From a virus (taxonomy: Duplodnaviria; Caudoviricetes), in the IMG/VR virus record IMGVR_UViG_3300020469_000008, positions 32,001 through 96,000 of that record: 64,000 nt of DNA; one strand, 5' to 3'. The translations under genes and the position numbers were made by a program. The notes under the pieces were generated by a model. The model was not told the origin of the DNA, searched no databases, and saw nothing but the letters and a program-made list of their open reading frames with translations. Positions 1-64,000 of the stretch are shown one piece after another; positions within the stretch are counted from its first letter, which is position 1, and every line of letters begins with the position of its first letter.

Positions 1-1
1 A

Positions 2-196
2 ACAGATAATGTTGAGGTAACGATTAAACAAGTAGAAAACGCTTGCGCATTCGTCAATACTTGCTCTGACGAAATGTTAGTTAATTTTATGAATATGATT
101 ATGGAAACAAAGAACCTTCCTACAATTAGAAAATTTCACAAACTCTTAAGTAGTAAAGTTGTAGAAGCAGTTAATGCGGCAAACACAATAACTTAA
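2..196 (+). CDS. 3' end of a gene that starts upstream of the window (possibly a MoxR-type AAA+ partner of the next gene)
   Basis: Open frame 2 from the window edge, TDNVEVTIKQVENACAFVNTC...AANTIT*, TAA at 194-196. The MoxR guess comes only from adjacency to a vWA gene. Confidence 0.55.
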   Translation, partial: TDNVEVTIKQVENACAFVNTCSDEMLVNFMNMIMETKNLPTIRKFHKLLSSKVVEAVNAANTIT

Positions 197-198
197 TT

Positions 199-227
199 GT
201 GCAACCGCTAAAACTATGCTATATAAT
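199..227 (+). promoter_or_regulatory. sigma70-like early promoter candidate
   Basis: GTGCAA-17 nt-TATAAT, then GGAGG RBS before ATG 250; shares the 12-mer ATGCTATATAAT with the promoter upstream of recA. Confidence 0.55.
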
Positions 228-249
228 ATAAACAACCACAGGAGGTTAT

Positions 250-1578
250 ATGAGTGAAGTATTGGAAAAAGTAGAAGAAGTTGAGTTAATGTCAAAAGAA
301 AGATTTGACAAAATTATGTTAAAATTCTTAATTGACGAACCGTTCTTCTCCGACATCATGCGCCATATTAGAAAGGAAATGACAAATATTATTCCTACAG
401 CAGGTGTTATGTGTCAAGATGACAATATTGTTATGTACTGGAATCCTAAGTTTGTTGCTAGCCTGACAGTTAAGAAGGTGTTTGGTTTACTTAAACACGA
501 ATGTTATCACTTGATATATCAACACTGTACATCCAGAAAGCAAGACCCACACTTGATGTGGAATATCGCTACAGACTTGGCAATTAATTGCACATTACTT
601 GAATCAGAACTACCTGACGGTGGTTTGGTACCAGGTAAACCCACTAAGCAGCCAGAAGATGTGTCACATTTACCAAAAGAGTTACTTGAGCAATCGCAAA
701 AAATGTCAGATTTTATTGAGTCTTTACCTTCGCATAAATCATCTGAGTGGTACATGGAAACTATCATGAACAATGATGAAATGCAAGAGGCAATAAACGA
801 CTGTATGGGACCCAAATCAATTATGGTTGGCAAACCTGGAGATGGCGATGGTGAAGGTCAAGCGGGAACATGTGCAGGTTTTGACTATCACTTCGACAAT
901 GAAGACATGTCCGAGGGTGACAAGGCACTAATTGATGCAAAAGTCAAAGATATCATTGAAAAAGCAGCAAAGCGAGCAGATAGAACAAATAGCTGGGGTT
1001 CAGTAAGTTCAGATGCAAGAGGCCAGATTCGCTCAATGATGTCCAAATCAATTGACTGGAAATCAGTTCTTCAGTACTTTTGTGGTACAAAACAACGTGC
1101 TAATCGTTCACGTAGTTTTAGAAAGATTAATCGAAAGTACCCATATATTCACCCCGGTCGAAAGACTAGTCATACTTCTAACATTGTAATCTACATTGAC
1201 CAGTCTGGATCTGTAGGTGATGATGACTTAGAATTGTTCTTCAGTGCACTAAATGACTTGGCTAGTCGCGTAACCTTTACAATCTTTCACTTTGACACTT
1301 CAGTCGATGAAAATAGCAAGCATATTTGGCGAAAGCGCAAAAAGATTGATAAGGCTTACCGAACACGTGGTGGTGGAACTTGTTTTAACGCTGCTGAAGA
1401 CCACTTTCGAAAGGTAGCAGGTGAGTATGACGGTTATATTATTATGACTGATGGGTATGCACCTAAACCAAAAACTTGTATATCTAAAAGATGCTGGGTA
1501 TTATTACCAGGTATAAAACCATCATTTCAAATTGACAAAAGAGATACTGTTGTCTTGATGGAGCGAGATAAAAAATAG
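250..1578 (+). CDS. putative metallopeptidase + vWA-like domain protein (DUF2201-like)
   Basis: N-terminal HExxH (LKHECYH), acidic Gly-rich linker, C-terminal MIDAS-like YIDQSGSV, GGGTCF and IIMTDG. Confidence 0.8.
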   Translation: MSEVLEKVEEVELMSKERFDKIMLKFLIDEPFFSDIMRHIRKEMTNIIPTAGVMCQDDNIVMYWNPKFVASLTVKKVFGLLKHECYHLIYQHCTSRKQDPHLMWNIATDLAINCTLLESELPDGGLVPGKPTKQPEDVSHLPKELLEQSQKMSDFIESLPSHKSSEWYMETIMNNDEMQEAINDCMGPKSIMVGKPGDGDGEGQAGTCAGFDYHFDNEDMSEGDKALIDAKVKDIIEKAAKRADRTNSWGSVSSDARGQIRSMMSKSIDWKSVLQYFCGTKQRANRSRSFRKINRKYPYIHPGRKTSHTSNIVIYIDQSGSVGDDDLELFFSALNDLASRVTFTIFHFDTSVDENSKHIWRKRKKIDKAYRTRGGGTCFNAAEDHFRKVAGEYDGYIIMTDGYAPKPKTCISKRCWVLLPGIKPSFQIDKRDTVVLMERDKK

Positions 1579-1585
1579 GGGAAAT

Positions 1586-4500
1586 ATGAAGATATTGCAC
1601 ATTGCAGACGTCCACTGGCGAGGATTATCCAGACATCAAGAGTATGTACTTGCATTTAAAGATATGTTTAGACAAGCAAAAGAACTTGAACCTGACATAA
1701 TTTATGTGGGCGGTGATATCGTTCATTCTAAGACCCAAGGGATATCCCCAGAGTTAATTGAATGTTTGTGTTGGTGGTTTAATGGTCTAGCTGAGATAGC
1801 ACCAACACACGTTATTCTTGGGAATCACGACGGTTTAATTCTAAATAAGGATAGACAAGATGCAATTACACCGATTATTGAAGCATTGGATAACCCTAAT
1901 ATTTTCTTATACAAATATTCAGGAACATATGAGTTCGCGCCAGGATATGAATGGTGTGTTTTGTCGTGTTTCGATGAAGAAAACTTCCACAGAGCAAGAC
2001 CTAGCAAAGATAATATCAGTATTGCACTATATCATGGTGCTGTGAGGGGTAGTCTGACTGACGTAGATTGGCAGTTAGAAGGTGAATCTGACCTAGATTT
2101 GTTTAAATCATATGATTTTGCAATGTTAGGTGACATACACAAAAGACAGTTTTTGAATAAGAAGGGTACTATTGCATATAGTGGTTCAACGATCCAACAA
2201 AATTTTGGTGAAGATAGTGAAAAAGGTTTTCTTTTATGGGATATTCGATCTGCTGATGACTTTTCTGTAGAATTCTATGAAGTAGAAAATCAATACCACT
2301 TTGTGACTGTTGACTGGCAAGGTGATGTTCAAAAAACTGTTAATAAATGTCGGGAATATCCTAATCTTTCTCGTTTTCGAATTAGAGCAGACAATTACAT
2401 AAGTCAGACGGATGCTCGTCGATTACAAAAGATATTAACAAAACAAAAAGCTGCTACGGAAGTTGTTTTTAAAGTTGATTCCAAATTTGATTCTGATAAG
2501 ATAGAAACGTCGACGACGTCAGGTATGTCTATTGATTTAAGAAGTCCAGAAAAACACAAAGAGCTGTTAAGCGAGTATTATAAAAATAACATGCTGTTGC
2601 CTGATGATGTAAAAAAGCTTGATGACTTAGTTGATAGAAGTTTATCTGAAATAATACAAACAGATAGCGATTTACGTAATGTTAAGTGGGCAATCAACAG
2701 TTTAAAATTTGATAATTGTTTCTCATATACCGACAGCAATTACATTAATTTTGAGAATCTGCCTGGAATTACAGGTATTTTTGGAAGAAATGCGCGCGGC
2801 AAATCATCAATAATTGGTACGATAGCGTACGCGCTATTTAACACTTCTGACAGGGGCAGTATTAAAAATATCCACTTGATTAATACACGAAAAAATTCAT
2901 GCAAGGCACAACTGGATATATCAATTAATAATGTGCCATATCGTATCACCAGACAAACAGTAAAGAAGCAAACCAAGAAAAATCTGTGGGCACCCACTAC
3001 ACTTAAATTTTATCGTTTAGATAAAACAGGTGAGGTGATAGAAGATTTAACAGAAGAACAACGTCGTGAAACAGAGAAGATTATTCGAGGTATGATTGGT
3101 TCGTCAGAAGAGTTTTTAATGACATCGCTAGCGTCACAAGGCGATATGAATAATTTTATCAAAGAAAAGGCAACTGCGAGAAAGTCAATATTAGCAAATT
3201 TTCTTGACTTGACTGTTTTTGATGCTATGAATGAGTTTGCTAAAAAAGAATGTGCTTTATTAAAACAACAAGCATCAACAATCAACCGAGGTGACTGGGA
3301 TAAGCAAATCAGTATTAAGGAGAATAGCATTGAATCGATTAAATCGTCTATAACTACTGAAGAACAAAATATAGCAAAACTTAAAAAAGATTATGAAACA
3401 TATGTTAAAGAATTACACTCAAGTGCTGATGATGATTACATAAGCGAATCTGAAGTTGCGTCAGCAAAAACAAAGTGGTTAAAGAGTATACGTCAGGTGG
3501 AAAAAGCAGAAAAGCAACTTGACATATTAAAGGATGAAATATTTGATACTGAACAAAAAATAGAAAAAGTTGAGTTATTCTTGTCCAATTTTGATGTTGA
3601 AAAAATCAAAGAAAAAAGAGACGCGCAAAGAAAAATAACACAATTACTAAAAGATATGCAAAGTGACCTAAGAATTGAAAGAAAAGAATTGGACTCAATT
3701 GAGAAGTTAAGTAAAAAACTTACACCTTGTGATTGTTTCGAACACAAACCTAGTTGCAAGTATTTAAAAAAATCAAATGAAAGCAAGCAAAAGTTTAACA
3801 AGCAGCGAGATAAAGTAACAGCACTTAAAATAAAAGTGGATGATCTAAAGGTCGCATTTAAAAAGTTAGGAAAAGAAGATTATGATGAAAAGCTTGACAA
3901 ATATAATGCGATTGTCCAAAGAAAGTCACAATTAGTAACATCAATTACAGAAACAAGAATTAAAATTAACGGTTATGAAAAAGACATAGAAAATATCAGC
4001 CCACATGTTCCTGAATTTAGAACTACGTATGTTGACTTAAAAGAGAAGTTTGAAAGTCAAGACTCAAATGAAGGACAACTTCTTTTAGAGCGAAAAATCA
4101 AACAAACAAATAATGATATAAAGATAAGTGATAAGAGTAGAACATCATTAATCACAAATTTAGCAAAAGAAAAAGCTGAGAAGAATTTACTAGCAAAGCA
4201 AAAACGTGAATTTGAAAGAATAAGCAAATCATTGCGCGCTTACGACTTGTTTTTGCAAGCAACTTCGCATAAAGGTATACCTGTTCAAATTATCCACTCA
4301 ATGTTACCACAAATCAATGCTGAAATTTCAAAAATTCTTAAAGGTGTTGTGGGGTTCACAGTGGAACTAGAAGCAGATCTAGATAGTAATTCAATGGATA
4401 TATTTATTAATTACGGTGATAGTAAACGCATTGTTGAATTAGGTTCGGGTATGGAGAAGATGATGGCATCACTCGCAATCCGTGTTGCTTTAATTAATGT

Positions 4501-4717
4501 TTCTTCATTGCCAAAGACAAGCATGCTGATGATTGATGAAGGTTTTGGTGCATTAGATGAAACAAACTTAGAAGCTTGTGGTAAACTATTACAGTCACTT
4601 AAAAAGTGGTTTAAAAATATATTAGTAATATCGCATATCGATGCGATTAAAGATATCGTTGACAACAACATCGATATAATGAAGAAAGGTGTAGATTCAT
4701 ATGTTTATCAACCCTAA
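1586..4717 (+). CDS. fused Mre11/SbcD nuclease - Rad50/SbcC ATPase (T4 gp47+gp46-like)
   Basis: Metallophosphoesterase motifs HIADVH, GGDIVH, GNHD, GDIH; Walker A GRNARGKS; long coiled coil with central Cys cluster; GSGMEK signature; Walker B MLMIDEGFGALD; H-loop ISH. Confidence 0.9.
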   Translation: MKILHIADVHWRGLSRHQEYVLAFKDMFRQAKELEPDIIYVGGDIVHSKTQGISPELIECLCWWFNGLAEIAPTHVILGNHDGLILNKDRQDAITPIIEALDNPNIFLYKYSGTYEFAPGYEWCVLSCFDEENFHRARPSKDNISIALYHGAVRGSLTDVDWQLEGESDLDLFKSYDFAMLGDIHKRQFLNKKGTIAYSGSTIQQNFGEDSEKGFLLWDIRSADDFSVEFYEVENQYHFVTVDWQGDVQKTVNKCREYPNLSRFRIRADNYISQTDARRLQKILTKQKAATEVVFKVDSKFDSDKIETSTTSGMSIDLRSPEKHKELLSEYYKNNMLLPDDVKKLDDLVDRSLSEIIQTDSDLRNVKWAINSLKFDNCFSYTDSNYINFENLPGITGIFGRNARGKSSIIGTIAYALFNTSDRGSIKNIHLINTRKNSCKAQLDISINNVPYRITRQTVKKQTKKNLWAPTTLKFYRLDKTGEVIEDLTEEQRRETEKIIRGMIGSSEEFLMTSLASQGDMNNFIKEKATARKSILANFLDLTVFDAMNEFAKKECALLKQQASTINRGDWDKQISIKENSIESIKSSITTEEQNIAKLKKDYETYVKELHSSADDDYISESEVASAKTKWLKSIRQVEKAEKQLDILKDEIFDTEQKIEKVELFLSNFDVEKIKEKRDAQRKITQLLKDMQSDLRIERKELDSIEKLSKKLTPCDCFEHKPSCKYLKKSNESKQKFNKQRDKVTALKIKVDDLKVAFKKLGKEDYDEKLDKYNAIVQRKSQLVTSITETRIKINGYEKDIENISPHVPEFRTTYVDLKEKFESQDSNEGQLLLERKIKQTNNDIKISDKSRTSLITNLAKEKAEKNLLAKQKREFERISKSLRAYDLFLQATSHKGIPVQIIHSMLPQINAEISKILKGVVGFTVELEADLDSNSMDIFINYGDSKRIVELGSGMEKMMASLAIRVALINVSSLPKTSMLMIDEGFGALDETNLEACGKLLQSLKKWFKNILVISHIDAIKDIVDNNIDIMKKGVDSYVYQP

Positions 4718-4961
4718 AATAAAAGTTATCGGTGATTGTAAAAAAGAGAGATTTTATTGTGACATATGTCATTATCCCCTTTTGTCATCTGAAGACTTTG
4801 AAAAAGACAGCGAATACGATTGTTGTCACAAATGTTATTTGCAATTTGCTGAGTCACGCAGAGATGAGTGGAAAAATGGTTGGCGACCAAAAAAAGCAGT
4901 TGTGAATAGTTATATATCTATAAGACGTAAACTTTATAAGCAGTCTAGTAAGGAGAAATAA
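4701..4961 (+). CDS. small zinc-finger hypothetical protein
   Basis: CDIC and CHKC pairs; overlaps the upstream stop; RBS for the next gene at its 3' end. Confidence 0.65.
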   Translation: MFINPKIKVIGDCKKERFYCDICHYPLLSSEDFEKDSEYDCCHKCYLQFAESRRDEWKNGWRPKKAVVNSYISIRRKLYKQSSKEK

Positions 4962-4962
4962 A

Positions 4963-5421
4963 ATGGCATTAAGTTTTGAAGAAGTAAATGTGTTAGGAAA
5001 TTTAATTAATGACACGTATGGAAAACCCTCAACACAAACGGGTTACAATTCAACCGATCAAGGGGGTAATCCGAGGTACAGTGGTTACTCATCTGCTGGT
5101 CCCGGCTCAGTTAACTCAGTAGCAACTAAAGCTAGTCTTCAGGGAGAAAACCTTTGTGTTACTTCACTTTGCATTGTTAACTTAGGCCCCCACGGTCATC
5201 AACATCAAGTAATACAACAAACTGAAAATGAGTTAAATCAGCACATTAATGCGTATATGAAAGAGCTGAAGAAAAATTTTAAAAAGAAAGAATACGCGGG
5301 TCGTGCTTTAAAAGCAAAAGAAGATAAAAATAAAAGAACAACTGACGTTCAAATGATTAATCATTATGCTGAAACACGTCAAGCCTATATTTATAGAAGA
5401 GCTTATTTCGAGATTAATTGA
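4963..5421 (+). CDS. hypothetical protein directly upstream of terminase
   Basis: AAGGAG RBS; TGA overlaps the terminase ATG (TGATG). Confidence 0.7.
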   Translation: MALSFEEVNVLGNLINDTYGKPSTQTGYNSTDQGGNPRYSGYSSAGPGSVNSVATKASLQGENLCVTSLCIVNLGPHGHQHQVIQQTENELNQHINAYMKELKKNFKKKEYAGRALKAKEDKNKRTTDVQMINHYAETRQAYIYRRAYFEIN

Positions 5422-7046
5422 TGGCGCGCCTGAGTAAACAAGCACAAGTAAAAGAAATAATAAGGTGTGGTAAAGATCCAAACTATTTCTTTAAAAATTA
5501 CTTGAAGATACAACATCCTGTTAGGGGTTTGATACCGTTTCAAATGTACCCCTTTCAGGAAGAGTGTGTTGAAGAATTTAACGACCACAGATTTAACATT
5601 ATACTTAAGTCACGTCAGTTAGGAATATCAACGCTCACTGCTGCTTACTCAGTTTGGATGGCAATATTTAAAAAAGAAAAGAATATTCTTATTATTGCAA
5701 CAAAACTTAAAGTTGCTCAGAACTTTATCATCAAAGTAAAGACTATGATTCGTTCTTTACCAAAATGGTTGCTACTTCCAGAGATTGTATCCAACAACAA
5801 GCAAGAGATAATGTTCTCGCACGGTTCACAAATTAAAGCAATTCCAACTTCAGATGATGCCGGACGATCTGAGGCATTGTCACTTCTCATTATAGATGAG
5901 GCTGCTTTTGTTAGAAACTTTGACACGATTTGGACAGGTATCTATCCCACAATCTCAACGGGTGGTCGGGTCGTAATTTTGTCAACACCCAATGGAGTTG
6001 GAGGTCAATATCACAAACTATATACAGAAGCTGAAGCTGGTGTTAATGAGTTTAATCCTATTAAGCTCATGTGGGATGTGCATCCAGAACGCGGTGAAGA
6101 GTGGTTTAGTCAAGTAACAGCAAACTTATCTAAAAGACAAATAGCACAAGAATATTTGTGTGACTTTGCTATCTCTGGAGAAACGTACTTAGATACGAAT
6201 ACATTAGAATGGATCAGCAAGATTGTCGAAGCTCCGAAAATGAGAGAAGGCCCAGATAACAACGTTTGGATATGGAAGCAACCATTAACAGAACATGAGT
6301 ACGTTATATCTGCTGATGTATCTCGAGGTGATGCAAAAGACTTTTCTACTTTCCATATTATTGACGTTAATGAATCAGAGGTTGTTGCTGAGTATAAAGG
6401 AAAAATTCGTCCTGACACTTTTGCCGAACTCATTAATACGTACGGAATGAAGTACAATAAGGCTTTAGTATGTCCAGAAAACAATAGTTACGGATATGCA
6501 ACAATATTAAAGTTGCAAGAATTAAAGTATCCTCGACTGTATTACCGACGTAGAAAAGGCGCGTATATCGGCAATTACGTTCCACAACAAACGCCAGATG
6601 TAGCCGGTTTTAACACAAACGGAAAAACACGTGGGACAGTTTTGGCAAAGTTAGAAGAAGTTTTAAGAAATAAACAACTCGCAGTATACTCTAGTAGGTT
6701 TTATGAGGAATTGAAAGTGTTTGCTGTAGGTTCAGACGGTCGTGCTTCAGCACGTCGCGGTTACAATGATGATTTAGTCATGAGTTTGGCAATTGGGACG
6801 TGGTTGTTTGATGCATCAGCTGACTACAGTAAAAACTCAAAAGCTTTAAACGATGCAATGTTAAAAGCAATGTCTCGGAATGCTACGCCTTACGGTGACA
6901 CGCCTGAAGCTGTGACAGCACCAATCAGTATTTTTGGTAGAGGTAGTGTTTCAAGTCAAAATAGAGATACAGGGCCTAGAAAGAGTGAGTTTACAAGTAA
7001 AGCTAGGGATAAAATTAACATAAAAGACCATAAATGGTTGTTTTAG
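5421..7046 (+). CDS. terminase large subunit (T4 gp17-like)
   Basis: Q-motif YPFQ, Walker A LKSRQLGIST, Walker B LLIIDEAAF, STPNG, nuclease ISADVSRG and NDDLVMS. ATG at 5421 preferred over TTG 5418. Confidence 0.95.
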   Translation: MARLSKQAQVKEIIRCGKDPNYFFKNYLKIQHPVRGLIPFQMYPFQEECVEEFNDHRFNIILKSRQLGISTLTAAYSVWMAIFKKEKNILIIATKLKVAQNFIIKVKTMIRSLPKWLLLPEIVSNNKQEIMFSHGSQIKAIPTSDDAGRSEALSLLIIDEAAFVRNFDTIWTGIYPTISTGGRVVILSTPNGVGGQYHKLYTEAEAGVNEFNPIKLMWDVHPERGEEWFSQVTANLSKRQIAQEYLCDFAISGETYLDTNTLEWISKIVEAPKMREGPDNNVWIWKQPLTEHEYVISADVSRGDAKDFSTFHIIDVNESEVVAEYKGKIRPDTFAELINTYGMKYNKALVCPENNSYGYATILKLQELKYPRLYYRRRKGAYIGNYVPQQTPDVAGFNTNGKTRGTVLAKLEEVLRNKQLAVYSSRFYEELKVFAVGSDGRASARRGYNDDLVMSLAIGTWLFDASADYSKNSKALNDAMLKAMSRNATPYGDTPEAVTAPISIFGRGSVSSQNRDTGPRKSEFTSKARDKINIKDHKWLF

Positions 7047-7054
7047 GATGAAAA

Positions 7055-9022
7055 ATGGCAAATAATGACAGAAATTTATTTAAGCGCTTAACAAGGCTTT
7101 TTAGAAGTGGGCCAGTTGTCAAGCGTAATGTTTTAAGAAATGCAGACAAAAACTACACATCAACAGCGTTTGACCAGTTTAGAAAAAATCAGTCGCAAGT
7201 GTATAGTAATGCAATGTCTGCATATGGTACGTATGACAGAATGGCACGTTACTCTGATTTTTCAGAAATGGAATACACACCTGAGATTGCTAGTGCACTG
7301 GACATATACTCAGAAGAAGCAGTTTCTGCAGATGAAGCGGGTAAAACCTTACACATTTATTCAGATAATACAAAGATTAGACAAATACTTACTGAGCTAT
7401 TTTATGATACACTTAATGTTGAATTTAATATGTCTTCATGGGTGAGAAATCTAGTAAAATACGGTGATTGCTTTCTGTTTAATGATGTTCATCCTAAACA
7501 CGGTGTAATTAATTGCATGCCTTTGCCTATATCAGAAGTAGAAAGAGAAGAAGGTTTTGATCCTAACGATCCTATGGCAGTTCGTTTTAGATGGGTAACA
7601 CAGGGTAATCAGGTATTAGAAAACTGGCAAGTATCACATATGAGGCTTTTAGGAAACGATGCATTTTTACCTTACGGTTCTTCTATTTTGGAACCAGCAA
7701 GAAGAATATGGCGCCAGATGATTTTATTAGAAGACGCAATGATGGTGCACAGAATTGTTAGAGCACCTGATCGCCGTGTTTTTTACATTGATGTTGGTAA
7801 TGTACCTCCCGAAGAGGTTGCAAATTATATGGAACAAGCACAGTCATCGCTTAAACGTACTTCTATTGTTGACAAGAACAACGGTCGGGTTGATTTACGA
7901 TATAACCCACTTTCTGTTGATGAGGACTATTTTATTCCTGTTCGAGGTGGAGAAAGTGGGACAAAAATTGATGTTGTGGGTGGCCAGACAATTCAAGGTG
8001 AAACACAAGACGTAGAATATATTCAAAAGAAATTATTTGCTGCTCTTAAAATACCGAAAGCTTACTTGGGTTATGACGAGGGTTTAGGCGCCAAAGCAAC
8101 ACTATCACAAGAAGATATACGATTTAGTAGAACAATTGCCAGAATTCAAAGAACAATCTTATCAGAGATGAACAAGCTTGCAATTGTTCATCTATATTGT
8201 AACGGATTTAGCGATGAAGATCTACTAGACTTTAAATTAATGTTGTCAAATCCGTCGACAATTGCACAACAACAAAAATTAGAACTGTATAAGTCTAGAT
8301 TTGATGCTGCTGGTGCTGCCTTAGGTGTTTCTGGTGTTGTTGATAGAATTTGGGTGCAAAAAAACATACTAAGGTTTACAGACGAAGAAATCAAAGCAAT
8401 TCAAAGCGGTCTTCGTCAGGACAAAGTCTCTGACTTAGAAATTGAAGCCACACAGATAACAGCTCCTGAAGGGCCGGAAAATCCAGCAGCTGGTGCACCT
8501 CAATTTGACGGAGGAAACGTTGAACTTGGTGGTGGTGGTATTGATTTAGGTGCACTTTCTGAACAGCAGTCAATAGAGGATGATGAATTTCCAATTCGTG
8601 TTCAAAAATTAATTGAGCTCAATGTTGGTGCTTTAGAAGAAGAAGAAGATGATGATGACGATTTAAACAAAAGTAGCACTGATAATTCAAGCTCTTTAAG
8701 GACAGGTGTTAATCCGTCCTTAAAGACTAGACGCAGAGATGATCCTGTTGACGCCGGAATGAGCAAGTTAAATTATGATCTAAAAGCATCGATTAAAGCA
8801 CCAAAGGCACCTTCTGCTAAAGATTTGCTTGAGTCAGATGATGATTTTAATATTGAAGATTATCTAGACGAACAAATAGTTGTTAATGCAACAATGAATA
8901 ACACATTAAAGTCGACATTACAGCGTTTTGATAATACTTATGGTACGCAACAACGCAACGTTAAGAATTCCATTATAATTTCTGAGAACAATTCTTCAGG
9001 AGAGGACACAGATGAAACATAA
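7055..9022 (+). CDS. portal protein (T4 gp20-like) with long acidic C-terminal extension
   Basis: RIVRAPDRRVFYIDVGNVPP, EDYFIPVRG, DVEYIQKKLFAALKIPKAYL; directly follows terminase. Confidence 0.93.
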   Translation: MANNDRNLFKRLTRLFRSGPVVKRNVLRNADKNYTSTAFDQFRKNQSQVYSNAMSAYGTYDRMARYSDFSEMEYTPEIASALDIYSEEAVSADEAGKTLHIYSDNTKIRQILTELFYDTLNVEFNMSSWVRNLVKYGDCFLFNDVHPKHGVINCMPLPISEVEREEGFDPNDPMAVRFRWVTQGNQVLENWQVSHMRLLGNDAFLPYGSSILEPARRIWRQMILLEDAMMVHRIVRAPDRRVFYIDVGNVPPEEVANYMEQAQSSLKRTSIVDKNNGRVDLRYNPLSVDEDYFIPVRGGESGTKIDVVGGQTIQGETQDVEYIQKKLFAALKIPKAYLGYDEGLGAKATLSQEDIRFSRTIARIQRTILSEMNKLAIVHLYCNGFSDEDLLDFKLMLSNPSTIAQQQKLELYKSRFDAAGAALGVSGVVDRIWVQKNILRFTDEEIKAIQSGLRQDKVSDLEIEATQITAPEGPENPAAGAPQFDGGNVELGGGGIDLGALSEQQSIEDDEFPIRVQKLIELNVGALEEEEDDDDDLNKSSTDNSSSLRTGVNPSLKTRRRDDPVDAGMSKLNYDLKASIKAPKAPSAKDLLESDDDFNIEDYLDEQIVVNATMNNTLKSTLQRFDNTYGTQQRNVKNSIIISENNSSGEDTDET

Positions 9023-9851
9023 TAAAAAAAGAAACGTAGGTATTATATACGAGCTTTTATTAAATCATATTAGTACAAAGCTTCTGGAAGGGAAGAAAAG
9101 AGAAGCAAAAACTGCAACTAAATTAATTGAAAAGCACTTTAAAAAAGGCACAGAGCTTTACAAAGAATTTAGGCTTTTTAACGCGCTTGCGAAATCAGAT
9201 ATAACACAAACACATGTTGTTGCATCAATATTAAATGAGGCAAAAATTGCTAGCAGAAATCTTAACGAAAGACAGTTAGAACGTGAAAAATCATCGCTAC
9301 TTAAAGACATAAACTATAAAATTAATGAGAAAGATTTCTATTATAGAAGTATTGACAATTATCGCGATCTAGGTTTAGTTCAACTGACACTCAATGAGTG
9401 GCGCAAAGATGATAGAGATATTAAGCGTCTAGTCGACTTCGAAACACGATTGGGTGCATTAATGTTAAAAGAGAAGAATAAAGTAAATGAGCAAAAGTAT
9501 GATGCGTCTCACAGTGACAGATTGGTTTTAAAGATCATGACTGAAAAATTTAATAAACGTTACGGTGAAGAACTAACCAGAGATCAACAAAAAATTATTG
9601 AAGGTTATGTTTTCTTATCTGATAAGGAACCTGACAATTTAAAAAAGTTTTTTGAAACCAAAAAAGAAGAAGCTTTGAACAGTTTAGAAAACTTTGAAGA
9701 TATATCTGATAATCGTTACTTGTTATCAAAATTGGACGAAGTTCGAAAGAAAATTAATAATTTACCCTCTAATGACATTAACGATGCAAATGTTGTTAAG
9801 TTTTTGACTCTTACAAAGATGATAAATGAAATTAAAAAGGAGATATCATAA
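9012..9851 (+). CDS. conserved head-module hypothetical protein (between portal and protease)
   Basis: 279 aa helical ORF starting MKHNKKRNVGIIYELL; overlaps the portal end; GAGGA RBS. Confidence 0.7.
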   Translation: MKHNKKRNVGIIYELLLNHISTKLLEGKKREAKTATKLIEKHFKKGTELYKEFRLFNALAKSDITQTHVVASILNEAKIASRNLNERQLEREKSSLLKDINYKINEKDFYYRSIDNYRDLGLVQLTLNEWRKDDRDIKRLVDFETRLGALMLKEKNKVNEQKYDASHSDRLVLKIMTEKFNKRYGEELTRDQQKIIEGYVFLSDKEPDNLKKFFETKKEEALNSLENFEDISDNRYLLSKLDEVRKKINNLPSNDINDANVVKFLTLTKMINEIKKEIS

Positions 9852-9852
9852 T

Positions 9853-10455
9853 ATGTCTGCAGAATTAAATGTTTTAAGAGAATGGACACCTATTTCTTGT
9901 TCAAAGGAAATGTTAAAGGAATCCCGCGAGCAATATGGAAAAATAATGTTGACGGGAATCATCCAAAAAGCAAACACCTTAAATCAAAATGGGCGAGTAT
10001 ATCCTAAGCCGATTCTAGAAAGAGAAATAATGAATTACCAAAAGATGATTCGTGAAAATAGAGCGCTGGGAGAATGCGATCATCCTGATTCGTCTGTAGT
10101 TGAATTAAAAAATGTATCACATATTGTGAGAGAAGCTTACATGCAAGGTGATGATGTCTATGGTAAGATAGAGATACTAGACACTCCTAGCGGTAAAATT
10201 ATACAGTCTTTAATTGAAAGTGGCATTACGCTTGGTATTTCATCACGTGGCGTAGGCTCAACTGTATCACAGGGTGGTAATCAGGTTGTACAAGACGATT
10301 TCCAGTTAATTTGTTTTGATATGGTGTCTGAACCGTCAACTCCCGGTGCATTTATGCTAAAGGAGCACAAAGTTTTAAGAAAAGATTTAGATAAAATTTT
10401 TAACCAAACAGATAAAATCGATAGAATGTTTAATGAGATTCTGAGGTGGGAATGA
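9853..10455 (+). CDS. prohead core protein protease (T4 gp21-like)
   Basis: GIIQKANTLNQNGRVYP, ALGECDHP, NVSHIV, LGISSRGVGS, FDMVSEPSTPGAF; start placed at ATG 9853 after GGAG. Confidence 0.93.
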   Translation: MSAELNVLREWTPISCSKEMLKESREQYGKIMLTGIIQKANTLNQNGRVYPKPILEREIMNYQKMIRENRALGECDHPDSSVVELKNVSHIVREAYMQGDDVYGKIEILDTPSGKIIQSLIESGITLGISSRGVGSTVSQGGNQVVQDDFQLICFDMVSEPSTPGAFMLKEHKVLRKDLDKIFNQTDKIDRMFNEILRWE

Positions 10456-10982
10456 ATAGTAAAAGCAAGACAGCACTCAAAAATATTGTTAAAGAATGTT
10501 TAATTGAAATATTGGCAGAAGGTTTGGTAGGTAATAACAAAGCTACACTTAGAGAAGCGAGAGAGCTTCGTGGGACCATACAAGAGTCATATGAGAAAAA
10601 CGCGAGTCGAAGAATTGTTGAAACAAAATTCCAACAACCAACCCAAGTTACAAAATCGCGACAGACTGCACAACGAAGACCGTCATACTTAGATAGTATT
10701 AAGATGGGTGTTGATTCAGCTTCAGAAAGACAATCAAGCATGATTAAAAATACAGTTAAAAATTTAACCAATGATCCAGTTATGAGTGATATATTAGCTG
10801 ATACTGCTATGACAACCCTACAAGAACAGAAAGAGGGGTCTAGACCATCTGGTCCAAGCGTAATGGCAGGGGGAGATCAAGCAGCAAAAATTGTTGATCA
10901 ATCGTCACCTGACGAGTTGTTCGGGGGTCAAGCTAGTAAATGGGCTGATTTGGCATTTTCACCATCAATTAGAAAGGGATAA
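10452..10982 (+). CDS. hypothetical head-module protein
   Basis: ATGA overlap with protease; N-terminus KTALKNIVKECLIE resembles the shared leader; IxE/LxE sites. Confidence 0.7.
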   Translation: MNSKSKTALKNIVKECLIEILAEGLVGNNKATLREARELRGTIQESYEKNASRRIVETKFQQPTQVTKSRQTAQRRPSYLDSIKMGVDSASERQSSMIKNTVKNLTNDPVMSDILADTAMTTLQEQKEGSRPSGPSVMAGGDQAAKIVDQSSPDELFGGQASKWADLAFSPSIRKG

Positions 10983-11026
10983 ATTTCTTTTTAGTCGATA
11001 GTTATTGATGACCCCGGAGGTAGATT

Positions 11027-11239
11027 ATGCGTCGTATTATTAAGTTAACACCTGCAGCCATTCAAAGAATAATTGTAGAAGAAAAAGAAAAATTACAAGT
11101 TGAAAATAAGCAAAAGCTTTTAGAACAACTTAGACTACTTAAAAAGATTAAAAATAGACAAATTAATTCACTTAGTGAAGCCAAGCAGCTTCATAACATG
11201 AAGAAAAAATTAATTAAGTCGATTAAAGGTGAAAAGTAA
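11027..11239 (+). CDS. small basic protein with leader-like N-terminus
   Basis: GGAGG RBS; ATAGTTA 29 nt upstream; IKLTPAAIQRIIVEE. Confidence 0.7.
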   Translation: MRRIIKLTPAAIQRIIVEEKEKLQVENKQKLLEQLRLLKKIKNRQINSLSEAKQLHNMKKKLIKSIKGEK

Positions 11240-11736
11240 TGCCTGAACAAAGACAAACTATTGTAGAACCTTCAGCCGCGCCAACTAAAAGTAAAGGTGC
11301 AAGAAAAGATCTTAATGTTAGGTCTTCGTTCCCTAACTCACCAATTCACTCCGGTGAGCTCACTGACCAAGAAAGAAGAAAGCTTTTTCAAGAATTAGCC
11401 CTTGATGGTACTGTTACGGGCGGTCACGGAGTTAACTCATACAACAGAGACTTTAAAGATGCACCAGACTTAACACAGGTTGAAACAGGTGGCGGTGGTT
11501 TACCTGCATCACCTTTTGTTCCTAATCTTACATCTCCCGGTCCAGGTAGTGTTAACGCAGCAGATATGCCTGAATATAGTGGAGAATTACCGGATCCGGA
11601 GTTTAATGTTGAGTTTGGTAGCGGCCAAGGTGGTTTAGTTTCCCCATCAAAAACTTCTGCTGAACTAGCTAAACAAGGTACACTAGGTACTTATATTTCC
11701 GGTCGATCATATCAAGGTTCTGATGGGAAAGCGTAG
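11239..11736 (+). CDS. Pro/Gly-rich hypothetical virion protein
   Basis: TAATG coupling to the previous gene; located in the head module. Confidence 0.65.
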   Translation: MPEQRQTIVEPSAAPTKSKGARKDLNVRSSFPNSPIHSGELTDQERRKLFQELALDGTVTGGHGVNSYNRDFKDAPDLTQVETGGGGLPASPFVPNLTSPGPGSVNAADMPEYSGELPDPEFNVEFGSGQGGLVSPSKTSAELAKQGTLGTYISGRSYQGSDGKA

Positions 11737-12337
11737 TAATCTATACGAAATTTATTTCGGACCAATATCAAGAAAAGGTCATGGTTACGGTGTAGATGGA
11801 AATGCATCAAAAATATCACTTGGAAGCGAGTATCCTCTTGGAGGTAATTTTGGTATTTACGATGAACCTGATGTTTACGATGTCGAAGATGAAGAAGATA
11901 TTGATAACGCAGATATAATTTCCAAAGTAGACGGTCAAAAACCGTATGTTGACATTGGGCACAAAGGTAACAGGATGAGTAATTTTACCGGTGCATACAC
12001 AAATCTTGCAGAAGAAAAGCATACAACGACTGCTGTACAAGGTATATCACCAAATATGACATATCGCACTTCAAAAGGTGGGAAGGCTACAAAGACAGCA
12101 GGAAATCCAACATCGTATCCTAAAATATATCAACGGCCGAGAGTAGACATGACAGCCACACAATATGGTACGTCAAGGGCGCCGTTGCCCCGACACAATC
12201 AAATGGATGATAACCCAATATTTTCATTAGATGATTTATTAGATAAGCACGAAATGTCACTAGTCAAACACACTAATAACGTTAATAGAATAAGAAATAC
12301 AATAAATGAGATAAATGATAATTTTTATGATATTTAA
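11723..12337 (+). CDS. hypothetical protein (head module)
   Basis: 204 aa ORF filling the gap before the scaffold; acidic and basic patches. Confidence 0.65.
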   Translation: MGKRSNLYEIYFGPISRKGHGYGVDGNASKISLGSEYPLGGNFGIYDEPDVYDVEDEEDIDNADIISKVDGQKPYVDIGHKGNRMSNFTGAYTNLAEEKHTTTAVQGISPNMTYRTSKGGKATKTAGNPTSYPKIYQRPRVDMTATQYGTSRAPLPRHNQMDDNPIFSLDDLLDKHEMSLVKHTNNVNRIRNTINEINDNFYDI

Positions 12338-12348
12338 TAATCAGCTAA

Positions 12349-12355
12349 ATAATTA
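12349..12355 (+). promoter_or_regulatory. candidate late promoter core ATAATTA (scaffold-capsid operon)
   Basis: One of at least 12 ATANTTA copies lying 23-35 nt upstream of structural start codons. Confidence 0.45.
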
Positions 12356-12379
12356 AATGTAGAGCAAGAGGTTTATAAA

Positions 12380-13852
12380 ATGAGTAAACTATTCGAAGAA
12401 GCAATAGCAGATGCAAAAAAACTCAAAGAGGTTGCAGAAGAAAACGCAAAAAAAGCGATTCTAGAATCTGTAACACCTCAAATTAGAGAGTTTATCGAAG
12501 AACAATTATTAGAAGAAAACAAAGAGGAAACATACTCGTTAAAAGATGAGAATAAAGACGAAATGTTTGATACTCTTGAAGAAGAAGTTTATCTTGACGA
12601 GAGCGCTTTGGCGTCCTTAGTTGAGCTAATTGGTGAAGATAATTTAGATTCCCTAAATGAGTCTAAGTCACAAGAAGCACTTTTTAGTGCTGTAAAAGGT
12701 GCAGTTGCCACAATGGACGACGACCAACGTGAACAACTGTTAAATTTATCGCACAAATTAAATGAAAGTGCTAATCATTTATCTAAGACAGAAAAAGGAG
12801 AAAACATGTCTAAGAAATATTATGAAGTTGACCTTAGAGCACTGAGGGAAGCATTAGAAGAAGACGCATATGATCAAACTGATGAGACTATGCATGAAGA
12901 AGAAACTGATATGGCAGAAAAGGCAGATGATGAGTTAAAAGAACTTTACGAAGAATTTTCTGCTTTACTAGAACAAGACGAAGAACCAGAAGCTGATGTA
13001 GAAACCCCAGAAGCGGGTGCAGCAGCAGAAGGCGGAGAAGACATGATTGCAAAAGACGAAGTTGAAGATGCAATTCGTGCTCTTTTAGATGATTTAGCAT
13101 TAGATCTTGAAGACGAAGGCGCAGGAGCAGAAGGTGGAGCTGCTGAGGCTCCAGCCGGCGATGAGGCACCTGAATTTGATTTAGCTGCTGCTATGGGCGG
13201 TGGTGATGATGAAGAAACTTTAAACGAAGTATTTGAAGTTGATCCTCGTGTTTTACGTCAAGAATTAGGAAGAATTAGAAGAATGGTTGCTGAAGGTAAA
13301 GTTGATCACCACTTCGGTGGTAAAGGTGGCGGAAACGCTGGAGTCGACGGATCTTACGGTGGTAAAGGAAAACAAAACGCTGGCGTTAACGGCGCATTTG
13401 GTGGTGGTAAGGAAGGACAAGATGCTTTCACAAACCCACCCCAGATAAACAAACTTAACGAGGCAATTCGCCAACTGAGACGTCAAAATCGATCTCAGAA
13501 CGAGAAACTGAACAAATACAGAGGAGCTGTTAATTCTCTTCGTGAACAGTTGGAAGATCTCAATTTATTCAATGCAAAGCTTTTGTATGTTAACAAATTG
13601 TTGCAAAACAAAGGCCTGAATGAGAGTCAGAAGAAGTCTGTTATTAAGGCTTTGGATGAAGCACAATCTTTGACTGAAGCAAAATCTTTGTATAAGTCAC
13701 TAACTGAAACGTTTAGTCGTGGCGGTGAAAGAAAAACAATCTCAGAATCTCGTGTTCTTGGAAGTTCTTCTCGACCAACCACTTCTTCTCAGTCAAGCGC
13801 AACATCTAATAACGGTGAGTTAAGTAGATGGCAACGTTTGGCCGGTTTATAA
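12380..13852 (+). CDS. prohead scaffold/core protein (T4 gp22-like)
   Basis: Very acidic coiled coil starting MSKLFEEAIADAKKLKEVA, directly upstream of the MCP; many [LI]xE sites; C-terminal NAKLLYVNKLL...RWQRLAGL. Confidence 0.8.
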   Translation: MSKLFEEAIADAKKLKEVAEENAKKAILESVTPQIREFIEEQLLEENKEETYSLKDENKDEMFDTLEEEVYLDESALASLVELIGEDNLDSLNESKSQEALFSAVKGAVATMDDDQREQLLNLSHKLNESANHLSKTEKGENMSKKYYEVDLRALREALEEDAYDQTDETMHEEETDMAEKADDELKELYEEFSALLEQDEEPEADVETPEAGAAAEGGEDMIAKDEVEDAIRALLDDLALDLEDEGAGAEGGAAEAPAGDEAPEFDLAAAMGGGDDEETLNEVFEVDPRVLRQELGRIRRMVAEGKVDHHFGGKGGGNAGVDGSYGGKGKQNAGVNGAFGGGKEGQDAFTNPPQINKLNEAIRQLRRQNRSQNEKLNKYRGAVNSLREQLEDLNLFNAKLLYVNKLLQNKGLNESQKKSVIKALDEAQSLTEAKSLYKSLTETFSRGGERKTISESRVLGSSSRPTTSSQSSATSNNGELSRWQRLAGL

Positions 13853-13894
13853 AAATAAATAAGAACTCAAACTATTCAAAAAAGGAGAATTAAC

Positions 13895-15847
13895 ATGAGT
13901 AAGTCATTTACTTTGAATCAGTTGACTGAAGGTATCCGTGATCGTCACGTAGGCCAAGAAGCAACAAGAATTCAAGAAAAGTGGACCAGAACTGGTCTTC
14001 TTCGTGGTCTACAAAACCACGCTCGCGAAAACATGTCACGTTTACTTGAGAACCAAGCAGCTCAAGTACTTCGTGAAGCAAACACCTTAGGTGGCACATC
14101 TGGTGACGCTGGTCGTGTTGATGGATTTTCAAACATCGCATTCCCAATCGTTCGTCGTGTATTTGGTGGATTAGTTGCAAATGAATTGGTATCTATTCAG
14201 CCTATGTCTCTTCCAAGTGGACTCTTGTTCTACTTAGATTATACATACGGTTCTGATGTAGGTGGTGATGCAACTGCTTCAGGAAATGCATTGACAGCAA
14301 CTGGTGGATCAACTTATAATCAAGGTGATTCTATTTACAACAACCCAGGTGGAGCCGGTGTTCGTACTGGTTCTGACGCAACTGGTGGTCAATACGATCT
14401 AGTTGGTTCTGGTTACTCTAAAGTGCACGGTAATGTTGCATTTAGCGCAACTGGTAATGCTCTTAACGGTGCAATGGGTGGAGCTGCAAATCAATCTTTT
14501 ACAATTGCAGCAAATCTAACTACAAGTGGTGCTGATGGTAAACTACTTCATTTTGATCCACAACTTTCACGTGAAATCAGTGAAGGTACTAACAACTATC
14601 AAGTTCTTTTCCTCTCTGCTTCTCTCTTGCGCGAAGCTTCTGGAAGACAAAGAAGAGTTGATCCTACTTTGATTAAAGAAGTTGCTCTTTATTCTGAAAA
14701 CGGTACTAATGGACGAGGTCCCGGTAATTTAGTATCAGGACTGACTGTTCCTGGTAGTAACATTCAAGGTGGTAGCAACATTTGGAACGTTAGACGTCTT
14801 AATGAGCTAGGTACTTTGACACACAGTGCTGCTGGTACAACTTTCACTCCTGATCCTTTCGCATCAGTAAGTGCAACAGGAACTGTACTTAAGACAATCG
14901 TACAAGGTGCAGCTACTTCGATGGCAGCTGTCGATACAGGATTAAACTTGTCTGCTTCATTCCCAGTAGCTGATCAATTGTCTGAATCTGGAGACGCTGA
15001 TACTGGTTCTGTTGTGGTAATTCCATCATTCGAATCAAACTTTGCTTCTGAACCTACACCAGTAATTCCAGAAATTGATATCAAAATTGAGTCAATTGCT
15101 GTTACAGCTACAACTCGTAAGTTAAGAGCTCGTTGGTCACCAGAACTCGCACAAGATCTTAATGCTTATCACTCAATGGATGCTGAAGTTGAATTGACTC
15201 AAATCCTTTCTGAGCAAATCGCATTAGAAATTGATCGTGAAATTCTTAATGACCTTCTTGTTGAAGCGAAAGGTGCTAACTTCTTCTGGTCACGTGCTCC
15301 TGGTAAGTTCGTTAACAAGAGAAGTGGTGTTGCTGAAAACTTGGCGTCATCTCTTTCAACTGGACCACAATTTACTGGTACAGTTCGTGAGTGGTACGAA
15401 ACATTGGTTGAAACTATCATTGACGTTGCTAACGAAATCCATAGAAAGACTCTTCGTGGTTCTGCGAACTTTATCGTAGTTTCACCTGAAGTTGCTACTA
15501 TCTTCGAAGCTTCTGTATTGTACAAGCCAAGTGTTAAGATCGATGGTCAAGGTCAAGTTGCCTTAGGTAGCATTGGTGCTGAAGCTATTGGTTCTCTTTC
15601 TAACAGATTTACTGTTTACAAAGATCCTTACTTCCCACGCAACAAGATTCTTGTAGGATACAAAGGTGGTTCATATCTTGAGTCTGGATACGTCTATGCT
15701 CCATATGTACCGTTGATTGTAACTCCAACAATCTTCGCACCAGAAGACTTCACACCAAGAAAAGGTGTAATGACTCGTTACGGTAAGAAAATGGTTCGCG
15801 CCGACTTCTACGGAACAGTTACTTGCTTGGATATGGATATTATCTAA
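13895..15847 (+). CDS. major capsid protein (T4 gp23-like)
   Basis: AFPIVRRVFGGLVANELVSIQPMSLPSGLLFYLD, RKLRARWSPELAQDLNAYH, YAPYVPL, FTPRKGVMTRYG; followed by a strong terminator. Confidence 0.95.
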   Translation: MSKSFTLNQLTEGIRDRHVGQEATRIQEKWTRTGLLRGLQNHARENMSRLLENQAAQVLREANTLGGTSGDAGRVDGFSNIAFPIVRRVFGGLVANELVSIQPMSLPSGLLFYLDYTYGSDVGGDATASGNALTATGGSTYNQGDSIYNNPGGAGVRTGSDATGGQYDLVGSGYSKVHGNVAFSATGNALNGAMGGAANQSFTIAANLTTSGADGKLLHFDPQLSREISEGTNNYQVLFLSASLLREASGRQRRVDPTLIKEVALYSENGTNGRGPGNLVSGLTVPGSNIQGGSNIWNVRRLNELGTLTHSAAGTTFTPDPFASVSATGTVLKTIVQGAATSMAAVDTGLNLSASFPVADQLSESGDADTGSVVVIPSFESNFASEPTPVIPEIDIKIESIAVTATTRKLRARWSPELAQDLNAYHSMDAEVELTQILSEQIALEIDREILNDLLVEAKGANFFWSRAPGKFVNKRSGVAENLASSLSTGPQFTGTVREWYETLVETIIDVANEIHRKTLRGSANFIVVSPEVATIFEASVLYKPSVKIDGQGQVALGSIGAEAIGSLSNRFTVYKDPYFPRNKILVGYKGGSYLESGYVYAPYVPLIVTPTIFAPEDFTPRKGVMTRYGKKMVRADFYGTVTCLDMDII

Positions 15848-15873
15848 TCCAAACACCTTCTGGTGAATTTAAC

Positions 15874-15906
15874 AAGAGGCGTCTCCTTCGGGAGGCGTCT
15901 TTTTTT
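15874..15906 (+). terminator. intrinsic terminator after the major capsid gene
   Basis: AAGAGGCGTCTCC-TTCG-GGAGGCGTC stem (with G-U pairs), cUUCGg tetraloop, T-run. Confidence 0.85.
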
Positions 15907-15952
15907 ATGTAAACAGCAAAACTATAAGATATTTATAAAAGTACAAGAGGTA

Positions 15953-16270
15953 ATGATGAAAACCACAAGAAAGCAGCTACAAAAACTAATATTAGAGGCA
16001 ATGACAGGTATAGCATCGATGCCGTCAGCAGAAGGTGTTGATCAAATAGAAGAAAACCCAATTGTCAAAGATATTAATATTGAAATGATTGAGCAAATTT
16101 TAAATGAAGGCATGATAGCAATAGGTAATCAAGGTAATGACTACTATGCTGATACAAAAGCAATGATTGATAATGACAATACTATAATTCTTACTGCAGG
16201 ACCTCTAGATACACCATTTGCTGAAATAATAGTAAATTTTAAAGATTTAAGTCACATCACAAAAACTTAA
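15953..16270 (+). CDS. leader-bearing hypothetical protein (putative head internal protein)
   Basis: GAGG RBS; MMKTTRKQLQKLILEA; ATATTTA upstream. The track's longer start runs through the terminator. Confidence 0.7.
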   Translation: MMKTTRKQLQKLILEAMTGIASMPSAEGVDQIEENPIVKDINIEMIEQILNEGMIAIGNQGNDYYADTKAMIDNDNTIILTAGPLDTPFAEIIVNFKDLSHITKT

Positions 16271-16354
16271 AATTATTTTACATTACTTCTTGTTGGTATA
16301 GTGTATTACGTGCATATCGCACAATTCACACATTACATACACACAGGAGGGAAT

Positions 16355-16567
16355 ATGAGTGGAAATCCTTACAGCCTGCGAGCAGGTTTATTGTCACAAG
16401 CAGAAAGTATCTTATCACATAGATATCATTCAGAATACGAAAGAATTAGATGGTTATGTGACAGAAACTTAATCGATCCAAAGACAGTAACGTGGCCAGA
16501 ACCACCAAAGTCTGATGACATTATTGCTGAAGCAGAAAAATTGTATAAGTTTGTACAAACAAAGTAA
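16355..16567 (+). CDS. small hypothetical phage protein (NPYxLR...EAEKLYKFV type)
   Basis: AGGAGG RBS before ATG 16355; 70 aa. Confidence 0.7.
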   Translation: MSGNPYSLRAGLLSQAESILSHRYHSEYERIRWLCDRNLIDPKTVTWPEPPKSDDIIAEAEKLYKFVQTK

Positions 16568-16616
16568 GAAAAATCATTTCTATCTAAATAATTAGTAATG
16601 ATATAATGGAGTTATT

Positions 16617-17075
16617 ATGCGTCTAGATAGAAACAGACTAAGAAAATTAATCTTACAAGAAATGACCAGTGCGATGGAATATGGCTCACGTGGGGAAGAT
16701 TCTGGCACCCTTGTTCGACCCCCGGAGCGTAGTAAATTCAGCACAGGTACCGGACCTCTTGGCAGACAAGAGATGAAAATATCTCCTGAACAACTAAGAT
16801 TGCAACAACAAAGTTATAGGTCAAATTTTCTACCGGCAGAAGAAGTAAATCCTGAGTTTGTCAGGCTTGTTGATGAAGCATCAGACGCGATATATGAGTT
16901 AGCTGAATTTATTGGTGGAACCGGGATACGCCCAGAAGACTTTCCAAAGTTCTATGAAGCTTGGCATCCATGGGAATCAGTAATGTCAAAACTACGTAAT
17001 CAGTATGGCAATAAGGTTGATGTTGAACTTAATAGTATGCGAATGAACCCTGATAAGATCCCTGTTTTTGAGTAG
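16617..17075 (+). CDS. leader-bearing hypothetical protein (putative head internal protein)
   Basis: MRLDRNRLRKLILQE; GGAG RBS; ATAATTA at 16588. Confidence 0.7.
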   Translation: MRLDRNRLRKLILQEMTSAMEYGSRGEDSGTLVRPPERSKFSTGTGPLGRQEMKISPEQLRLQQQSYRSNFLPAEEVNPEFVRLVDEASDAIYELAEFIGGTGIRPEDFPKFYEAWHPWESVMSKLRNQYGNKVDVELNSMRMNPDKIPVFE

Positions 17076-17134
17076 TCATTAATAATTAATAACAAGCTTT
17101 GCAAATAGAGTATAGTTACTAATAGGAGGTAATT

Positions 17135-17791
17135 ATGCTCTTTTTATATTTTCTATTAACATTTGCAACTGGCCAGGAACCAGAAGTACCAGAAGTTACC
17201 GCAGATGAAACAATTGTTGTTGAGGCACATAGAGATTACGAGGTGTATGTTGCACCGACAGTTATGGATATTCAATCGACTGAGGTTGAAGCTGTAATGG
17301 CAAAGAAAACTGTTTTTAGTTATTCATCACGTTATGCCAACGGTGCAAAAGTTAAGAACGAAAGAGGTACAGGTTACGAAAACGTAACTATAAATCATAA
17401 AATAAAAGTATATGATGAAGACACAATAGAATATGTTTGGGACAACTGCAATTACAAACGTGAACCTAAGAAGTGTGCATATCAAAACAATCACATGTTA
17501 TTAGAAACAATTGTGACCGTTGATGATCATCAAATAGTTGTTAATATGATACTATACGATTCTGATTTGACTGTATTGGGATCGTCTGTTTATACAAGTG
17601 ATTCTAGGATTAGTTGGATTCGACAACAAGAAACAACAGTTATTCAACAACAAGGGATGATGGGTAGCCAAACAATGATTCATCAGCCCAAGGAAGAGTT
17701 ACCACTAAAATGGCTAATTCCTACAAATTTACTTGATAAACATATTTGGCAAGCTAGTGCGCTACTTTGGACAGGCGTAAGACTTAACTAA
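17135..17791 (+). CDS. exported protein with N-terminal signal peptide
   Basis: Short hydrophobic N-terminus MLFLYFLLTFATG then acidic QEPEVPEV; AGGAGG RBS. Confidence 0.7.
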   Translation: MLFLYFLLTFATGQEPEVPEVTADETIVVEAHRDYEVYVAPTVMDIQSTEVEAVMAKKTVFSYSSRYANGAKVKNERGTGYENVTINHKIKVYDEDTIEYVWDNCNYKREPKKCAYQNNHMLLETIVTVDDHQIVVNMILYDSDLTVLGSSVYTSDSRISWIRQQETTVIQQQGMMGSQTMIHQPKEELPLKWLIPTNLLDKHIWQASALLWTGVRLN

Positions 17792-18125
17792 TATATTTAC
17801 GCCAAGCGTGTCGCTTTCTTTTTGCTAAATAATCTTCGTCGTACATTTTGCGGTATGCTTCTTGTTCGAAAGGTATGTTCATGTAAGCTTCATCGTTGGT
17901 CATTCCTTTGACTTTACCTTTAAGCCAATACCATACATAGAGAATATAAAAGAATACCACCAGAAGTTCTTTCTGCTGTTCTATGTGTATTATTTCATGT
18001 CTAACAGTAACATCAGACATTTCATCTCTAGAAATAATAAAAGGAAAAAGAGTAATTGCACCAATATTAATAAATATTGAAAGATAAACAGGTAACTTGC
18101 TGTTTTGGATGATTATTGGTTTCAT
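17784..18125 (-). CDS. small membrane-associated HExxH protein (putative zinc metallopeptidase)
   Basis: AAAGGAG RBS on the minus strand; RHEIIH, hydrophobic segments, PFEQEAY. The only credible minus-strand gene. Confidence 0.75.
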   Translation of the reverse strand: MKPIIIQNSKLPVYLSIFINIGAITLFPFIISRDEMSDVTVRHEIIHIEQQKELLVVFFYILYVWYWLKGKVKGMTNDEAYMNIPFEQEAYRKMYDEDYLAKRKRHAWRKYIS

Positions 18126-18193
18126 AGATTTCTCCTTTAACTTTGATAAGTGACAGTATAATTATACATTGTCATACAAAAAATACGGAGGTT

Positions 18194-18397
18194 ATGATGC
18201 CAATAAAAAAGACAGCAGCAGAAGAATGTTGCGCAAAATGTGAAAAAGATGTTGCAGCACTCAGAAAAGAGATTGCTGCGCTTAGAAAAGAGCTTGCAAA
18301 GAAACCTGCAGGTGGTGCAGACCCACGAGTAGATGCGATTGTGCAGTTTTTAAAATCTAATTTTAACCAAAAAGCAGCAAAAGCAGGAATTAAATAA
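18194..18397 (+). CDS. small coiled-coil protein with CCAKC motif
   Basis: GGAGG RBS before ATG 18194; heptad repeat VAALRKEIAALRKEL. Confidence 0.7.
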   Translation: MMPIKKTAAEECCAKCEKDVAALRKEIAALRKELAKKPAGGADPRVDAIVQFLKSNFNQKAAKAGIK

Positions 18398-18490
18398 TAT
18401 ATATAAGCAGGCCCGGCACACAGCATAAAGGCGACCCCACCGTCGTGTCGGAATCTTGTGGACAAGTATCTCAAAATTAAGGAGGAAATT

Positions 18491-19000
18491 ATGCCAAAGG
18501 TAACATATACAAATTCGAAAGGATTGTTTCAAGAAACAGGTACAGCGGACGTTAATCTGTCCGGACAAGGAGCATTGTTCGGTCAGCTTTTAAAAATCAA
18601 GACTGTCACAGCCACAACAGTGTTGCGCGATACAGACTCAGGAAAAATTGTTTTAGTTAATCCAGCTGGGACCACACTACTTACATTACCAAGCGTGGCA
18701 AATACAGGATGGACTATCACAATAATTCTTACAGAAGACGCAGCTGGATCTGATCAAGGTATGGGACAAAAAGTTAATATTGACTTAGGTTCAGGCGCTA
18801 ACCTAGCCAATATCGGACAAATACACGAAGTCGATGGGGCCGCCGGCGATTACGCAGTAGCCAATGATGACTTTATTAATTTCTCAGCTAATGCTTCACC
18901 TGGTGACAGAGTCGATATATTTTCAGACGGATCTAGATGGCACATTTACGGTCTAGTAAAGGATGCTACAGAGGCTGTATTCAACACAGCAGCTGGATAA
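18491..19000 (+). CDS. putative capsid decoration/structural protein, paralog 1
   Basis: AAGGAGG RBS; MPKVTYTNSKGLFQE; 169 aa, same length as and colinear with the next gene. Confidence 0.7.
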   Translation: MPKVTYTNSKGLFQETGTADVNLSGQGALFGQLLKIKTVTATTVLRDTDSGKIVLVNPAGTTLLTLPSVANTGWTITIILTEDAAGSDQGMGQKVNIDLGSGANLANIGQIHEVDGAAGDYAVANDDFINFSANASPGDRVDIFSDGSRWHIYGLVKDATEAVFNTAAG

Positions 19001-19012
19001 TAGGAGATTAAC

Positions 19013-19522
19013 ATGCCAAAAGTAACGTATACAAGTTCGAAAGGATTATTTCAAGAAAGCGGAACTGGTGAAGTAAATTTATCAGGTCAGGGTGTTTTGT
19101 TCGGTCAATTAGCAAAAACTGAAGCAATTACTGCTACTACAGCGTTGGCGTCAACTGATACCGGTAAAATATTTTTTGTCGATCCAACAGCAGCAACATT
19201 AATTACTCTACCTGCGCTAGCCTCTTCTTTAAAAGGTTGGTATTGTCGATTTGTGCTCACGGAGAATGAGACAGGAAACGCACAAGCAATGGATGCAAAA
19301 GTTAATATTGACTTGGGCGCTGGAACAGCAAACGTCGGTCAACTTCATGAACTAGACGGCGGGGCTGGAGATTATTTGGTCTCCGGAGACGATTTTGTAA
19401 CATTCTCTGCCAATGCATCAGCAGGAGACAGAGTTGATATCTTTACAGACGGTAATAGATATTATGTTTACGGTTTTGTCAAAGAAATTGCTGAATGTAA
19501 TTTTCATACCGCAGCTAGATAA
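19013..19522 (+). CDS. putative capsid decoration/structural protein, paralog 2
   Basis: MPKVTYTSSKGLFQE; shares KVNIDLG, GQxHExDG, DDFxxFSANASxGDRVDIFxDG with paralog 1. Confidence 0.7.
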   Translation: MPKVTYTSSKGLFQESGTGEVNLSGQGVLFGQLAKTEAITATTALASTDTGKIFFVDPTAATLITLPALASSLKGWYCRFVLTENETGNAQAMDAKVNIDLGAGTANVGQLHELDGGAGDYLVSGDDFVTFSANASAGDRVDIFTDGNRYYVYGFVKEIAECNFHTAAR

Positions 19523-19542
19523 TATCTACATCCTCTATAACT

Positions 19543-19568
19543 AAAGGCACCATTTCGGTGCCTTTTTT
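19543..19568 (+). terminator. intrinsic terminator
   Basis: AAAGGCACC-ATTTC-GGTGCCTTT followed by a T-run. Confidence 0.85.
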
Positions 19569-19644
19569 ATTTTGTAACAAAGCAAAACTAGTGAGACCTT
19601 TGAGCTGTAATTGACCTACTTATACACATCTCTCGGAGATCGAT

Positions 19645-20061
19645 ATGAAGTTAGTTTTTGCTTTGTTTTGTTTAGTCGCAGGACATCTATTAGCGTGGTT
19701 GCAATTAAACGGTCCAATCTTCAATGACTGGTGGAAAGATAACATTTGGATAAGTGCACTATGTATTTCTCCAATGATTTTCTTTTTTAGCATGACATAC
19801 TGGAGTATCACTTACGAGTGGTTGCAAGCTGTGTGGTCAGTTAAATTTATCGCTTATGGCGTAAATATTGTAGTTTTTTCAATTTGTGCCTACTATTTTC
19901 TTGGTGAATCGTTATTTACTATTAGAAACGTTGTTAGTATCATATTTGCAACGTTAATGATTTTATCACAAGCATATTTACCAAAGACGAGTATATTCGG
20001 TGCCGGACAAGAAACCCCAGAGAATGTCGCTGTTAGCGATGGTGTTGATCATTCTGATTAG
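19645..20061 (+). CDS. four-helix integral membrane protein (DMT/SMR-like size and topology)
   Basis: About four hydrophobic segments; YYFLGESLFTIRNVVSIIFA resembles DMT C-termini; GGAG RBS. Confidence 0.6.
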   Translation: MKLVFALFCLVAGHLLAWLQLNGPIFNDWWKDNIWISALCISPMIFFFSMTYWSITYEWLQAVWSVKFIAYGVNIVVFSICAYYFLGESLFTIRNVVSIIFATLMILSQAYLPKTSIFGAGQETPENVAVSDGVDHSD

Positions 20062-20166
20062 CATTTGGTTAACTTATGAGTTTGTAAGGTATGATGTTCA
20101 ATGTTTCTTGAGAAAATACAAAATAAATAAGATAATTAGTAGTGTCTATAATAAAGGAGTAGAACT

Positions 20167-20463
20167 ATGTCATCAATTAATAGAGATAAAATCAGAAAAT
20201 TAATTTTAAAAGAGTTTAAAATGATGGGAATGGCTGATATGGGCCACGGCGGGATGAAGCCAATGGGAATGGTGCACACTGTTGATCACGGCCATGAAGC
20301 TAGTCACGGTCATTCTGTGATGAAATCAGCTAAAAGTTGTGTATCGCGCGAAGATTGCTGTGCTGCAATTATGTGTTTGGTTGAATGTTGCGAATGCCCA
20401 ATCACAAAGCAAGTAATTATGGAATGCTGCCAAGAAATCATGTCTGGTCAACACGATCATTAA
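20167..20463 (+). CDS. leader-bearing Met/His/Cys-rich protein
   Basis: MSSINRDKIRKLILKE; His-rich linker; DCCAAIMCLVECCECP...ECCQE. Confidence 0.7.
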   Translation: MSSINRDKIRKLILKEFKMMGMADMGHGGMKPMGMVHTVDHGHEASHGHSVMKSAKSCVSREDCCAAIMCLVECCECPITKQVIMECCQEIMSGQHDH

Positions 20464-21839
20464 TGAAAATTACTCGACGCCAGCTCCAAATGTTAATACA
20501 GGAGGAGATACGACAGGTGAAACCGGGTTGTTATAAAGTATACCCGAAGAAACCAAAGCGTGGCAAGAAGCGTCGTAAAGCATTATCTAAAAAGTGCAAG
20601 ACTAAGAAAGCAGCAAAGAAGCATTTGGCAGCTATTGAAATTAGTAAATCGATGCGTGAGGATGACAATCCTTGTTGGGATGGTCACAGGCCAGGTGCTC
20701 AAACCGGACAAAAAACAAAAATCGGAAAGAGTGGAAATCGCGTTGCAAATTGTGAAAAGATAAAAGAATCAATTCTTTTAGAGTCCAAATATGAACAACT
20801 CATATCACAATTACCTGGGTTGTCGTTAGTTGTTACTGAAGATATGCCGCGCGGGTTTGCATTAGATTTGCAATACGATGATTACATGATCGCATCTGCA
20901 GAGATAGTAGCTCTTTCTGTAAACCCAGGTGAACCATGTATTCCTGAGACAATGTCAGTTAGTACTATTTATACCTCGCCAGATTATCAGAATTTAGGGA
21001 TTGGTGAACTTTTACTTGATCTGATATTCTACTATGCTAGCACGTTAGACGGAGGAAAAGGACGAGGTATAACAACAGATTTGCGAGGTGGTAACACACC
21101 AATTATTAATTACATAATTCAAAGAGCATTACAAGATCCTGCATACTACAAGCAGACCACCAAAGCCGGTAATGACGAGATGGACTTTTTTGAAAAAACT
21201 AGCGACCCGGATGATGATTGCTACTCCGAATTCCTTGACGGTAAAGGTATATACTGGTTTATTAGTCAAGGTATGTCCGAAGAAGAAGCATTCGAAAAAG
21301 TTGAAATGACAGATGGAGATTTAGGCACGACTAGCTCTTGGCGAAAGAGAGGTATTGAATCTATAAAGCCTATATATGACATGCTCACACAAAGACAGGG
21401 TGCTGATGTACTTTATAGACCAGTCATTAGAAGTCGACAGTTCCAAGATGCTTATCGTAATACACCTACTCCTGAAGAAATACGTTCATTTCAAAGAGGT
21501 AAGAAACTAAAAGAACGCAAAGAACCAAGAAAAGGCACCGGTAAAAAACCAAAAGGTAGTACTAGGCGATTATATACCGATGAGAATCCCAAGGATACTG
21601 TCTCTGTTAAGTTTCGAACTAAGTCTGATATACAGGACACTTTATCAAAAAAAAGCTTTAAGAGTAAAGAACATAAGCGGCAGTCGCAGATAATTAATCT
21701 CATACATCAGCGCGTTCGTGTTGCTTACAAAAATGCAAAAGATCCTGCAACGAAAAAACGCTTAAAGCTTGCGTATGATTATGCTAAACAGAGAAAAGAA
21801 GCCAGTAAGCTTAAAACAAAAAAAATGAGGAAGAAATGA
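20463..21839 (+). CDS. leader-bearing multi-module protein with a GNAT-like domain
   Basis: TAATG coupling at 20463; MKITRRQLQMLIQEE; GNAT motif A-like IYTSPDYQNLGIGELLLDLIF; basic modules on both sides. Confidence 0.65.
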   Translation: MKITRRQLQMLIQEEIRQVKPGCYKVYPKKPKRGKKRRKALSKKCKTKKAAKKHLAAIEISKSMREDDNPCWDGHRPGAQTGQKTKIGKSGNRVANCEKIKESILLESKYEQLISQLPGLSLVVTEDMPRGFALDLQYDDYMIASAEIVALSVNPGEPCIPETMSVSTIYTSPDYQNLGIGELLLDLIFYYASTLDGGKGRGITTDLRGGNTPIINYIIQRALQDPAYYKQTTKAGNDEMDFFEKTSDPDDDCYSEFLDGKGIYWFISQGMSEEEAFEKVEMTDGDLGTTSSWRKRGIESIKPIYDMLTQRQGADVLYRPVIRSRQFQDAYRNTPTPEEIRSFQRGKKLKERKEPRKGTGKKPKGSTRRLYTDENPKDTVSVKFRTKSDIQDTLSKKSFKSKEHKRQSQIINLIHQRVRVAYKNAKDPATKKRLKLAYDYAKQRKEASKLKTKKMRKK

Positions 21840-22342
21840 AAATATCAAAAAAATACCTGAGAAGATTGATAAAAGAATCGATTAACGAGTCCAACTTACC
21901 TCCGGGAACAAGCCAATCAGATATCGATGATTATTATTATGATGGCGATGATGAGACTAGACAGACAGGATTATCAATTGAAATGGCTTTTTATGATCCT
22001 TCTCATCCTCTTTTCAGAGGCTCACCGACAGGTATGTACGGCGATATTGAATTTTCTGATTACGGTGCTGACAGTGCTGATGAGCTATCTGAAGAGCAAT
22101 ATCGAAAAATAGAAGCTGACGTTATGGCTATCGTAAATCATCCAGCATCTAGACTTGAAGCCAACGAAATATATGAAGCTTCGCAGGAATTTATCGATGC
22201 AATGCAAGGAAACAGTAGTAATACAGGCACGTACTTTTATCCTGTGTTCGAAGAGGATGATAGTTACGATGGCCCTGATGATTTTGATTATGATCCTTAT
22301 GAAACTGCAGGTAATTTTGGACCAGATATGTTTTCAAGGTAA
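21836..22342 (+). CDS. leader-bearing very acidic protein
   Basis: MKISKKYLRRLIKES; Asp/Tyr-rich body; ATGA overlap. Confidence 0.7.
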   Translation: MKISKKYLRRLIKESINESNLPPGTSQSDIDDYYYDGDDETRQTGLSIEMAFYDPSHPLFRGSPTGMYGDIEFSDYGADSADELSEEQYRKIEADVMAIVNHPASRLEANEIYEASQEFIDAMQGNSSNTGTYFYPVFEEDDSYDGPDDFDYDPYETAGNFGPDMFSR

Positions 22343-22351
22343 GCTTAAAAT

Positions 22352-23152
22352 ATGAAAGTTACACGACGTAAACTTAAAATGATTATTGAGTCTTTCCTTC
22401 ATGAAGAAAAGGAAAAACTTGAGAAAGATCACGGCAAAAAATATGTTTGCCCAAGCTGTGGTCATGTTCATGATTCTAAAGAAGATATTAATGCCCTCTG
22501 GTCAGGAAAAAAGTGTGTAAAGTGCGGTACAAAATTTGACCTAAAGACCGGTAAAGTTCCATCAGGTAAAGGCAAGGGGCAAAAGTGGGGAATTCATGCT
22601 AATACTAAAAGTGAGTCAAAATTAAGAATGCTTCGCGAAAAAAGACATCGTAGAAAAAGAAAACTAAGAGAAACTGCGAAAGAAACTGAATGTCCTACAG
22701 CGACAACAGACATTAGTGTTAACACAGCTAATCGCGACCGAGCTCGCAAACTTGACTGGATTATATACGGCCCTTTAAATGTAGAATTTCCGGGAAAGTA
22801 TTGGGAAAAGATATCAAAAAAGTGGGGAACAGACGTTGAAGCAGCAAAGAAGTCAAACTGTGGTGTTTGTGTTGCTTTTGATCGATCCCCGAAGATGGTT
22901 GATGAGTGCATACCTGCAATAACGTCTGAACCTGTTGCAGATGAGTTCGGTGTTTTAGGGTATTGCTGGATGCACCACTTTAAGTGTCACAGTGCAAGAA
23001 CATGTAACACTTGGGCAGCTGGTGGTCCGATTAAGACTGATGAAGCGTCAGGCGAATGGTTTGAACGTAATAAAGACGGTGCGTTAAAGAAAGATCCAAT
23101 CGATCCTAATATTTATAGGGACGATACTAATACTTCACAGGAGACAGAATGA
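22352..23152 (+). CDS. leader-bearing Cys-rich (zinc-binding) protein
   Basis: MKVTRRKLKMIIES; CPSC...CVKC ribbon; second domain CPTAT...YGP...NCGVCVAFD...GYCWMHHFKCHSARTC. Confidence 0.7.
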   Translation: MKVTRRKLKMIIESFLHEEKEKLEKDHGKKYVCPSCGHVHDSKEDINALWSGKKCVKCGTKFDLKTGKVPSGKGKGQKWGIHANTKSESKLRMLREKRHRRKRKLRETAKETECPTATTDISVNTANRDRARKLDWIIYGPLNVEFPGKYWEKISKKWGTDVEAAKKSNCGVCVAFDRSPKMVDECIPAITSEPVADEFGVLGYCWMHHFKCHSARTCNTWAAGGPIKTDEASGEWFERNKDGALKKDPIDPNIYRDDTNTSQETE

Positions 23153-24237
23153 AAATATCAAGAAGAAGAATTAGACAACTTATAAGAGAATCCCGCGAAG
23201 AACATATCCAGGGAATTAGAAGTAAACTAGTTAGATTAAATGACGAATTAGAAAACAGACAAGAGGCACTTGATGATTTAAACTATCAATCACAAAGTAT
23301 GATGGATTTTTATTCAGATGACCCATATGCTGGTAGAGATGAGATGATGGCCGGTGACCCGATTAGAGATCAAATATATGACATCGAAAACAAGATAACA
23401 TTGTTGCAAAATCAACTAGATGCTTTAGAAGCTGCTAATGGTGGCCCGGTAGGTCAACTACCAAGGGGTAGAATATTCGAAGAAGTTTCTGATCTGACTG
23501 ATGAAAAACAAAAAGAAATAGATGACGCAGTTGCTGATTATTTAGCCAAAGAAGGCGGAGCAGCATCTGAAGAGGGAACCGAAGATATTGTTCGTGACAA
23601 GGTTGATGGCATTGATGCAAAATCGTATCTTTCAAACAATGAAAGATTTAAGCAGCTAACAGTAAATAACGACCCAATGGACTATTATGATACAACTTTA
23701 ACTGAAGCTAGAGTCTTTATTAGAGAGAAATTAGAAAAAATTGGTTTTTACAAGAAGTACGGTTACGGATTAGATGATATACCAAACAAAACAAAAGCGC
23801 ATGACGATATCATAGGGCACACGTGACTGACCCACGTTAAGCGGAAGGATTCTGCTTTAAATGAAGTTGGTGAAGTTTTATGGCACAGCCTTGATGAAAG
23901 TGGTCACATATCTGTTTATGACGTCGAATGGTCAGACGGTACAATTGAAAGAGATATCCCAGCAATTTTATTAGAAAAAGTTAAAGATAGTAATGCTGTC
24001 GACGAGGTTCACGAGGCACACGGTGTAGACGGACATAGACTAGATTCTGCTATCGATGAGAGAAAGTACAAGAAAAAGAAAAAAACAAAGAAACGTAAAA
24101 AGAAAAAGCATAGTTTGTACCCATATGTGTTTGGGTTTGGCTATCACCACGATGCTGAAAATTATGATTATGATATCGGTGGTGATTATGGAGATTTTGG
24201 AGGCGGCTTCGGTGACGGAGGCGGTGGTGGAGAATGA
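23149..24237 (+). CDS. leader-bearing protein with in-frame TGA at 23824-23826; candidate selenoprotein (362 codons if read through)
   Basis: After the TGA the same frame stays open for 136 codons (LTHVKRKDSALNEVGEVLWHSLDESGHISVYDVEWSDGTIERDIP...GGGGGE) and ends in an ATGA overlap with ORF 24234; hairpin directly after the TGA. Confidence 0.65.
23837..23860 (+). promoter_or_regulatory. bacterial SECIS-like hairpin
   Basis: TTAAGCGGAA-GGA-TTCTGC(T)TTAA: 10 pairs, one bulged U, G-first apical loop; starts 10 nt after the in-frame UGA, loop 20 nt from the UGA. Confidence 0.55.
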
Positions 24238-24641
24238 AAATAGATAAAGATAGATTACGTAGAATTATAAGTGAAAGTATTGATGAAAATATGGGCACTG
24301 CGATGAAAATTAAAACAGATTTACTTTCAACTTATGATCGTTCGTATGTTTCACAAGCATATGAGCTGTGTGATGCATTAGGACTTGATTTTGCACAAAT
24401 GGTGAGAGAAATGTTAAGTCAAAAGATTGATAGTATAGATTTTCAGAATCACGTTCATGAATGGGTTAACGAGTTACTAGCAATTTTTCATACTGGTAAG
24501 GAAAACGACTTTTACATTGAAGATGAAAAATTCGAATCAGATGTTCAAATGGATTTTGCATTTAAAACTATCGCTGATATAACTAAAAATCTTGAAGATT
24601 ATTATGTCAATTTATTTGTAGCGATAGGTCAAGGTCGATAA
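24234..24641 (+). CDS. leader-bearing hypothetical protein
   Basis: MKIDKDRLRRIISES; GGTGGAG RBS lies inside the readthrough frame. Confidence 0.7.
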   Translation: MKIDKDRLRRIISESIDENMGTAMKIKTDLLSTYDRSYVSQAYELCDALGLDFAQMVREMLSQKIDSIDFQNHVHEWVNELLAIFHTGKENDFYIEDEKFESDVQMDFAFKTIADITKNLEDYYVNLFVAIGQGR

Positions 24642-24743
24642 AATAAACTAGAAAACTAGTTTTAAAGAAGATATATGTAATTGGTCCGTAAAGTTGTAGT
24701 TGAGTTAGCCTATATATTAATAGATACATAACGAGGTAATGAC

Positions 24744-25895
24744 GTGGCTATATTTGCGAACACAATATCCCCAACACCATTTGGCATATACGATAATGAG
24801 AACGATTTTCAGACTGATGCTAACAATATGGTCACATTTGTTAAGAGAAAACTAGGTGATGATGTTTTATCAGTTGAGCTAACAAAGAAGCAGATATGGG
24901 GTAACTTTGAGGAAGCAACACTAGAATATAGTGCAATTTTAAATCAGTACCAAGCAAAATCCCAGCTAGTCAATTTTTTAGGATTTGCCACTGGCAGTAT
25001 TATGAGTGGCAGCGAAGAAAAATATATTCGTGAAAACTTAGAATTTTTAAATCGATTCGCTGAACCCTATGCGATGGAAGCAGGTATCGGGGGCTCCTAT
25101 AACTCCTTATCCGGATCGATTCAACTTGAAGTTGGTCGTCAAGATTATAATCTATATACAGAGTTAAGTGGTGCAAACGGCGGTCTTTTTGATAATACAA
25201 AAGGGAAACTAAAGATTGATGAAGTTTTCCATTACAACCCCCAGGCAGCTTATAGATTTTTTGATACGACATCAGCGATAAACTATTTAAATAATGAGTT
25301 TAGTTTTGAATCATTTACACCTGAGACTGTTTTTTATATTTTGCCTGTCTATGAAGACTTGTTAAGAGGCGGCCAACTGGACCTTTCAAATCGTGTAAGG
25401 CGATCTAATTTTTCATACAAAATTATGGGTACAAATTTTAGAGTATTTCCGATACCTACGAGTGGAAAAAAACTATTCTTTAGAATAAGACAATATCCAG
25501 ACCCAACACAACCTTCTTACCGTGATGATACAATTCATGGCGTTTCAAACATGAATAATCTACCTTTTGGTAATGTGCAATACAACCGTATCAACAGTAT
25601 AGGTCGACAGTGGATCAGAAGTTACACTCTAGCTATTTCAATGGAACAACTAGGTTATATTAGGGGTAAGTTTGGAAGTATTCCTGTGCCTAATTCTGAT
25701 GTTACTTTAAATAGTTCTGACTTAATTAGTAACGGTAGAACAGATCGCGATGCGCTCAAAGAAAAGTTGAGAGAATTATTAGATTCTATGACTTACGACA
25801 AATTGATGGAGATACAATCGACAAGAGCTGAGCAGATTCAAAAACAATTAAAATATGTACCGGTACCAAACGGTAAAGCAATCTTTCTAGGATAA
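24744..25895 (+). CDS. neck/head-completion protein (T4 gp13-like)
   Basis: GTG start after GAGG; RKLGDDVLSVELTKKQI...EEA; first gene of the neck-tail cluster. Confidence 0.6.
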   Translation: MAIFANTISPTPFGIYDNENDFQTDANNMVTFVKRKLGDDVLSVELTKKQIWGNFEEATLEYSAILNQYQAKSQLVNFLGFATGSIMSGSEEKYIRENLEFLNRFAEPYAMEAGIGGSYNSLSGSIQLEVGRQDYNLYTELSGANGGLFDNTKGKLKIDEVFHYNPQAAYRFFDTTSAINYLNNEFSFESFTPETVFYILPVYEDLLRGGQLDLSNRVRRSNFSYKIMGTNFRVFPIPTSGKKLFFRIRQYPDPTQPSYRDDTIHGVSNMNNLPFGNVQYNRINSIGRQWIRSYTLAISMEQLGYIRGKFGSIPVPNSDVTLNSSDLISNGRTDRDALKEKLRELLDSMTYDKLMEIQSTRAEQIQKQLKYVPVPNGKAIFLG

Positions 25896-25899
25896 TACA

Positions 25900-26562
25900 A
25901 TGGCTCGATTATTTATAACACCCAGAGAAATGAACTTTATTAATGACATTGCAAAAGAAGTTATTAAAGATGTTGTGGGTCAAAAAATCTATCTTTTTCA
26001 AATATCTGAAGTTAAATCAAAAGTACATGATGTATATGAGGAAAGCCCAGATAAAGTTTTTGAATCACCAATTGAACTTGATTGCTTAGTAAAATACAAT
26101 GCACAAGAAATTAAAACTGATAGGTTTGGATCCGAAGAATACTATACAATTGAAGCTTATATTCAATCACGTGATTTGCTTGATAAGGGGATAGAAATAC
26201 TCGAAGGTGATTTCTTTTCTTACGGTAGTACATTCTTTGAAATTATTAAAGCACCTTTAACACAAACGATATTTGGTCAAATAGAACATAAAAGATTTAT
26301 AACGATATCCGGAAGACAATCCAGGAAAGAACAGTTTCTGTCTAAAGTATTTGGGCCAACGTCAGAAGAATATTTAGACAGTGATGCTGTTCAAGATACA
26401 TTTGTTCAACAGCGAGGATTTTCAGAAAACAAGCTTGGAAAAACAGGCGATGTAAGAGACTTGCAAAAGAACGGTGTGCTTGACTCACCGATAACCGGTC
26501 CAAAAGAAGTGTCTTCTAAGGGTGATACTACAGATGCAGGATCTTCTTTTTATGACGAGTAA
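25900..26562 (+). CDS. neck/head-closure protein (T4 gp14-like)
   Basis: VVGQKIYLF, ESPIELDCLVKY, EGDFFSYG; synteny between neck and tail-completion genes. Confidence 0.55.
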   Translation: MARLFITPREMNFINDIAKEVIKDVVGQKIYLFQISEVKSKVHDVYEESPDKVFESPIELDCLVKYNAQEIKTDRFGSEEYYTIEAYIQSRDLLDKGIEILEGDFFSYGSTFFEIIKAPLTQTIFGQIEHKRFITISGRQSRKEQFLSKVFGPTSEEYLDSDAVQDTFVQQRGFSENKLGKTGDVRDLQKNGVLDSPITGPKEVSSKGDTTDAGSSFYDE

Positions 26563-26565
26563 AAT

Positions 26566-27768
26566 ATGAGTAAAAAACAAATAGACCCTAAGCGAGTTAT
26601 TATAAAAGATTTTGATGGTAACAATGTACCTGAAGATTTTGATTTTCCATCAATTGGTATAGAAAATATTGATAGAGCTGTCTTTGACTTGTTTAACGAT
26701 GTACTTAGATTTCAGGTGACTAGTAAAGGCGTTGCAAAAAATGTACCAGTTATATTTGCTACTGGTGAAAGATTTGCACTCACTAGAAGAAAAAACCCAA
26801 TTAGAGACCGAAATAATACAAATATTTTACCCTTGATATCAATTGTTCGTGAAAATATTGACATTGGTGCAAGTCAAGGTGGAAAAGGTACAGCAATATC
26901 GTTTAGAGCACAACCAAATTATGTTGTTAAAAAGAAGCTTTCATCAAAAGATCGACAGTTTCAGAACTTATTAAACAAACAAGGTTTAAAAAATCAAGAT
27001 AATGTGGCAACAAACCAAAATTTTGTTGATACTGGTAACTCATTAATAGCACAACCTGGAAAGAAAGCAACAAGGCGCGAGAAAAATAATCTTAGTTTTT
27101 CTAAAGGTGCACAAATTAATTTAAAACCAGAAATTAACACGAACATATATGAAATCATACAAGTACCTTATCCTTACTTTGTAGCATTAAGTTATAATAT
27201 TACATTTTGGTGCCAATATATGCAACAAGGCAATCAGATGATTGAATATTTGTTAAATAAAATAGATGTGCCAGGCGGCGAATTTGCAATGCAAACAAAA
27301 GAAGGGTTTGAATTGGTCGCTTTTATTGGTGATAATATAACATTTAATAATAATTTTGACAGCATGTCTGACGATGAAAGAATTATTAAATACAACTTTT
27401 CATTAACAGTCCCGGGCTATATCTTAAATTCAAAACTTCCGGGATTGGCAAATCAAATGAGAAGTTACACGTCTGCACCAATGATCGATTTTTCATACAA
27501 CAGTGTAAATGCAAAGGTTTCATTAGATTTTCAACCAGACTCTGAACAACAAGAATTAGAAAAACATGTTTTATCTGACGTCACAAATAAAGAAGAAAGT
27601 GAATTAAGACGTGGTGAAAGCAACGAAACAATAGAAGCTTTTGTTACTAACCCTTTTTCTAATGAAGATGACACAGAATTTTTAAGAATAACTAATTCTA
27701 ACAAACGTACAGGTGAAACTGTTGTTTCAGCAAGAATTATAAAGGAAATTGATCGTCAATACGAATAA
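26566..27768 (+). CDS. tail completion/sheath terminator (T4 gp15-like)
   Basis: VPVIFATGERF, LPLISIVR, PYPYFVALSYNITFWC; directly precedes the sheath. Confidence 0.55.
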   Translation: MSKKQIDPKRVIIKDFDGNNVPEDFDFPSIGIENIDRAVFDLFNDVLRFQVTSKGVAKNVPVIFATGERFALTRRKNPIRDRNNTNILPLISIVRENIDIGASQGGKGTAISFRAQPNYVVKKKLSSKDRQFQNLLNKQGLKNQDNVATNQNFVDTGNSLIAQPGKKATRREKNNLSFSKGAQINLKPEINTNIYEIIQVPYPYFVALSYNITFWCQYMQQGNQMIEYLLNKIDVPGGEFAMQTKEGFELVAFIGDNITFNNNFDSMSDDERIIKYNFSLTVPGYILNSKLPGLANQMRSYTSAPMIDFSYNSVNAKVSLDFQPDSEQQELEKHVLSDVTNKEESELRRGESNETIEAFVTNPFSNEDDTEFLRITNSNKRTGETVVSARIIKEIDRQYE

Positions 27769-27797
27769 TTAAAATAGGATATTACAAGTACAAATGA

Positions 27798-27804
27798 ATA
27801 CTTA
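27798..27804 (+). promoter_or_regulatory. candidate late promoter core ATACTTA (tail sheath 1)
   Basis: ATANTTA 31 nt upstream of ATG 27829. Confidence 0.45.
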
Positions 27805-27828
27805 TATTGGTAAGTTTAGGAGAGATTA

Positions 27829-30800
27829 ATGGCAGAGCAAACATTTAGATCTCCGGGTTTTTTCGAACGTGAGATTGATTTAACTCAGAGAACAGTAGAA
27901 ATCGAAGGTGTACCTGCAGGGATTATTGGGACTGCCGCCCAAGGTCCAGCATTTGTTCCTGTCACACTAGGATCATTTGTTGATTTTGAAAGGAAATTCG
28001 GTTCACTTGATAAAGATAAGTTTGGACCGTACGCGGTAAGAGAATGGTTAAAAAATAGGACAGCTGTCACTTACATCAGAGTTTTAGGTGCTGGTGCTGC
28101 AAATTCAACAGGCGATATTAACAATACGCTTACAAAAGGAATTGTGAAGAATGCTGGTTTTTTAATAAAAGGTACAAAGGTCAATTCAAGAGACGGAACA
28201 GACGCGCGTCACGAGGGCAGTATACAATTTATTGTTGCTTCTCACGATGTTAACGAAAACGAAGTTGCGGGTTATCCTTTATTCACTGATAGTGATTCTT
28301 TTGATACATCAACATCAATAAGAATAGTAAGAGGTATGCTTTTCACAGCAACCGGATCCAGATTTCAAGTTTTGGATCACGACAAATTCTACAGCGCTGT
28401 AAACGCATCTGATGATTTAGCAAAAATTAAACAATACGCAGGTGTTACAACTGACGGTACTTTTAAACTGGTTTTGTCAAGTGCTATTGGTGCTAATTTT
28501 GGTAATGACGAAGGAAATGCAGGAATCAGAATATATACAGCCTCATTAAATCCTACTAGTAATCATTACGTTGGTAAGTTTTTAAATAAAAATCCAGATA
28601 AGTTTGGATCACAGCAACATTTGTTTTATGCAGACTTTGCTGTAGAAGATGAGCTAGCACGTGTTACATACAATGCGTCAAAAGGAACAGTGGGTATTGT
28701 ATCCGGGTCTGCACGAACAAGCGGAAATAGTGGCGATTCGGCCTTGAGCTTTAGAGACGCTTTTGGTAGATTTGATACGCGATACAAAACAGCAAGAACT
28801 ACATCATTTATTTCGCAGCCTTACGGCCTTAGAGAATATGACTTGTTTCATTTTGAATCACTTGATGATGGTGCTGTAGGTAACAAAAGAGTCAAAATAT
28901 CAATTTCAAACATTAAAAGATCTACCAATAAAAGGACAGACTTCGGGTCGTTTACAGTTTTAGTTAGAGATTATAATGATACTGACACAGACATGCGAAT
29001 ACTTGAGCAGTTTCCTCTTTGCACATTAAATCCGAAAGACGAGAACTATGTAGCAAACAAAATTGGTGACATGAAAGTTTTCTACAATTTTGACGCAGAG
29101 ACTGAATCTGAAAGAAGACTTAACGTCGAAGGTAAAAGACCTAACCGGTCTCAGTATGTAAGAATTGTGATGCACAAAGATGTTGAAGAGTTTTTGATTC
29201 CTGAAAACACATTACCTTTTGGCTTTAGAGGTATGCCACTATTAAAAACAAATGATAGTTTGACAGATAGTGACAGCGCACTAGCGGGAGGCTCTAGAAC
29301 AGTTGGTGGTCGTCATAGACTTTCACTATTAACCGGTTCTTCAGGTGTCGCAGGTGAAGACTTAGTACAGTCTATCTTACCACCCGTACCATTTAGATTT
29401 AAAACTACAAGAGGTGCTGTGGCGAGAGCTACAAATCCAGGATTTACCGGTCAACCCGGAGCACTTGAACTTAGCGATAACAGATACTTCTGGGGTGTTA
29501 AGCTCGAAAAATTAGCGCTCACAGGTACTGTTGGTGACGCAATATTACAGTCTAATGCTTCATCAACAAAGAATCCACTTGTAGAAAGTTATAGTAAATT
29601 TTTAGGAATATCAAAGTTAGATACACTACTCACCGGATCAGCCGCTGATGTGTTTAACAATAATAAATTTAGTTTGTCAAAAGTAGCATTATTTAATCAG
29701 ATTGCAACAACATCGACAATTGAAGCTTCTATAGCAAGCGCAATAACAGGTTCAGCAAATGATCATATGAAAGAAGCAGCATACTTAAGAAATGGTGTTA
29801 ATGAAACAAAGAACTATACTATACTCGATGACAATGGAAGTATTCAAAGGGTGACATTTGCAACTCTTGCAGCATCAAGAAACGCTAAATATTTTAATCG
29901 ATTTATAGATTATGCTAAATTTACTAACATAATGTATGGTGGTTTTGACGGTCTAAATATTTTAGATTCTGACAACCGCTTAATGAATGACAGGGCATCA
30001 TCAGTTGACGCTCAAGGGAAAGCAAATAAAAGTAATGGTACATTTACGCACGAAAATCTAAACGCAGTGTCAAGTCCTGGAACTGGAAAAGATAATAACA
30101 TAGTTAATTCATATAGAACTGCAGCAAGAATCATTACTGATCCTTTTGCGTCAAGAGTTAATATTGTGTCAATACCTGGCATTAGAGAACCTTTTGTTAC
30201 AGACTTTGTGTCAGATCTTACACGTGATTATAGTAAAGCGATTTATTTGATGGAATTACCTTCTTATGACGATAATAGTAATCGAATTTACGGTACACAA
30301 AGACCAAGCGTTCGCGAAACTGTTGAAGTTTTTGATGCACGTGCAATTGATAATAGCTATGTAGCGACATACTTTCCAGATGTGGCGTTTAACGATGAAG
30401 TAAACAGACAAATTGTTGATCTGCCGGCTTCGATCGCTGCTTTAAAAGCATTAGGGTATAACGATACTATCGCTTATCCTTGGTTTGCACCTGCAGGATT
30501 TAACAGGGGTGCTTTAGGTAATGTTGTGAATACAAAAGTTAGACTAAATGCAGAAGACAGGAACATTCTTTACGAATCAAGAATTAATCCAATTGCAAAC
30601 TTTCCTAACGGCGGGTTTGTTATTTTTGGTCAAAAGACACTGCAACAAGATAGATCAGCACTGGATAGAGTTAACGTAAGAAGAATGTTACTTGAAGTGA
30701 AAAGAATCGTATCAAACATCGCAAACAACTTAATTTTTGAACAAAACACACCGCAAACTCGTGCAAGATTTGTTGCAGAAGTAACACCACAACTCGCAAC

Positions 30801-30978
30801 AATACAAATTCAGCAAGGTATCGACCAATTTAAAGTTGTTATGGATAGTAGCAACAACACTGATTTAGATATCGAACAGAATAGATTAAATGGTAGAATT
30901 GTTTTAGTTCCGACACGAGCTGTAGAATTTATTGCAATTGATTTCATTATTACGAATTCAGGTGTAAGTTTCGAATAA
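27829..30978 (+). CDS. tail sheath protein 1 (T4 gp18-like)
   Basis: SPGFFEREIDLT, GPAFVP, PWFAPAGFNRG, FGQKTLQ, LDRVNVRRML, EFIAIDF. Confidence 0.92.
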   Translation: MAEQTFRSPGFFEREIDLTQRTVEIEGVPAGIIGTAAQGPAFVPVTLGSFVDFERKFGSLDKDKFGPYAVREWLKNRTAVTYIRVLGAGAANSTGDINNTLTKGIVKNAGFLIKGTKVNSRDGTDARHEGSIQFIVASHDVNENEVAGYPLFTDSDSFDTSTSIRIVRGMLFTATGSRFQVLDHDKFYSAVNASDDLAKIKQYAGVTTDGTFKLVLSSAIGANFGNDEGNAGIRIYTASLNPTSNHYVGKFLNKNPDKFGSQQHLFYADFAVEDELARVTYNASKGTVGIVSGSARTSGNSGDSALSFRDAFGRFDTRYKTARTTSFISQPYGLREYDLFHFESLDDGAVGNKRVKISISNIKRSTNKRTDFGSFTVLVRDYNDTDTDMRILEQFPLCTLNPKDENYVANKIGDMKVFYNFDAETESERRLNVEGKRPNRSQYVRIVMHKDVEEFLIPENTLPFGFRGMPLLKTNDSLTDSDSALAGGSRTVGGRHRLSLLTGSSGVAGEDLVQSILPPVPFRFKTTRGAVARATNPGFTGQPGALELSDNRYFWGVKLEKLALTGTVGDAILQSNASSTKNPLVESYSKFLGISKLDTLLTGSAADVFNNNKFSLSKVALFNQIATTSTIEASIASAITGSANDHMKEAAYLRNGVNETKNYTILDDNGSIQRVTFATLAASRNAKYFNRFIDYAKFTNIMYGGFDGLNILDSDNRLMNDRASSVDAQGKANKSNGTFTHENLNAVSSPGTGKDNNIVNSYRTAARIITDPFASRVNIVSIPGIREPFVTDFVSDLTRDYSKAIYLMELPSYDDNSNRIYGTQRPSVRETVEVFDARAIDNSYVATYFPDVAFNDEVNRQIVDLPASIAALKALGYNDTIAYPWFAPAGFNRGALGNVVNTKVRLNAEDRNILYESRINPIANFPNGGFVIFGQKTLQQDRSALDRVNVRRMLLEVKRIVSNIANNLIFEQNTPQTRARFVAEVTPQLATIQIQQGIDQFKVVMDSSNNTDLDIEQNRLNGRIVLVPTRAVEFIAIDFIITNSGVSFE

Positions 30979-31000
30979 TTAAGATAAACGGAGAAATTTT

Positions 31001-33994
31001 ATGGCAGAAATAACATTTAAGTCAGCAGGAGTAAAAACTAGAGAAATTGACTTGTCACAACCGTCAAGGTTAGGACCGGTCGGTATTCCTGCAGGTATTA
31101 TTGGAACCGCACTTGAAGGTCCCGCTTTTGTACCACTTACTTTTGCAAATTATAATGATTTCATTACCACATATGGTGCTTCTGATGGTGAAAAATTTGG
31201 ACCTATAGCTGTAAGTCAGTGGCTTAAAAATGCACAAGCTGTGACATACATGAGAGTATTAGGATCCGGTGATGGGAAACAAAGAAATACAAACGGTACT
31301 GTTACAAACGCTGGATTTACAGTTGGAAATAGAATTGTTCAAGAAAGTGGCATAATAGGCGACAATGCACATGCAAAATCTGGTGTTGGTGCTGTTGAAG
31401 GTAGAACTTATTTTCTTGGTTGCTTTATGTCTGAGTCTAATGGCTCGACAATATTTAGTGACGCAGGAATTCAAGTTTCTGGGCAAAATAAAGCAGCACC
31501 TATTTTAAGAGGCGTTCTATTAGCACCAAGTGGTGTAGTTTTACATTTAAGTGCGTCAAGGACTCTAAACGGAAGCCAGGCACCACTTAAAACAAACACT
31601 GCCACATCTGCAGATAATGTAATAGTGGGTAGAGAAGGATCGATTACCGGTTCCTTGAATCTTGCAACGCAAGAGTTTGTTTTATTAATGAACGGATACA
31701 GTAATTCTGATGTTAGCAAAAAGACACATATAACAGCGTCATTTGATATGACATCACCAAATTACTTTGCAAATATTTTAAATACAAATCCTTTTAAAAT
31801 TGAAGAAGAAGGCCACTTACTGTATGGTCATTATGACATATATCCTGATTTAGCATCTGTTACTGGTAGCGGTGCACTAGCTGGAGGTGTTTATTCTAAT
31901 CCAGAAAAAACAAAAGAAGATATTGCATTGTTGTTAACATCATCTTTAGCTAGGAACGTAGGATCATCGACTATACCTAATTACGAAGACTTTGTAGATA
32001 GATTTTCTCACGCTGCATCGCCTTTTGTTATATCACAAAATTTTGCAGGAACTCCTAAAAATCTATTTAGAATTCATATGTTGTCTGCAGGTTCTGGTGT
32101 CGCAAATAAATTTAAGTTTTCAATTGAGAATATAAGAAAATCATCATCAACAAAAAATCTTTACGGTACTTTCGATCTACTTGTCAGGAGTTTTAGTGAT
32201 ACTGACGAAGAGCCAAGAGTAATCGAATCGTTCAGAGGCTTAAGTTTAGATCCAACTTCAGATCGATATATTGCAAGAGTTATTGGTGATCAAAACATAC
32301 AATACAATTTTGATGTTGCTGAAACAAGTCAAAAACTAATTGTTGAAGGTAATCACCCAGTTAGATCTAGGTTTATTCGGGTTGCGATTGCTAATGACGT
32401 TTCAACAGGTATTGAAGAAGCTACCGCTTTACCTATGGGTTTTAGAGGCCCTAATCACTTAGTAACAAGTGGTTCTTTACTTTCTAATGAAGTTGACAAT
32501 GCTTATGTCACGTCAACATCAGTACAATCTATAACCGAACCACCAATACCTTATAGAAAGACAGTTTCAGTAGGTACAGGTATACAGAAAAAATCAGACA
32601 GTCGATTATTTTGGGGAGTTAATACTGTAAGACAAACAAGTGCAACTCAACCAAACTTAGCTAGTTTGTTCAATAGATCTTTTAACACGTATTCAAAACA
32701 TTTTCCTACGCATAGAACTGATCAACCTAATTTTTCTGTCGGTAATAACCCAGGCACAGCTGATGCTGGAGGGGCCATTCTAGATTGTGACAGATTTAAT
32801 AATAATAAGTTTAGTTTAGAAAATATTCTTGTTCGAACAGGATCTGATGGTTTAGCTGATCCGGAACATTGGCTTAGCGCTTCATTTCTAAGAAGAAACA
32901 GTACTGTTGGTGACATTAATCACGTCACAAAAGTAAGAGGTTTTTCTGTTGACGATTTAGGTAAAGTAGCTAATATTAAGTTTGCTAAATTTACTTTCTT
33001 TGCACAAGGTGGTTCTGACGGTGTTAATATTTTCGATGAAGAAAAAAGCAAATTGTCAAACACAGCTGTTAAAAGAGAAATGGATGATTCATCATCATCA
33101 GGTGTAAATGACAATACAGTTGCTGCATATAGAAAAGCATTAAGTGTAATGAACTCCAAAGCTGACGTTGATATACAGGTACTCGCAGTACCGGGTATTA
33201 GACATGCATCAGTAACAGATTTTGCAATACAAAAAACTGAAGATCGTTTTGATGCAATCTACATTATGGACATTGAAGAGAGAGATCAAGTTAATACTGT
33301 TATAACTTCGTCTATACAAAAACCACATGTTTCAAACACAGTGACATCTTTTAAAAATAGAGCACTTGATACTTCATTTGCAGCTGCATACTTTCCAGAT
33401 GTTGTTGTGACTGATCCTTCTACACAAACATTAGTTCAAGTTCCACCATCAGTTGCAGTCTTAGGCGCTTACTCTTTAAACGATAGAGTTGCTCATCCTT
33501 GGTTTGCACCAGCTGGATTTACAAGAGGCGCGTTAAACACAGTTGAAATGCCTTCTGTAAAGTTAAATCGCACAAACCTTGATGATTTGTATGAAGCTGA
33601 TATAAATCCAATTGCAGAATTCCCAGGTGTTGGTATCACTATCTGGGGACAAAAAACACTGCAAGCTGACAATTCTGCACTAGATAGAATCAATGTTAGA
33701 AGACTTTTAATTGATGTTCGTAGAAAAATTAGAAATATTGCAAATTCACTTCTATTTGAACCTAATAGAGAAGAGACACTTGAGAGGTTTACGTCATTAG
33801 TTAACCCAATTCTACAAAGAATTCAAGAACAAAGTGGTGTTGATAGATTCAAGGCAGTGATTGACACATCAACGACAACACAGGCTGATGTAGAAAATAA
33901 CACTATTCGTGGTAAGATATTCTTACAACCTACACGTTCCGTTGAGTTTGTAGCACTAGATTTTGTAGTAACAAATGCTGGTTCAAATATTTAG
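31001..33994 (+). CDS. tail sheath protein 2 (T4 gp18-like)
   Basis: SAGVKTREIDLS, GPAFVP, PWFAPAGFTRG, WGQKTLQ, LDRINVRRLL, EFVALDF. Confidence 0.92.
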   Translation: MAEITFKSAGVKTREIDLSQPSRLGPVGIPAGIIGTALEGPAFVPLTFANYNDFITTYGASDGEKFGPIAVSQWLKNAQAVTYMRVLGSGDGKQRNTNGTVTNAGFTVGNRIVQESGIIGDNAHAKSGVGAVEGRTYFLGCFMSESNGSTIFSDAGIQVSGQNKAAPILRGVLLAPSGVVLHLSASRTLNGSQAPLKTNTATSADNVIVGREGSITGSLNLATQEFVLLMNGYSNSDVSKKTHITASFDMTSPNYFANILNTNPFKIEEEGHLLYGHYDIYPDLASVTGSGALAGGVYSNPEKTKEDIALLLTSSLARNVGSSTIPNYEDFVDRFSHAASPFVISQNFAGTPKNLFRIHMLSAGSGVANKFKFSIENIRKSSSTKNLYGTFDLLVRSFSDTDEEPRVIESFRGLSLDPTSDRYIARVIGDQNIQYNFDVAETSQKLIVEGNHPVRSRFIRVAIANDVSTGIEEATALPMGFRGPNHLVTSGSLLSNEVDNAYVTSTSVQSITEPPIPYRKTVSVGTGIQKKSDSRLFWGVNTVRQTSATQPNLASLFNRSFNTYSKHFPTHRTDQPNFSVGNNPGTADAGGAILDCDRFNNNKFSLENILVRTGSDGLADPEHWLSASFLRRNSTVGDINHVTKVRGFSVDDLGKVANIKFAKFTFFAQGGSDGVNIFDEEKSKLSNTAVKREMDDSSSSGVNDNTVAAYRKALSVMNSKADVDIQVLAVPGIRHASVTDFAIQKTEDRFDAIYIMDIEERDQVNTVITSSIQKPHVSNTVTSFKNRALDTSFAAAYFPDVVVTDPSTQTLVQVPPSVAVLGAYSLNDRVAHPWFAPAGFTRGALNTVEMPSVKLNRTNLDDLYEADINPIAEFPGVGITIWGQKTLQADNSALDRINVRRLLIDVRRKIRNIANSLLFEPNREETLERFTSLVNPILQRIQEQSGVDRFKAVIDTSTTTQADVENNTIRGKIFLQPTRSVEFVALDFVVTNAGSNI

Positions 33995-34029
33995 TGAATA
34001 GATATATAGTATAGATTAAGGAGATTAAA

Positions 34030-34521
34030 ATGGCAGAAACACTAGCAGTCACGGACATGTTACCAAATAAGTTTGAGCCGAAAAGAGGTTATCGATGGGT
34101 TTTAGCAATTGAAGGTATTGACTCGTTCTTAGTAACATCAACAAAACGCCCGGACGTATCGATGGGGACACAGGAAATAAAATTTATCAACAGCTATCGC
34201 ATGATATCAGACGGTAAGATTAAGTGGGGTAGCATTAGCGTCGACTTACATGATCCTATCGCACCATCTGGTGCACAGCAAGTAATGGAGTGGATTAGAA
34301 CACACTATGAGTCTGTTTCTGGCCGTGCAGGTTACGCTGATTTTTATAAGCGTGATATTCAGCTAAAAATGTTAGACCCAATCGGTACTGTTGTAGAATT
34401 ATGGGACATCAAAGGCGCAATCATTGCTAGTGCAAACTTTGGAAGCTTAAGTTATGATGGAACTGATTTAATGAAGATTAGTCTTACACTAGAAGTTGAC
34501 AATTGTGTTATGCAATTCTAA
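34030..34521 (+). CDS. tail tube protein (T4 gp19-like)
   Basis: 163 aa after the sheaths; FEPKRGYRW, DPIAPSGAQQVMEWIR, YKRDIQLKMLDPIG. Confidence 0.85.
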   Translation: MAETLAVTDMLPNKFEPKRGYRWVLAIEGIDSFLVTSTKRPDVSMGTQEIKFINSYRMISDGKIKWGSISVDLHDPIAPSGAQQVMEWIRTHYESVSGRAGYADFYKRDIQLKMLDPIGTVVELWDIKGAIIASANFGSLSYDGTDLMKISLTLEVDNCVMQF

Positions 34522-34530
34522 TTAATTATA

Positions 34531-34559
34531 TTAACAACGAACAAAGACTCCTGTACAAT
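34531..34559 (+). promoter_or_regulatory. sigma70-like promoter embedded in a terminator
   Basis: TTAACA-17 nt-TACAAT. Confidence 0.45.
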
Positions 34560-34577
34560 ATACAGGAGTTTTTTTTT
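34547..34577 (+). terminator. intrinsic terminator after tail tube
   Basis: ACTCCTGTA-CAATA-TACAGGAGT perfect 9 bp stem followed by a T-run. Confidence 0.75.
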
Positions 34578-34587
34578 GGAGAAATTT

Positions 34588-35388
34588 ATGGACAAAAATA
34601 TACCAACAACAAATGTAATGAAAGATACTTTTGGGTGGGAAGTACCACAAGAACTAGTACCAATACCTTCTGAAGGTAAAATATACGACCCGAACAGTAC
34701 ATTGTATGGTAAGAAAACAGTTCAAATCAAGGCAATGACTGCAAAGGAAGAAGATATTCTTACTAGTCAAGCTTTTTTAAAAGAAGGTACTGTAATTGAA
34801 AATCTTATTAAGTCTTGTCTAATTGACGATACTTTTGACGTCAATGATCTAATTAATGGCGACAGAAATGCGATACTAGTTTCAGTTAGAATAACTGGGT
34901 ATGGAGGAGAGTACGCTGTCGTTCACGGGTGTGCTAAATGTTCTTCAAAAAATAATGTTGATGTTGATTTAGGTTCTTTAGCGATTAAAAGATTACAAAT
35001 TGAACCGGTTGAAGAAGGCAAAAATTTATTTATTTATGAACTACCTGTGACAAAAAAGAATGTTGTATTTAAGTTTTTGACAGGTAAAGATGAGAAAGAT
35101 GAAGAAGTAAGAGTTAAAAGAATGGAAGCTCTTAACATTCAACAAGATAATTCAGTTACAAGATATTTGGAACAAATAATTGTTTCTGTTGATGGTGTTA
35201 CAGACAAAAATAAGATTCATCATTTTGTTAAAAATATGCCTGCATTAGATTCAAGAAAATTAAGGATGTATTCTAAAAGTCAAGAACCAGGTATTGACAT
35301 GTCTTGGAAATACAATTGTGAAAGTTGTGGCCAGTCAAATGAGTTCACAGTCCCAATAACCCCAGAGTTTTTTTGGCCCAGTACATAG
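34588..35388 (+). CDS. tail/baseplate assembly chaperone (T4 gp26-like)
   Basis: VPIPSEG, IKAMTAKEEDIL, GDRNAILVSVRITGYG, two CxxC pairs, ends EFFWPST; between tube and tape measure. Confidence 0.7.
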   Translation: MDKNIPTTNVMKDTFGWEVPQELVPIPSEGKIYDPNSTLYGKKTVQIKAMTAKEEDILTSQAFLKEGTVIENLIKSCLIDDTFDVNDLINGDRNAILVSVRITGYGGEYAVVHGCAKCSSKNNVDVDLGSLAIKRLQIEPVEEGKNLFIYELPVTKKNVVFKFLTGKDEKDEEVRVKRMEALNIQQDNSVTRYLEQIIVSVDGVTDKNKIHHFVKNMPALDSRKLRMYSKSQEPGIDMSWKYNCESCGQSNEFTVPITPEFFWPST

Positions 35389-35632
35389 TTGGAGAGAATC
35401 AATCCTAGAGGAATTTTTCGCCCTCCAACTCCACCTCAATATGTCTTACTCAGAGGTGCACCGATTACCAATACGTTATCGGCGCTGGTTCCTGCGTAGA
35501 TTGACGCGACACTTTGCGGAAAAGAATAAAATACACGAAGAAGCAGTTTCTAAATCAACGTCATCAAGAAGCAGTGAAGATCTAGACAACTTCAACAAGT
35601 TTCAGAGTCAAGTTAACAAGAAGTTTTCTTAG
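35369..35632 (+). CDS. frameshift-accessed C-terminal extension of the tail chaperone (GT-like)
   Basis: +1 frame open from the T7 run: FFGPVHSWRESILEEFFALQLHLNMSYSEVHRLPIRYRRWFL...; no clear RBS before internal ATG 35441. Confidence 0.55.
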   Translation, partial: FFGPVHSWRESILEEFFALQLHLNMSYSEVHRLPIRYRRWFLRRLTRHFAEKNKIHEEAVSKSTSSRSSEDLDNFNKFQSQVNKKFS

Positions 35633-35660
35633 TAGATATTTATTATGTTGAGGTGTAAAT

Positions 35661-37616
35661 ATGGCGACTGGTGATAATACGGTATTAGGCGAAGTAACTT
35701 TAGGTGACTTTAAAGCTGCTGTGAAAGAAGCTGTAAAAAGCGGAGTGTCAGCAGGTGGTACAACATCAGATTCATCTGATATCTCTACTGATTTTGACTC
35801 AGATTCTCCGAGCTCCGAAGACAATGAACAGGAAAGAGCTGATAAAATTGCGGGTTACAAGAACCAGTTTTCAGCAATACTTGCAGATGCCGGCGTTGCG
35901 ACAGACGATTTTATTGGAAGAACTGGTAAAACACTTAGTCAATTTGCTGAAGAAATGTACGATTATCAGTTAAAAAGAGCTAATGCTAATAAAAAAGAGC
36001 TTGAATACATTTATAACGCAAGAAAAGAGATTGGTGGTATATCTATAATTCCTGATGAGCAAGGACAAATCGCAGAAGGCATTACCAAAAAAGTAATTGA
36101 TCAAGCTGAAGCAATGTTTCTCCGCGGTACTGATGCTTATGAGTCAACCGTTAAGTTCCAAGGTGCCCTAGCTAATTTTAAAGTAAGCGATCTCTTTGAA
36201 AATGCTGAAGAGATGATGGGTGCATACACAGAGTTAATGGGTCGATTTGTGACAGACATGCCTGGGATGGCAGCAAAACTAACAGACGATATGGCAGAAA
36301 CTTTTTTAGGCTTTCAAAAATCTCTTTCACTTTCTGAACAAGACATGTCTGATATTATAAAAAGACAATATGCGTTTACAGGTGAGGCTAATGCTGATGT
36401 ATTAGGCCAGATCGCTAATGTATCTAAAGAACTAGCTGATCAAGTCGGAACTGGTGCAAACAAGCTTAAGAAAGAAATTGTGGCAATTATTACAGATGTC
36501 GATAGATTTGGTAACATTGGTGTAGATGCTGCTGGTAGAATCTCTGCTGCTTTGGCACAAACCGGTGTGGATTTTAACTCGTTTGTAAGACTTACAGACC
36601 AATTTATGAGATTTGATACAGCAGCTGATAAAATGGGTGAGTTGTCTGCATTATTCGGTATTCAGATGGATGCAATGGAAATGACTTACTTGGCTAACGA
36701 AGATCAAGAAGAGTTTCTATTTAGAATGCGCGAAGAAATTATGGATTCTGGAGTTGATGTTGAAAATATGTCAAATGCACGTGCCAGAGCTCTTGCTGGA
36801 CAATTAAATATGAACGTTTCACAAATGAAAATGTTTTTACGTGAAGGCGAGATGGCGGTTGATCAAGCGCAAATGGAAGCAACTACTGATGCAACTGCAG
36901 ATATGGACGGATTGACAACAGCCGCACAGAATTTTGGTGATGTTTTTGCTAGCTCTGCAAAGGATGCCACAACAGCTTTTAAAGAAGCCATAATTCCTTC
37001 AATTATGGCGTCAAAAGCAGGTCTACTGGAAGCTCACAAGGCAACAGCAGAACTCGGCAAAGAAATGAGATCATTTGACTTTGATGAAGAAGCAACTGAA
37101 GCTATGCAAAAATCAATCCAGGCTGCGACTGAAGTTAGAGTTGGCGCAATAAATGCACAGACTGAAGCGACGATTGTAATGATGAATAAATTAAACAAAT
37201 TTGCATCTGAAGGTGTTGTACTTGCAGGAAAAGCTATTAAAGCTGGTGCTAATTTTGGAAAAGACGGTATTTACACAGGTCTGTCTATGACACAAGGTTT
37301 AGGTGGTGATGCAGTTAGGGTAGGGCAAGGTAGAGAAGTCACCGGTGAGACAGAAGCGTTAAATAAAGCCTCAATGGCTAAGGTGGAACAGGATGCAGAA
37401 TTAGTAGCAGCAATGAAAACAGTTGCTGCGGGTGAAGAACTACGTATAAAACAAGGTCAAGAAGGAAAATATGGATTTGATCAGGACGCACTAAAGCAAA
37501 TATCGGAAGTACCTATCACGATTCAAATTGACATTGACGGCGACAAAGTGGCTGAAAAGACAGCTCAAGTCTACAGAAGAAATGGAAAAGAGTTAGTTGT
37601 AGTTCCTGTTAAATAA
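35661..37616 (+). CDS. tape-measure-like protein
   Basis: Ala/Met/Gln-rich helical 651 aa protein between chaperone and baseplate; ATATTTA upstream. Confidence 0.6.
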   Translation: MATGDNTVLGEVTLGDFKAAVKEAVKSGVSAGGTTSDSSDISTDFDSDSPSSEDNEQERADKIAGYKNQFSAILADAGVATDDFIGRTGKTLSQFAEEMYDYQLKRANANKKELEYIYNARKEIGGISIIPDEQGQIAEGITKKVIDQAEAMFLRGTDAYESTVKFQGALANFKVSDLFENAEEMMGAYTELMGRFVTDMPGMAAKLTDDMAETFLGFQKSLSLSEQDMSDIIKRQYAFTGEANADVLGQIANVSKELADQVGTGANKLKKEIVAIITDVDRFGNIGVDAAGRISAALAQTGVDFNSFVRLTDQFMRFDTAADKMGELSALFGIQMDAMEMTYLANEDQEEFLFRMREEIMDSGVDVENMSNARARALAGQLNMNVSQMKMFLREGEMAVDQAQMEATTDATADMDGLTTAAQNFGDVFASSAKDATTAFKEAIIPSIMASKAGLLEAHKATAELGKEMRSFDFDEEATEAMQKSIQAATEVRVGAINAQTEATIVMMNKLNKFASEGVVLAGKAIKAGANFGKDGIYTGLSMTQGLGGDAVRVGQGREVTGETEALNKASMAKVEQDAELVAAMKTVAAGEELRIKQGQEGKYGFDQDALKQISEVPITIQIDIDGDKVAEKTAQVYRRNGKELVVVPVK

Positions 37617-37629
37617 ATGAGGTTTAAAG

Positions 37630-37842
37630 ATGAATAATACACACCAAACAATTAAAGATGAAATATACAGTTATATTACACAATTAGAATTAACCCCACA
37701 AGAACTTGATCATATCGATACTTATGTAAAAGATCTGCTGGTTTTTCTTGAACCTATAATAAACACTCAAGAAGCTGTAGTAAGTCAGCAAGAATCGTTT
37801 ACACAACTTAAAAAAATGATTTTAGACAATTTAGGAGTATAA
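37630..37842 (+). CDS. small hypothetical protein
   Basis: GAGG RBS; 70 aa; tightly packed. Confidence 0.6.
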   Translation: MNNTHQTIKDEIYSYITQLELTPQELDHIDTYVKDLLVFLEPIINTQEAVVSQQESFTQLKKMILDNLGV

Positions 37843-37843
37843 A

Positions 37844-40800
37844 TTGGCCAGAGAAACACTCAAAGACTTTTTAAACTCAAAAGGGCATGCAACAGACTCA
37901 ATATCATATGTGCAAAAAGAGTCACCTGATGGTTTGGGTGTTGATCCAGGCACTGGTGAAGAATTAGTAGACTTAGTGAATTCAGCAAAAGGTTTACTAG
38001 GCGATTACTTAAAATTTTTAGTAGATAATTCATCTAACGATTTTAAATTAAAAGGTGGAAATGAAAAGGCTTCATCTAGCAAAAGAGGCGACGATCTAGT
38101 TCTAGCAGATTTGCAAGGCGCAGACAATGTTTTTGTCGAGCAAGGTACAGTACTCAAAGCAAAATTAAATGAAAATAGTAATAGTGGTAAATTTGATTCA
38201 TCTGGTACTGATCTAAACACACTTGTAGACAAGGTGGGTAAAAACTTTAGTAATCATAACAAGTTGAAAGAAATACAAGGTAGAGAACGCAGCGTACATG
38301 GCAGCACATTAACTAATGCTAATGGTGATGAAAATGACATTGTTCAAGCTACGCAAAAAATGTTTTTAGCAAACAATCGTTTTGCAAATGTTGGAAATCC
38401 TAATAAACAATCTTTCACTGTTAAACCACAATCGATTGAACAATTTGAGAAAGATGAAAAAACTAATAATTCAGGTACATTAAACTTACAAAGAAAGTTT
38501 GGTGTATATGATCAAAATAGTCAAGGCATCACAAGCATAGAAAAAATAAAACAAATTGGTGCTTCACTATTACTTAAATCTTCTGGGTTTTCATATGGTT
38601 CAACACCTGGCAACACCGAAGAAACTTATGAATTTTTGGATGGGATCAATGAGGAATCAGCAAAAAACTTTGATTTAAATGCTGGTTTTTCAAAACTTAA
38701 CTTTAGTAACATACGTGCTAAAAATGCAAAGGGGTTTCCCGACAATAATGCAGGAACATCAATTAGAAGCGACCGCGGTGAATTTGTATCCTTAGGCTCA
38801 GAAGGGTTTGATGATAACGCTAATAGTAAAACAACGTTTGGAAGCACCTATAACACTGGTTTTAGGTTTCAAGGCAATACTATTAAATTACACAAAATAC
38901 AAGCTGCGATATCTATGATCGCACTTAAAAATGTTGGTAGCAGATTTTGGAGTAGTTTCATAGAAAAGCTTAGACAAGAAGACAGGGTGGATTTAACTGC
39001 GTCAACAGAATCATTCGTGAAGGAAAACACAAAAGGTGATGTTTTAACATACATGTTGGGTAAATCTAGACAACTTGGCTCACTTCAAATAGACAACTTT
39101 ATTTTTGGTTCATTATTAACAAATACAACATATCCTTACGGTGACGCAGTTGATCGAGGTTTGGAAATATTATTTGGAAATTCTGATCGTGACGACCCAG
39201 AAAAAGTTGCAGAACAAAGTATAATATCACAGGCTCCTGGGTTTTGGCTAGCGATTAGTAGATCTGTACTTAAATCTTTTGATGATATATATCAAAAGTA
39301 TAGTGGTGAAGATTTAAATCAAGGATTGTCAACAAAAGAGTTGTTTTCAATATACAAAGATATGATTGAATCGAATCGATTTATCAGATTTTTTAACGTC
39401 TTAGCTGTGATGGGCGACATTAGCTTGTCATCTACTGATGGTGTAAAAAACAATATTGGTGATAAAAACTTTAAAAGAGCAAGGGACGTCGATGCAATAC
39501 CTGACACCCTCTCGATACCCGGTAAATCTAGAAAAAAAGATGGATTTAACAAGAACGAGCTTTCCTGGGGGAGTAATACAACACCATCAATGTACATATT
39601 ACCAGCAAACATTATAAGAGCAGCTAGCTTACTTAACAATACAGTTGAAGGTGAAAATCCGGCACGAGGAATGTTAGGTTCTAAGTTATCTTCTAGTACT
39701 TATATGGGAATTGACGTCGATGGTTCTTTTAATAGAATACCTAATGAAGTAGTAAAGATTTTAGAAGATAAACTTGATTCAGAATATGTTCCTTTTTATA
39801 TTCAGGATTTAAGAACAAATGAAATTATTTCTTTTCACGCATTTTTAGACTCACTATCAGATACTATAACACCCACATTTAATGGTGTTTCTGCGTACGG
39901 CCGAGCTGATGCTGTTCAAATATATCAAAGTACAACTAGGTCTTTGCAAGTTGGTTTTACGCTTTTTGCAACTAACAGAGAAGATTTTGACGCAATGTGG
40001 TATAAAATAAACAAATTTGTTACTTTGTTATACCCACAATATACACCTGGTTCTATGGTTTCTAACGGTGAAGGATCAAAGTTTTATCAACCATTTAGTC
40101 AAGTAGTCGGCGCGTCACCAATAGTTCGTCTTAGGATTGGTGATGTAATAAAATCAAACTATTCTAGATTTGGATTAGCCCGGGCTTTTGGTATCGGAGA
40201 CGATAATGTTAATGCAAAACTAAACCAAACACCAACACTTGGGTCTTTAGTATCTAGTGTTGATGCATTGAGTAACGTATATAATGTACTTACAGATTCT
40301 ATAATTAAAGTTTGGTTAAGTTCTTTTGGATCTCCGCACTCTGTCGTTAATCTTGCATCAGGCGCAGTACCTACAGGCTCAAGTGGTCTAGCTAAAATGC
40401 TCAAGTCAAGCGTGACGTCAGGTGTGATAAGCGCAGCCGCTGGGATTTTGGTAAATGGTTTTGCAAACCCTCTTGCAGTGGATAACATTATACTACAACT
40501 AACAGACCCCAATCAACAGATAGGCGGTAACGATCAGACATCTAAACTGTTATCGTATTTAGATGAGTCAGCACTGACTACTGGTTATGCTGCTGGAACG
40601 GTTGAAGGCGTGGAAGCTTTTACGCTTCGACAAATGATATTAAAACCAAACGTAGTAAATGGATATTTTTGTGCTGAAACTGGTAAAAAATATTTACTGC
40701 CAAGGCGTATAAAAGTAAGAGTTATGAAAAAAGGACCAATGTCTAATCTTTCAGAAATTGCAGGTTTACCTAACATAATAGGTTACTTGGTTAAGGTTGT

Positions 40801-41416
40801 TGATCCTGCAGCACCTATTGAATTATCCAACCAGGGTTCTGAACAACATTTAGTTGTTAGACATTCAGATATTTTGCCAGACCCAAAAGAGTTGTTTAAT
40901 AATTCAGTGATCGGTGCAGCTCTATTCGCGTCAGATCCAATCGCAGCTGCAGCTGATGTTGGTTTAAATCAACTTATGAACGATTACACACTAAATAGCG
41001 GAATACCTAACGAAATTAATGATTTTATAAGATCACAGTATCTTCGTGATGATGCGTTGTTTATGAGACCTGAGTTAAACCCATACGTTAGAGCTATGGA
41101 AACGACAAAAGGTCGCGGTTTGGCAGGTGTAATAAAAGGAATTACTTTTAACTGGCTAGACAATTTTCCTTGGGAAGTTGATTATAATGCTCGTGCGCCA
41201 ATGGGTGTAAAAATATCCTTTGGTTTTGATGTTATTCATGATCTTCCGCCAGGATTAGATCATAGCGGTTACAATAAAGCACCACTTTATAACGTTGGCG
41301 AAATAATGAGAAACTTATCAGGTGACGTATACGAAGACAATGGTAAGTCTGCAGAGCTTAATTACAGAAAAGAAGGTGGTAAAGCGTCACGTGTTAAAGG
41401 TCAAAATAACGGCTAG
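37844..41416 (+). CDS. large baseplate/tail-tube-initiator protein (gp48/gp54-like domain)
   Basis: TTG start after AGGAG; PFYIQDLRTNEIISFHAFLDSLSD...YGRADAVQIYQSTTR...PIVRLRIGD; C-terminal APMGVKISFGFDVIH. Confidence 0.55.
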   Translation: MARETLKDFLNSKGHATDSISYVQKESPDGLGVDPGTGEELVDLVNSAKGLLGDYLKFLVDNSSNDFKLKGGNEKASSSKRGDDLVLADLQGADNVFVEQGTVLKAKLNENSNSGKFDSSGTDLNTLVDKVGKNFSNHNKLKEIQGRERSVHGSTLTNANGDENDIVQATQKMFLANNRFANVGNPNKQSFTVKPQSIEQFEKDEKTNNSGTLNLQRKFGVYDQNSQGITSIEKIKQIGASLLLKSSGFSYGSTPGNTEETYEFLDGINEESAKNFDLNAGFSKLNFSNIRAKNAKGFPDNNAGTSIRSDRGEFVSLGSEGFDDNANSKTTFGSTYNTGFRFQGNTIKLHKIQAAISMIALKNVGSRFWSSFIEKLRQEDRVDLTASTESFVKENTKGDVLTYMLGKSRQLGSLQIDNFIFGSLLTNTTYPYGDAVDRGLEILFGNSDRDDPEKVAEQSIISQAPGFWLAISRSVLKSFDDIYQKYSGEDLNQGLSTKELFSIYKDMIESNRFIRFFNVLAVMGDISLSSTDGVKNNIGDKNFKRARDVDAIPDTLSIPGKSRKKDGFNKNELSWGSNTTPSMYILPANIIRAASLLNNTVEGENPARGMLGSKLSSSTYMGIDVDGSFNRIPNEVVKILEDKLDSEYVPFYIQDLRTNEIISFHAFLDSLSDTITPTFNGVSAYGRADAVQIYQSTTRSLQVGFTLFATNREDFDAMWYKINKFVTLLYPQYTPGSMVSNGEGSKFYQPFSQVVGASPIVRLRIGDVIKSNYSRFGLARAFGIGDDNVNAKLNQTPTLGSLVSSVDALSNVYNVLTDSIIKVWLSSFGSPHSVVNLASGAVPTGSSGLAKMLKSSVTSGVISAAAGILVNGFANPLAVDNIILQLTDPNQQIGGNDQTSKLLSYLDESALTTGYAAGTVEGVEAFTLRQMILKPNVVNGYFCAETGKKYLLPRRIKVRVMKKGPMSNLSEIAGLPNIIGYLVKVVDPAAPIELSNQGSEQHLVVRHSDILPDPKELFNNSVIGAALFASDPIAAAADVGLNQLMNDYTLNSGIPNEINDFIRSQYLRDDALFMRPELNPYVRAMETTKGRGLAGVIKGITFNWLDNFPWEVDYNARAPMGVKISFGFDVIHDLPPGLDHSGYNKAPLYNVGEIMRNLSGDVYEDNGKSAELNYRKEGGKASRVKGQNNG

Positions 41417-41425
41417 GAGATTTAA

Positions 41426-41731
41426 ATGGCACTATCAAGATACTCATTTGCAGTACAAAGAAAGGATTCTAATGATCAAAAAATTGTAAGTATTTCAGGT
41501 TCTTGCTATCAGATATATAACGCAATTGAGAATGGCACTTTAAGTTACAGTGTTCATGTTCTAGAACAAGGTGAAAGACTAGACTATCTTGCAGGAATTA
41601 ATTACGGTGATTCTAGCTTTTGGTGGATTCTAGCAGCAGCAAGCGGAATCGGTTACGCACTACAAGTACCACCAGGCACAATTATTAGAATACCAAACAG
41701 TATATCTGAAGTTTTTGGAGTAATTTTGTGA
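41426..41731 (+). CDS. LysM-like baseplate wedge protein (gp53/tail X-like)
   Basis: GERLDYLAGINYGDSSFWWILAAASGI, PPGTIIRIP. Confidence 0.75.
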   Translation: MALSRYSFAVQRKDSNDQKIVSISGSCYQIYNAIENGTLSYSVHVLEQGERLDYLAGINYGDSSFWWILAAASGIGYALQVPPGTIIRIPNSISEVFGVIL

Positions 41732-44700
41732 TTGGTAAAAGTAAGTTAGACTCAATTAGTAACTACAATTTAAGTTATGAAAATTTTCTAGAGGCTATTA
41801 ATGATTTTGATGGTTTTGTTTTAGGATCTTCATATAATGATATATTTTTATTTACAGAAGATCAAAAAATTAAAAAAGCATACACAGCTGCGTCTCAAGA
41901 AGTTAATGATGAAAAAGATCCAGCACTCGATAATTTTGTTAAAAATATTGCATCAAGAATTCTAGACAGAACAACCGGTACTTACTTTTTTAGTGACATG
42001 TTTAATGGCAACATGCACGATAGGTATTTTCCTTACATAACTAACTACGCTGCTGATAATAAATTAAACAATATTGGTGACTTTTTACATATATATCTAC
42101 CTGTGAAAGGATCGAATAGAAGCGGTATAAAAGCATTCAATAACAATGCGTTTGTTGATTGTGTACCAAGAGTTAAAATTAATAATGTTATCCAGCAATC
42201 TCACATGGGTGATCACATTTGTTACTTTACTGATACTAAACAAGTAAGAGTACTTTTGACAGGTAGCGATGGAAAAGCAGTATTTACTACAACTGCGCAA
42301 GGTAACAAAGTAGTCAAACAATACACACAAGATATATCTCCTAGCGGAGAACGCAAGCATCCAGAAATAAATAGAACCGAAGGTTCTAGACAAGGAGATA
42401 GATTTCATACACCTAACTTGTGTGCAATGGTTGTTAGACATCCAAAAGCCAGCTTATCAGGTCGAAATAAGTCACATTTGCCGATATTTTTTAACACAAT
42501 ATCGCCTATTGAGATGTCAAAATGTACTCCGTATATAAACATACAGATTTTATCACTAAACTACGGAAATAAAAAAAATAGAATTGGCAACTTAAATACT
42601 GTCTCCTATTTAAGATTTGTTCAAAATAAATCGTCAGGTGACTTTATACTATCAGATGATTCTAGTTTTGGTAAATTAGGGCCTGTTCAAAAATCCGAGT
42701 CAATAACTGACAAGTTAGTTCGCGAAAACGATTATGATTATAGTTTTATGGACGTTTTTGCGGCGCCACAAATGCTTAGTAACGCAAAAATAAACAAAGA
42801 AAATGGTAATCTACTAAGAAACGCAAACATTAATGACCCAGTCCTAGATCCAATTATGCCGTTTATGTCATTAAAAAATTTAAATGTTAACATAACAGGT
42901 GCTGGATATGGCATAATGTCTTCTAAAAGGGCATCCTTGTCACTTGTCTTACATGATAGATCTCGGTTAACAGATATAGCTCCTCTAGTAAGCAGTACAC
43001 AATTTGCTACTACAAAGATTATCGTTGAATATGGTTGGTCACACCCTGAAGGAGGAGTAGGCTCTGACAATGTAATTGGTAAATATTTAGATGGTATTAA
43101 AGATAGGTCTGTGTTTCAAGTTGTTGGATCTAAGTTTGATTTTGGTGATGGCGGCTCTGTAAACATTGATGTAGATTTAGCTGCTTATGGGTTTAGACAA
43201 ACTGAACGTGTGCATGCCGGGGCAGGACCAGAAGTTCCATTAAATTCGCTGCAAAACTTAATTGAAAAAGCGACAAGTGACTTGATTAAAGACTCAAAAA
43301 ATAGAAAAGAAGCTCCAGAGATAAGACAAGAAATCAAAATGAATTCTCGTTCAGCTAGATCAATTGAATCGATGATATCATGGGATGCTTACAGAGCAAT
43401 AGCAGTAGATCTTAAGAGTAACGATACAAAAAAAATACTTAACAATTTAGAGACTATACTTGCTGGTAAGACAGAGAGTGATGGTACTACGAGAACAGCA
43501 GGGCTCAGCGGAATATTGCAAAAAGAAAAAGAAAAAGTAAATGCTGTGAAAAGAGTTTTTGGTAAATTAGCAGAAATTGAGAGTGATGATAGTGTTGACG
43601 CATTTTTAGTGTCAACTGTTACAGGAGGGGAATCCATTATAGGGGATGAAGAAAGTGAAGATTCTTATACTGATCTTAAATCGGAATTTGTATCAGTAGG
43701 TAAACTAGTATCACAATTTGTGGGTCATCCGCTAGCAGCCACTGGTTTATATGATGAAGTTCAGCTTGTATTTTATCCCATAAACCATCACGCAGGTGGC
43801 GGAAGAGCGCACACTACTGCTAGTTTCCCGATTCAAAAATCGACTGTCGAATTAAAATTTTTAGAAGCGATAAAAAATAATTCACACATATCAACAAAGT
43901 CAGCATTTGCATTAATTGAAAAATTAATGAGAAATAAAAACGAACCGGCGTATGGTTTATCTGATTTACTGACCCAACAAAACAATATTGTTTCAGCAGA
44001 TGCAAACAGGGTACGTGCGGTAGTAAAATCAAGATTAGAAGAAGGTCGATTAGAAGATCTTAATATAGTCGGAAAAGACGCTGAATTAATTGCAAAAATA
44101 ACACAGACTGAAACAGTCAGTGCAGACGATTTTAACGGCTGGCTCTCAAACGAAACTGCGGTTAATGATATAAATGTAAAAGCACAAGAAATAGTAACAA
44201 AATTAAAAGAAACTCAAGCTGAGATAGCAGCAGAAGAAGCAAAAAATCCTCCAAACAATACAACATTAATTGTGCTTAGAACTCGCGAAGTGATGCAAAG
44301 AGGTGAACTAAAAGCTCAAGAGCAAGCTTTGACATTAGCGCAGTATAGAAGTAAAAGATATAACGAAATTGTAAAAACAGTTAGAAAGCAAATTTCAATT
44401 GAAACTTCTACCAACATTACTGAAAGATGTCGTCAAATTTATGATAGTGATGGATTAAAAGAACTTTACCCAGCAGAAAGCAAATTTATTCGTCCAAACT
44501 TAGCAATGAATTTTGAAGTTTTAGATGTAATTAGCCCACCTGATTATTCTAAAAAAGAAACTTCATACAACGGATTAATTGAAAATAAGCAAATATTAAG
44601 GATACATGTTTATGATGAAGAAGCATTGCCAGACCCATCCAAATACGCAGTTTTAAATTCTCTAATAGAAGGTACTGGTAATAAGATGATATCTGGTAAA

Positions 44701-45192
44701 AATTATGAAAAAGTACAAAGCTATTTTAAAGGTCTTAACTTTAACGACGTCAAACAAATTGTTAAAAGATCATATCCTACTATTATATACGGTGCTGCAA
44801 ATTCAACAATTAAAACATTAAGTGTTTCATCAAACACTAGTGGTGAAATGGCAAATGTACTAATGGTTGAAGCTTACGGTAACCTTAAAAAGGGACAAGT
44901 TGAAGGTTTTAACGCTGAGAATGAATTTGATAGTATAGTAATGTTTCCTAACACCGTTTCAATATCAATGCTAGGCATGCCTATGATTGGTAGAGGTAAC
45001 AGTATTTTTATTGACTTTGGGACAAATACTAGTGTTGATAACATATATACTGTGAAGTCAATATCACATTCTATTGGTGCAGGTAATTTTACTAGCACTG
45101 TATCAGTTGTACCATCAAATATGGGTGCTATATCTAACTTTAAAGAAAAGTTATCACAATCAATTAGTAAAATTAGAGAAAATTTAGATTAA
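41728..45192 (+). CDS. large baseplate hub protein (gp27-like, tentative)
   Basis: GTGA overlap; TKIIVEYGWSHP; C-terminal GMPMIGRGNSIFIDF...IYTVKSISHSIGAGNFTSTV typical of hub folds. Confidence 0.55.
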   Translation: MIGKSKLDSISNYNLSYENFLEAINDFDGFVLGSSYNDIFLFTEDQKIKKAYTAASQEVNDEKDPALDNFVKNIASRILDRTTGTYFFSDMFNGNMHDRYFPYITNYAADNKLNNIGDFLHIYLPVKGSNRSGIKAFNNNAFVDCVPRVKINNVIQQSHMGDHICYFTDTKQVRVLLTGSDGKAVFTTTAQGNKVVKQYTQDISPSGERKHPEINRTEGSRQGDRFHTPNLCAMVVRHPKASLSGRNKSHLPIFFNTISPIEMSKCTPYINIQILSLNYGNKKNRIGNLNTVSYLRFVQNKSSGDFILSDDSSFGKLGPVQKSESITDKLVRENDYDYSFMDVFAAPQMLSNAKINKENGNLLRNANINDPVLDPIMPFMSLKNLNVNITGAGYGIMSSKRASLSLVLHDRSRLTDIAPLVSSTQFATTKIIVEYGWSHPEGGVGSDNVIGKYLDGIKDRSVFQVVGSKFDFGDGGSVNIDVDLAAYGFRQTERVHAGAGPEVPLNSLQNLIEKATSDLIKDSKNRKEAPEIRQEIKMNSRSARSIESMISWDAYRAIAVDLKSNDTKKILNNLETILAGKTESDGTTRTAGLSGILQKEKEKVNAVKRVFGKLAEIESDDSVDAFLVSTVTGGESIIGDEESEDSYTDLKSEFVSVGKLVSQFVGHPLAATGLYDEVQLVFYPINHHAGGGRAHTTASFPIQKSTVELKFLEAIKNNSHISTKSAFALIEKLMRNKNEPAYGLSDLLTQQNNIVSADANRVRAVVKSRLEEGRLEDLNIVGKDAELIAKITQTETVSADDFNGWLSNETAVNDINVKAQEIVTKLKETQAEIAAEEAKNPPNNTTLIVLRTREVMQRGELKAQEQALTLAQYRSKRYNEIVKTVRKQISIETSTNITERCRQIYDSDGLKELYPAESKFIRPNLAMNFEVLDVISPPDYSKKETSYNGLIENKQILRIHVYDEEALPDPSKYAVLNSLIEGTGNKMISGKNYEKVQSYFKGLNFNDVKQIVKRSYPTIIYGAANSTIKTLSVSSNTSGEMANVLMVEAYGNLKKGQVEGFNAENEFDSIVMFPNTVSISMLGMPMIGRGNSIFIDFGTNTSVDNIYTVKSISHSIGAGNFTSTVSVVPSNMGAISNFKEKLSQSISKIRENLD

Positions 45193-45234
45193 TTAGTTTT
45201 TGTAAATTTAACTCTGGGTTTGTATTAATTAACT

Positions 45235-46305
45235 ATGAATTCCTTAATAAAACAAAAACAAATCGGTACAGTTATTTTAGATAGATCCTGGTCACTAACT
45301 GGTGACCAGTGTAAATTTAAATTAAGTAAATCAGATCTAGTACTTAATATTTCAACATTATCTAATATAAGAATTTTGTCTGACTTAGATAAGATAAAGT
45401 CTGTAAGCGAATATTATTATAGTATGTTCTCAACACTAAATTTTAGTGGAAGTATAGTATATAAAGAAATGTTAGGAAGAAAAAAATCTTTAGAATATTT
45501 AGAATACTTAAAAAGTAACATTGACAGTACAAATAAAATGATCACATCATACCATACAGATGTATTTAATATTAGAAAACAGTGCTATAAGAATTTAAGT
45601 AAAGTAGAATTAGAAGGTGTGGAGTTAGAGACTCCCTTTTACGATCACAGTGGTGTTACAGGAAGAACAAGTATTAAAAAAGGGTTTAATTTCTTAACTT
45701 TAAAAAAAGAGAAAAGGTCACTTATAAAACCAGTAAATAAAAACATGTGTTTAGTTGAAGTTGATTTTAAATCTTGTGAACCATTCTTCTATCTTAAATC
45801 TATTGGGCTTGAGATATCTGGTAATGACGTATATACTTGGTTGTGTAATAAGTACAATATATCCATATCAAATAGAGATAATATTAAAAGAGGCATATTA
45901 TCAATGATTTATGGTGCAAATGAAAATACAACTGCAAGGTTTATGAAAGTTCCTGTTAAAAAAATAAAAGAAATTAAAAATGACCTTAAGTTAGAAGAAC
46001 TAGAAACTAACTTACGTAATGAGTTTGATAATAACGATTTTTTCCTTAACTATTATGGAAGACCAATAACAAGTGATAACAATGTTGTAAATTACTACAT
46101 TCAATCTTCTGCTGTTGATTTTTGTTCTCTGGCTTTTGACAATTTTTGTAAATTAAATAATCTAAAACCTAGTTATTTCATACACGATAGTATGACATTC
46201 CAATGCGAAAAGAATAAACTTGATAGTATTATTAAGGTAAAAGAAATTTATGAACCGTATTCTAAAATAAATATTCCTGTGGAATTTAATGTCATTTATC
46301 GATAA
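45235..46305 (+). CDS. stand-alone family A DNA polymerase-like domain
   Basis: TGRTS, motif A EVDFKSCE, motif B RDNIKRGILSMIYGA, NYYIQSSA, motif C FIHDS; only 356 aa. Confidence 0.75.
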   Translation: MNSLIKQKQIGTVILDRSWSLTGDQCKFKLSKSDLVLNISTLSNIRILSDLDKIKSVSEYYYSMFSTLNFSGSIVYKEMLGRKKSLEYLEYLKSNIDSTNKMITSYHTDVFNIRKQCYKNLSKVELEGVELETPFYDHSGVTGRTSIKKGFNFLTLKKEKRSLIKPVNKNMCLVEVDFKSCEPFFYLKSIGLEISGNDVYTWLCNKYNISISNRDNIKRGILSMIYGANENTTARFMKVPVKKIKEIKNDLKLEELETNLRNEFDNNDFFLNYYGRPITSDNNVVNYYIQSSAVDFCSLAFDNFCKLNNLKPSYFIHDSMTFQCEKNKLDSIIKVKEIYEPYSKINIPVEFNVIYR

Positions 46306-46313
46306 TTAGATAT

Positions 46314-46904
46314 ATGAAACATTTAAAAGAATTAGGTATCGGATCGTTCCGACCAGGAACAACAGTAAATGGAAAACATCTCGCTCCTACCGGTCATGGG
46401 AGTCCGAGAAGTGATGCAGACAGTCACCATTCAAGAATGAGTCAGCGCCATTATCCACTTGACTATTTTGAAGAATATGATGAAGATGAAGATATAATAT
46501 TAGACTGTCGTATTTATCGAGATGGAAAGTTTCAGTTACTAGAAACATTAAAAGCTTTGGATGAATTTACAAATTACGCTGATAAATACGCGCAAATGGC
46601 ACAAAAAATAAACGATAAAACATTTGCACGAAACAATAAAACAAGAAATCTTGATACACTTGAAGATAAAATAAACCAAAACGAAAACATGAAAGAGTTG
46701 GATGAAGATCCTATTGAAGAATTTTCTGGTGCAGCAGCTGGAGGTGGTGGTCCTGCAGTACCTTTAGGGTACACAGCAAAAGGTAAACCTGAAACGCGAG
46801 CACAACGAAGAAAAAGACAAAAATTTAATATCACGAAGTCTTATCCTTATACAAAGCTTGCAAAACCACCTAGATCTAGAAAAAATAAGAAAAAAACAAA
46901 ATAA
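46314..46904 (+). CDS. hypothetical protein (possibly virion-associated)
   Basis: IEEFSGAAAGGGGP, basic C-terminus, ATAATTA immediately upstream. Confidence 0.6.
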   Translation: MKHLKELGIGSFRPGTTVNGKHLAPTGHGSPRSDADSHHSRMSQRHYPLDYFEEYDEDEDIILDCRIYRDGKFQLLETLKALDEFTNYADKYAQMAQKINDKTFARNNKTRNLDTLEDKINQNENMKELDEDPIEEFSGAAAGGGGPAVPLGYTAKGKPETRAQRRKRQKFNITKSYPYTKLAKPPRSRKNKKKTK

Positions 46905-46998
46905 TTTGATAAATTTTCTTCTATCTTGTTAGTATTAATTGTTCAACAAATCATTTAGATTTTGGACATTATAAGTTAAACATTAAAAAGGAGAAAAC

Positions 46999-47775
46999 AT
47001 GGCACTAGATTTTGATGCTATTAAACGAAAACTTGAAAGACTTAGTGGTAACACCACTTCTAGAAACGTAATGTGGAAGCCAGAAGAAGGGCAAGAATAT
47101 GAAGTTCGACTTCTTTCATTCCCAGATAATGACGGTCAACCATTCAAAGAATTGATGTTCTATTACAACATCCCTGGACAACGTGGATTATTGGCACCAA
47201 GCCAGTTCGGTAAACGTGACCCAATTCAAGAGTTGATTGATAAATTGCGCAGCGAAGGAACAAAAGAAAGCTATGAAATGGCAAAGAAGTTGTATCCAAA
47301 AATGCGCGTTTACGCACCTGTGATTGTTCGTGGCGAAGAATCTGAAGGTGTTAGAATATGGTCATTTGGTAAACTGGTATATCAAGCATTGCTTTCATTG
47401 ATGATGGATGAAGACTATGGTGATATCACAGACCTAAAAACAGGAACTGATGTAAAGGTAAAATGTACAAAGCCACCTGGTCAACAGTGGGCAAAGACAG
47501 AAGTATTACCTAAGCGCAAATCTTCACCGCTTTCAAAAGATGGGAAACAAGCAAAAGAATGGATCACAAACATTCCAGATATTAACAACATTTTTCAAAC
47601 TAAGTCATATGACGAGTTGAGTAACATTATTAATAACTGGCTTAATAGTGATGAAGTTGAAAGCGAAGGTTCTGACTGGTCTGCTAGCAAGCAAACTTCA
47701 AACAGTAAATCAGATGATAGTAGCGACACATCATACTCTAACTTAGATGATGCTTTCTCTGACTTAATGAGTTAA
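46999..47775 (+). CDS. single-stranded DNA-binding protein (gp32-like)
   Basis: WKPEEG, VRLLSFP, GVRIWSFGK, DITDLKTGTD, acidic tail ending DDAFSDLMS; AAGGAG RBS. Confidence 0.8.
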   Translation: MALDFDAIKRKLERLSGNTTSRNVMWKPEEGQEYEVRLLSFPDNDGQPFKELMFYYNIPGQRGLLAPSQFGKRDPIQELIDKLRSEGTKESYEMAKKLYPKMRVYAPVIVRGEESEGVRIWSFGKLVYQALLSLMMDEDYGDITDLKTGTDVKVKCTKPPGQQWAKTEVLPKRKSSPLSKDGKQAKEWITNIPDINNIFQTKSYDELSNIINNWLNSDEVESEGSDWSASKQTSNSKSDDSSDTSYSNLDDAFSDLMS

Positions 47776-47800
47776 CATAAATTAAAAATGTAGTTTTTTG

Positions 47801-47826
47801 ACCCGGACGAATGTCCGGGTTTTTTT
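47801..47826 (+). terminator. intrinsic terminator after SSB
   Basis: ACCCGGAC-GAAT-GTCCGGGT followed by a T-run. Confidence 0.85.
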
Positions 47827-47866
47827 GTTGTTAGTTGAATATATATAGTCATATACGAGGTTAATA

Positions 47867-48523
47867 GTGAATAACAATATTTTAGATTATCGAATTAAAC
47901 GAAATAATAGATATCAGCTACTTGAAACAGTCGAAAATATATCTAATGATCATGTATTGTTGGAGGGTGGTTCTATTGTTGGAAGTCAAATCCATAGAAT
48001 AGTAACAACCGGATTAATGGCACTCCTAGATGACGCCACAGGTGAATTATCAGGTATGATTGCTGTCTTGCCTTTACTTTATAAGAATGTTTATGAAATA
48101 CATACTTCTAACAAGGCAGTAGAAAGATTTTTGCAGGGTGATGCTGTTAATGTTGATACAGTACAATTAAAAGAATTGCGTCAAGATTTAATCAAAGATG
48201 TTTCTGATATTGTTAACGCAATAGTTCTCGCATTACCTATACCTATTATAGATGCAGCTGGGATTGCTTTCTTTAACATGTTAGAAGGTTTTATCATTGG
48301 AAAAGGCTCAGCTAGCTTTTTAAACTTAGTTGATGGTTTCCAGGATTCAAATCCTACATTATCTAAAATATTAGAAATTATAGCATATCCTTTTGGTGGC
48401 AATGTGATATACAAAGGATTGAGGAATATATCAATGATTAATGACATTATTGATATCGATATGCAAAAAAAAGATGGAAAAACAATTACTGAACGTTGGG
48501 AAGTTTTATCAGGAATTAATTGA
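47867..48523 (+). CDS. hypothetical protein
   Basis: GTG start after GAGG; LLETVE/LLEGG N-terminal sites; hydrophobic helices. Confidence 0.6.
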   Translation: MNNNILDYRIKRNNRYQLLETVENISNDHVLLEGGSIVGSQIHRIVTTGLMALLDDATGELSGMIAVLPLLYKNVYEIHTSNKAVERFLQGDAVNVDTVQLKELRQDLIKDVSDIVNAIVLALPIPIIDAAGIAFFNMLEGFIIGKGSASFLNLVDGFQDSNPTLSKILEIIAYPFGGNVIYKGLRNISMINDIIDIDMQKKDGKTITERWEVLSGIN

Positions 48524-48548
48524 AAAATCTTAATATATGCTATATAAT
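48520..48548 (+). promoter_or_regulatory. sigma70-like promoter for the recA-helicase-RNR operon
   Basis: TTGAAA-17 nt-TATAAT; AAGGAG RBS follows. Confidence 0.7.
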
Positions 48549-48569
48549 CTACTAACAAAGGAGTAGTTA

Positions 48570-49715
48570 ATGGCAAAAGAAGATTTTACATCCCAACTTA
48601 TTAAATCACTTAATAAAGATTACAAAACAAAAGTCGCATATAATTTATCAGAGGATGAAAGTCCTACACAAGTCAAACGTTGGATATCAACAGGATCTAA
48701 GTTGTTGGATTACATTTGTGCAAACCAACCTGATGGTGGTTTTCCAGAAGGAAGAATTGTAGAAATATTTGGCCCACCATCTATTGGTAAATCACATATC
48801 GCAACACAAATTGCAAGAAGTACCCAAAGTATGGGAGGTATTGCAGTTTATATTGATACGGAAAATGCAACTAGCATTGAAAATCTTGGAAACTTAGGTG
48901 TTGATGTGTCACAGCGATTTGTTTATGTTGATACACACTGTACTGAGCATGTACTGGACTTAGCAGAAAAAACAATTTTAAAAGCGAAAGCTCTTGATAA
49001 AGATGTACCTGTTGTAATTATATGGGATAGCGTTGCCGCTTCTTCCCCTAAAGCTGAACTGTTAGGTGACTATGACAAAGAAAGTATCGGATTACAAGCA
49101 CGTGCAATCTCCAAAGGTATGCGTAAAATAACTGGTGTTATAGGCCAAACTAACAGTTTGCTAGTTTGCTTAAACCAGATCCGTACAAAAGTAGGCGTCA
49201 TGTATGGTGATCCTGATACGACACCTGGAGGTAAAGCGATACCATTTCATTCCTCTATCAGAATTAAACTGGGAGCCGGCCAACAAATTAAAGATGGTGA
49301 CGATGTTATTGGTATTCATGTTTGGGCAAAAACTGTTAAAAATAAAGTGGCACCACCATTTAGAAAGGTAGACTTCCAAATTCATTTTGGAAAAGGTATT
49401 GTTGAACATGAAGAAATGTTTGACTTACTAAGAAAACACGGGATTGTGACTCATGAAGATAGGAGCTACCAAGTCTCAGGGACAGGCGGTTGGAAAACTA
49501 TTGAAATGTTCGATGAAAATGGTACACTATTAGATTCTAAAAAGTTTAGAAAGACAGAGTTTGATGAAATTATGACAGATGAATTTTGGGGACCTATTGT
49601 TGATGGAATACTAAAAGATGCAATGATAAAAAAGATGGGTACATCAGATGGCGTCGACATCGATGCAGATTCATATGAGGAGATACGATCACTAGCAGAT
49701 GAACTGGATATGTAA
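48570..49715 (+). CDS. recA: RecA/UvsX-like recombinase
   Basis: ISTGSKLLD, Walker A GPPSIGKS, YIDTE, IIWDSVAA, NQIR, TPGGKAIPFHSSIRIKL. Confidence 0.93.
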   Translation: MAKEDFTSQLIKSLNKDYKTKVAYNLSEDESPTQVKRWISTGSKLLDYICANQPDGGFPEGRIVEIFGPPSIGKSHIATQIARSTQSMGGIAVYIDTENATSIENLGNLGVDVSQRFVYVDTHCTEHVLDLAEKTILKAKALDKDVPVVIIWDSVAASSPKAELLGDYDKESIGLQARAISKGMRKITGVIGQTNSLLVCLNQIRTKVGVMYGDPDTTPGGKAIPFHSSIRIKLGAGQQIKDGDDVIGIHVWAKTVKNKVAPPFRKVDFQIHFGKGIVEHEEMFDLLRKHGIVTHEDRSYQVSGTGGWKTIEMFDENGTLLDSKKFRKTEFDEIMTDEFWGPIVDGILKDAMIKKMGTSDGVDIDADSYEEIRSLADELDM

Positions 49716-50692
49716 TGGTAAAAAATAGAGTACTGATATTTGATGCATTGAATGTTTTTATGCGTCATTATATTGCACATCCAGCAATGTCAGATAATGG
49801 TGAACAGATAGGTGGTATTATTGGTTTTTACTATAATGTAGTCAATCTTATTGAAAAGTGCAAACCAGAAAGTGTTATTGTAATCTGGGAAGGTGGCGGT
49901 TCGAAAAGAAAAAGAGATTTATACCCGGATTATAAGAATGGCGGACGTCCAGCAAAAATGAATCGTTATTATGAAAAAGAAGAAATACCTGATACTTTGG
50001 AAAATAGGAATTTTCAAATAAGAACATTAATAGGGATATTATCAAATCTACCAATTTGTCAAGTTTATATAGAAGATGCTGAAGCGGATGATGCGATAGG
50101 TTACATTTGTAAATACAAACTAAAGCGAAAAAACAAAGTCATAGTTTCAGGTGATCATGATTTTTATCAATTAATTGACGAGGATTGCATCATATATTCT
50201 CCAAACTCAAAGTCATTTATTAATACCGATAAAGTTATAGAGAAGTACGGTGTTCATCCTCATAACTTCTGCTTAGCAAAATCAGTGGTAGGCGATAAAT
50301 CAGACAACATTCCAGGTGTTTCTGGCGTAGGTTATAAAAAATTAGCAAAAGATTTTTCAGAATTATTTCTTAATAAAGACTTTGACAATAACATGATAGA
50401 TTTCTTTACAAGTAACGACGTTAAACACAGTGAACACCCAAAGAAGAAGATATATAAATCTATTAAAGATAGTGAGAAATTAATTGAGCGTAACATTAAA
50501 TTGGTCAGGTTGGATGTAGATAACTTAGTACATATGCAAACAAAAACAATTGATGAAAGTATTGAAAATTTTAAGCCGACGTGGAATAATCTAAAAGCAA
50601 TTAAACATTTAAACGAAAACAATATAAAGAATATAGATTTTTTACGGCACGGATATTTGCTACGAACTCTAACTCAAGGAAAATTATGGTGA
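49715..50692 (+). CDS. 5'-3' exonuclease/flap endonuclease (T4 RNase H-like)
   Basis: LIFDALN, YKNGGR, EADDAIG, SGDHDFYQL, GDKSDNIPGVSGVG. Confidence 0.9.
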   Translation: MVKNRVLIFDALNVFMRHYIAHPAMSDNGEQIGGIIGFYYNVVNLIEKCKPESVIVIWEGGGSKRKRDLYPDYKNGGRPAKMNRYYEKEEIPDTLENRNFQIRTLIGILSNLPICQVYIEDAEADDAIGYICKYKLKRKNKVIVSGDHDFYQLIDEDCIIYSPNSKSFINTDKVIEKYGVHPHNFCLAKSVVGDKSDNIPGVSGVGYKKLAKDFSELFLNKDFDNNMIDFFTSNDVKHSEHPKKKIYKSIKDSEKLIERNIKLVRLDVDNLVHMQTKTIDESIENFKPTWNNLKAIKHLNENNIKNIDFLRHGYLLRTLTQGKLW

Positions 50693-52065
50693 TGGAAAAC
50701 CCAAACTACTTCTCAAAATATGGCAAAGATTTTCAAGAAAAAATATTTCAAGCACTTCTAAATGACCACGAATGGGCATCACAAATGATGGAAGTGATGA
50801 AGTATGACTATTTTGAATTAAAATATTTGCAATTTTTGTGTGACAGATTTTTTAGTTTCTACTCTAAATACAGAAACTTCCCAACAATGCAACTACTTGT
50901 TTCAATTATACGTGATGAGTTAACAGCAGGTGATGACATTATTTTAAGAGAACAAGTTATAGAATACTTGACTCGTATGAAATCATCACCAAACTTAGGG
51001 GACTTAAAATTTGTAAAAGATAAAACACTTGACTTTTGTAAAAAACAAACGTTACAGCAAGCACTTGAAGAAAGTGTAAAAGCAATTAAGCAAGAAAATT
51101 ACGAAGACGTTTTAAACATTATGAAGGACGCTGTCTTCAAAGGAAACACATCTACTTTAGGTCATAATTTCTTTGAAGATCATGAAGCAAGATTTCAGCA
51201 AATTGATCGAGCAACATGTCCAACTGGTATCAAACATTTGGATCAAAAAGATGTTTTAAAAGGTGGTTTAGGAAGAGGAGAAATAGGTGTTGTTGTTGCG
51301 AATACAGGTGTGGGAAAATCACATTATCTCGTTGCTATGGGTGCTGAGGCATTACGTAGGGGAAAAAATGTTGTACATTACACTTTTGAGTTAACTGAGA
51401 CAGCAGTTGGTATAAGATACGATAGTAACTTATGTAATGTCCCATCATCAAATGTAGTAGATAATAAGGAGACAATTCTTAAAACTTATGAGGAAAATGA
51501 TTTCGGTAACTTGATAATTAAGCAATATCCCACCGGTGGCGCTAGCATCATAACTATTCGAAATCATCTAGATAAACTCATGATGAAAGATTTTAAACCT
51601 AGTTTGCTCGTCATCGATTATGCAGATATTATGCGATCTACACGAACTTATGATTCACTAAGACACGAACTTAAATTAGTATACGAAGAACTCAGGAACC
51701 TTGCAATGGAAATGAACATTCCTATCTGGACAGCATCTCAAGCTAATCGCGATTCTGCAAAATCAGAAATTGTAGGATTAGAAAATATGTCAGAAGCATA
51801 CGGGAAAGCAATGGTGGCAGATGTTGTCGTTTCTCTTTCAAGAAAGCCTATGGAAAAATCAACTGGTGCCGGTCGTCTTTTTGTGGCCAAAAATCGTGCA
51901 GGTCGTGATGGATTAATGTTCCCAATTAGAATTGATTGCTCAATGTCAAAAATTGAAGTATTGGATGATGTTCGTGAAATGTCAATTGTAGACGCAATCG
52001 AGCGAGACAATGCCGGAACAAAAAACATGTTAAAGTCAAAATGGAAAGAAATCACAGGAAAATAG
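50686..52065 (+). CDS. DnaB-like replicative helicase (gp41-like)
   Basis: Walker A ANTGVGKS, TFEL, VIDYAD, WTASQANR, AKNRAG. Confidence 0.9.
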   Translation: MVMENPNYFSKYGKDFQEKIFQALLNDHEWASQMMEVMKYDYFELKYLQFLCDRFFSFYSKYRNFPTMQLLVSIIRDELTAGDDIILREQVIEYLTRMKSSPNLGDLKFVKDKTLDFCKKQTLQQALEESVKAIKQENYEDVLNIMKDAVFKGNTSTLGHNFFEDHEARFQQIDRATCPTGIKHLDQKDVLKGGLGRGEIGVVVANTGVGKSHYLVAMGAEALRRGKNVVHYTFELTETAVGIRYDSNLCNVPSSNVVDNKETILKTYEENDFGNLIIKQYPTGGASIITIRNHLDKLMMKDFKPSLLVIDYADIMRSTRTYDSLRHELKLVYEELRNLAMEMNIPIWTASQANRDSAKSEIVGLENMSEAYGKAMVADVVVSLSRKPMEKSTGAGRLFVAKNRAGRDGLMFPIRIDCSMSKIEVLDDVREMSIVDAIERDNAGTKNMLKSKWKEITGK

Positions 52066-52073
52066 GAGAATTA

Positions 52074-54551
52074 ATGTACACTTACGACGAGGTTTTTAAA
52101 GCCAGCATAGAGTATTTTGGTGGTGATGAATTAGCTGCTAGTGTTTTTGCAGGAAAGTATGCACTGCAAGATTCAGAAGGCAATTATATTGAATTGACAC
52201 CTGACGATATGCACGCAAGATTAGCATCTGAGTTTTCAGGTATTGAATCACAATATATAAACTCAATGCACTATGAAGAAATATATGAGTTATTTAAAGA
52301 ATTTAAATATATAATACCCCAGGGTTCACCTATGAGTGGTATTGGTAATGAAGCAAAAATACAGTCTTTGTCAAACTGTTTTGTTATTGAATCGCCAGCT
52401 GACTCTTATGCAGGTATTCTTAAGACTGACCAAGAGCAAGTTCAGATCATGAAGCGTCGTGGTGGTGTAGGATTTGATATATCTACAATCAGACCAAAAG
52501 GCATGATTACTTCTAATGCTGCTAAAACAACAGACGGCATTGAAGTCTTTCTTGACAGGTTTAGTAATAGCTGTCGAGAAGTTGCGCAAGGTGGTAGACG
52601 AGGTGCTTTAATGTTATCTGTGTCTGTCCATCACCCACAAGTAATGGACTTCATCAGAATTAAAAGAGACTTGACACGCGTCACAGGTGCTAATATCTCT
52701 GTAAGAGTAACTGATGAGTTTATGGATGCAGTAAAAAGAGATATTACATATCACCAAAGATGGCCTGTTAATTCTGATGACCCGGAAGTTCAAGACTATG
52801 TTAATGCAAGAGAAGTTTGGAATGCTTTAATTGAAGGTGCACATTCGTCAGCAGAGCCTGGTGTGCTTTTTTGGGACACGGCAACCCGCATGACTCCGTC
52901 TGATGCTTATACTGAAGAAGGTTTTGGTTCCGTGTCAACTAATCCTTGTGGTGAGATTATCTTATCTCCTTATGATTCTTGTCGATTAATGCTTGTTAAC
53001 CTCACATCTTTCGTCAAAGACGCTTGGACATCTAACGCAAAATTTGACTTTGGTCACTTTAGAGTTATCTCTAGAAAAGCACAACGATTAATGGATGACA
53101 TGATCGATTTAGAAGTAGAACAAATTGATAAGATATTAAACAAGATTGATAACGACCCAGAGTCAGAATCAGTTAAATATTATGAGAGAAATTTATGGCA
53201 AACAATTAGAGACGTTGCACTCAAAGGTCGACGTACAGGTTTGGGAATCACGGGTTTAGGTGACGCTATTGCAATGTTAGGACAGACTTATGGATCTGAT
53301 GAGAGTATTAAAACAACTGAACAAATATACAAATGGTTATCTTTAGCATCTTATGAAGAGTCAATCCAATTAGCAAAAGAACGAGGAAGTTTTCCAATTT
53401 GGGATATAGAAAAAGAGAAAGACCATCCTTTTATAGAAAGAGTAGTGTCAGAGCTAGTTACACCTGTCCAAGAAGATTATAGAAAGTATGGCCGCCGTAA
53501 CATAGCAAATACAACTACAGCGCCTGCAGGTTCTGTTTCTTGTCTCACACAAACCACATCTGGTATTGAACCTGCATTTATGCTTCATTACACACGACGC
53601 AAAAAAGCACAAAATGGTGAAGAAGTAATGTTTGTTGATGAGTTGGGAGATGAATGGACAGAATTTACTGTTTATCATCACGCTTTTAAGCAATGGTTAG
53701 ATACTCAAGAAGGTCGCCCATGGGTTGATCCGGAACATGCTGTGGCCGAGAGCCCTTATGCGGGATCAACTGCCAATGAAATCGACTGGCGCGCAAAGGT
53801 AAAACTTCAGTCAGTTGCACAAAAGTGGATCTGTCATGCTATTTCTAATACTACAAATCTGCCTGCTGAGATTGATGTGGAAACTGTGAAAGATATTTAT
53901 ATGATGGGTTGGGAATTAGGCTGTAAAGGGGTAACAGTTTATCGCGATGGATCACGAAGTGGAGTACTGGTTGCGACAGATGAGAAAAAAGAAGATAAAG
54001 TAGCAATTGTTGAAAGAGATGCACCAAAAAGACCTGAAGAGTTAGAATGTGACATTTATCACACATCAATAAAGGGGCAAAAATGGGCTGTTTTAATAGG
54101 GTTACTTGACGGTAAGCCGTACGAGGTCATAGGAGGTTCTGCAGATCAAATAGAGATACCTTCTAAATTCCGTAATGGTAAATTATATAAGCGAACATTT
54201 AAAACAAGAAACAGTAAATATGATCTTACAATAGGTGAAGGTGATAATCAACTAGTTGTTAAAGATGTAGTATCTATCTTTGATAATCCTAATCACGCAG
54301 GTTATACAAGAGTAATATCAACATCACTTCGTCATGGTGTACCAGTTCAATATCTTGTTGAGCAGATGCAGAAAGATAAAGAAATGGATATGTTTAGTTT
54401 TAGTAAGGTTATTTCTAGATGTCTTAAAAACTACATTATTAATGGCACTGAAGTAGATAGAACATGTCCTGAGTGCGGTGCTGAAGGAAGTTTAGTTTAT
54501 CAAGAGGGGTGCGTTACATGCAAATCTTGCGGCGCTGGAAAATGTGGTTAA
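52074..54551 (+). CDS. nrdJ: class II (adenosylcobalamin-dependent) ribonucleotide reductase
   Basis: SNCFV, RRGGVG, ANISV, TNPCGEI, TAPAGS, GCKGVTVYRDGSR, C-terminal CPECG...EGCVTCKSCG; no small-subunit gene adjacent; AGGAG RBS before ATG 52074. Confidence 0.85.
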   Translation: MYTYDEVFKASIEYFGGDELAASVFAGKYALQDSEGNYIELTPDDMHARLASEFSGIESQYINSMHYEEIYELFKEFKYIIPQGSPMSGIGNEAKIQSLSNCFVIESPADSYAGILKTDQEQVQIMKRRGGVGFDISTIRPKGMITSNAAKTTDGIEVFLDRFSNSCREVAQGGRRGALMLSVSVHHPQVMDFIRIKRDLTRVTGANISVRVTDEFMDAVKRDITYHQRWPVNSDDPEVQDYVNAREVWNALIEGAHSSAEPGVLFWDTATRMTPSDAYTEEGFGSVSTNPCGEIILSPYDSCRLMLVNLTSFVKDAWTSNAKFDFGHFRVISRKAQRLMDDMIDLEVEQIDKILNKIDNDPESESVKYYERNLWQTIRDVALKGRRTGLGITGLGDAIAMLGQTYGSDESIKTTEQIYKWLSLASYEESIQLAKERGSFPIWDIEKEKDHPFIERVVSELVTPVQEDYRKYGRRNIANTTTAPAGSVSCLTQTTSGIEPAFMLHYTRRKKAQNGEEVMFVDELGDEWTEFTVYHHAFKQWLDTQEGRPWVDPEHAVAESPYAGSTANEIDWRAKVKLQSVAQKWICHAISNTTNLPAEIDVETVKDIYMMGWELGCKGVTVYRDGSRSGVLVATDEKKEDKVAIVERDAPKRPEELECDIYHTSIKGQKWAVLIGLLDGKPYEVIGGSADQIEIPSKFRNGKLYKRTFKTRNSKYDLTIGEGDNQLVVKDVVSIFDNPNHAGYTRVISTSLRHGVPVQYLVEQMQKDKEMDMFSFSKVISRCLKNYIINGTEVDRTCPECGAEGSLVYQEGCVTCKSCGAGKCG

Positions 54552-54598
54552 CTAAAATATGCCCATGTTGTGAATGTGATCCTTGTGATTGTCATTAA
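54542..54598 (+). CDS. 18-aa Cys-rich peptide MWLTKICPCCECDPCDCH
   Basis: ATG overlaps the last RNR codons; 6 Cys in 11 residues; ends just before the terminator. Weak RBS. Confidence 0.4.
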   Translation: MWLTKICPCCECDPCDCH

Positions 54599-54630
54599 AA
54601 AAAAGGGGGGAGCAATCCCCTTTTTTCTTT
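54599..54630 (+). terminator. intrinsic terminator after RNR
   Basis: GGGGA-GCAA-TCCCC stem with GNRA loop, A-run before and T-run after. Confidence 0.8.
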
Positions 54631-54658
54631 AATAGTTATATGAGATAGGAGACTAGTC

Positions 54659-54733
54659 ATGATGATTAAACGAAAAAATCTTTTGTTGATAATTGAGAAG
54701 TTAAAAGTTTCATATCTGCGACAGAACACGTAG
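54659..54733 (+). CDS. 24-aa mini-ORF resembling the shared leader (MMIKRKNLLLIIEKLKVSYLRQNT)
   Basis: ATAGTTA at 54632 and AGGAG RBS precede it. Confidence 0.35.
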   Translation: MMIKRKNLLLIIEKLKVSYLRQNT

Positions 54734-54839
54734 AACAAATGATGGCGTAAGGCCTAGCCTAAATTAAACGTGTGAGATAATTTATAGTTATATAGTTAGT
54801 CTTTTTTGAGTATAATCTAAATTAAACAGGAAGGTAAAT

Positions 54840-55442
54840 ATGCTTTGGAAATATAATGTTGCCCCAGAGGTAAAAGAGCTTGAGTTGCATCACAACCCAG
54901 TAATTATCACAGTAAATAAGTTTGATGAAGATTCAGCAAAAGAATTTAGAACAAAAGTTGCCATGGCACACAACACAGGTCAAAAAATTATTCCTGTTGT
55001 GATTGATTCATATGGCGGGCAAGTTTATTCTTTAATGTCAATGATATCTACAATTAAAAATTCTGAATTACCAATTGCAACTATTGTAGAAGGAAAAGCA
55101 ATGAGTTGTGGCGCAATTTTACTTTCTTTTGGCACTGAAGGATACAGATTTGTAGACAAAGATTCAACAATAATGATTCACGATGTCTCATCTGGCCAGT
55201 TAGGTAAAGTTGAAGAAGTTGTTGCAAGCGCAAAAGAAACTGAAAGATTAAATGAAATCGTCTACAAAATGATGGCTCAAAATTGTGGTAAAAAGGACGA
55301 TTATTTTTTAAGACTTGTTGATAAGAAAAAACATGCAGACTGGTTTCTTGATGCGAAAGAATGTGTTAAACACAATTTGGCAAATCACATTAGAGTCCCT
55401 AAAATTAGTGTTAATGTGGATGTTACTATCGAATTCGAATAA
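54840..55442 (+). CDS. clpP: ClpP-like serine protease
   Basis: IDSYGGQV, catalytic Ser in AMSCGA, His in MIHD, Asp in DWFLDAKE. Confidence 0.85.
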   Translation: MLWKYNVAPEVKELELHHNPVIITVNKFDEDSAKEFRTKVAMAHNTGQKIIPVVIDSYGGQVYSLMSMISTIKNSELPIATIVEGKAMSCGAILLSFGTEGYRFVDKDSTIMIHDVSSGQLGKVEEVVASAKETERLNEIVYKMMAQNCGKKDDYFLRLVDKKKHADWFLDAKECVKHNLANHIRVPKISVNVDVTIEFE

Positions 55443-55472
55443 TTAAGAATATAAAAATAGGGAGGCTTGAAA

Positions 55473-55895
55473 ATGAAAAAAATTAATAGAGATGAATTGC
55501 GTAAATTGATTAATGAATCAATGAGTATCTTGTCGCGACAGGACGCAGAAGTTGATGCATTTATCGATAAAATTGAAAGAATATCAAATGGTAATGCAGA
55601 ACACCCAATGGTAATAACTGATACAATTGTCAGCATGAATCCTGCAACGAGTATGGGAAGTTACTTGTTAGATTATATTCGCGCGCTACCTAGTATGGCA
55701 GATCAATACCCGATTTATCGACAAAGAGCACAGCGTATCAAAGATGTTTTGCTAGCTTTTTTGTTCGCTCTAAATGATCGACACGGCCCACTTGCAGATG
55801 AAAAGACAGCCGCGAATACACCGTATGCACTTGACTTTGTTAAAAAAGCTCTCAGTGTTTTAAAATCAATTGATTACAATCCGAGATACAATTGA
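55473..55895 (+). CDS. leader-bearing hypothetical protein outside the main array
   Basis: MKKINRDELRKLINES; GGAGG RBS; ATAATTA at 55439. Confidence 0.7.
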   Translation: MKKINRDELRKLINESMSILSRQDAEVDAFIDKIERISNGNAEHPMVITDTIVSMNPATSMGSYLLDYIRALPSMADQYPIYRQRAQRIKDVLLAFLFALNDRHGPLADEKTAANTPYALDFVKKALSVLKSIDYNPRYN

Positions 55896-55923
55896 TTATA
55901 CGCAATAATACTTGGAGAATTAA

Positions 55924-56382
55924 ATGAAGGACGCACTATTAAGTTATATTGGTTGTACAAAAGGTTTGCATACGTGGTTCCACGCAGCACACCAAGTTAC
56001 AAAAGGTCCAGGGTTTGCCGGCGATCACGTAAACTTGTATGGTGAAATTTATAATGGAATATCGGAAGATTTTGATAAGTTAGTTGAAAAATCAATTATG
56101 ATCGCAGACACAGAAAATGTGGCATGCCCGATGATGATTACAGAAATATCAGCAAAAGTACTTTCTCAATATGAGTCCCCTGTTAACAGGGGCGGAGACG
56201 CTATAGCTGCAATTGGTTTAGAATACATGCGCAATCACATCGCAAATTTAACTGAATTATATCGAATACTTGAGTCTGGTGGCGCATTGTCGTTAGGGGT
56301 GGATGATTATCTCGCGGCCGCAGCCAATCAATACGAAGGATACGCGTATCTATTAACACAGCGTGTCAAAAGAGGAATATAG
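55924..56382 (+). CDS. Dps/ferritin-like protein
   Basis: HxxH..GPGFAGDHVNLYGEIY...DKLVE matches the Dps-type H/D/E ferroxidase pattern; 152 aa. Confidence 0.65.
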   Translation: MKDALLSYIGCTKGLHTWFHAAHQVTKGPGFAGDHVNLYGEIYNGISEDFDKLVEKSIMIADTENVACPMMITEISAKVLSQYESPVNRGGDAIAAIGLEYMRNHIANLTELYRILESGGALSLGVDDYLAAAANQYEGYAYLLTQRVKRGI

Positions 56383-57275
56383 TGGATAAAATATTTTATA
56401 ACGAGAGTTCAGCTGCAAAGTTAGGCTGGACTCCGGAGTGGTTTGGTTGTAGAGAGTTTGATGAAGATTTAGTTGACGCAATTAAAGTGTGGCAGAAAGA
56501 TAATGGTCTGAAAGCAGACGGTTTGTGTGGGCCAGGAACACATAGGAGGATATTTACTGAACGACAAAGTGAAATAGATGACTATGAACCTGATTTAGTT
56601 AAAGACAAAGAGGAATCGTTCATAGTTCATCATGGAAATTTTATTCCAATTAATTGGCCTAAAGTTGTACTTTGGTCTGAAGACAATGGATTGAAATTAA
56701 CAAAAGGTTACACGCCATACTTTGAACCTCGTGAAATTAAAACATTTGTTAATCATTGGGATGTTTGTTTAAATAGTAAAACTTGCGCAAGAGTTTTAGA
56801 AAAGAGAGGAATATCCGTTCATTTTTGCATAGATAACGGTGGAACAATATATCAGCTTCTCGATACAAATCACGCTGCTTGGCATGCTGGAAGCAAAAAA
56901 CACAACCACAGTTCAATAGGCGTTGAAATATCAAATGCTTATAGTTTAAAATACCAAAGTTGGTATAAAAAGAACGGTTTCGGTGAGCGTCCAGTTATTA
57001 GTGGGGAAACTGTTCACGGTAGTTCTATGAAAGATTTTACTGGTTTTTATGATGTGCAGCTTGAAGCACTCAAAGCTTTGTGGCATGCCGTTCACGAAGG
57101 AATTGGCGTGCCGTTAAAATGTCCTACTGACAAGGAAGGGAAAACTTTAAAAGCAGTCTCTACATCAGTAGCTTCAAACAGATTTAAAGGTTTTGTAAGT
57201 CATTATCATATAACACGCAGAAAAATTGATTGTGCAGGTTTGGATATACAATCAATGTTAGACAGTATGAAGTAA
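56382..57275 (+). CDS. endolysin: peptidoglycan-binding domain + N-acetylmuramoyl-L-alanine amidase (Amidase_2)
   Basis: WQKDNGLKADGLCGPGT; VNHWD, SVHFCID, AWHAG, SIGVEI, SHYHI..KIDC. Confidence 0.85.
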   Translation: MDKIFYNESSAAKLGWTPEWFGCREFDEDLVDAIKVWQKDNGLKADGLCGPGTHRRIFTERQSEIDDYEPDLVKDKEESFIVHHGNFIPINWPKVVLWSEDNGLKLTKGYTPYFEPREIKTFVNHWDVCLNSKTCARVLEKRGISVHFCIDNGGTIYQLLDTNHAAWHAGSKKHNHSSIGVEISNAYSLKYQSWYKKNGFGERPVISGETVHGSSMKDFTGFYDVQLEALKALWHAVHEGIGVPLKCPTDKEGKTLKAVSTSVASNRFKGFVSHYHITRRKIDCAGLDIQSMLDSMK

Positions 57276-57380
57276 ATTAAAAAAGAATTTACTTTTTTCG
57301 TGGAATAAATATATTTATATGTTTAAGAGATTATTCTCTTGTGTATTTAGTTTAGTTTTGTTTTAGTTTGAGTATAGTTA

Positions 57381-60300
57381 ATGACAGCCTTAAGAGTAAA
57401 CGAGTCTTCTGGCTCGGCCGGGTCAATACAGGTTGCCGACGGTTTCGGCGGTTTTTTATCGGGAAGTTTAACAGCCGGCCCTAACATAACTATATCAAAT
57501 GATGGAAGCGGAAGCTTTGCAATTACTGCAAGTTTAGATGCAGGAACAGCTATTGGTGAAGCTGAGGATGGAACTTATGAAGACGGTCTTTTTACTGATT
57601 TTGTAATAGATACACCCATTGGTACTGCTGTAGACAGGTTTAACGAGGTACTTAAGGCCCTCGCACCTTCACCTGCGCCAGGTTTAGATGATATAAATTC
57701 ACTACAATCCGGTACAAATTTATTTCTTTCTTTTGGGAGTTCAAATGATCAATCATCTGCTAGCCCTGCTTATGTAAGTGTTGCAGGAACAGCTGGAGTC
57801 GCTGCTGCTGTAGATGTTAATGGTGCTTATAATATAACAACAAGTAGTAACAATATTAGGTTAGGCGCTTTTGACGGCGACACACATATAAGCGGAGTTT
57901 TAAATGCTGATGTTACTGCTAACAGCCAAGGAAATAACGTCCAAAATTTTCCTGCTTTTTCGTTTGGTGATTCCGAAGTAGGGGTACTAAGACTAAATGT
58001 TAACGGCACGACAATTAAAGAAATAGACTTAACAGTGGCACAAATCGGTAGCGGTACATCAGGCTTAGGAACTGGTTCACACTTAGATGCAAGCGGATCA
58101 GGATTTAATTTATTTTCGCAACCCACAACCGGAACATTTTCAAATGGAAACGCATTTAATTCTTTTCAACACAGGACAGGACAGTTTGTTATCGCATCAG
58201 GTAGTCAAAGACGTGGCTGGAATTATGCGCGTGTTCAGCACGTAAAAAGTGGATCGACTAGCACTACAAATTATTTAGAATGGGTAAATGACGACAATAA
58301 TGACAGTCTAGCTGCTGCAGGAAACTCTATTGCATTTGAAGGCAGCGGAAGTGTACACCTTTCGGGTGTAAAATATTTTAGAAGTGGTAGCGGAACGTAT
58401 AAAGCCCGAGTAACAAATGCTTATAAGCTAGTCTATGACAATAATAATATTACTTTCACCACTAATAACAACGCACTAGAATCTTCAAGTCCTAGTTTTT
58501 CAATATCTGCACAGTCCAAACCTACAATAGGCGCTGGAGAAGATCATACAAAAGTACTTCATATTACTGGTTCTGGAACAATTTCAGCAAATTACTTTTT
58601 GAGTGGCGCGTTAACAGGATCTATAAACGTTACACACCCATTTAAATCGAACCTATCTTCAGCAGGATCTTCAGTGACATCAGGTATTTTAATGTACAAC
58701 CTGACAAATAATTCAACGTCACTCGTAGAAAACTTTAGAAGAGAGAATTTTAGAATTATAAGTGGTGCATACGATACACAAGCATCTCTCGTCGACAATT
58801 CTAATGTTTGGGACAGTACAAGACACATGACAGCGTCAAATGGAGCACACACAAACGGTCTTCAATTCTATAATACCAGACTGTATTCTCCCACAAACAC
58901 ACTTAGATCTGGTGACTTCCGTTCAACTTCAGATGGTGGTAAATTAGATAATGCTCCAAGTAACAATCCTAACTACTCAGGACAATCTGGCCTAAGGACA
59001 TTCTATCGTTGGTTTAAAAACGAAACCGGTTCTGACAAACAAGACTTTTCTATAGCAATTAACGGTGTAGGTTCAACAATTGTATCAGCAGCTACTGCAC
59101 TAAATAGTGGTAGAATAAGAGTTTTTGTTAAATTTCCAAGTGATGGTACTAGATCTACCGGGTGGTTAGATTTAGCATCCGAGTTTGTACTTGATTCTTA
59201 CGCCGATAATGATGGGGCACATACAGCAAACGGTAGTCTAAGTTTTGATAGTACACTTAACGCTACAAATATAGTAACACTGGGAACTGTAAGTGTAGGT
59301 AATAACGAATACATCGGCGTTAGAGTTGAATCGGATGCTGGATGGACTGGATATATTGATAGTATAACAGTTTCGTTTGGCGCAGGTACAGGAACAATAA
59401 CGCCAATACCTGACTTAGATGATATTGACTGTGACGATGACGGAATAGACTCAAATTTATCATTTGGTGTTTCTAAATCTATAACAGGTTATTCAAACGT
59501 AGGCAGTTCTGCAGGTTTAGGCTCAGCTGTAGATATTAATGGACTGTATAAGACAGATTCTAATTCCAACAATCTAAGGCGATCAGTATTTGCCTTTGAC
59601 AGAATAGTTGAGGGTAGACTCAACGAAGATGTGTCAGCTAATTCACCTGATTTTGTAGCAAACGCATTCTCAGACGCAAATAGTGGTTCTTTGGTATTAG
59701 AAGTCAACGGTGTTGATTTACATTCAGTTGAACTAACCGGTTCATTTAACTTGGTTGGGTCAGGAGAGCCTGGAATTGATGACGGCACAGGTGGAACATC
59801 TTTCACAAATAGTAGTGGATTTTTTGATTTAAGTGTTTGGAGACCAGCGGAGTTTGATAATGAAGTACCTCACTTTCTAGAAATACAGAGAACTGGAAAA
59901 TATCGAGTGCATACAAATGCACAAAGAAAAGGTTGGAATTACGCAAGGGTCAAGCATGTAGGGACGTGGGGCATAAGAACTACAAATTACGTTGAATGGG
60001 TTAATGACGATGATAACAATGGTTTAAGTATCGCTAACTTAACGCTAAAACCATTTAAGTCTGACACACTATTTCATCAAAGCGGTGTAAAATACTTTAT
60101 ACAACCGAGTGGTAGTTTAGAGGTGCAGATTAACAATCTTTACAGAAATGTTTACTCTGACAGTAATTCTGCTATTAGTTTTAATAATCTTAATAATGCG
60201 TCAGGTGTAAAGATAATACAGTCTGGTAGCGGACTAACTTCTACAAAAACAACTACTTCATCAACAGCAACACTTCAAAATCTTGCAACAACTACTAATT

Positions 60301-61196
60301 CAGAACAACAGCCTAGTCACGTTTCTGGATCACTACGTTTTTCTTTAACTGGATCCCTAAGTGGTTCTTATGCAAATTATACAAAACACTCAACTACAGG
60401 ATCTCTAGTTTTTGATCATCCTTTAAAAAGTAACTTGGATACACATAATACACTTGTCATGACATCGTCAGTCTTACTTGTTTACTCTTCAAGTGACACA
60501 TCAAATACAAATACATTAGAGAACTTCACAGGAGAGTTATTTAGAATTCAAAGCGGAAGTTACACCACACAGAATAGTGTTACAGATGTACTTAATAACT
60601 GGTCATCTACGGGATCATTAAACGATAATATTGGATTTCCCGGGTATTACACAGGGCTTATGCAGTTTGACACAAGACTAATAAGTCCGTTAGACGGAGG
60701 AAATACTGGTGATTTTAGAAATTACTCAGAAGGAGGTATTTTTGAAGGACCTGATTCAAATGTAAATTATAGCAGTTTAGGCATTGCAACAAGAGAATAT
60801 TATAGAGCATTTTTAAATCCTACAACTAATGATTTAGCAAGAATAACAGTATCATTAGCAGGCGATGCATCATTGGTCGGTAAGACAGGAGCAAACCAAG
60901 CGACCTTAGGTGCAAATAAAAATATATTTGTAGAAGTCAGAATACCAGGAAAAACAGCTTTTCTTGACTTAGGCAAGCCTTCAGCCGGCGCAGGAAATAT
61001 AAGCGCAGGTGATGGATGTTTATTTGGTGATTTAAATGGCACAATATCCAAAGCCGGCACATCAAATGTAATTACATTTAATGGCCAAACAGTTGATGGC
61101 ACATCCTCAGGAGCAGAATATTTTGTTATAAAGATTTCTGCGCATAAGGATTGGACTGGCTTTTTAAATTCAATTAATGTGACCTGGAGCGGATAA
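57381..61196 (+). CDS. large Ser/Gly/Asn-rich virion protein made of two tandem ~590 aa repeats
   Basis: Two copies each of LDDI, GWNYARV.H, TTNY[LV]EWVNDD, SGVKYF and WTG[YF].[DN]SI.V. Confidence 0.7.
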   Translation: MTALRVNESSGSAGSIQVADGFGGFLSGSLTAGPNITISNDGSGSFAITASLDAGTAIGEAEDGTYEDGLFTDFVIDTPIGTAVDRFNEVLKALAPSPAPGLDDINSLQSGTNLFLSFGSSNDQSSASPAYVSVAGTAGVAAAVDVNGAYNITTSSNNIRLGAFDGDTHISGVLNADVTANSQGNNVQNFPAFSFGDSEVGVLRLNVNGTTIKEIDLTVAQIGSGTSGLGTGSHLDASGSGFNLFSQPTTGTFSNGNAFNSFQHRTGQFVIASGSQRRGWNYARVQHVKSGSTSTTNYLEWVNDDNNDSLAAAGNSIAFEGSGSVHLSGVKYFRSGSGTYKARVTNAYKLVYDNNNITFTTNNNALESSSPSFSISAQSKPTIGAGEDHTKVLHITGSGTISANYFLSGALTGSINVTHPFKSNLSSAGSSVTSGILMYNLTNNSTSLVENFRRENFRIISGAYDTQASLVDNSNVWDSTRHMTASNGAHTNGLQFYNTRLYSPTNTLRSGDFRSTSDGGKLDNAPSNNPNYSGQSGLRTFYRWFKNETGSDKQDFSIAINGVGSTIVSAATALNSGRIRVFVKFPSDGTRSTGWLDLASEFVLDSYADNDGAHTANGSLSFDSTLNATNIVTLGTVSVGNNEYIGVRVESDAGWTGYIDSITVSFGAGTGTITPIPDLDDIDCDDDGIDSNLSFGVSKSITGYSNVGSSAGLGSAVDINGLYKTDSNSNNLRRSVFAFDRIVEGRLNEDVSANSPDFVANAFSDANSGSLVLEVNGVDLHSVELTGSFNLVGSGEPGIDDGTGGTSFTNSSGFFDLSVWRPAEFDNEVPHFLEIQRTGKYRVHTNAQRKGWNYARVKHVGTWGIRTTNYVEWVNDDDNNGLSIANLTLKPFKSDTLFHQSGVKYFIQPSGSLEVQINNLYRNVYSDSNSAISFNNLNNASGVKIIQSGSGLTSTKTTTSSTATLQNLATTTNSEQQPSHVSGSLRFSLTGSLSGSYANYTKHSTTGSLVFDHPLKSNLDTHNTLVMTSSVLLVYSSSDTSNTNTLENFTGELFRIQSGSYTTQNSVTDVLNNWSSTGSLNDNIGFPGYYTGLMQFDTRLISPLDGGNTGDFRNYSEGGIFEGPDSNVNYSSLGIATREYYRAFLNPTTNDLARITVSLAGDASLVGKTGANQATLGANKNIFVEVRIPGKTAFLDLGKPSAGAGNISAGDGCLFGDLNGTISKAGTSNVITFNGQTVDGTSSGAEYFVIKISAHKDWTGFLNSINVTWSG

Positions 61197-62497
61197 TGGC
61201 AGGTAAGAGTAACACGTCCGCAACTTTCTTTGCACAGAAAAAATTACTGGGTAAAGCACATACATCTAATTTAAAAACTGATGGTGAAGAATTAATTGGC
61301 TCAAACATTCAGGCCAGTACTTCACTTTTATTTGGCCAAAGTGTTCCTGCAAATCCTGCACAAACACTATACTTGATGCAAAGTGCTTCGAATGGTTCAC
61401 CTGCGACGGTAGAATACATTCACTTTGCTTTAAACGCACTTACCGGTACAACATATGATGCGAATGAAACGAACCCAGACGGAGGCTCAGGTACAGATTC
61501 TGGAGAATCTTCACAAACATCAGGTGTGCATACTTATAAGTTTGTTTTTCGTTCAGATTATTCTTCAAATTCAAGTAATCCAAAGAAAGGAAATGGTAAT
61601 TTTAACGACAGCAAAATAGTTCATGAAACCTTAGGAAAGGTACAACTTGTACCACCTTTCTATTCTCAAACAGCTCCTAACCCTTATATTATAAAAATAT
61701 ATAAAGACGACGGTTCAGGAGGTATTGGGGACGAAATACCTCTACTTGACAATGTAGACTGGAACGTAGATTTTTACAACGGAATATTATTTCTCCAAGA
61801 TTTTAACTCATCAAAAATTCCTGCACACGCTAAAGCTTTTGCATACGTTGGCGATTTTGCTGATAAAGGATTTTTTGAAAACTCTCTTTCTGGGTCGCTC
61901 CAAAAGCTAACAGACGGATCATCATATCTCGTTGCAGGCAGTAATATTACAATTGCATCAGCCTCTAATGGGCAGATAACAATATCCTCCACCGGTGGTG
62001 GAGGTAGTGGTACACCAGGTGGAGCTAACACACAAATACAGTTTAACGATGGAGGCTCTTTTGCCGGTGATACAGATCTAACGTACGATAAAACAGCTAA
62101 TGCTCTCCAGTCTGCAGGATTTGTCACAGCTTCATTAGGTTTTTCCGGATCTTTAACAAATCTTGCTGATGGTACTTCTTTTATAAAGTCTAGTACTGGA
62201 ATAAATGTAGCAAGTGCGTCTAATGGAGCAATTACTTTAAAAGTCAATAAGGAAATGGTATTTAATGAATTGTGTGGTGGTAGTACCAATGGTTCGAACA
62301 CACTATTTACTCTCGCAAATACACCTTTTGCGTCAAATGAGATAAGTATATTTGTGAATGGATTACTCCAAACACCCCCAGCTTTAACAGACTTTCAAGA
62401 TTATTCAGTAACCGGTTCAAACATATTTTTTACAACCGGTTCGGTTCCAGACGAAGGGAGCGTAGTAATTGCCATGTATAACAAGGTTGTGACGTAA
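61196..62497 (+). CDS. tail fibre/baseplate-associated structural protein
   Basis: TAATG coupling; GTPGGANTQIQFNDGGSFAGD and NGSNTLFTL..P...IFVNGLLQ modules typical of tail appendages. Confidence 0.6.
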   Translation: MAGKSNTSATFFAQKKLLGKAHTSNLKTDGEELIGSNIQASTSLLFGQSVPANPAQTLYLMQSASNGSPATVEYIHFALNALTGTTYDANETNPDGGSGTDSGESSQTSGVHTYKFVFRSDYSSNSSNPKKGNGNFNDSKIVHETLGKVQLVPPFYSQTAPNPYIIKIYKDDGSGGIGDEIPLLDNVDWNVDFYNGILFLQDFNSSKIPAHAKAFAYVGDFADKGFFENSLSGSLQKLTDGSSYLVAGSNITIASASNGQITISSTGGGGSGTPGGANTQIQFNDGGSFAGDTDLTYDKTANALQSAGFVTASLGFSGSLTNLADGTSFIKSSTGINVASASNGAITLKVNKEMVFNELCGGSTNGSNTLFTLANTPFASNEISIFVNGLLQTPPALTDFQDYSVTGSNIFFTTGSVPDEGSVVIAMYNKVVT

Positions 62498-62724
62498 TGA
62501 GCGTTAAAAAGTTTATCACCGCAGATATAGCTATTGCAGCGTTTCTTATGATGAAAGGAATGAAATTAATTTCTGCAGCAAGAGAGCGCAACGGTAGGTT
62601 CCGATTTGAGTTCGCAGATCCTAACGATGAGGCTGATAAATTTGCTGTTGAATTTGTCAATTCGGAGTCAGCAAAATTTGATGCACACGTTAAAAATTTA
62701 AAAAATATTTTGTTCAAAAATTAA
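62497..62724 (+). CDS. small protein, DUF5659-like
   Basis: FITADIAIAAFLMMKG...FRFEF; 75 aa. Confidence 0.55.
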   Translation: MSVKKFITADIAIAAFLMMKGMKLISAARERNGRFRFEFADPNDEADKFAVEFVNSESAKFDAHVKNLKNILFKN

Positions 62725-62744
62725 AGATCAAAAAATTAAAGATC
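62716..62744 (+). repeat. tandem duplication of AAAAATTAAAGATC
   Basis: AAAAATTAAAGATC followed by AAAAAATTAAAGATC, spanning the stop of the upstream gene. Confidence 0.7.
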
Positions 62745-62885
62745 AAAAACCAAATTGGTAGATATATAACTTGGAAAACTCATAATAATTTAGGGTTAAG
62801 TATTTGAAGTTGTGTTTCGTTGTTAATAGTTATAGTTATAGTTAAAACATTCATTAAAAGCTATATTTAAAACAAGGAGAAAATA

Positions 62886-64000
62886 ATGGCTTCAAAAACA
62901 CAAATCAGACTGGGTCAAATTACAGGCTCATTCGGAGATAGAGAAGGTGGGATTATACAAACAAATGCCGCCTCGAGTGCTGCTAATTTAGCGGCGTATA
63001 CTGCTACATCTGGATCTTTTGTCGGCATCATGTCTGATATCGCATCTCAGCTGGTAAGAATTCACGGTGGCGATACTTTCGCCGGCGGTGCAACAAGTAC
63101 ATTAAAAGATATCGACGGTCACGCTCGTGTTACATACGCAAACGGTGCCGGCACTATTCTTGGTAGAGATGACGGAACAGAAATTCTTTCTGTTGCGGGT
63201 ACCGGTAATACATTAGGTCTTACAGGTTCATTTTTGCCAGAAGCAAACGGAACTCGTGACTTAGGTGGTTCATCATTACACTGGAGAACTTTGCATGTTG
63301 GACAAGTAGACGCTACAGGTGTTACGGGATCTTTGACAGATACTAGTATTGGTGCAAACCGCGTTGTTTTCGCTAACGCTGCAAACGCTCTAACAGGTGA
63401 TGCAAACCTTACTTTTGATGGAACAACACTTACGCTTGGTACATCACAAGACTTGACAGTTGGACGTAACGCAACTATTACTGGCAATTTAACAGTTAAT
63501 GGTACAACAACAACAGTTAACTCAACGACTGTTACAATTGATGATAGGTTCATCTTTCTAGCAGATGGCGCACAATCTACAAATACACCTGCTGGTATCG
63601 TTTTCTCATCTGGTTCGAACCAATCAGCTCGCCCGGACGTTTCATTCGCAAGAATTGGTAATGACCTTTGGGCACTTGGAACTGTTTCTTCACAAAGTGG
63701 TTCTGCTGCTAATTCAGTACCATCAAACTTTGATATCGGTTTCCGTGCACAAAAATTTGAATTAAAAACTGCGAACGATAACATAGCTCTTGCCACTTCA
63801 CTTGAAGGTACTGCTAATTCTTTAGAAATTACTTCAGGTGAATCTTTGGTTTTAGATTCTGGTAAGCACATTGACATAGACTTAGGTTCTTCTTCTAGAA
63901 ACCTTAGACTATATTCTGCAGAAAACGAGTTTGGTAAGTTTAACAGATCATCTAACGACTTAAGAATCTCTGGGTCGAAAGGAAATATCCAGCTTGACGC
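62886..64000 (+). CDS. tail fibre protein, 5' part (runs off the window; absent from the ORF track)
   Basis: AAGGAG RBS; MASKTQIRLGQITGSFGD...; GNLTVNGTTTTVNSTTVTIDDRFI beta-helix-type fibre motif; no stop before the window end. Confidence 0.8.
   Translation, partial: MASKTQIRLGQITGSFGDREGGIIQTNAASSAANLAAYTATSGSFVGIMSDIASQLVRIHGGDTFAGGATSTLKDIDGHARVTYANGAGTILGRDDGTEILSVAGTGNTLGLTGSFLPEANGTRDLGGSSLHWRTLHVGQVDATGVTGSLTDTSIGANRVVFANAANALTGDANLTFDGTTLTLGTSQDLTVGRNATITGNLTVNGTTTTVNSTTVTIDDRFIFLADGAQSTNTPAGIVFSSGSNQSARPDVSFARIGNDLWALGTVSSQSGSAANSVPSNFDIGFRAQKFELKTANDNIALATSLEGTANSLEITSGESLVLDSGKHIDIDLGSSSRNLRLYSAENEFGKFNRSSNDLRISGSKGNIQLD

What the first reader, a model, noticed from the sequence alone, without database searches (positions are those of the whole stretch)
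23824..23866. SECIS-like hairpin directly 3' of the in-frame UGA
Seen: UGA-CUGACCCACG-[UUAAGCGGAA-GGA-UUCUGC(U)UUAA] gives a 10-pair stem with a bulged U and a small loop starting with G, 20 nt from the UGA. Established: bacterial SECIS elements (e.g. E. coli fdhF) lie inside the coding region just 3' of UGA with a G early in a small apical loop. The codons here (CTG ACC CAC GTT AAG CGG AAG) are GC-ending and include CGG, which looks rare in this AT-rich genome, suggesting RNA-level constraint.
Basis: partly seen in the sequence, partly recalled or inferred. Interest (0 to 1): 0.8.

Follow-up and report, generated by a model that had tools for sequence, protein, structure and literature searches.

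The report
Selenocysteine-type hairpin in phage gene
An RNA hairpin 12 bases after an internal UGA "stop" in a marine giant-phage gene is kept and co-evolves in about 110 different related phage sequences, while the few relatives that lack it have cysteine at that spot; this is the signature of selenocysteine insertion, which I found reported for no bacteriophage protein.

Summary
The hairpin is real: UGA 23824-23826, a 12-nt spacer, an 8-bp stem (23839-23846 with 23850-23857) and a GGA loop. Its folding energy alone is unremarkable. The comparative evidence is strong.

- **UGA conserved.** All 144 homologous loci found (110 distinct versions, several protein subfamilies) keep TGA at this codon. 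None has TAA, TAG or TGG.
- **Hairpin conserved.** 109 of 110 versions have a small-loop hairpin 10-14 nt downstream, against 0.5-0.7% at random positions.
- **Stems covary.** Stem sequences differ between subfamilies. Seven of 8 pairs show compensatory double changes.
- **RNA-level constraint.** Synonymous variation collapses exactly over the stem codons.
- **Loops.** They follow the bacterial SECIS pattern G[G/U].
- **Cys relatives.** Four distant relatives carry a real Cys codon at the site and lack the hairpin.
- **bSECIS criteria.** All four published consensus criteria are met.
- **No phage decoder.** Neither this phage nor five relatives, one of them complete, encodes tRNA-Sec, a UGA suppressor or SelD; SelB was sought only in this record. 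TGA is otherwise a normal stop.

Best reading (about 0.68): a SECIS that recruits host SelB to insert selenocysteine into an H-x-U-x-x-H site of a leader-tagged, probably capsid-packaged protein. Main rival (about 0.22): SelB-independent programmed readthrough. The host is unknown, so Sec itself is inferred. This scan has noted similar candidates on other phage DNA.

The parts
23149..24237 (+). Full recoded gene: 362 residues with one in-frame UGA at codon 226. Its true stop, TGA 24235-24237, overlaps the next gene's ATG (ATGA).
   Evidence: Translation. The frame after the UGA is under protein-level selection; for example Ser +21 uses six codons and Trp is always TGG. Homologs span the UGA.
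23149..23190 (+). N-terminal leader MKISRRRIRQLIRE, shared with neighbouring genes. It is a putative capsid-targeting peptide.
   Evidence: Starts of ORFs 21836, 22352, 23149 and 24234 share the motif. The capsid-targeting reading comes from earlier scan notes and was not tested here.
23731..23823 (+). Conserved pre-UGA segment (LEKIGFYKKY...DDIIGHT). It is the first part of the conserved module, which runs across the UGA.
   Evidence: Alignments A1 and A4. The N-terminal parts upstream of it vary freely between homologs.
23824..23826 (+). In-frame UGA, the candidate Sec codon, inside the motif H-x-U-x-x-H.
   Evidence: TGA in all 144 homologous loci. Real TGC or TGT in four distant homologs.
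23827..23838 (+). 12-nt spacer (codons L-T-H-V). Synonymous sites vary freely here, so it is not part of the conserved structure.
   Evidence: Spacer length is 10-14 nt in all subfamilies.
23839..23857 (+). Core hairpin: 5' arm 23839-23846, loop GGA 23847-23849, 3' arm 23850-23857. This is the candidate bacterial SECIS.
   Evidence: MFE folds. RNAalifold consensus. 97% of cells paired against 30-69% when slid. Seven of 8 pairs show double changes across subfamilies. Synonymous entropy is about 0 over these codons.
23837..23860 (+). Extended stem: two more U-A pairs (23837-38 with 23859-60) beyond the bulged U 23858. It is weakly conserved.
   Evidence: pair 21/42 is unpaired in 14 of 74 sequences. 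RNAalifold does not predict it.
23833..23979 (+). Small beta-barrel domain (SH3/Tudor-like) that starts right after the UGA.
   Evidence: AlphaFold2 model, pLDDT 74-89 for residues 30-85. Weak Foldseek matches to YorP, Tudor, SH3 and KOW domains. Repeat proteins that match this part are Tudor/Agenet by Pfam.
24010..24036 (+). His-rich motif HEAHGVDGH. One His of an H-x-H pair is invariant among the 13 distant members aligned in A3.
   Evidence: Alignment A3.
24064..24234 (+). Lys-rich stretch followed by a Gly/Asp/aromatic-rich C-terminal tail.
   Evidence: A below-threshold Pfam hit to YxzE-like is taken as low complexity.

Best explanation
The hairpin is a bacterial-type selenocysteine insertion sequence (SECIS) inside the coding region of a phage gene.

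Proposed mechanism: when the ribosome reaches UGA 23824-23826, the hairpin 12 nt downstream is still folded at the mRNA entrance. Its G-rich apical loop binds the host elongation factor SelB carrying Sec-tRNA(Sec). SelB delivers selenocysteine to the A site in competition with release factor 2. The result is a 362-residue protein with Sec in an invariant H-x-U-x-x-H site at the start of a small SH3/Tudor-like barrel.

The protein carries the N-terminal leader shared by many proteins of this phage, so it is probably packaged in the capsid.

Shown here:
- The UGA is read through. The downstream frame is under protein-level selection, has no start codon, and belongs to a conserved module that spans the stop.
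- The hairpin is a selected RNA structure tied to the UGA.

Inferred:
- SelB binding, Sec as the inserted residue, and use of host machinery.
For: 1. **UGA is strictly conserved.** It is TGA in all 144 homologous loci (110 distinct versions), across subfamilies down to about 20-35% protein identity. None has TAA, TAG, TGG or another sense codon. All 9 database proteins tested that show W at this position are code-4 gene calls of TGA.

2. **The only sense codons found are Cys.** They are TGC in L093, TGT in L096, TGT in L159 and TGC in L160, in two subfamilies. They align without a gap in the same H-x-[U/C]-x-x-H motif.

3. **Hairpin tracks the UGA.** It is present in 109 of 110 UGA versions at a spacer of 10-14 nt and absent there in all 4 Cys forms. 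The background rate is 0.5-0.7% of random positions or TGA triplets.

4. **Structure is kept, sequence is not.** Examples: AAGCGGAA/UUCUGCUU, AAGAGGAA/UUCCUCUU, AAGUUGAA/UUCAACUU, AAGAUUCA/UGAAUCUU, ACUUGGGG/CUCCAAGU, AAAGCUG/CAGCUUU, GUGGAA/UUCCAC and GUACAC/GUGUAC. In an ungapped alignment anchored on the UGA, 7 of 8 pairs have double changes. 94% of cells are paired, against 37-61% when slid, and the covariation score is 0.64 against 0.19 in shuffles. Within the close subfamily the C-G to A-U switch needs at least 3 changes on a tree built with the hairpin masked.

5. **Synonymous variation vanishes over the stem codons only.** AAG 77/77, CGG or AGG only, AAG 79/79, GAT 62/62, GCT 64/65. 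This is despite genome usage of 2.3% for CGG and 29% for AAG.

6. **All four bSECIS consensus constraints are met.** They are a loop of 3-9 nt with a stem of 4-16 bp; G in the first two loop positions followed by G or U; 16-37 nt between UGA and loop; MFE at or below -7.5 kcal/mol (PMC13188914). Here the values are GGA, 8 bp, 20 nt and -8.3 kcal/mol. The common loops elsewhere are GGG, GGUCU, GUC, AGUU and CGUGA, which fit N(0-1)G[G/U]. The first loop base G is invariant in the 17 same-geometry versions of A6.

7. **Not a code change or a phage tRNA.** TGA ends 41 of 194 long coding-strand frames. Trp is always TGG. There is no tRNA-Sec or UCA-anticodon tRNA in this record or in five relatives, including a 100%-complete 186-kb genome.

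8. **A short product makes little sense in one subfamily.** In the H-K-UGA-MKEG subfamily only about 57 leader and coiled residues precede the UGA, and the only folded domain follows it. A useful truncated product is therefore unlikely there.
Against: - No Sec machinery was found in the phage record (about 70% complete) or in its relatives. tRNA-Sec and selD were sought in this record and in five relatives; selB was sought in this record only; selA was not searched. Everything therefore depends on an unidentified host.
- The family is absent from about 185,000 GTDB species genomes. No host link could be made, so the host's Sec trait could not be tested.
- The protein is not a recognisable redox enzyme. 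It has no CxxU or UxxC partner cysteine, and its fold is a small SH3/Tudor-like barrel of unknown function.
- Cys forms are few (4 distinct) and distant (26-38% identity to the window protein over the aligned module).
- Loop sequences differ between subfamilies (GGA, AGUU, GGUCU, GUC). This requires tolerant or different SelB proteins.
- For this single sequence the hairpin's energy is within the range of shuffles.
- A hairpin that is present with a stop codon and absent with a sense codon is also what a SelB-independent readthrough stimulator would show.
Confidence: 0.68

Rival explanations
1. SelB-independent programmed readthrough. The hairpin, lodged at the ribosome's mRNA entrance, slows or hinders release factor 2 at a leaky UGA. 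A near-cognate tRNA (Trp or Cys) then decodes it at a set frequency. This would limit the amount of full-length protein or give two products.
For: - UGA is the leakiest stop, and most versions have C as the next base.
- The phage and its relatives carry no Sec machinery.
- The protein is not a typical redox selenoprotein.
- A hairpin present with the stop and absent with a sense codon fits this reading too.
- An earlier first-reader note on this window proposed readthrough.
Against: - Sense-codon relatives have Cys in 4 of 4 cases and never Trp, the usual near-cognate reading of UGA in bacteria (established knowledge). The site lies in an invariant H-x-[U/C]-x-x-H motif.
- The base after the UGA is not conserved: C, U, G or A.
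- The loops keep the SelB-type G[G/U] pattern, which a purely steric block would not need.
- The spacing of 10-14 nt matches the minimal E. coli SECIS (11 nt, recalled from Liu et al. 1998).
- From my own knowledge, no hairpin-stimulated stop readthrough is established in bacteria.
- In one subfamily the truncated product would be about 57 residues of leader only.
Confidence: 0.22
2. The UGA is a true stop. The downstream domain is either made separately by termination-reinitiation, or the gene is broken (pseudogene or assembly error).
For: - In one subfamily the codon after TGA is ATG in most members and GTG in L148. That looks like a stop-start junction.
- Gene callers under table 11 end the gene at the UGA.
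Against: - In the window's subfamily the codon after TGA is CTG, CTA, CTT, TTA, TTG, GCG or GCC. Other subfamilies have TTT/TTC, AGT or GCT. No ATG, GTG or TTG follows in frame for 96 codons in the window.
- The residues right after the UGA (x-x-H) are conserved and must be translated.
- Cys forms are continuous through the site.
- 144 loci under purifying selection exclude a pseudogene or an assembly artefact.
Confidence: 0.04
3. Alternative genetic code or phage-encoded suppressor. TGA is a sense codon (Trp as in table 4, Gly as in table 25) in the host, or is read by a phage tRNA late in infection.
For: - Public gene calls of many homologs used table 4 and show W.
- Stop-codon recoding is known in other large phages (established knowledge).
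Against: - TGA ends 41 of 194 long frames on the coding strand here and 40 of 160 in the complete relative, including tidy ATGA overlaps.
- This is the only in-frame TGA of its kind in the genome.
- Conserved Trp positions are always TGG and Gly positions always GGN.
- No tRNA with anticodon UCA is found in six phage records. The tRNA-Sec model hits are tRNA-Leu(UAA).
Confidence: 0.02

Closest known systems
Bacterial SECIS elements (prototype E. coli fdhF; consensus model of Zhang and Gladyshev as summarised in PMC13188914)
   Same: - A hairpin inside the ORF directly 3' of an in-frame UGA.
- A small apical loop with G followed by G or U.
- 20 nt from UGA to loop, within the 16-37 nt range.
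- An 8-bp upper stem and an MFE below -7.5 kcal/mol.
- Cys-containing homologs that lack the hairpin.
- A 12-nt spacer, close to the 11 nt of the minimal E. coli element (the latter from memory).
   Different: - It is carried by a bacteriophage that encodes none of selA, selB, selC or selD in the DNA held (selA not searched), so it must use an unknown host's factors.
- The loop is a GGR triloop rather than GGUC with a bulged U.
- The protein is a small SH3/Tudor-like, leader-tagged virion-module protein with an H-x-U-x-x-H site, not a redox enzyme with a known function.
Programmed UGA readthrough of phage Qbeta coat protein (A1 protein)
   Same: - A phage structural-module gene in which ribosomes pass an in-frame UGA to make a longer product.
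- No phage-encoded decoding factor.
   Different: - In Qbeta, near-cognate tRNA-Trp decodes the UGA at a few per cent, the signal is the local context, and the stop lies between two domains (established knowledge).
- Here the UGA sits inside a conserved motif, a covarying hairpin at SECIS distance follows it, and sense-codon relatives have Cys.
Selenoproteins of eukaryotic viruses (glutathione-peroxidase homologs of molluscum contagiosum virus and fowlpox virus)
   Same: A virus gene with a Sec-UGA that relies wholly on host Sec machinery. PMC8310308 notes that a few viruses redefine UGA as Sec.
   Different: - Those are captured host redox enzymes with eukaryotic 3'-UTR SECIS elements (established knowledge).
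- This is a bacterial-type in-ORF hairpin in a phage-specific protein family with no cellular homolog in about 185,000 genomes.
T4 internal proteins and Alt with a capsid-targeting sequence
   Same: An N-terminal basic leader ending in Glu is shared by many otherwise unrelated proteins encoded next to head and tail genes (earlier notes).
   Different: - Packaging and cleavage were not tested here.
- No T4 internal protein is known to contain a recoded UGA (established knowledge).

Membership tests
Bacterial SECIS / selenoprotein gene | In-frame UGA inside a continuous, conserved ORF | tested here: met
   136 sense codons follow the UGA and the first 96 have no start codon. The downstream frame is under protein-level selection. 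TGA is conserved in 144 loci.
Bacterial SECIS / selenoprotein gene | Stem-loop just 3' of the UGA with a 3-9 nt apical loop and a 4-16 bp upper stem | tested here: met
   An 8-bp stem with a 3-nt loop. 109 of 110 versions have a 5-10 bp stem and a loop within 3-9 nt, mostly 3-5 nt.
Bacterial SECIS / selenoprotein gene | G in the first two loop positions, mostly followed by G or U | tested here: met
   The loop here is GGA. The common loops elsewhere are GGG, GGUCU, GUC, AGUU and CGUGA. The first loop base G is invariant in A6. My scan required a G in positions 1-2, so only the following G or U is an independent observation.
Bacterial SECIS / selenoprotein gene | 16-37 nt between the UGA and the apical loop | tested here: met
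   20 nt here. It is about 18-20 nt in all the common subfamily types (spacer 10-14 nt plus stem).
Bacterial SECIS / selenoprotein gene | MFE of the element at or below -7.5 kcal/mol | tested here: met
   -8.3 kcal/mol for 23824-23866. This is marginal: the 8-bp core alone is -6.8, and the z-score against shuffles is only -1.37.
Bacterial SECIS / selenoprotein gene | Cys-containing homologs whose Cys aligns with the UGA | tested here: met
   P0099/L093 TGC, P0098/L096 TGT, L159 TGT, L160 TGC. The two database proteins (P0099, P0098) translate by table 11.
Bacterial SECIS / selenoprotein gene | Structure conserved through compensatory changes in UGA forms and absent from Cys forms | tested here: met
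   for covariation. for the absence of a hairpin at +10 to +14 in the 4 Cys forms.
Bacterial SECIS / selenoprotein gene | SelB binding, and tRNA-Sec, SelA and SelD available in the cell where the gene is translated; selenium in the protein | not testable with these tools
   The host is unknown. No such genes were found in six phage records (tRNA-Sec and selD in all six; selB in this record only; selA not searched). The family is absent from GTDB genomes.
Near-cognate programmed readthrough (Qbeta A1 type) | Sense-codon relatives carry the near-cognate residue (Trp, TGG), and a leaky local stop context is conserved | tested here: not met
   No TGG was found in any locus. Sense forms are Cys. 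The base after the UGA varies: C, U, G or A.
Alternative genetic code (table 4 or 25) or phage suppressor tRNA | TGA used as a sense codon throughout genes, or a UCA-anticodon tRNA encoded | tested here: not met
   There is a single in-frame TGA of this kind. TGA is a common terminator. Trp is always TGG. No such tRNA was found.

The most novel reading that the evidence does not exclude
A widespread family of marine jumbo-phage proteins are true selenoproteins. The phage encodes only the UGA and a SECIS and hijacks the host's SelB and Sec-tRNA(Sec). The Sec-bearing H-x-U-x-x-H/SH3-like protein is loaded into the capsid by its leader and delivered into the next cell. Infection success and host range would then be tied to Sec-using bacteria and to selenium supply in the ocean.
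Probability: 0.55. Interest if true: 0.85.

Novelty: new member of a known kind. Interest (0 to 1): 0.72.

Why it matters
- **New place for selenoproteins.** If the UGA encodes selenocysteine, this is a selenoprotein family that belongs to bacteriophages. It has no cellular homolog and is common in ocean metagenomes (Tara, Arctic, coastal and deep samples). In the library I could search I found no report of a phage-encoded selenoprotein.
- **Link between phage and host biology.** It would tie phage reproduction to the host's Sec machinery and to selenium availability. It would also give a host-range marker: hosts must carry selABCD.
- **New Sec chemistry.** It would add a non-redox-looking structural context, H-x-U-x-x-H on an SH3-like barrel.
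- **Annotation.** Public gene calls of this family are wrong in two ways. They are either truncated at the UGA or translated with table 4 as Trp.
- **If the rival is right.** The hairpin would then be a structure-stimulated stop-readthrough signal in a bacterial system, which I do not know to be established. That would also be of interest.

Tried and rejected
- **Known phages.** blastn and tblastn of the region, and of the domain, against 50,697 phage records gave no match. The tail sheath is at most 34% identical to known phages.
- **Protein families.** Pfam and PHROGs found no family for the protein. A PDB sequence-profile search found nothing. Foldseek against PDB gave only weak SH3/Tudor/YorP-like rows.
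- **Host identification.** The family was sought in GTDB species genomes by protein patterns and by a 30-nt degenerate DNA pattern. There was no true hit, and the one DNA match is a chance match in an unrelated frame. Alignment A3 was too divergent for that collection. The host's Sec trait therefore stays untested.
- **Phage-borne Sec parts.** tRNA-Sec model hits of 35-43 bits in five relatives are tRNA-Leu(UAA). No selB or selD was found.
- **Other Sec candidates.** None was found in this genome or in the complete relative G002.
- **Single-sequence folding statistics.** They do not single out the hairpin.
- **Close relatives of the Cys form P0099.** None was found in IMG/VR.
Full report
**Setting**

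The window is bases 32001-96000 of a 202,054-bp single-contig IMG/VR virus record. It has 36.6% G+C and CheckV completeness of about 70%. Nearly all genes lie on the + strand.

The region holds T4-like neck and tail genes: a gp13-like gene at 24744-25895, a gp15-like gene at 26566-27768, and a tail sheath at 27829-30978. The sheath is at most 34% identical to any deposited phage. The phage is therefore an uncultured marine jumbo myovirus with no close cultured relative.

**The observation**

ORF 23149-23826 ends in TGA 23824-23826. The same frame then stays open for 136 more codons, to TGA 24235-24237, which overlaps the ATG of the next gene. The first 96 of those codons contain no ATG, GTG or TTG. 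This is the only such arrangement on the coding strand of the genome.

Downstream of the UGA lie a 12-nt spacer, then AAGCGGAA, GGA, UUCUGCUU (23839-23857). These form 8 contiguous pairs around a triloop.

RNAfold puts this hairpin in the minimum-energy structure of both the 43-nt and the 71-nt windows. The energy (-8.3 kcal/mol, z -1.37; z -0.43 for 71 nt) is not unusual for one sequence. Whether it means anything had to be decided by comparison with relatives.

**The UGA is conserved and read through**

Protein searches found homologs of two kinds. One kind stops at ...DDIIGHT. The other continues as ...IIGHT-W-LTHVKRK.... All nine W proteins whose DNA I fetched translate only with TGA=W, so the W is an artefact of table-4 gene calling.

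I scanned IMG/VR and JGI metagenome contigs. Together with the assembly look-ups, this gave 144 loci with the homologous site, in 110 distinct downstream versions. Every one has TGA. None has TAA, TAG, TGG or any other codon.

The frame after the UGA is under protein-level selection. Conserved Ser uses all six codons, Leu up to six, Gly four, and Trp is always TGG. The conserved module starts about 30 residues before the UGA and runs on after it. The parts further upstream differ freely between homologs.

The codon after TGA is usually not a start codon: CTN, TTR, GCN, TTY or AGT. Reinitiation therefore cannot explain the downstream protein.

TGA is otherwise a normal terminator: 41 of 194 long frames here and 40 of 160 in a complete relative. 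No tRNA with anticodon UCA exists in this record or in five relatives. The hits to the tRNA-Sec model there are tRNA-Leu(UAA). An alternative code or a phage suppressor tRNA is therefore excluded. The UGA is recoded locally.

**The hairpin is a selected RNA structure tied to the UGA**

*Close subfamily.* In 74 distinct 57-nt versions the stem is paired in 97% of cells, against 30-69% when the 3' arm is slid by 1-3 columns. The C-G pair is replaced by A-U in 13 sequences, through a synonymous CGG to AGG change together with an Ala to Ser change. The G-U pair becomes G-C in 26. RNAalifold predicts the stem. On a tree built with the hairpin masked, the C-G to A-U switch needs at least three changes.

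*Synonymous sites.* Entropy is about 1-2 bits at most codons but about 0 at codons +5 to +10: AAG 77/77, CGG or AGG only, AAG 79/79, GAT 62/62, GCT 64/65. In this genome CGG is 2.3% of Arg codons and AAG 29% of Lys codons. The spacer codons vary freely.

*Divergent subfamilies.* These encode different peptides after the UGA, yet each has its own hairpin at nearly the same distance:
- AAGUUGAA-GUC-UUCAACUU
- AAGAUUCA-GGA-UGAAUCUU
- GGAAGAA-GGA-UUCUUCC
- ACUUGGGG-GGA-CUCCAAGU, or CUUGGG-GGUCU-CCUAAG
- GUGGAA-GUC-UUCCAC
- AAAGCUG-AGUU-CAGCUUU, with GUCUG/CAGAC and AGGCUG/CAGCCU variants
- GUACAC-CGUGA-GUGUAC

*Cross-subfamily count.* In an ungapped alignment of 17 versions anchored on the UGA, 7 of 8 pairs show changes on both sides. 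94% of cells are paired, against 37-61% when slid. The covariation score is 0.64, against 0.19 in shuffles (0 of 500 reach it). The first loop base is always G. The MKEG subfamily alone gives 96% paired, with two compensatory pairs.

*Overall rate.* 109 of 110 versions carry a perfect-stem hairpin of 5-10 bp, with a small loop that has G in position 1 or 2, and a spacer of 10-14 nt. In the phage genome only 0.5-0.7% of random positions or TGA triplets carry a hairpin of that kind that is also stable (-5 kcal/mol or lower) at that spacing.

**Which kind of recoding**

The published consensus for bacterial SECIS elements asks for four things (PMC13188914):
- a 3-9 nt apical loop on a 4-16 bp stem;
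- a G in the first two loop positions, mostly followed by G or U;
- 16-37 nt between the UGA and the loop;
- an MFE at or below -7.5 kcal/mol.

The window's element meets all four: GGA, 8 bp, 20 nt, -8.3 kcal/mol. The common loops of the other subfamilies fit N(0-1)G[G/U].

The second classical criterion is Cys homologs, and it is also met. Four distinct distant relatives have a true Cys codon aligned with the UGA, without a gap:
- P0099, ...LGHS-C-ATHV..., TGC
- P0098, ...KHS-C-ASHV..., TGT
- L159, TGT
- L160, TGC

The two database proteins translate by table 11. All four lack a hairpin at +10 to +14, and their Lys codon there is AAA. P0099 belongs to the same sub-branch as the UGA forms L172 and L173, which do have the hairpin.

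Across the family the invariant residues are H(-2), U/C and the His of the WHSL motif. The His at +3 is kept in most members, and a later H-x-H is kept among the distant members aligned. This suggests a metal-binding or catalytic site.

The AlphaFold2 model has pLDDT 74-89 for residues 30-85. It places the site at the start of a small SH3/Tudor-like barrel. Structural matches are weak, and no family or solved relative is known.

**Weighing**

These facts are the standard computational signature of a selenoprotein gene. I therefore rate SECIS-directed Sec insertion by host SelB at about 0.68.

The main rival is SelB-independent programmed readthrough stimulated by the hairpin. It explains the link between the UGA and the hairpin, and the lack of phage Sec genes. 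It does not explain several other findings:
- the only sense codons found are Cys rather than Trp;
- the base after the UGA is free to vary;
- the loops keep a G[G/U] pattern;
- in one subfamily the UGA lies before the only folded domain.

I rate it at about 0.22.

What cannot be settled here is the host. The family is absent from about 185,000 GTDB species genomes. Neither this phage nor its relatives carry selB (searched in this record only), selD or tRNA-Sec. Earlier scan notes suggest a Myxococcota-like host; I did not test that. A 2026 preprint reports that Pelagibacter lacks selC while Actinomarina carries the full machinery. Sec-competent hosts therefore exist among abundant marine bacteria, but not all candidates qualify.

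**Context and novelty**

The protein starts with MKISRRRIRQLIRE. Neighbouring genes 21836, 22352 and 24234 share this leader. Earlier agents of this scan read it as a capsid-targeting peptide. If that is right, the Sec protein is virion cargo.

I found no paper describing a phage-encoded selenoprotein, and the GOS selenoproteome study does not mention phages. This scan has flagged comparable UGA-plus-hairpin genes on other phage DNA, in at least 41 genomes. One of them is a leader-family gene of another marine jumbo phage. Those are unchecked AI notes and are not independent evidence.

Mechanistically the element is an ordinary bacterial SECIS. The new points are its carrier and the protein family.

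Noticed in passing
window 16617, 21836, 22352, 23149, 24234 (gene starts); also inside 20385-21839: A run of otherwise unrelated genes starts with the same basic leader, MK[IV][STD][RK]..L[RK].[IL]I.E. The UGA-containing gene is one of them, and so are its homologs, including the Cys form P0099.
   Followed up: partly
G000 genome 151825-152161 (outside the window): ARAGORN calls a one-piece tmRNA gene with tag ANNNNFYDVALAA. The record also has only three tRNAs: Arg-TCT, Gly-GCC and Met/Ile-CAT.
   Followed up: no
database proteins P0003-P0040 (homologs of window 23149-24237): Public gene calls of this family are systematically wrong. They are either truncated at the UGA or translated with table 4, giving Trp (9 of 9 tested). 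Short contigs seem to be switched to table 4 by this one gene.
   Followed up: yes
P0012, P0019 (homologs; no window coordinates): Some homologs carry a roughly 250-residue insertion upstream of the conserved module. It looks like a lytic-transglycosylase or lysozyme-type domain, so the N-terminal part of the family is modular.
   Followed up: no
P0024 (2515 aa), P0074, P0101: Giant proteins made of 5-20 Tudor/Agenet-like repeats match the post-UGA barrel of the window protein (residues about 250-285). This supports a Tudor/SH3-like fold assignment.
   Followed up: partly
G000 genome 196526 (outside the window): The only other TGA stop of a long frame that is followed by a strong hairpin at 10-14 nt: a 9-bp GC-rich stem with a GAAA tetraloop, -15.6 kcal/mol. 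It is probably a transcription terminator and not a recoding site.
   Followed up: no
It has no anticodon loop with UCA, so it is not a tRNA-Sec or a UGA suppressor.
   Followed up: partly
window 22352-23152: The upstream gene has a weak FmdB-like/zinc-ribbon match (phrog_1076, PF23137, below threshold). The GOS study lists an FmdB-family selenoprotein, but this gene has no in-frame UGA.
   Followed up: no
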